Of a stretch of 64,000 nt of DNA, positions 1 to 64,000 are shown piece by piece. The DNA is taken from contig OZ024751.1 of the NCBI GenBank assembly GCA_964016885.1, positions 18,476,001 to 18,540,000 of the forward strand, given 5' to 3'. The notes beneath the pieces are model-generated. The model ran no database searches, had not been told where the DNA came from, and was given only the letters and a program-made list of their open reading frames with translations. Position numbers and translations under genes: made by a program. Source of the DNA: Eledone cirrhosa. Its lineage: Eukaryota. Positions within the stretch are counted from its first letter, which is position 1, and each line of letters opens with the position of its first letter.

Positions 1-27289: not shown

Positions 27290-27475
27290 TAATAAACACA
27301 ACCACAAGGATATGGTCCGAACGTGGAAGAGCCGAACTCCCACTGTCATCGCCTCCATCTCTCTCGCCCTCCCCATCTCTATGTATGGTGAGCACATGGT
27401 GTCCCATGTGTTGGCCTCCCCGGTGGTCAGATGAGAAAAGCGTTTCCCCGGAGGATGGTAAGGGAGAGGCGCTGG
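27290..27475 (-). mobile_element. CRE-like element extreme 3' end plus 3' UTR
   Basis: Minus QRLSLTILRGNAF, then a UTR shared with 34025-34120 and 34878-34990. Confidence 0.7.
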
Positions 27476-28280
27476 GGTCTAGTAAAAGTGTAGATCCTTC
27501 ATCACGAGCTAGTTTTCAATGTTGTTGTTGTTGTTGTTGTTGTTGGGCCCTAAATCATCTCTAATACGGGGCACATATGATCAAACTTATTCCAGCCGTG
27601 ACCATCCCGTCTTATTTTATGGTCAGACATATGTATCTGAGAAACGTTGTGGAAGAACCATTTTAGTAATTCAGAAAAGGACAAAAGTAAAACTGTTTAA
27701 ATTCAAGTTCCATATGCCGTTTTCGTCACACTATTTACGACCTGGTCACTGATATAGTTCCTACATAAACTGTGATCTGATAGAGATCATGTTGCTATGT
27801 CTAGCAGTCATAGCTGCCGCCTCATCGGGGATCCCTCGTTAACATGTTCATAATGCTGTCAGTCTTTAAACATTAAATATATCAGTTTCCTTCAGGTGGT
27901 AAGGTGTGGCAAGAAAAGGGTTGGGGTGCGATGGGGCTGGTGTAGTATATAGACGTAAGGTGTTGTATAGGGTGGAAAAGGGTGGTGTATAGTATAGTAT
28001 AGTTGGGAGGTGATGGAGGTAGTGTTGTGAGGGCTTAATGAAGCGGCGTTAGTTTACTGACTTCATCATTGTGTAGTCATATGTTCTGCAAACATCCGGG
28101 CTTTAGAAATTCAATACTTACACATCTCCACAGACACACACATACACACATACACACAAACTGACACAGACACATTCACAGATAAACATGTTTACACGCT
28201 CTCAGATTCGCCAGCTCTCATACATATTTGTATTTTTAGATATGTTACTATGTATGCATATACACACAAAACAACCTTTC

Positions 28281-28313
<33 letters not shown>

Positions 28314-28461
28314 CGAAGGAAGTGTGGTAAGGAACCAGGTGGACCATAACGCACCAAAGTACTCAATACTTAGGGTAGTAGAGTGGGTAATAGGAACGAG
28401 TAGGACCCCGACGGCTGAGCTCAAGCCGTTTCGACGGCTAATTCTTTTAGTCCTACTCGTT

Positions 28462-28510
<49 letters not shown>

Positions 28511-28567
28511 ATAATAAATGTGAAGACTAAAATCCGAAGGAGGTATCGGTTTGTTCTTATAATATAT

Positions 28568-28615
<48 letters not shown>

Positions 28616-28620
<5 letters not shown>

Positions 28621-28859
28621 GGAGGTGAGTTTTATTGTAGTACAATAGAGCAATGCAGATATCGGATAAGTAGCACCCTACAGTTTGTAGGGCTGGAGTA
28701 TAAATAATATATCAAAAGATGGTTAAATATATATATATATAACTCTTTTAACCATCTTTTGATATATTATTTATACTCCAGCCCTACAAACTGTAGAGTG
28801 CTACTTATCCGATATCTGCATTGCTCTATTGTACTACAATAAAACTCACCTCCTACATA
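28616..28859. repeat. Inverted repeat with ~112-bp arms, related to the element carrying the 4391 HHR
   Basis: atgtaggaggtgagttttattgtag...gatggttaaa / tttaaccatc...ctcacctcctacat; similar to 4360-4380 and 4522-4598. Confidence 0.85.
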
Positions 28860-28922
28860 ATATATATTGGTAAACGGAATAGAAAATGCTGACAAATTGT
28901 ACACAGTTGAAAAATAGTTTAA

Positions 28923-29895
28923 TCTATATATATAAAACTGTGGTTGTCTGTCTGTCTATCGATTTTTGGCACACATCTCCTCTTAGAATCTCTCACGGAA
29001 TTGCACCGAAATTGCTATACTTGTACATTGAGCCCTAGCGAAGACATCGGAAAAAAAAAAATTTCAAATTGACCCACCCTATGTGACGAAATCGAATATA
29101 ATGTATCGATTTTTGAGCGTAAATGATCAGTTATTTCCCTTTGTTCTGTTTACATTGAGCGTCTTACGTAAAAAATTACGCTGGCTTTCTCAGCGTTTAA
29201 AATGACATTAACAGTTGTCGAGCCAGCAAAATATTGACCTGCAAAATTCATCAGTTCGAACACTAAGCTTCCGTTTTGCTTCATTTCCATTTAAAAGCAT
29301 TTTAAAACAATATTTTTACTTGAAAACAAGTCTATTTAAAGACTACGTAAAACAAGCAAATATTTCGTCGTTAGGCGTGCAGACAGACAGTCGTGCAGAC
29401 AGACAGTCGTGCAGAGAGGTGATATACGCGTGCAGACAGATAGTCGTGCAGAGAGGTGATATAGGCGTGCAGACAGACAGTCGTGCAGAGAGGTGATATA
29501 GGCGTGCAGACAGACAGTCGTGCAGAGAGGTGATATAGGCGTGCAGACAGACAATCGTGCAGAGAGGTGATATAGGCGTGCAGACAGACATAACTGATAA
29601 TTTGGTTACGCTAATGTTTTTCTCTGCGTTGCAGTGTTTACATTTTCGATCTTTGTTAATAAATAACCAGTGCAGTTTTTATCCCCAGCATCCTCTTTTG
29701 TTATAACATTCGGGTTATCGTTATGTTTTCTTAACTTCATAAGGCATATTGTTGGTTGAGGGAATATTAATCAAAAACACCACATGCAAGTCTGCACAGT
29801 AGACACTACAGTTGTTAAGCCAAAAAAGAAACTTAACATTGAAACTTTAACACAGCTACTGAGCGACCCCGAGCAACGCCGGGCTTTACTGCTAG
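28923..29895 (+). mobile_element. Non-autonomous Helitron with internal 37-bp minisatellite (~29373-29590)
   Basis: 5' A|TCTATATATATAAAAC; 3' hairpin cccgagcaacgccggg followed by CTAG|T; inserted between A and T with no TSD. Confidence 0.85.
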
Positions 29896-30157
29896 TTAGG
29901 AATAAAAGAGTATTAGTAATTGTATGGGTTAGTATTCAGTTGTGGTTTTAAGTTTTTAAGTTTTTACCGGTTGCGCATTTCTAAATGCTTTTCAAAAATA
30001 ATTTTGAGATAGAGTGTCCGTGTTGTTTGCTCTGATCTGATTAGTTTTGGGAATTCTACCTGTTTTTATGTTAAAAAAGTGGCTTCAGCGTTACTTTGGT
30101 GTTGCAAAAATTCTTGTGGTCAAAACAATTTTGATTGGTCGGTAGAGGTCATTGTTT

Positions 30158-30195
<38 letters not shown>

Positions 30196-30369
30196 TATAT
30201 ATCCTTATCCTGGGTTCAATCGGGGGTAACCACAGTAAGTAAAGTACTCAATACATAGCAAAGTATAGATATTTAATATAGAAATGGCTTCTACAGGATT
30301 AGGACTGTTTCATTCGGAGGAATATATATGTATATATATGTGTATGTGTATGTGTGTGCGTGTGTGTAT

Positions 30370-30625
30370 GGAAGCACGTGGCCTAGTGGTAAGGGTGTTG
30401 GGTTCGATTCCTGGGTTGCGTGTTGTGTTGTTGAGCAAAATACTTAATTTAGCGTTGCTCCAGTATACTCAGCTGAAAATGAGTACCAGCAATAGCAGGG
30501 GGGTTTAAGCCTGCGATGGACTGGCGTCCTGACAAGGGGGAAGACGTGTACTCTCAGTCGTTTCACGCCATGAAATTGGGATAAGCACCGGCCAAATGAG
30601 CCTTCTGGCTTAAGACAGACTTTCG
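30370..30625 (+). mobile_element. tRNA-derived SINE, family B (CORE-like plus V-domain-like)
   Basis: tggcctagtggtaa / ggttcgattcc boxes, ttgagcaaaatactt, cctgcgatggactggcgtcc, tail gataagcaccggcc..agacttt. Confidence 0.75.
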
Positions 30626-30699
30626 ACTTTTATATATATATACTAGACCACCACCCGTGGCCCGTTGGGTCAAGTTCACTTCAAAATATCTTTTGAAAA

Positions 30700-31078
30700 T
30701 AATTGTTTTTACTTTAGGCACAAGGCCAGTAAATACCCAGTACATTACTGGTACGTTATTTTATCGACCCCGTAAGGATGAAAGGCAAAGTTAACCTCGG
30801 CGGGATTTGAACTCAGAATGTAAAGGGACGTAACCATGCTAGAAAGCATGGCATCCAACCCTCTACCGATACTGCCAAGATGTTCACTTAAAAATAATTT
30901 TTAAATAATCATAATATACACAGATTGTATATAATTGTTTCTACTTTTAGCACAAGGCCAGCAATTACCCAGCGCATTACTGGTACTTTATTTTATCGAC
31001 CTCATAAGGATGAATAAAATAAAGTACTAGTAATGCACTGGTAACTTGCTGGCCTTGTGCCAAAAGTAGAAACAATTA
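30700..31078 (-). mobile_element. SINE family A (30700-30878) and a fold-back of two SINE 3' halves (30932-31078)
   Basis: Motif match; the second piece carries the tail in opposite orientations at both ends. Confidence 0.8.
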
Positions 31079-31411
31079 TATACATGTCTGTGTATTGTGA
31101 AATGAAACTGGAAGGCCCATATATATACATGTGTGTATACATATATATGTGTGTGCGTGTGTATATATATGTGTGGGTGTCTGTGATCTATATACTCTGG
31201 TCAATATACACAAGCAAGCAATCACAGACTATTAGTATTATATAGATAGATAATTATATCGTATAGTTTTCATCTAACCCATGTAGTTGATGAAGTAGAA
31301 ATACATGTCTGTCTTATGTGGCAGTTTTTCTGTGTCAACTTTCTGCTAGTACGATATATATGTATGTATGTGTGTATGTGTGTATGTGTGTATGTGTGTG
31401 TGTGGCTGGTA

Positions 31412-31490
<79 letters not shown>

Positions 31491-32052
31491 CGTTTGTGTA
31501 TGTGTGTTATACACATAGAAACTGATGATGATGATAAAGACATCATCACCGTTAACCTCAAGTTATGCTGTATATGTATTAATATTTTTATATTTTGCTA
31601 GTAATCAGAGAAACCTCGTAGGTAATCTATTTTATATGCAATTCTATATAAGAAGCTGAATTACATACCTTACATAGTAATATGTCGTAAAGCCTCCTTG
31701 ACATAATTGCATAATCTCCCTACTGTAAAGTTTTTTCTTGCGTGTCTGATGAATCATATTGCTATGACGTTTACAATATTCATGTTTACATTTGAATTTT
31801 TATATTACATTAGATTTCTGAAGTACATGGTGTGACTTGTGGGTTTGGGGTTTTTGTGACAATGTAAGACATTTGAATTACAATTACAATCAATCCAGCG
31901 GGAATTTATATAATTTCCAACTAATAAAATTCACTCACTAGACTTAAGTCCACATGAGGCTATGATAAAAATACTTGCTTAAAACTTCATACATTGAGAT
32001 CTAACCCGGAATCTGCTAATTGCGATGCCATGCCTGCAACCATTCCATAATA

Positions 32053-32243
32053 TAATTGTTTCTCCTTTTGGCACAAGGCCAGCAATTATCTCAGTGCTTT
32101 ACTGGTACTTTATTTTATCGACTCCGTAAGGATGAAAGGCAAAGTTAACCTGGGCGGGATTTGAACTCATCCCGTAAAGGGCCATAACTCTGTGCTGCAA
32201 AGCATGGCGTCCGAGCCTCTACCGATACTGCCAATCCACCGCC
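32053..32243 (-). mobile_element. SINE family A with apparent TSD cattccataatataat
   Basis: cattccataatataat occurs at 32041 and again at ~32243. Confidence 0.85.
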
Positions 32244-32323
32244 ATTCCATAATATAATGGTATATAATTTAACTTTACTTTTATTTTCTCATTAATATAA
32301 ATGACTTTCAATAATTTATACGA

Positions 32324-32573
32324 TGTAGGAAGCTCAGAGTCAGAAAATAACTACAATTATATTCAGTTGCGATATAGCTTATAAAATTCTGCTACAGACC
32401 CCTAGAAACGGAAAAATGTTCGAAGTATTGAACGAAGTATTGAACTCCGATCTCTCAGTTACCGGCTGCTGGCAATATATTTGCATTTCTAGGGGGTCTT
32501 TACCTAATTTCTATAAACTAATTTGTAACAACTAATTGTAATTGCAGTTATTTTCCGCAACTGAGCTTCCTAC
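32324..32573. mobile_element. Imperfect long inverted repeat (MITE/fold-back)
   Basis: tgtaggaagctcag..aaaataactacaatta..agacccctagaaa / tttctagggggtct..taattgcagttatttt..ctgagcttcctaca. Confidence 0.65.
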
Positions 32574-34021
32574 AACTTCTTATAAATTTATTTGCTCGGC
32601 ACTTAGTAAGTTCGAAAATTAGAGTTTCTCACATGATCTTTGTTTATAAATTCAATATTTGGGGAGGTGTCTAATAGTTGTCAGTTTGATAAGTCCTGGT
32701 TGAATGTATATTATGGTCAGAGTACTAAAAGCTATTTTATGACTGAGGGATTTACCAAAATTATTAATTATTTTATTATTACGATGGTAATTGTAACTTA
32801 AGAAAAGTTTCTTATTTCAAATTATGATTGGGAATTTAAATTTAAATGGGTGTCCTTTAAAATATGTAGATCTACACCATAGACGCAGATGGGGTATAAA
32901 AACTTTTGAAAAAATCATGTTCTCCCATCGAGAGTTTTGTTAATTCATACCAAGCCTGTGGACTGGAGCACAGATCGAACTTAGTTCGCTCTCAATGAAA
33001 ATATCGTTTTCTACTTGACTTTTATTTTTTAAATAATTTTTCTATATCTTGTGAACTTTCGATTCGTGTCCTTCAGGTCATGAACTTTGGGCTACGCTCT
33101 TGTCTTTCGAACCCAAAATTGTTCAACGCAGGTGTTGGATATTTCAGCTGAATAAAACAATAGATCATAGCAGGAGTTCTCGTTTTAGCTTTTCATTTCA
33201 CTATATTTTTTTCTGTTTTTTTTTTTTCCATTGTCCTTCTTTTTATATTGAGTTTGTTTCAATACGAATAGAAATAAACATTTCTTTATTTATGTATATG
33301 TATGTATGTGCGTGTATGTGTGTGAGAGAGAGAGAGCGAGAGGGGGGGGGGTGACTGAGCGAGGGATATATATATATATATATATATACATGCGTGTATA
33401 TATATATATATATATACATACGTATATATATATAGAGAGAGAGAGAGAGTTTCCTTAATATATATATAAAGAAATTTCTATTCATATAGAAACAATCCCA
33501 ATATATGTATACATGTGTGTTTAAGTATGTATACATATGTATAGCCTCTCCCTATTAAGTTGTTTGTATTTATTTTCGTTCAGTAAATGCGTGTATGTGT
33601 ACTTGTGTGTGTACGTGCGTGTCCGTTAGAGATGAATATGTGTAAGTGTATGTATGTGTAAGTGTAGATATGTGTATGTATCTGTGTTGGCTTAATGAAT
33701 GTTCTTTTGAATTTACTGTATTTTATTTGAATTCCCGCGGTGTACTGACTGGAATCTACTCCATGCGGTCGCAACACCTACTAGAAATAGTAGCACAACT
33801 TCCTTCATTAAGTATATCTTTTTCAAGGATTCTAAGATTTCAGTGTGTTTGGCTATTTTTATGAGATTGAGTGACAACGTAGATATTTACTGTTTGCCTT
33901 GTTCTAGCGTGTAGTTTCTTAATAAAGTTATGAGGACTGAAAGTCGTGAGGTGGTGCCGAGAAGTATTAAATTGTAGTTATATTCATTGTGAATATACAC
34001 GCTAGTCAGACTCATAACCTG

Positions 34022-34303
34022 CTTAATGAACACAACCACAAGGATATGAACTGAACGGGGAAGAGCCGAACTCCCACTATCATCGCCTCCAACTCTCTCG
34101 TCTTGCCCATCTCTCTGTATAGTGATCAAACGGGGTCCCTCGTGTTAGCTGCCCCCACAGCTCCGGCGGATAGAATGGAGAAGGCGTTTTCCCGGAGGAT
34201 GGTAAGGGAGATGCGCTGGAAGAGCCATTTCAACACGCGAGGCTTACACCTGCGGTTGGCCAGCTCAGCGCCTATGGTGGTGGTGAGTAGGGAGGTAGCC
34301 CTA
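34022..34303 (-). mobile_element. CRE-like 3' fragment; further pieces at 34563-34652 (+) and 34878-34990 (-)
   Basis: RATSLLTTTIGAELANRRCKPRVLKWLFQRISLTILRENAFSILSAG aligns with ORF 20662-21156. Confidence 0.8.
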
Positions 34304-35116
34304 GTTGTTGTTTTTTTTAGCCTCAGGTCAACCTTCATTCAATCAATTTATTATCAAAGAATGATAATTCATCCTCTTATACGAGGCCCCAACATTCGAA
34401 AGATTCTACCGAGTGGCTATCAGGAATTATTTGCGACAAACAAGTCTCCCAGTTTCCAAGTCTTCCCACTATAACGTTGATAAGACAATACCACAAATGA
34501 AGCACGAATAAATAAATAAAATATATTTTTATAAAATTACAAACCACGACTGAATCAACTTTGTGGAGACTTCTGGTGTCCTTGGTCCTAGGACCAACTC
34601 CCTACTCACCACCATCGGCACGTCTTCCTCGCGATCCTCCGGGGAAATATCTTCCCTATTTTGTCCATTTGCTTATAATAGTTGTTTCTACTTTTGGCAC
34701 AAGGCCAGCAATAACCCAGTACATTACTGGTACTTTATTTGCTTATAATAGTGAGAAGTGGGGAGACAGTGACAATGGAAATTTGATTCTGTCATGTTCA
34801 GAACAAATATATATGTATATATCTATTTATCTATCCATCTAGTTAACCCCTGGCTACAGAAGGGTACACAACTACATTAAACACAACCACAAGAATATGG
34901 TCCGAACGTGGAAGAGCCGAACTCCCACTGTCATCGCCTCCATCTCTCTCGCCATCCCCATCTCTCTCGCCATCCCCATCTCTCTGTATGGTGTGTACAT
35001 TCCATTTTCATTACTTCTGTTTGAACCAGGTACATGCTCTAACTACAACTCACACATACACACATGCACACACAATTCTTGTTCATTTTGCCATTTGACA
35101 TTTTGAAAATGCAAAG

Positions 35117-35512
35117 ATGATTTTATTTAGTGACTTACTTGACATTTTTTACGATTTTCAAAATTTAAAGTATCAAGGAAAAAACTTGGAACTTTGCCAT
35201 AAATGTTTCCCGTTTCACTGGAGATTGAAAATTCTCTTGTTTTTTGGTAAAAAACATTCCTATTTGTTTAAGGAGAAGAAATTATTGGTCACCTGATTAT
35301 GCATACGATTTTGTTAGTTTTCCGTTAAGTCCGAGCCCTAAAAAGAGCCCAACAAAATAATAAGGCGCTGTATATTCGATCTGTCAAGTGGCTGAATAAA
35401 AAAGATTTGTATCTATTTGTATCTACTAGATCAGTGTGTTTTTTTTTTTTGACATGTGAGAAAAAGTGGTCAATATGCCCAAATGTCAAGTAAGCCACTA
35501 AAAAATAATCCT
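35117..35512. mobile_element. TIR-bounded MITE-like element
   Basis: ttagtgacttacttgacattt / aaatgtcaagtaagccactaa. Confidence 0.55.
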
Positions 35513-35568
35513 CAAAACACCAAGTGCGTTTTGAACTTCTTTTCTTAATATATATATATGTGTGTGTG

Positions 35569-35616
<48 letters not shown>

Positions 35617-35761
35617 AATAATAAATGTGAAGACTAAAATCCGAAGAGGGCTTGATGAGGATAATATATATATATCAAATATATAAAAACAATATTAAGA
35701 TAACAGATTAAAGTTTAAGCAGAGAATCGCTGCTTTCACCCTTAACGGAATCTTCTGAAAC

Positions 35762-35793
<32 letters not shown>

Positions 35794-35906
35794 CACATAA
35801 ATTTATCTATCTACATATTTATCAATTTATCTAATTATTTATTTATCTAACTATATAGCTACTTATCGATCTATCTATCTATCTAGTTATCCTCTTCTCT
35901 CTCGCT

Positions 35907-35993
<87 letters not shown>

Positions 35994-36028
35994 TACAAAT
36001 ATTAATAAAATAGATGTTCTTTTGATCA

Positions 36029-36091
36029 ATTACATTTTATTATACATATTTCGAATGTACGACTGTACGTCCTCATCAGACAAAATATAAT
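36029..36091 (-). ncRNA. Type I hammerhead ribozyme motif
   Basis: ATTATATTTTGT-CTGATGA-GGACGTAC-AGTC-GTACATTC-GAAA-TATGTA-TA^ATAAAATGTAAT; 12-bp stem I including two G-U pairs. Confidence 0.78.
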
Positions 36092-36245
36092 GATACATGA
36101 CATACCCTGAGATGTTAAATGGTTAAGATTTAATCAAGGTAGTAATCAACTTTAATAACTCAGGAATATTATTTCTCGTAGAGTGCTTCGAATCTACTGT
36201 AAAACTCATTCTTTGACATACTCATTGAATCTTGTTTAACTATTT

Positions 36246-36338
<93 letters not shown>

Positions 36339-36600
36339 CCTGGGAGATATTAATTCTGTTATTACTACTTTTGATTCAAGAGTCGGGCCAGATCGATACA
36401 TATCGAACCTCGAGCTGATCAGTAGCGAAACGCACGTCACTAACCAATAAAGTAATGAAGGAGTAACCATTCAGCTTGTATTATATGAGTTCAAATCCCG
36501 CCGAGGTTCACTTTGCCTTTCATCTTTACGGGGTCGATAAAATAAAGTACCAGTAATGCACTGACAAATTGCTGAACCTTGTGCTTAAAGTAGAAACAAT

Positions 36601-36631
<31 letters not shown>

Positions 36632-37033
36632 TTGTGTGTGTGTGTATGAGTGTATGTGTGTGTGTGTGTGTGTGTGTATGTGTGTGTTTATATATAGGGG
36701 TGGGGTAGAGAGAGACAGAAAGAACGTTGTAACTTTTGGGGAACTTCCAATGGCTTACTATGAGTTTATATTTTGTGTGTTACATTGCCTTGCTTTTTAT
36801 TTTGTTTCTCATTCCTTGTTTAGACCTTGTTCAAATCTAAATGTTAGTAGGGTGAATAAATCCCATTCCGAAATGTCTTGTTGATGTTGAAAGGGTCTAG
36901 CAGGAAGGGGAAGACGACATGTTACCAAACATGGGTATGTGGGTATGTTAGACTATTTTCTGTTGGTGTAACGGTAGTGTTACAAGTGCCCTATGCTTAG
37001 AGTAATCCATATTTCTTAAAGCGCACTAGTTCG

Positions 37034-37103
<70 letters not shown>

Positions 37104-37234
37104 GAGGTTATATTTAATTTGTTGGGATTCAACAAGCTTAAACATTTTTATAACTGATATGAAGCACTCAACAAGTTAGTGGAGTAAATATACAATATAT
37201 TAACAATTGGAAACTATATTTATAAAACTATATT

Positions 37235-37300
37235 TATTTTATTATACATATTTCAAGGGCCACCAAGGCAAATTATGGTGCGCTTTCATCAGATAAAATA
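37235..37300 (-). ncRNA. Type I hammerhead motif, left arm of a divergent pair
   Basis: TATTTTAT-CTGATGA-AAGCGCACCA..TGGTGGCCCTT-GAAA-TATGTA-TA^ATAAAATA. Confidence 0.72.
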
Positions 37301-37413
37301 CAATACAGATTAGTTTTATAAATAAATATTGACATATCCAGAAAGCTCCAACCGATAAGGTTGTCTTTTTTCAGGGTATGTCAGATATTTATTTATATAA
37401 CTAATCTGTATTG

Positions 37414-37469
37414 TATTTTATCTGATGAAAGCGCACCATGCTGGCCCTTGAAATATGTATAATAAAATA
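37414..37469 (+). ncRNA. Type I hammerhead motif, right arm of a divergent pair (shortened stem II)
   Basis: TATTTTAT-CTGATGA-AAGCGCACCATGCTGGCCCTT-GAAA-TATGTA-TA^ATAAAATA. Confidence 0.68.
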
Positions 37470-37489
37470 AATATGGTTTTATAAATATA

Positions 37490-37871
37490 CAAGGGCAATC
37501 CCAAAAGTAAGGTCTCCTTCCGATATTGCACATTTTCCGTTAAAATCCTGTGGTTGGTGCTTCAGGAATCAAAATGCAGAGAACATCCAGAGTGATTCGC
37601 CGATCTTTACGCATGTGTTTTTCGGAGGAGACCTTACTTTGGGGATTGCCCTCGCATATAATAACAGCGCGAAATTCGCACTTGGCGGTAGCGTTCAACG
37701 GGAGCTCCATTCTCAACGTGTGCCAAGCCAAGATTGAGCATCCCAGCGAAGCGCGCGTATGCTTGTTTGGGAGTGAAGGAATACCAATCGCAACAGTGTT
37801 GTCAACAGCCGTACGAACAGTTTCTCTGCATCCCCATCGCTTTAGAGACTTTACTTTTGGGATTACCCTCG
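37490..37871 (-). mobile_element. Mariner transposon remnant / nested MITE
   Basis: TIR c(g/a)agggc/taatcccaaaagtaagg at 37490, ~37653 (inverted), 37871 (inverted) and ~38014. Peptides MELPLNATAKCEFRAVI and RKDRRITLD resemble a mariner N-terminal HTH region. Confidence 0.7.
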
Positions 37872-37886
37872 TGTTTATACAAACAT

Positions 37887-37980
<94 letters not shown>

Positions 37981-38161
37981 GTGTATGTGTGTGTGTGTGT
38001 GTGTGTATAAATACGAAGGTAATCCCAAAAGTAAGGACTCCTCCGAAGAAAACATATACATATATATATATACATACACACACACACACATATATATATA
38101 CATGTATACATACATACATACATATATATATGTATGTATGTATGTATGTATACACATGTAT

Positions 38162-38205
<44 letters not shown>

Positions 38206-38550
38206 TGTACATATTGTAGGTATTGAAAGGGTTAATGCGTGACATTATACAAGTAGCTTCATCTAAGGCGGGAATCTTCAGAGCAATAGTTATATATGTG
38301 TATGTTTGTAATATGTGTATAGTGTGTGTGTGTCTGTCTGTGTGTGTGAGAGAGAGACAGAGAGAGGGGGGAGTGAGGGGGGAGGAGAGAGAATGTTAAT
38401 AACAACATAGTCAAAGCATTACTCTTGGAGACAAAACGGAAACAAAGCTACATCAAAGTGAAAAGTTATCTTTATATTTAAAACATGGTCTGTTTCCTGT
38501 GAAATAGACTGGTATTCTCGTGCACTGTACACATACACACACACACACAT

Positions 38551-38620
<70 letters not shown>

Positions 38621-38652
38621 TATTGGACGCTAAACAGTGTGGGGGGGTAACG

Positions 38653-38720
<68 letters not shown>

Positions 38721-39791
38721 GTGTGTGTGTGTGTGTGCATGTGTGTGTGTGTGCGTGTGTATTTCTCGATCCTACCACACTTCCTGATGGTCATTCATGT
38801 ATATTTAACCGCACCCAGTTCATCTCAACAAATGCATCTCAACACAATGGACTAGGTTTCTCAAAGCTCCCGATGTCAGACAGTTAAATAGAGCACAATA
38901 ATAAAATAATGATTTACGGTGAACGAACAAATACTTGTCTGGAATTCGAACACATATATTTTTGCTGAACTAATATTAATAGATATTATCAATGAGGTTA
39001 AGCATAACAATTGTTCGTGCAATGTTACACAACGCCACCCAGATATTTATATTTACATATGACTATCTTGCCACAGAGATATCCATATTTACATATGGAT
39101 ATCTCTGTGGGTGGATATGTGTGCCGAAATCTTGTCGGTGTATCTATGTGTTGTTTGTATAAACCCTTTTGATACCAGACTGGTTGTATCCGCCCCTGGT
39201 CTTATGATATATAACTGTTTGTTTTAATGTTATCTAAAAAATCTCCGATATATTTTATGTCCCAAGGATTTCTGATTTAGGCACAAGGCCAACAATTTTG
39301 GGAGGAAGGGGAAAGTCGACTAAATCGACCCCAGTGTGTGACTGGTATTTTATTTTATCGACGCCGTAAGAATATAAGTCAAACGTAACCTCGGCGGAAT
39401 TTTGAACTCGGTACGTAAAGGGCGGGAACTCTATGCTGCAAATTATGCTGCGCGTTACAAAAAAACCAGCTTAATAATGAATAAGTTAGTTGCATTGCTA
39501 GAAATCTTCAAATTCTTGATTATTTTCAAATTTAAATCAATGAAGTTAAGCATAATAAATATTATTTACATATGACTATCTCTGTGGAGAGATATGTGTG
39601 CCGAAATCTTGTAGGTATCTATGTGTTGTTTGTATAAACCCTTTTGATACCAGACTGGTTGAATCTGCCCTTGGTCTTATGATACAAAACTGTTTGTTTT
39701 AAAGTTATCTAAAAAACCTCCTTTATAATATTTTCCGTCATAATATTCTTAAATTACGTTACAAACACCAGATTAATAATATATAAGCTAG

Positions 39792-40175
39792 GGCGAGGTC
39801 TTGGCAGTATTGGTAGAGCGTCGGACAACATGTTTTATGACATAAAGTTACGCCCCTTTACGATTTGAGTTCAAATCCTGCCGAGGGATCGATAAAATAA
39901 AGTACCAGTAATACATTTGGGTCGATTTAATTGACTTTCCCCTCGCCCCAAATTATTGATTTTTGTCTCTAAATCAGAAACCAATAATTGTTTCTACTTT
40001 TGGCACAAGGCCAGCAATTATCCCAGTGCCTTACTGGTACTTTATTTTATCGACCCCGTAAGGATGAAAGGCAAAGTTAACCTCGGCGGGATTTGAACTC
40101 AGACCGTAAAGGGCCTTAATTCTATGCTGCAAAGCACGGTGTCCGACCTTCTACCGATACTGCCAATCCACCCCA
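39792..40175. mobile_element. Tail-to-tail pair of family A SINEs (+ 39792-39983, - 39985-40175)
   Basis: Motif match in both orientations. Confidence 0.8.
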
Positions 40176-40195
40176 TTGAAAAAAATGACACTCGC

Positions 40196-40267
40196 CTCCC
40201 CGGCGGGGAATCAAACCCGGATCTCCCGCGTGACAGGCGGGGATACTTACCACTATACTACCGAAGT
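40196..40267 (-). pseudogene. tRNA-Asp-GTC: tRNA-Asp(GTC) copy, probably a pseudogene
   Basis: Minus ACTTCGGTAGTATAGTGGTAAGTATCCCCGCCTGTCACGCGGGAGATCCGGGTTTGATTCCCCGCCGGGGAG. T-loop TTT instead of TTC, damaged acceptor 5' end, T7 terminator 10 nt downstream. Confidence 0.85.
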
Positions 40268-40353
40268 TAGTTGTATTGCTATAAATCTTCCAAGTGTTTA
40301 GTTATATTTTAATTTATTTGAAAATCAAAGTTTTTCATTGAAAGACTATATAA

Positions 40354-40658
40354 TAATTGTTTCTACGTTTAGCACAAGGCCAGCAATTACCCAGTACATT
40401 ACTGGTACTTTATTTTATCGACCCCGTAAGGATGAAAGGCAAAGTCAACCTCGGCGGGATTTGAACTCAGATGGTAAAGGGACGTAACTATGCTGGAAAG
40501 CATGGCGTCCGACCCTCTACCGATACTGCCAATCCACCGATATAATAATTGTTTCTACGTTTAGCACAAGGCCAGCAATTACCCAGTACATTACTGGTAC
40601 TATATTTTATCGACCCCGTAAGGATGAAAGGCAAAGTTAACCACGGCGGGATTTGAAC
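40354..40658 (-). mobile_element. Family A SINE plus partial tandem copy
   Basis: Both copies share the variant ctacgtttagcac and are bounded by tataataat. Confidence 0.8.
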
Positions 40659-41538
40659 TATATAATAATGAATGGGTTAATGCATATGAAGCATGTATAT
40701 GAACATCGATTGGGGCAGTGTGTTTCATATTTTGTGGTTCATTGAATCCTTTGTTCCCAATTTAACAAAGTCGACGAACCTGGCCTATAGAAATATGACA
40801 TGCGTTGCCTCATATATAATGTCTATTTTGTATTATATATTTTTATCTGTGAGGGGAACTCGTGTGTTGGATGAAGTAAATTACAGTATTTCGTTTCGGA
40901 ACAGTACATCCTGGTTTCGAATCACACCGACGTCAACATTAGCTGTCACCCTCTGGCAGACATGCTGACCCCTAAAAGCCCAAACGGGGAGTAAGCAAAA
41001 TGGGGAGAATTTACATTATGAAAGCTATACCCATTTTCACAAGAGAATACATCTCTTACATACCCCCAAAACTGGGTAGGAGATCTCCCGTCGGACGGAG
41101 AGAGTTAACAGGTCTGCTTCAGGGATAGATAGATAGATTAAAATACCAGTTAAGTACTGGGGTCTATATAATCGATATCGTCAGCCTCCCCCAAATTCCT
41201 GGCCTTGTTCCTAAATCCGAAACCATTACATATTTTGGTTTGTAAAATCCGTTCAATTTTATTAACTCCTCGATATATTATACAATACTTTAATACTGTT
41301 TTTGGCTCGATGTTGTAATCACGAAATGTTCAACAGCAACCGATGGACATCTCATCTGCAAGTAAAGAAACATAAATAAATTAATTAATGAATATATATA
41401 TATATTTATATATAGGGTGTCCCAAAAAATGTACACACACTTCAACAGTATTCTAATAAATATTGTCTGTGTAGGTAATCTAAGTGTGTATACATTTTGA
41501 ACATATATATATATATGTATATTTATATATATATATAC

Positions 41539-41586
<48 letters not shown>

Positions 41587-41623
41587 TATATAACATATAT
41601 ATATATATGACATATAATATATG

Positions 41624-41663
<40 letters not shown>

Positions 41664-41664
41664 T

Positions 41665-42030
41665 ATAGGAACCAGTAAGACCCCGACAGCTGAGCTCAAG
41701 CCGTTTCGACGGCTAATTAGCCGTCGAAACGGCTTGAGCTCAGCTGTCGGGGTCTTACTGGTTCCTATTACCCACTCTACTACCTCAAGTATTGAGTACT
41801 ATGGTACGTTATGGTCCATCTGGTTCCTTACCACACTTCCTTCGTTATATATATATATATATATATATATAACGCACCATAGTACTCAATACTTAGGGTA
41901 GTAGAGTGAGTAATAGGAAAATGTATGACCCAGACGGCAGAGCTCAAGCCGTTTCGACGGCTATTTCTGGACGTCCAGAAATACCCGTCGAAACGGCTTG
42001 AGCTCTGCCGTGGGGTCATACATTTTCCTA
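41665..42030. repeat. Two palindromic copies of a (TA)n-associated family carrying a 3' half-hammerhead
   Basis: Perfect 104-bp palindrome 41665-41768 and imperfect one ~41914-42030. Other copies at 6150-6230, 16293-16450, 22587-22722, 28312-28465, 56455-56597 and 58788-58855. Confidence 0.85.
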
Positions 42031-42044
42031 TATATATATATATG

Positions 42045-42126
<82 letters not shown>

Positions 42127-42262
42127 CATATATGTGTATTTGTGTATAAACGTCAGATATACACGCAGATTTAGCTTCACACTTAAACCACAATTTTAAT
42201 TCAAAGACAGGAATTTCCCATACACACACACACGTACTCACACACACACACATACACACACA

Positions 42263-42303
<41 letters not shown>

Positions 42304-42628
42304 ATACTCACCATGCAATGTGAATGAGACACTATGTGTAGCAGAAATGCTGCCGCATAACAATATATTATATAGTGAAATGTCTGCTGTGTTATGTTAT
42401 ATAGAACTGATTAAGAACAGCACAGATTCCCTTTAAGACGGTAACCAGTATCTTCTTCTCACATAACCACAGTAATATAGCAGTGAAGTGTAGACGTATT
42501 AGTAGTAGTGTGATAATGGTATTGCTGTGCTTATTTTGGAAGCGTTCTGGTTGTAGTTGAGTGGTAGTGTGGAGGTTGTGGTTGCGGCTGTAGTAGGAAA
42601 CTGTAATAACAGTAGAGCTTCCCTGTAA

Positions 42629-42859
42629 CCCTTTAGCATTCACATTACTCTATATATATACTATTGTATTTTCACAGTAAAGGCTTTATCCCACATAATA
42701 TCTCACATACTATCGAATCTATGAGATTTTGAATCTATGAGATTTTTTTATTTTTAGAACACTACCTTAACATTAGTATCAGTGGCAAATTACAACCGGT
42801 TTGAACCCAAAAAGATGATAGAATTCTGGCCGGTTGTGGCCGGTTTAAATGCTAAAGGG
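42629..42859. mobile_element. piggyBac-type MITE
   Basis: TIR CCCTTTAGCATT / AATGCTAAAGGG with degenerate TTAA flanks (gtaa / ttca). Confidence 0.65.
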
Positions 42860-43460
42860 TTCAGACAACAACCAGCATTACCAGAGTAAGATAGTAGTGA
42901 AGAATAGTGATAGTAGTTGTTTAGTAATGGTAGTAGTTTTTCAGTAACGGAAGTCTTATTGTAGTGGCTGTTGTTGTAATAACGAACTATGTAAGAACAA
43001 TGGAACTTCTCTTTAAGACATTAATTTATTCTCTCATAACAGTAATTTAGATAGAAGAGGTATGGGTGGTAGTAAATGTGTGGTAGTTTGTCTGGATGTG
43101 TTATTTTTTGTTGTGGTTCTGGCTGTGGTTGATTTAGAGAGTTGGATAAGTAACAGCTCTCCTTTAAGGCACTAAGCATGTTTTCTCAGAAGGACAGTCA
43201 TGTAGCTGAGGTGTGTAGTGGATGTAGTTGTAAGGTGGTGGTCATGTAGGTATTGTTGTAGTTGTAGTTTTTGGTTGTGTTAAACATGTGTGGTGAAGAA
43301 ACCTTTTACCACATACCTCTGTTTCATTTTTGTGATTCTGTGAAAGCATGTTTAATGCTTTAAAGGAAAACTGTTTTCCTACGCAGTTCGCTAACACAAC
43401 CTAAACCACAATTGTAACAATACCACTACTTGAAAAATACCTCCAACCTGACCACCACTG

Positions 43461-43730
43461 GAGGCGTTTGGCCTTGTGGAAAGGGTGTTGGACTTACGAC
43501 CATAATGCCGTAGGTTCCATTCCTGGACTAGGTTGCGTGTTGTGTTCTTGAGTAAAACACTTCATTTGACGTTGCTGCAGTATACTCACCTGAAAATTGA
43601 GTACCATCATTTAACCCTACGAAGGACTGGCATCATTTCAATGAGGTAGTCTTATACTCTCAATCGTTTCACGCCATGAACCGAGATAAGCACCAACCTG
43701 ACGAGTCCTCTGGCTTGAGACACAGTCTTT
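43461..43730 (+). mobile_element. SINE family B
   Basis: Aligns with 30370-30625. Confidence 0.7.
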
Positions 43731-44015
43731 AGGTGTGTGGTGGTTGTAGTATCTTAGTGGTTAGATTGTAGGTATTTTTGTGATATTATTGCAGCTGTGA
43801 TGTTGGTTGTGGTAGAGAAATATGTAAGAACCGTTGAGATTTCCTTTAAGGTACTAAACATATAGAGCAGAAGTGTGTAGTGGTATCAATTGTGTTGTTG
43901 TTGTTGTTTATCTGTAGATTTTGACGTCGTAGTTGTAGCAAAATCGGTAGAGAATCGGACACCATGCTTTGCAGCATAGAATTATATATGTATATATATA
44001 TATATATATACACAC

Positions 44016-44060
<45 letters not shown>

Positions 44061-44696
44061 TTATCTATCAGAGACAGACTAATAAAACATAGGGTGTAGT
44101 TTGAGTGTGTGTATGAGGGGGATCTGGCTGCTATTTTATGCAAGTGGGAATGACCTGATCGGGTAGGTTTCCCTATCAGGTCATCTTGTGGTCAGTTGAT
44201 GAAGGAAACTGGCTGCAAACATGGAGGTTGTTCATTATTTAGCTGGATGATCTGAGTTCAAGTCCCGTTAAGGTTTACTTTGCCTTTCATCCTTACGGGG
44301 TCGATAAAATAAAGTACCAGTCACGCACTAGGGTCGATTTAATCGACTTCCCCCCAAACAAAAATTGCTGGCCCTGTGCCTATATAACAAAGCATTATTG
44401 TAGTTGTTGTTGCGATAGTCGTGCTGTTGCGGTAGTGGTATTGTCGTCATTGTGGTGGTGTTTGTGATAGAGAACTGTGTAAGGACGGCAGGGATATATA
44501 TATATGGAGTCGATATCTTGAGCAAATCTTCTGCGAAACGCGCGTAACTGGTATATTCACAATAAAAAACATATATCCGTGTAAACAAAACTTCATCGTT
44601 TTTCTTTATATATATATATGTACGTATGGGTTTACCGATTAAGCCGTACAGTGTTCGGCAAACATCGTTGCCCTTTTGTTCAACACTGACAAAGGA

Positions 44697-44739
44697 ACGA
44701 TGTACTAGTTTCAAGCTTATTAGCTATCGTCAGCATCGT
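44697..44739 (-). ncRNA. Compact type I hammerhead ribozyme
   Basis: ACGATG-CTGACGA-T-AGCT-AATA-AGCT-T-GAAA-CTAG-TA^CATCGT; perfect 6-bp stem I, palindromic ACTAGT stem III. Confidence 0.78.
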
Positions 44740-44779
44740 ATACTTTCCTGCCAGATGACTGAACGTCTGAAAGTACATA

Positions 44780-44832
<53 letters not shown>

Positions 44833-44887
44833 GACGTAAAATAAGAAAATATTTTTTTAAAAAAATTTTTTACTTACTTAAATTTTC

Positions 44888-44969
44888 ACTCCAACTAATT
44901 AGTTTCTGCAATGGGATAAAGACAGTTACGTAATCCAACTGTCGAGAATTCATTGCGTCATCAGGGAGT
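44888..44969 (-). ncRNA. Type I hammerhead ribozyme (dimer copy 1)
   Basis: ACTCC-CTGATGA-C-GCAATG..GACAGTT..AACTGTC..CATTGC-A-GAAA-CTAATTAG-TT^GGAGT. Confidence 0.8.
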
Positions 44970-45455
44970 CTATTCTCAGTTAAGTCTCCAGGCAATGCGC
45001 GGACACTGGCGGCTCATATAAAAATAATAATAATTCGGTAGATCGAACAGCTTGCGAGGACTGGATTCTATGTACCGAAATTCTCACTGCTTCAAGTCAA
45101 ATGGCCGATTCTAAAGAATCAATCACGTGACACAGAGGCTAGTTAGAAGGAATGGGATGGTAAGATGACTGACGCCTACTAACACCCCAAAAAAAAAAAA
45201 AAAAAAATTTTTTTAGAAGTGGTTTTGACAAGTTTGCTCGACAAATCAGTGATTTGGAGATAAATATAGATAATTTAATATATCAACTAACATAAGCGCA
45301 CAGATGCACGCCCATGCCAGCAAATACACAGGTTATGTCATAGTACCTAGGTGGTTCAATGCAGGAGAATGCAGAACAATAATATAAAGGACGTAAAATA
45401 AGAAAATATTTTTTTTTTAAAATTTTAAAAAAATTTTTTACTTACTTAAATTTTC

Positions 45456-45537
45456 ACTCCAACTAATTAGTTTCTGCAATGGGATAAAGACAGTTACGTA
45501 ATCCAACTGTCGAGAATTCATTGCGTCATCAGGGAGT
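45456..45537 (-). ncRNA. Type I hammerhead ribozyme (dimer copy 2)
   Basis: Identical to 44888-44969. Confidence 0.8.
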
Positions 45538-45959
45538 CTATTCTCAGTTAAGTCTCCAGGCAATGCGCGGACACTGGCGGCTCATATAAAAATAATAATA
45601 ATTCGGTAGATCGAACAGCTTGCGAGGACTGGATTCTATGTACCGAAATTCTCACTGCTTCAAGTCAAATGGCCGATTCTAAAGAATCAATCACGTGACA
45701 CAGAGGCTAGTTAGAAGGAATGGGATGGTAAGATGACTGACGCCTACTAACACCCCAAAAAAAAATTTTTTTAGAAGTGGTTTTGACAAGTTTGCTCGAC
45801 AAATCAGTGATTTGGAGATAAATATAGATAATTTAATATATCAACTAACATAAGCGCACAGATGCACGCCCATGCCAGCAAATACACAGGTTATGTCATA
45901 GTACCTAGGTGGTTCAATGCAGGAGAATGCAGAACAATAATATAAAGGACGTAAAGTGG

Positions 45960-46172
45960 TCGTGGAGGTGCCACGGCAAAAAAGCACCCAGTAAATGAGG
46001 TTGGTGTTAGGAAGGGCATCCAGCTGTAGAATTCAACCCAGAATCAGTTCCCGTATGAGCAAGACAAGGTCGCCCGACATAACATTACCCACAACAGGAC
46101 AACACGCCTAACCCATGCTAGCGTGGAAGAATGAACTTAAAACGGAGATGATGATGATGATGATGATGATGA
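45960..46172 (+). mobile_element. 3' part of another SINE (Meta-domain-like aggaagggcatccagc) with (GAT)n tail
   Basis: ggttggtgttaggaagggcatccagctgtagaa...cccatgctagcgtggaa..(gat)n. Confidence 0.55.
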
Positions 46173-46497
46173 TATATATATATAATTAGGCCTAATATCC
46201 GTAGAGATAACCATTCTTGTAATCGATAAATCAATAAACCAATCAATCAATCAATCAATCGCTTACTTAATCCAGTCAATTATTCAATCTATATCAATGT
46301 ATTGATACGTTGCGATCACTTGGGAACTTCAATCACTATGGAGACTGATGAATCTTTTGGATTCATTGATCTGCTGGGAACAGAGAAATTGATACATACT
46401 AGACGCCATCACACACGTATATACATGTACATACACATATATACACACACACACTCACACATACACATATATACACACACACACTCACCCTCTCTCT

Positions 46498-46602
<105 letters not shown>

Positions 46603-46611
46603 ACACATATA

Positions 46612-46712
46612 TAGGGTGTACCCCAAAAATGTATACCCACTTGAACAGCATTCTGATAACTATTGTCTGTACAGGTAATCAATGTGTGTATACATTTTTC
46701 GGGGACACCCTG
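46612..46712. mobile_element. Tc1/mariner-type MITE (truncated copy ~41413-41502)
   Basis: TIR agggtgt.cccaaaaatgtatac / gtatacatttttcggggacaccctg with TA flanks. Confidence 0.75.
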
Positions 46713-46755
46713 TATATAATATATATAATATATATATATAATATATATAATATAT

Positions 46756-46851
<96 letters not shown>

Positions 46852-46853
46852 AT

Positions 46854-46884
<31 letters not shown>

Positions 46885-46885
46885 A

Positions 46886-47021
<136 letters not shown>

Positions 47022-47040
47022 ATATTTATATATATATATA

Positions 47041-47092
<52 letters not shown>

Positions 47093-47093
47093 T

Positions 47094-47127
<34 letters not shown>

Positions 47128-47198
47128 AAAAACATGAGAAGAAAGAAGAATACTCCGTGGTTTGCACATGGGTTACATATGATAAAAATATATATATA

Positions 47199-47277
<79 letters not shown>

Positions 47278-48158
47278 TGTATATACATATATATATATAT
47301 ATATATACATATGTATATATATATACATATGTATATATATATACATATGAAGAATTATATTAGACAGATACGTAGATAGATAGAAGATCGATACGTAGAT
47401 ACAAGCATAGATGGCTAGAGAGACCGATAGATAGATCGATAGATAGATAGATCTAGATAAACACACACATATGTATATGTTTGCATGTGTGTGTGTGTGA
47501 GCGTGTGTCCGTCTATGAGTGTGTGGTGGTGTGTTTTTTCATGCTTATGGGTCCATATATGTGTATGTGTGGGTTTTTTTTGTGTGTGTATGTGTGTTTG
47601 TTTGTGTGTGGGTGGGTGTGTGTGTGTTTGTATGTGCGTGTGTGTGTGGGGGTGCATGCGTGTGTGTGTGTGTGTGTATGTGTGTTTGTTTGTGTGTGGG
47701 TGGGTGTGTGGGTGTTTGTGTGTATGTGGGGGGGTGCATGTGTGTTTGTGTGCATGTGTGTGTGTGTGTGTGTGTATGTGTGTTTGTTTGTGTGTGGGTG
47801 GGTGTGTGTGTGTGTTTGTATGTATGTGTGGGGGGCGTGCATGTGTGTGTGTGTGTGTGTGTGTATGTGTGTGTGTGTGTGTGAAGTATGAACAAATTTC
47901 TCGTTTCCCAATAGATCAATGAATGCAATACTTTGAACAATTTTTATAGTGATCGAAGTTCTCAAGTGATTGCAATGTATTGATACATTGATATAAATTG
48001 AATAATTGACTGGATTAGGTGATCGATCGATTGATTGAGTGGCCAATTGATTTATTGATTTCAATGTTGATTATTTACATAGATATCACGTCATCTGATA
48101 TATATATATATGTATATAGATATATGTATATATATATATATATGTATATATATGTATA

Positions 48159-48190
<32 letters not shown>

Positions 48191-48233
48191 AATATGTATA
48201 TAACATATATATATATACATATATATATATATG

Positions 48234-48304
<71 letters not shown>

Positions 48305-48346
48305 GTATGTATGTATATATATATATATATATATATATAATGTATG

Positions 48347-48387
<41 letters not shown>

Positions 48388-48533
48388 TCTTATATAGGCA
48401 CAGGGCCAGTATATTTGGGGGGAGGGGGAAGTCGATTAAATCGACCCCAGTGCGTGACTGGTACTTTATTTTATCGTATCGACTCCGTATAGATGAAAGG
48501 CAAAGTTAACCTCGGTGGGATTTGATTTCAGAT

Positions 48534-48576
<43 letters not shown>

Positions 48577-48578
<2 letters not shown>

Positions 48579-49158
48579 TAACATGTATCCCAGTACAACC
48601 TGTCTCATGGTCGGGTCGTTGGCGACTAAACTGGCAACCCCACCAAGGTTTCTTGGTGAGGAGGGTGACTTTGGACATCCTGCAGGACTAAAAACAAAAC
48701 CTGTCAAAGGGCAAAGGAGCTCTTAAGAGTCAATGGCCATCCAAAATCACCGGGAGAGATGACCCCTTAGCCTTTGTCAAGGCAGAATTCTAGGAGAAGG
48801 AAAACTCTGATATAACACCTGCAACCTTGATGGTATCCAATGATGTTGACTTGTTCTTCTTTTTGGTAAATATCATCTTGTTTAAGAGAGTGGGACTGGC
48901 TTTGTGCAGTGCCTTTGCTCACTATAAAAGCTTCACGGCACAGGCATTGCTTTATATCTGGAGATCTCTCTGCACTTGTCCTCACATGGTACCATGGGCC
49001 CAGCACTATGTGTCAATAATTGTCACAAGTGTAGTGTTTGTACCAGAGTTTTCAAGTCGCTGGCTGGACTAAAAAGTCACACTCATGCAGCGCTTCGGTA
49101 GGGGTTCTCCTACATGGATATAAAGTAGTGGCCGTACTCGAAAACGAGTTGGCAGCCA

Positions 49159-49160
<2 letters not shown>
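48577..49160 (+). mobile_element. Bipartite non-autonomous RTE-derived element (longest copy)
   Basis: RTE 5'UTR-like ctaggagaaggaaaactctga joined to a 3' zinc-finger remnant CSVCTRVFKSLAGLKSH and a hairpin tail; ends in (TA)n. Confidence 0.7.
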
Positions 49161-49255
<95 letters not shown>

Positions 49256-49425
49256 TGAAAAATGGCATGCTGTGCTGTTGCGGATGTGATACATATGACT
49301 TAAAAAATAGAGTAAGAAGCCAGGACTATCCATCATCAGTGATCTTCTGACACCTGAGGCCAGCGCCAGCAATAACTAAGTAAGGTTATTGGGATAAAAA
49401 GAATTGCGTATATATATAATAGTAA

Positions 49426-49755
49426 TAATTGTTTCTACTTTTGGCACAAGGCCAGCAATTATCCCAGTGTATTACTGGTACTTTATTTTATCGACCTCTT
49501 AAGGATGAAAGGCAAAGTTAACCTCGGCGGGTTTTGAACTTAGTCCGTAAAGGGACGTAACTGTGCTGCAAAGCATGGCGTCCGATCCTCTACCGATACT
49601 GCCAATTGTAATAATTGTTTCTACTTTAGGCACAAGGCCAGCAATTACCCAGTACATTACTGGTACTTTACTGGTACTTTATTTTATCGACCCCGTAAGG
49701 ATGAAAGGCAAAGTTAACCTCGGCGGGATTTGAACTCAGACTGTAAAGGGACGTT
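49426..49755 (-). mobile_element. Two tandem family A SINEs
   Basis: Motif match. Confidence 0.8.
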
Positions 49756-50162
49756 AGTAATAATACTAGGACGAATGGTTACTCTTTCATTACGTTTATT
49801 GGTTGGTGACGCGCGTTTCTGATGAGCTCACGGTTCGAACTATATCGATCTGGCTCGACTCCGGAATTGAAAGCTCGTCGGACTTCTGTAGTAGCAATAT
49901 ATTTATATATTTGTGTCTGTGTTTGCATGCGGGTAAGTCGGGGTGGTATTCCCGATTATTTGCTGGGGTTGTTTTTTTCTACATGCTTTACACGTTCTTT
50001 ACACTAATTTCAAGATCGCAAAACTAATTTATTGTGTGCCTGAAAAAATGAAATGATTTCGTGTAACATTTAGTCTTGATTGGGCTACTTCAGATAAATC
50101 GACCCTCTCGCGTTGGTTTCCGGTATAAACGACATTGGTTTAGCTTTCTAATAGATATATCT

Positions 50163-50216
<54 letters not shown>

Positions 50217-50310
50217 TGTCAACATGAATGGGCCTGTTATTTTTATCTAAAGACATATATTTCCAATTCAACCCCGCCCCTCCCTGCAATCTATCTTATT
50301 TCTCATTCTT

Positions 50311-50346
50311 TCTTCTGATGAAGGACTAGCGTCCGAAACGTTAAGA
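50311..50346 (+). ncRNA. Minimal type I hammerhead motif (36 nt; needs dimerisation for stem III)
   Basis: TCTT-CTGATGA-A-GGAC-TAGC-GTCC-GAAA-CG-TT^AAGA. Element 50218-50432 is homologous to 20235-20447. Confidence 0.75.
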
Positions 50347-51067
50347 CCCTCTTCCTGTTATTTCAAGCGTTAACCTAATATATTCCTTCCATATACTGTA
50401 CCGATTGTGTTGTTATTTTTCTTTATCTTTTACATACATACATACATACCCCCCCCCCCTCCACACACACACACACAGACACGTACATACACACACACAC
50501 ACGCATATATATATATAATATATATATATATGTGTGTGTGTGTGTAGAGATGGCTTCTACAAGGCTAGGACTGTTTTATTGGGGTGAAATCATCACAGCT
50601 TCCTGGAGATTTCTCCCGAATGAAACAGTTCTAGTCCTGTAGAAGCGATTTCTTTATTAAATATGTATACTCTGCTATGTATTGAGTACCTTACTTACTG
50701 TGGTTACCCCTGATTGAACTCGGGATAAACATATATAGTTAGTATTCTTTCACCCTAGCGAATCTGGTCCCTTACGATTTGAACAAATATATGTATATAT
50801 CTGTGTTTATCTCTCTTTTATATTCAATTATATTACACGGCTCAGAAAAACCTCTTTCTTTGAGCTATTTAATTGTAAGAGACTATTTTGAGTTTCTAAC
50901 TCAATATATAGCTTTGATATATATATATATATATATATATTATTATTATTATTATTATTATTACCCGCCGAGGTTGACTTTGCCTTTCATCCTGACTGGG
51001 TCGATAAAATAAAGTACCAGTAATGCACTGGGTAATTGCTGGCCTTGTGCCAAAAGTAGAAACAATT

Positions 51068-51239
51068 ATTATTATAAATGTAAGCTATCGCCGTATTTTG
51101 ACTAAAGAAATTAAAGAGATTATTTAGCCTGATACTCATCTTTTTCCATTTCTCCGAGGGTTCTTAACCCCACTATCAGGCTAAATAATCTCTTTAATTT
51201 CTTTAGTCAAAATACGACGATAGCTTACATTTATAATAA
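51068..51239. repeat. Inverted repeat with ~65-bp near-perfect arms
   Basis: ttataaatgtaagctatcg..gagattatttagcctgata / tatcaggctaaataatctc..cgatagcttacatttataa. Confidence 0.85.
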
Positions 51240-51275
51240 TTTCAAACCCGCTCGCTGTTTCAAAAATATTCTTAC

Positions 51276-51338
<63 letters not shown>

Positions 51339-51727
51339 TCGCCTGGCATCCTAGAAATATCGGTGTTCTAAACTTTACATGTCTTTCTGTTGGAATTTTT
51401 CTATCTTCAGGACCACTTTAACTGATTTTCTCAACATTTATTCATTGTGATCAACTATAATTATAGTTATTTACGTTGTCTCTAAATTTTCTAATTCCAA
51501 ATTACAGAATCCATAAGGCAGTTGGATGTCTTATGGAGTTTTCTGACTAAGGCTAGAAGAGGTAACTAGCCAAAACCAGTCGATCATCTATTTTTGCTAA
51601 TATATATATAGTATAAACAAAGTTTCATACTAAATAAACTCTCTTCGAACAGATTGATAACTGTTTTCCTTGATTTTTCATCTACGGATTTCTACCAACG
51701 TATATATATATATATTTATATATCTGT

Positions 51728-51962
51728 GGAGGCACATGGCCTAGTGGTAATGGTGTTCGATTTACGATCATAATATGGGTTCTATTCCTGGGTTGCGTGT
51801 TGTGTTCTTGAGCAAAACACTTCACTTCACGTTGCCTCAGTATACTCAGCTGAAAATGAGTACCAGCAATAGCTGGGGGTTTAGCCCTGCGATAGACTGG
51901 CATGAAACCGGGATAAGCACCGGCCAAATGAGCCTTCTGGCTTAAGACAAACTTTAGACTTT
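51728..51962 (+). mobile_element. SINE family B (internal deletion)
   Basis: Aligns with 30370-30625. Confidence 0.75.
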
Positions 51963-51971
51963 TTATGCATA

Positions 51972-52124
<153 letters not shown>

Positions 52125-52412
52125 ATGATGCTTTTATATTCCTTTGGTTTTGGTCTTTCGTTGTGACTTTTCTAAATATTTATCCATAATTATCATATCA
52201 TAATATATCCCTATATGATACGGACGAATATCACATAGATATTACTTCTACCTCTGTATTAAGGTAGGTTTTGATGTTTCACATCAAAACCTTAACTGGA
52301 TTGTATGAGTTTATTTCAACCCAACGGTGCAACTGTCTATAACACACAAACTAGAATGTGTACTGAGGCATTGTTGGATGTTTGGGGAGAATTGTATGTA
52401 TATATATATATA

Positions 52413-52822
52413 CGGGAGAGATGACCCTTTAGCCTTTGTCAAGGCAGAATTCTAGGAGAAGGGAAACTCTGATATAACACCTGCAACCCTGATGGTATCC
52501 AATGATGTTGACTTGTTCTTCTTTTTGGTAAATATCATCTTGGTTAAGAGAGTGGGACTGGCTTTGTGCAGTGCCTTTGCTCACTATAAAAGCTTCACGG
52601 CACAGGCATTGCTTTATATCTAGAGATCTCTCTGCACTTGTCGTCACATGGTACCATGGGCCCAGCACTATGTGTCAATAATTGTCACAAGTGTAGTGTT
52701 TGTACCAGAGTTTTCAAGTCGCTGGCTGGACTAAAAAGTCACACTTGTTTAGCGTATCGGTAGGGGTTCTCCTACATGGATATAAAGTAGTGGCCGTACT
52801 CGAAAACGAGCTGGCAGCCACC
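52413..52822 (+). mobile_element. 5'-truncated copy of the bipartite RTE element
   Basis: High identity to 48751-49160, same 3' end. Confidence 0.8.
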
Positions 52823-53188
52823 ATATACGAATGCATGTATGGATGGATGTATGTATATACGAATATATGTATGTGTGTATGTATGTATGTATGGATGTAT
52901 GGATGGATGGATGTATATACGAATGTATGTATGTGTGTATGTATATATGTATGTATGGATATATATTTCTATGTATGAATGCACGTGTTCATTTGTGTGT
53001 TTATATGTATGCATGTATAAATCTCTGTATGAATGAATGAACGTATATATATATACATACATATATATATATATGTGTGTGTATGTTTGTGTGTTTGTCT
53101 ATACACGCATTTACATATAATTCTTTTTAACACACAGAATAATTATAATAATATGTTCTGAATATGAGAAGGCGTATATATAGATATA

Positions 53189-53272
<84 letters not shown>

Positions 53273-53357
53273 CACATATATATATACATATACATATGCA
53301 TATATATATATACATATGCACACACATATATATATACATATATATATATATACATGA

Positions 53358-53393
<36 letters not shown>

Positions 53394-53402
53394 TTATACA
53401 CA

Positions 53403-53458
<56 letters not shown>

Positions 53459-53770
53459 ACATATAACATATATGTGCGCACGCTTGTGTGCACGGGCGTG
53501 TATCTTGGTGTCTGTGTGAAATATTATAACACCTGTCTATTTCGGTTGATGTTAATGCAGTTCGATGCATCTCCAGTCTCTAATGCACATGTGAAATGCA
53601 TCAAATGCAATATACAATATACAATATAGCCGTGTTGATACAACGTGTCCTACTATATTTGAACACGCCAGATTTCCTGCTGTCTACACGTGAAATACTA
53701 TCTTGTCTTAACTACTATTGTCATACACAATGTAGAAATACGCCATTGACAGCGCCTGCATATATATATA

Positions 53771-53841
<71 letters not shown>

Positions 53842-55521
53842 GCATTCATATGGTTTGCAGTCTTAATTTTGGATATTGAAAATTATATTTCAGTATCACA
53901 AAACGAATTATTTTTGCAGGGACCTCGAATGAATACATGCCTTATGTTACTACAAAGCAAATGAAAAATGTTTATATTCCTTCATCCAGCAAAAACAATC
54001 ATTTGATCGGATTCGAGATTTCAAACAGTAAATGTTTTCACTTTTTTCAATGAAGGTAACAAAAGAAACAAACGGTGTTTCATGCATTGCTGCAATATAT
54101 TTTATATGAATCATCGAAAAAGGAAGGTGAAATAAAGTGCCCCTAAATCCAAATGGATTTGTAGGGGCGCCTCCCTGACACACGGCCTATCGTGGGCATT
54201 TCAATCCCGGTGGAGTATATCCCTCTCCAGGTTGTAACCCGACCGGTTTGTTCCAGAGAATGAGCAATGGGAAAAAGGTGAACCCAGTATTGCTCTGATA
54301 CTTTATTTATCTAGCTCGAGATTTGGTAATTCAAAGTTGACTTCGATAGTATTTTAACTCAGATCTCATTGAGCCGGAACAAATACACAGGCACTTTTAA
54401 TCCACCGTTCAACGAGTCTTCCAAACAACGAAAAAGTGTGTTGACATTCAACATCATGATGTTAATGTTGTGTTTTCATTGTTAATATGAAATATTTTGT
54501 GTCGAATTTCTGACCCTGTAATTAAACTATGTTTATTACCATTGATTAAGTTTTATAATACATATATTTAAAAAAAAAATGTGTTTTATTATTCGTTAAA
54601 CACATATAATTAAAAGTATTAAAATACTTTAAAACGAACTAGCTGTTTTCACAGACTTGCTCATGGTTTAATCTTTTATTCACTCACAAAACATAATAAC
54701 TTTTCCAATACGACTCACTATCAAAACATTTTATAGAGAACTTTGTTAGAGCATCGCTGTTGGGACATTGAAGCCCAATTAAATGTAGGGTTGGAAAATT
54801 ATAATATATATCTTTTAATGGTGCTTATGGATGTGTATTTGATGTCTTTCAGTGGGGGACTATATTGTGTATTAATGTAAGATAGGATGATATTCGAACT
54901 CACGGGTCCTTCATCTCGTTACAGTCCACCCAAATTACGATTTAGACACAAGGTCCGCTTTTTTGGGTGAAGGACAGATTTAATGAAATCAACCCCAATT
55001 CTTGATTGGTAATGGTAATGTATTTTATCGACCTCGGAAGGATGCAAGTTAAAGTTGACCAAGACATGATTTGAACTCAGTATATAAAGAGACACAACAC
55101 ATATTGCCATTAAACTAGCGAGAACAGCCCTTCTAGTTCGCATATCTCAGCACCAGATTCATTTCCATGTGAGCTCTTCAAAACCTTAATTTAACTGATC
55201 TTATGGGAGTTGTCTCGGTTTTATTGAGATGTTTTAAACAACCAGAGTGGAAGTTTTTATCCACTTATTGCTTGGATTAAAGATTTTTTTTTTTTTTATC
55301 TCATTCTGTTACTTATTTGGTACACAACCCTATTAGAATTTCCTAAAGAGAATGTTCTCCTGAGATATTTCCACTCGGACATATTCTGAAGGTTATTTAT
55401 TAATCTCACATAATCTACCCCCACCCCCTCACTGATTCACTATGTCTTTCTTTCTCGCTCTCTCTTTCTCTATTCATCTATCACTTTTTCTCTCACTGTG
55501 TGCCTGTACCACTGATACACT

Positions 55522-55611
<90 letters not shown>

Positions 55612-55716
55612 CCGTCAAGTAAGAAATTTGTAGAAGAGAAACAAATTTCTACAAATCTCATACTTGACAAGCCAATATATATGTTTATATATAATACACA
55701 CACACATATATATATA

Positions 55717-55787
<71 letters not shown>

Positions 55788-56196
55788 ATAATAAACACAT
55801 GTCTATCGCAATCTCCGTCAATCTTCTACGAACGCTTCCATCACTAACACACCTACCTCCTTTTCTAAACCAAAACTAGAAATATCACTAGTTTCTTTTC
55901 CCCCTCCTACTTACTCAAAGTTCATGCCTGTGACTAATCCCACCTCATTGACAAACCAGCGAAACAGATTTCACCAAAATATAACTCCTCCTACTCCTTC
56001 TTCTAGATCCCCCACTTCTTCTTCCATCACTGCATCCTACTCACGTCTTTCACTCGCTTTTCACATTTTCCTATAGCATATGTTCCTGTAGAATTGCATT
56101 CTGCTTCTTGCATTCTTGCATTCTGTTATTCGCTCTAACCATTTCTTTCGATTTTTCACAATATCTATTTAATTCTCTTATCTATCTATCTATCTC

Positions 56197-56239
<43 letters not shown>

Positions 56240-56393
56240 ATCTAGCTAGCTAGCTAGCAAACTAGACTCCATCTCTGTGTATGTCTCCCTATATATATAT
56301 ATATGTGTGTGTGTGTGTACATATATATATATACACACGCACACATGGATACCTCCACATGCACATACTTACACGCACACACACACACACATG

Positions 56394-56428
<35 letters not shown>

Positions 56429-57842
56429 ATACACGTATATATATAAAAACAAAGAGGGTGTGGTAAGATACCAGGTGGACCATAACACACCAGAGAACTC
56501 AATACTTAAGGTAGTAGAGTGGGTAATAGGGAAAGAGTCATGACCCCGACGGCTGAGCTCCGGCCGTTTCGACAGCTAGATCTGACTTTTTCCCTATATA
56601 TATATATACAGAGTCACTGAATGTATGTTAGCTTAACATAAGTTGCTTCAACACAGGTATTGTTTTTTTTAAATTTAGGCTTAAAAGCAGCAACAGACGG
56701 GCAAAGGTAAATCTGAAGAGTATCATGAATGCTACTCAAATTCACAATTGTCGTGTATACCGCACGACCTCGACACCTTCACGCCAAAGCGGGGCTGAAC
56801 ACCTTCGGGTAATTTCTAAGCTTTTATCTATCACCCAGTAGATGTAAACTATCAATCAATCATATTGCCGAATCGTTTAGTGGTAGCGTAACCCTCCAAT
56901 GTCCGAGAGGAAAATGTTACCACATAGCATGCTGTCCGCTTTTTCCAACCTCCAGTGGCTTGCGTGCTCATCTTTTTTTTATTGTATATATATATAACTA
57001 TAGCTACTTAAAATTAAAACAAATGAGGCCCTGTGCTAGTTAAGTTATGAGACCCCTTACTTGGACCCTGAATGGGGTAATTCATCGTAAAAATATTTTT
57101 GGGACGGGAAAATTGACCCCCTCCTCTGACCAACAAGGACCGATGCTTAAGCACACCTAAACACAATGGTAAATCCGGCACTGTCTATAGCCAATAAAGA
57201 GGATACGTTTCTTATATGAGATCGAACATGATCAGATTATGCCAGTTGCTTTTCTGAAGATCAAATCCTGTCCGTTGTTTTCATTAAGATCCACTCTTCA
57301 TAGCAATGTGTTTATCTTCCAAATATTTGGATTAGCTGATATTATTGCTGCTTGTTGCCTAAGATGGAGCTAACATTTTTCTTCAATTTACTCGGATAAT
57401 CCCAGTGAGAGGAAGTTTTCCAGCTTAGTAATTATACTACAGATATGAGACATTCATGTTTACTTCCTTGTCTGATGAGATGGAGTACAGGAACGCCCTT
57501 AGCCATATATATATAAATAAGGTGATTCAATAGATTTGTGGTTTATCGAGGAAGGTACCAATATCAGTACTCTATGCCATTAAGAAGAACAAATTGGGGT
57601 TACAAATTGAAGGTTTTGTTGATTGGGCTCAGATACGAACGGTTCAAAGATGGGGGCTCAAGATCAATATTTCTGTTTTACACCCGACTTCAGCCCCAAT
57701 CTGCTCATGAGACTTGTTAATCAAGTCTTGATTAACAAGTATGATGAGCAGATTGAGGATCTTGAGCCACCTATTTATGAAATATTCGTAACTGAGCCTC
57801 ATCAATATAATAAATATATATATATATACTCTTTTACCTGTT

Positions 57843-57902
<60 letters not shown>

Positions 57903-57956
57903 TTCAAGAATAACAATTTGGACAGAGAATGAATAACACAGTCTTGGTAGATAAAT

Positions 57957-58142
57957 AATAGTTTCTACCTTTGGTACAAGGCCAACAACAGACCCAGTAC
58001 ATTACTGGTACTTTATTTTATCGACCCCGTAAGGATGAAAGGTAAAGTTAACCTCGACGGAATTTGAACTCAAACCGTAATGGGACGTAACTGTGCTAGA
58101 AAGCATGGCGTCCAACCCTCTTCCAATACTGCCAATTCACCA
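57957..58142 (-). mobile_element. SINE family A
   Basis: Motif match; another full copy at 59007-59195 (-). Confidence 0.8.
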
Positions 58143-58183
58143 AGTGTTTGAACAAACAAAATCGGAGACGATCTCATATACTA

Positions 58184-58277
58184 AACATATCTGAAGAACT
58201 TTCGATTACAGAATCAGGTTCGATCTGTAACAGATCTTGTCTCGAGATGATCGATAGAGAAACATATGTAATATGTT
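58184..58277 (+). ncRNA. Type I hammerhead motif with branched stem II
   Basis: AACATAT-CTGAAGA-A-CTTTCGAT..[TTACAGA/TCTGTAA; ATCTTG/CGAGAT]..ATCGATAG-A-GAAA-CATATG-TA^ATATGTT. Confidence 0.72.
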
Positions 58278-58746
58278 AATAAATATGATATGATGCAACA
58301 CTGAATCTTCGTTCGGTATAATATACATGTATATATACATATAGCGGTCTTACACCATTGCGTCGCCTTATAATATATATAATTGTTTCTACTTTTGGCA
58401 CAAGGTCAGCAATTAACCAGTGCATTACTGGTACTTTACTTTATCGACGCTGTAAGGATGAAAGGCAAAGTTATATATAATATTTCTGTATATATTTATA
58501 TACACAAAGAAACTCTCTCTCTCTCTCTCTCTTTCTCTCCCTCTCTCTCTCTCTCTCAAACGCACACAAACATATTAAGACCCTCTTCCTGCTATTTCAA
58601 ACATTAACTTAATATATTCCTTCCATATACCGATTGTATTGTTATTTCCGTTTACCTTTTACGTATATATATATATATATTACTATTTTTTACTCTTTTA
58701 CCTGTTACAGCAATCCGGCTGAGTCCATGCTGGGGCACCGCCCTCC

Positions 58747-58788
<42 letters not shown>

Positions 58789-58922
58789 CAAAGGAAGTGT
58801 GGTAAGGAAATAGGTGGACTATAACGCACCAGAGTGCTCGATACTTAGAGTAGTAGATTGATATATATATATATTACTCTTTTACATGCTCCAGTCATCT
58901 GGCTGGGGCCATGCTGGGGTAT

Positions 58923-58960
<38 letters not shown>

Positions 58961-59500
58961 CTTCAAGAATAGCAATTTGGAATGAATAACACAGAGAATA
59001 ATGAATAACTGTTTCTACTTTTGGCACAAGGCCAGCAATTACCCAGTGTATTACTGGTACTTTATTTTATCGACCCCGTAAGGATGAAAGGCAAAGTCAA
59101 CCTCGGCGGGATTTGAACTCAGATCGTAAAGGGACGTAACTATGCTGGAAAGCATGGAGTCCGACTCTCTACCGATACTGCCAATCCACCGCCCTTATGT
59201 ATACAGAGAATAATGAATAACACGGTCTTATTAGTTTCACGCTTACATGTGTGTGTGTGTATGTAACAATGTGTACGAACATGTATTTTCTTCATTTCCA
59301 AAATTCTTCCATTCGTTTGTATCTTTCGATCTCAGTCCACCAAAGCCACCACCCCCACCTCACCACCTTCATCCTATCCTTCTCTATCCTCCTTTCTCTC
59401 CTCCTCGTCTAGTGTCAGAGCGATGATTCTATAATTCTATATAAAACCCCTGCCTTTCATTATTCCTCTCACTACTTCTTTTTCTCTTCCTCTTTCTCAC

Positions 59501-59566
<66 letters not shown>

Positions 59567-59864
59567 CATAGCTTTCTTTCTCCTTTCTCTCTTATTCCCT
59601 CATTCATTCATTTCATCTGTGTCTCTCTCTCACACTACTCCGCCTCTGAATCCGTTATCGACCAATCAGAGTCCAGTAATGTTCACCATTCCTCCACCCC
59701 CTCTCTATGAGACGACCGGCCACTAGGGCTTAATTTTCCTCCTTACAACTATTATCTTCTTCTTCTTCTTCTTCTTCTCGTCGTCGTTGTTTGTTCTTGT
59801 TCGAATTTGTTTCGTTAAGTACGCCCTCCCTTCCCCGCACACACACACACACATACACACATAT

Positions 59865-59902
<38 letters not shown>

Positions 59903-60121
59903 CTGATTACTTCGTTCTTGTTTCTTTTTATTTAGTTTTGTCTTTTATTGTATCTTTTATTGCTAATATCAATATTGTGATTTTCTTTGCTTACGCTATA
60001 TATATATATATATATAAATATATATATATAAATATATATATACATAAATATATATATATATAAATATACATAAATATATATATATATAAATATATATATA
60101 TAAATATATATATATATAAAT

Positions 60122-60173
<52 letters not shown>

Positions 60174-60176
60174 ATG

Positions 60177-60207
<31 letters not shown>

Positions 60208-60350
60208 GTGTATATATATATATGTATATATATATATGTATATATATATTTATATATATGTATATATATGTATATATATATATGTATATATGTATATATA
60301 TATATATGTATATATATGTATATATATATATATGTATATATGTGTATATA

Positions 60351-60398
<48 letters not shown>

Positions 60399-60468
60399 TA
60401 TATATATATATATATGTGTATATATATATATATGTATACATATATATGTGTATATATATATATATATA

Positions 60469-60919
60469 AGAGCAAAGGAGCTCTTAAGTGTCAATGGCCA
60501 TCCAAAATCACCGGGAGAGATGACCCCTTAGCCTTTGTCAAGGCAGAATTCTAGGAGAAGGAAAACTCTGATATAACACCTGCAGCCCTGATGGTATCCA
60601 ATGAAGTTGACTTGTTCTTCTTTTTGGTAAATATCATCTTGGTTAAGAGAGTGGGACTGGCTTTGTGCAGTGCCTTTGCTCACTATAAAAGCTTCACGGC
60701 GCAGGCATTGCTTTATATCTGGAGATCTCTCTGCACTTGTCGTTACATGGTACCATGGGCCTAGCACCATGTGTCAGTAATTGTCACAGGTGTAGTGTTT
60801 GTACCAGAGTTTTCAAGTCGCTGGCTGGACTAAAAAGTCACACTCGTTCAGCGCATCGGTAGGGGTTCTCCTACATGGATATAAAGTAGTGGCCGTACTC
60901 GAAAACGAGTTGGCAGCCA

Positions 60920-60921
<2 letters not shown>
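60469..60921 (+). mobile_element. 5'-truncated copy of the bipartite RTE element
   Basis: High identity to 48709-49160; (TA)n on both sides. Confidence 0.8.
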
Positions 60922-60987
<66 letters not shown>

Positions 60988-62082
60988 ATATATATATATA
61001 TAAATATATATGTATATATTATATATGTATGTATATATATAGTGTTTTATTTTTTGTTATTACTATTTTGGGTTTCTACTTCTCTTTCTTCCATCCTTTT
61101 GCTCTACTAGATTCTTCTCTTACAAACATCGTGGGTGAAACAAGTCAATGTAAGGAGCTACCAATCGAGTGATTGATGTATTAGAAATAGCAACCAAAAT
61201 GTCCCGTCAATTCATACATGCTACTCTTCACAACACAAGTTTGTGTGTATGTGTATGTGTGTATGTGTGTATGTGTGTGTGTGTGTATGTGTGTGCATGC
61301 AAATACAGAATAGTGGGAGGTGGAGAGAGGAAGGTATCTTTAAATCGAAGTCCTGTTCTGAATACATGCAACAGGGTGAACCTGCTAACTTCACCCTGGG
61401 GCCTTGTAGTTAAGGTTATATCGAGCAACAGGTTGAGCCTTCCAGTCTCTTGGAGGCCACAGTGGGATTGGAAACCACTGCACTAACAGGTGAAAAAAAA
61501 TATCGCAAGGCATCCCTTTATTTTATCGACTCCGAACAAATGAAAACTAAAGATGACTACAACGAGATTTGAACTTGTAACAATAAGAGCTGGAAATAAT
61601 AGCGCAAGACTTCTTATCGTGTCGACCCCGTGGAGATGATTTGTGATTTAGGCAGAAGGCCAACTATTTTGGGGGAGAAGAAAGTCAATTAAATCGACCC
61701 CAGTGCGTTACTCGAACATTATTTTATCGATCCCGTAAAAATGAAATGTTAAATTTTCTCAGTTGGATTTAAATTCATTGGGTTAAGAGCTTGAACAAAT
61801 AGTTCAAGGCATCTCTTCTTTTTCATCTTCTTCTCTTTGCTGCAGGGCTACTTATTCGTCCGTCATAAGCCCACATATATCTCAACTATACAGGTGGACT
61901 CAGAGAATGTTGTATTAAGCAGCTGAAAAATCTGGCAGAGTTAATTATTACAGTTGTTTGCAGCCATATAATTAGCAGACGATAATATAGTACTTATGTA
62001 GATAAACTTAATTATCGAAATACTAAGCAAACATCAAACTTTCCAGTTGTTGTCTTCCTGTTTCTTCTACAACAACTACAAC

Positions 62083-62260
62083 GGTACGCGATGGGGCCCA
62101 CCCACAGCCCCGGCGGACAGAATGGAGAAGGCGTTTACCCGGAGGACGGCGAGGGAGGCGCGCTGGAAGAGCCGTTCCAACTCGCGGGGCACACACCTGC
62201 GGCTGGCCAGCTCAGCGCCTATGGTGGTGAGTAAGGAGGTAGCCCTGGGGCCGAGGACCT
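62083..62260 (-). mobile_element. CRE-like 3' fragment
   Basis: Reverse complement of ~20970-21147 with few changes. Confidence 0.85.
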
Positions 62261-62809
62261 CACCATCATTATCTGATGGCCGTATAGCTGTGCGACCCGT
62301 TTACTAGCAGCACAGCTCTGCCGAGAACCGTTCTTGTCTAAGTATAAAAAGTGCCCCTGTTTCGAAATACGTTTTATAAGAGAGGTAAGAGAGTTACTAA
62401 GTGTAAAAATAATGGTTTCTGATTTAGCCACAAGGCCAGCAATATTGTGGGGGGGGGGGGGGGGGGAGTTGATTAAATCAACTCCAGTGCATTACTGGTA
62501 CTTTATTTTATCGATCCCGTAAAAATGAAATGTAACGTTTTGTCAAGTGGATTTGAACTCATAAGGTTAACAGCTGAAGAAATAGTTCAAGGTATCTCAT
62601 CGATCGCATTAACAATTCTGCAATCCACCCAGTACTTTAACTGAGCCTTAATTTTCTTGAGTACCGAAAGTTTGTAAAGTAAATTAGATGTCGCTGGGAT
62701 TTGGAATGCAAGAAACCATAATACATCGGAGAAGGAAAATACAAAATAAAGGGCAGATAATTTTAATGAAGCAAGAATTAATTTCAACATATTCAGAACT
62801 GTTTCTAAA

Positions 62810-63078
62810 GTCTAAAGTCTGTTTCGAGTCGGGAGGCTCATCAGGCTGGTGGTGCTTATCTTGGTTAAGTACCACCAGCCTGTCCACCGTAGTGTTAAAG
62901 TTTGTCTCAAGTCCGGAAGCTCTTCAGGCCGGTGCTTAAAGTGACTGAGGATATAAGACATCCTTTTTGACAGGACGCCAGTCCATCGCAGGGCTAAAGG
63001 TACAGGTATTGCTGGTACACATTTTCAGCTGAGTATACTTGGCCAACGTAAAATGAAGTGTTTTGCTCAAGAACACAA
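62810..63078 (-). mobile_element. SINE family B with internal insertion
   Basis: ttgctcaagaacacaa, gacgccagtccatcgcaggg and tail tctaaagtctgt are reverse complements of family B motifs. Confidence 0.65.
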
Positions 63079-64000
63079 GTTCTTATATATTTAAAATATA
63101 TGCAGAGACAAGTAGTTCAAAGTCGAAGACTAGGTTTCGAGACTCAGTTATAGTTATTTGCCCAATTAGGTAACAGAATCTGTTCAATGCCACCACAAAT
63201 CAAAAACGAAATGTCTTGAAGTTATTTAAGTTTTTTTTCTTTATGTTCTGAGTTCAAATCCCACTGGTACAGACATTGATAAAATTAGTACAAGTCAAGC
63301 ATCAACTTTAGGTTATGATTATGTTAAAAACTCTTCGACCTATGTTAGCTATCAATAGATTAAATTGTTGTCAAATGGTTGAACAACCGCTCCACACTCA
63401 TGAGTTCTCGGGATTGATCCATTAAATGGTATCTTGGTTAAACACCAATCGTTATAGCCTAGGGTTGACCCAGGACTTGTTAGTATAATTATGTAGACAA
63501 AAACTATTTGGAAGCCTGTCGGATGGATTGTACCAGTAATTCATAGAGCCATCCTTGACTTACACAGTGTAATTCTGAATCTCTCTGAATTCTGTTAAAG
63601 GAACACGTGTTTGTGGAATATTCAACCGCTTACAATATATTATAACATATATTAGACTCTACCTGATCAACTTTGTCATACACTGAGTCACTCTTAATCT
63701 CCCTGTTTATATATATGTTACAGAATTATGTTAAAAGAGCGAATGTTTGTGGAATACTCAGCCACTTAAACGTTAATTTCACGTGCAAGCTGTTCTGTGG
63801 ATCGAATAAATGGAAGATTCGAGGTCTGTTCTAAATAACAATACACGGTATTAGTTGTCTTATTTTATTTATCCATTCTGCATTATGTCTATGAAGTACC
63901 AACCGAATAATGAGGGATACTTAAAATAAATACACCACTTTCTCCCCAACCAAACCTTGATCTGTGTTGTCTAACTATGTCGGATTATCAGAATAGTTAG

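Follow-up and report, generated by a model that had tools for sequence, protein, structure and literature searches.

The dimer insertion in the window

The window, a 64,000-nt stretch of Eledone cirrhosa contig OZ024751.1 lying in a 3.0-Gb, microsatellite-rich genome, harbors a tandem insertion of two units on the minus strand. Unit 1 (44825-45381, 557 nt) and unit 2 (45382-45939, 558 nt) differ by no substitution in direct comparison and are set apart by two indels, of 11 nt within the A/T tract and of 10 nt within a run of A. The insertion has a single arm that begins at a fixed start site, termed A, at position 44825, directly next to 42 nt of pure TA (44783-44824). The TA stretch marks the primed end of the insertion as its (TA)n target, and starts throughout the family have the same context. 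At the opposite end, nucleotides 45940-45955 repeat the opening 16 nt of the unit. A preliminary description of the locus had classified them as a terminal redundancy; the recurrence is confirmed, but instead of a special redundancy we find a third pass truncated after 16 nt and joined via a 3-nt AAA microhomology to the interior of a neighboring repeat. This repeat (45956-46171, plus strand), which lies outside the element, is the 3' part of an abundant SINE-like sequence that carries a (GAT)n tail and is entered internally.

A second start site, B, maps to about 45822 in unit 2, its counterpart in unit 1 being near 45264; the window insertion makes no use of it as a start. The 118 nt between B and A (45822-45939, minus strand) are referred to here as the tail, in which a 23-bp G-U-rich hairpin is predicted beside site B (45836-45887, minus strand; 93% of cells paired). 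Covariation in this hairpin showed no excess over shuffles; the structure may be regarded as a candidate reverse transcriptase binding site.

Each unit carries a type I hammerhead motif on the minus strand (44888-44977 and 45456-45545, identical to each other), composed of stem I, the CUGAUGA core, a long two-part stem II, GAAA, a palindromic stem III and a GUU triplet. A predicted 6-bp pseudoknot pairs the 5' extension with the internal loop of stem II; it is invariant in 22 of 22 rows and thus gains no support from covariation. Cleavage is predicted at 44893/44892 and 45461/45460, which would release a monomer RNA of 568 nt (44893-45460, minus strand; 35% GC, folding z -3.4). On the circularized monomer, the longest ATG-initiated ORF spans only 27 aa on either strand, hence no coding capacity is present. 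The preliminary description had proposed a tandem dimer of nearly identical units without an ORF and with one hammerhead per unit, cut at these positions to yield the 568-nt product. All of this was upheld, the cuts and the product as predictions from sequence. Its notion of an intact hammerhead needs amending at the base of stem II, which is a C-A mismatch. It had also called the unit longer than those of typical metazoan retrozymes, which agrees with a range of 170-400 nt given in the accessible part of one report (PMC7229834) but not with the 51-972 bp given in that of another (bioRxiv 10.64898/2026.07.22.740005).

Rfam models missed the hammerhead at the gathering score as well as at E<=10. 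Because of this, our assignment rests on compensatory pairs and on arm ends at the predicted cut (see below). Across 22 variants selected from two families, 98.5% of the cells are paired, compared with 33-44% in slid controls. Five stem II base pairs are altered on both sides between subfamilies, with about five events between related families; the count of pairs changed on both sides showed no excess over shuffles (150/500). The motif has 4,291 exact occurrences genome-wide. A promoter on the ribozyme strand was not identified in the window; by eye, TATA-like motifs are visible at 45015-45023 and 45583-45591 on the plus strand, opposite the ribozyme strand. Of four sequencing runs (kind unrecorded), two from one organism have contigs that cover the unit; two from other organisms contain pieces at a depth of about 3 and were left aside.

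Several other repeats were encountered. In the window, a 189-bp unit occurs 18 times in a homogeneous tandem array (10607-14017; 98% matches), and a tRNA-like match at 40196-40267 (minus strand), whose anticodon reads GUC and in which several pairs are broken, is probably a pseudogene or SINE head. A 37-bp tandem unit is common to 29392-29590 of the window and to locus L175 (about 6800-7000), and its presence at both places assigns it to a dispersed repeat. A further tandem repeat, about 480-510 nt long and bearing a hammerhead-like motif of its own, is found at L173:7218-9001 and also in L177 and L286, in the last of which it interrupts an arm of the dimer family. Three more families of hammerhead-like motifs (L169, L170, L168, L174, L160, L165, L175) occur in 2, 11 and 12 of 286 loci.

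A dispersed family with two fixed start sites

With the unit as query, 803 candidates were obtained genome-wide, and the 40 that were scored show 98-100% identity. These numbers, together with the exact motif occurrences, exclude that the unit is single-copy, one half of an outcome (single-copy and untranscribed) that had been named beforehand as speaking against the original reading; the proposal of a young insertion of the retrozyme type is supported. A sister family has a 536-nt unit of 76% identity. Counting phases along unit 2 (1-558), site A is phase 1, site B about phase 441, and the predicted cut lies at 79/80. Exact junctions with (TA)n number 262 at site A and 558 at site B genome-wide, with none in reversed controls. 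Permuted start points, which the preliminary description had suggested seeking in other genomic copies, were looked for and are absent, the copies starting instead at these two fixed sites in (TA)n.

For the arrangement of arms we analyzed all 104 chromosome-1 loci on the A and B junction lists, a sample that is thus ascertained by TA-junction patterns; 30 loci not chosen by a TA junction showed the same TA context wherever their ends were in view. Fifty-six of the 104 loci are two-armed inverted insertions with one arm starting at A and the other at B, 41 are single-armed (counting L036, which has a degraded A arm below the identity cut-off) and 7 are complex. A/A and B/B pairs were not found at all. 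Two of the complex loci turned into A+B pairs upon extension, so that the two-armed layout with a tail at one end only is realized in 58 of 104 loci; the seven complex loci were excluded from the counts on 153 arms given below. Of 17 two-strand loci in the sister family, 15 follow the A+B pattern; the other two are an A/A and an irregular case. While the start sites are fixed, the inner ends of two-armed loci are variable. The arms overlap in template coordinates, as site A is passed by 47 of the 56 B arms, and multi-unit arrays are the family norm, with an arm crossing the cut at least twice in 43 of 97 loci and arms reaching up to 15 units. At five loci (L050, L056, L070, L110, L118), each arm holds sequence missing from its partner; since these arms are non-redundant, fold-back copying is excluded there.

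One haplotype per insertion

Haplotypes were compared among the chromosome-1 loci and a further 16 arrays selected by their length, with A/T tracts masked and phases 240, 446 and 452 removed from the diagnostic sites; an apparent mosaic at phase 240 was rejected as an alignment artefact. The two arms of one insertion disagree at 12 of 1,451 diagnostic sites, scored in 58 of the 69 two-strand loci, compared with a mean mismatch of 20% and a minimum of 13% in 2,000 shuffled arm pairings. Shared variants are fixed within the array in 277 of 303 locus-site cases, and 30 haplotypes were distinguished among 93 well-covered loci. Variants private to one locus of the sample are fixed in all covering units in 15 cases (across both arms in 4), partial in 9 and confined to a single unit in 78. 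One private variant, when checked genome-wide, had 15 occurrences, all in one array and in 15 of its 15 units. Another, in L047, is present in 4 of 4 covering units of both arms, its sole other occurrence being on an unrelated background. Two of the three private variants tested genome-wide fill both arms of their own locus and appear elsewhere only in single units on other backgrounds. The lengths of A tracts shift between passes while substitutions stay fixed, by at least 3 in 7 of 40 arrays. As an observation apart, two separate insertions 4.6 kb from each other (L098:402-992 and 5019-5908) share a variant absent from the other sampled loci.

These patterns would be accounted for best by a bottleneck of one unit followed by repeated copying. 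Two points count against an explanation based on circles: the nine private variants common to only some units are a sign of amplification at the DNA level, and a private variant could stem from a source locus that is missing in the assembly. The array at L099 and L179 (chromosome 1, 301308220 onward), which counts at least 27 units and carries mosaic variants, is apparently a local satellite produced by DNA-level amplification.

Arm ends at the predicted cleavage site

Crossings of the predicted cut were exact in 297 of 300 instances, and none carried an indel at the cut. Six of 153 arms, from four loci, end within one base of it. In a genome-wide search covering the family and its relatives, at 9 loci both arms end at the cut, separated by 0-2 nt, and at 11 loci an arm ends at the cut beside TA. 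Among the nine double run-offs, five have the size expected for an RNA with its 5' end at the cut, neither arm having crossed it, in three the A arm made one additional pass, and in one a different repeat breaks up the insertion. The comparison with other phases is a local one: exact fold-backs outside homopolymer tracts were seen at 4 of 123 loci, at four different phases. Among the loci sampled there is no palindrome at the cut base and no fold-back at the nearby palindrome of stem III. Termination is 2.2-fold higher in phases 1-80, that is, before the cut, after correction for exposure (P 8e-6), which counts against a circle-based explanation; the uncorrected enrichment of ends (P 3e-9) ignores exposure and was discarded.

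Arms ending at the predicted cut provide indirect evidence that the hammerhead cuts in vivo at the predicted base and that part of the templates were evidently linear, with their 5' end at this position. The proposal of the preliminary description that the insertion was copied more than once around a circular template is affected accordingly in both directions: array-fixed variants speak for repeated copying of one monomer, but some templates were evidently linear.

The likely Penelope-like partner

The genome contains 10,596 GIY-YIG candidates, some of them in long ORFs together with a reverse transcriptase domain. These ORFs carry a CxxC linker of the Neptune type, a clade feature of Neptune (PMC8557442). 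In one ORF-bearing Penelope-like family, a U3-A8 hammerhead is followed by two end sites 68 nt apart and then by (TA)n, and 8 of 8 inverted pairs among 37 loci were heterotypic, the query having covered the outer site. The order of hammerhead, two end sites and (TA)n, and the layout with a tail at one end only, are shared between this family and the dimer family. Further ORF-bearing Penelope-like families with a U3-A8 hammerhead, a palindromic stem III and (TA)n targets were noted at L163:2773-3040 (minus strand), L222 and L227; open frames extend over 938 aa in L163 and 1,096 aa in L165. Homology between the unit and a pLTR was not detected in 46 sampled loci out of the 10,596 candidates. A 21-nt match in L175 and L217 was discounted as evidence of a partner: it is weak, in the wrong orientation (L175) and outside the element. 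Judged from the layout, a Neptune-type Penelope element likely mobilizes the dimer family.

In the sister family (L183-L212, plus L268 and L273), 14 of 17 B junctions have at least four AG repeats between (TA)n and the element. Internal copies of this family have two (7 of 8), and the flanks on the A side are plain (TA)n. This suggests a telomerase-like addition of AG repeats during priming, the alternative being slippage after insertion.

Discussion

The feature is real and likely represents a retrozyme moved like a Penelope element, a kind that is already known. Metazoan retrozymes give rise to linear and circular RNAs, and Penelope enzymes have been proposed to mobilize them (PMC7229834; bioRxiv 10.64898/2026.07.22.740005). 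The dimer family agrees with metazoan non-LTR retrozymes in its non-coding tandem units with one type I hammerhead each, a palindromic stem III, a GC content below 50%, the dispersal of dimers and multimers by retrotransposition, and the coexistence with Penelope-like elements. Fixed starts, the inverted pairing of A and B arms, insertion into (TA)n and arms that run off at the cut, all seen in E. cirrhosa, do not feature in the accessible parts of those descriptions. The family further differs by its long two-part stem II, the predicted pseudoknot and the C-A mismatch, and no pLTR homologue was found in the 46 GIY-YIG loci sampled.

Neptune-type EN+ Penelope-like elements are similar in other respects: they combine a partial tandem with a truncated copy in inverted orientation, have a tail at one end only, insert into microsatellites, and carry a hammerhead close to the 3' end as well as two internal starts (PMC8557442, PMC3846280, PMC11167929). 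The tandem and inverted layout, the one-end tail and the (TA)n bias are on record for such elements (PMC8557442, PMC3846280), and the (TA)n at the starts of our family is likewise an AT-rich microsatellite target. The dimer unit differs from the Neptune type in having no ORF, and consequently none for the reverse transcriptase and GIY-YIG domains of an autonomous EN+ element, and in having arms of up to 15 units. Its tail of 118 nt compares with 30-40 bp in published elements, as far as accessible, and with 68 nt in the ORF-bearing family of the same genome. The accessible text of PMC8557442 terms the origin of tail and inverted copy undefined and the role of the hammerhead unclear, while PMC3846280 ascribes inversions to self-priming. 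A Penelope protein assayed in vitro was able to cleave both strands and extend them, with synthesis initiating at two internal positions on either side of the tail (PMC11167929). A strict pairing of one site with one DNA end is unstated for the Neptune type in the accessible text, and PMC11167929 found no strand difference in vitro. In the main texts of the open-access literature that was searched, we came across no report of the A+B rule, of array-wide private variants or of run-off at the cut.

LINE-1 twin priming uses the two ends of a DNA break as primers on one RNA and leaves an inverted junction. The dimer family has the inverted junction and would share the two-end priming on one RNA, but both of its primers are placed at fixed internal sites and the arms overlap in the template.

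On balance, we favor the view that the window feature is a non-LTR retrozyme of a young, protein-free family whose monomer RNA is probably circular and likely copied round by a Penelope-like reverse transcriptase. That a single monomer, whether circular or linear, served as template per insertion is the part of this view in which we place more trust; by analogy with related retrozymes, a covalent RNA circle is its likely form. Copying of RNA circles beyond unit length has been proposed since 2014 (PMC4209133, PMC7229834). Transcription through two hammerheads and self-cleavage would release the monomer, the arm ends pointing to the predicted cut, and ligation may follow as described for related RNAs (PMC7229834). 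An endonuclease of the Neptune GIY-YIG type would then cut both strands of the observed (TA)n target. One DNA end would prime at A and the other at B, 118 nt apart; the A+B pairing and the shared haplotype are observed, and both primers may well use the same RNA molecule. The arms would run for up to 15 passes each before their inner ends are joined to give the inverted pair or, in the single-primed case exemplified by the window insertion, before the inner end is joined to flanking DNA. Some templates, uncircularized or reopened, would lead to arms running off at the ribozyme cut. The in vitro findings that ribozyme cleavage is dispensable for insertion and that uncut RNA is the main substrate (PMC11167929) count against the circle.

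Two alternatives without a circle appear unlikely to us, and to the same degree. According to the first, the template is the cleaved linear monomer, and the enzyme, on reaching its 5' end, switches to the 3' end of the same molecule, kept close by stem I, with an untemplated A pairing with the terminal U for a seamless jump. This would cover single-haplotype arrays and cut run-off together, and the 0-2 extra A/T in run-off junctions as well as four unequal double run-offs, in which arm A made one crossing more than arm B, are in its favor. However, jumps of this kind are difficult to reconcile with crossings that were nearly always exact and invariably free of indels at the cut, with haplotypes that never switch in arrays of up to 15 units, and with the accumulation of related retrozymes as circles (PMC7229834).

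The second assumes that templates are in part uncut linear multimers transcribed from homogeneous source arrays, which would make the circle unnecessary. Run-off at the cut after 0, 1 or 2 crossings, the existence of the long array L099 and the observation that 8 of 9 Xenopus dimers remained uncleaved in vitro fit this proposal, as does the role of uncut RNA as the main substrate of an anole Penelope in vitro (PMC11167929). Yet variants that are confined to one array and at the same time fixed in it require a one-unit bottleneck followed by expansion, the haplotype diversity of the well-covered loci would demand equally many homogeneous sources, and the mosaic variants G9T and C96T of L099 are absent from all other sampled loci.

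We assign a far lower probability to the idea that monomeric or short insertions were amplified later at the DNA level, with the inverted arm formed by fold-back self-priming as proposed in PMC3846280. Some junctions are indeed same-phase fold-backs at palindromes, and L099 demonstrates local expansion. But the arms of five loci cannot be mutual copies, 58 A+B pairs in the absence of A/A or B/B are unexplained by fold-back, and A-tract lengths vary irregularly from 9 to 18 within one array. Finally, an assembly duplication of a single unit, to which the lack of substitutions between the units might point, is next to inconceivable in view of the 10- and 11-nt indels that part them and of the multi-unit architecture usual in the family, both of which argue against it.

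Returning to copying of a single, probably circular monomer, we tentatively put forward a more far-reaching model, to which we give somewhat less than even chances: Penelope-type integration might be an asymmetric double priming, in which one protein complex cuts both (TA)n strands and starts at A and B on a single ribozyme-made circle, both arms rolling around it. GA repeats at the B site would then reflect telomerase-like reiteration, and run-off junctions would be a record of germ-line hammerhead cleavage.

Each step leaves countable footprints in this family: a DNA end uses a single start site, an insertion carries a single haplotype, and arms stop at the predicted cut. This makes proposed mechanisms testable. 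One and the same genome supplies a 558-nt template and near-intact Neptune-type ORFs for in vitro work. If asymmetric double priming proves true, a single model would explain why Penelope-like elements have a tail at one end, an inverted copy and partial tandems, and double run-off junctions, if read correctly, would preserve in the genome a trace of germ-line cleavage by the hammerhead.
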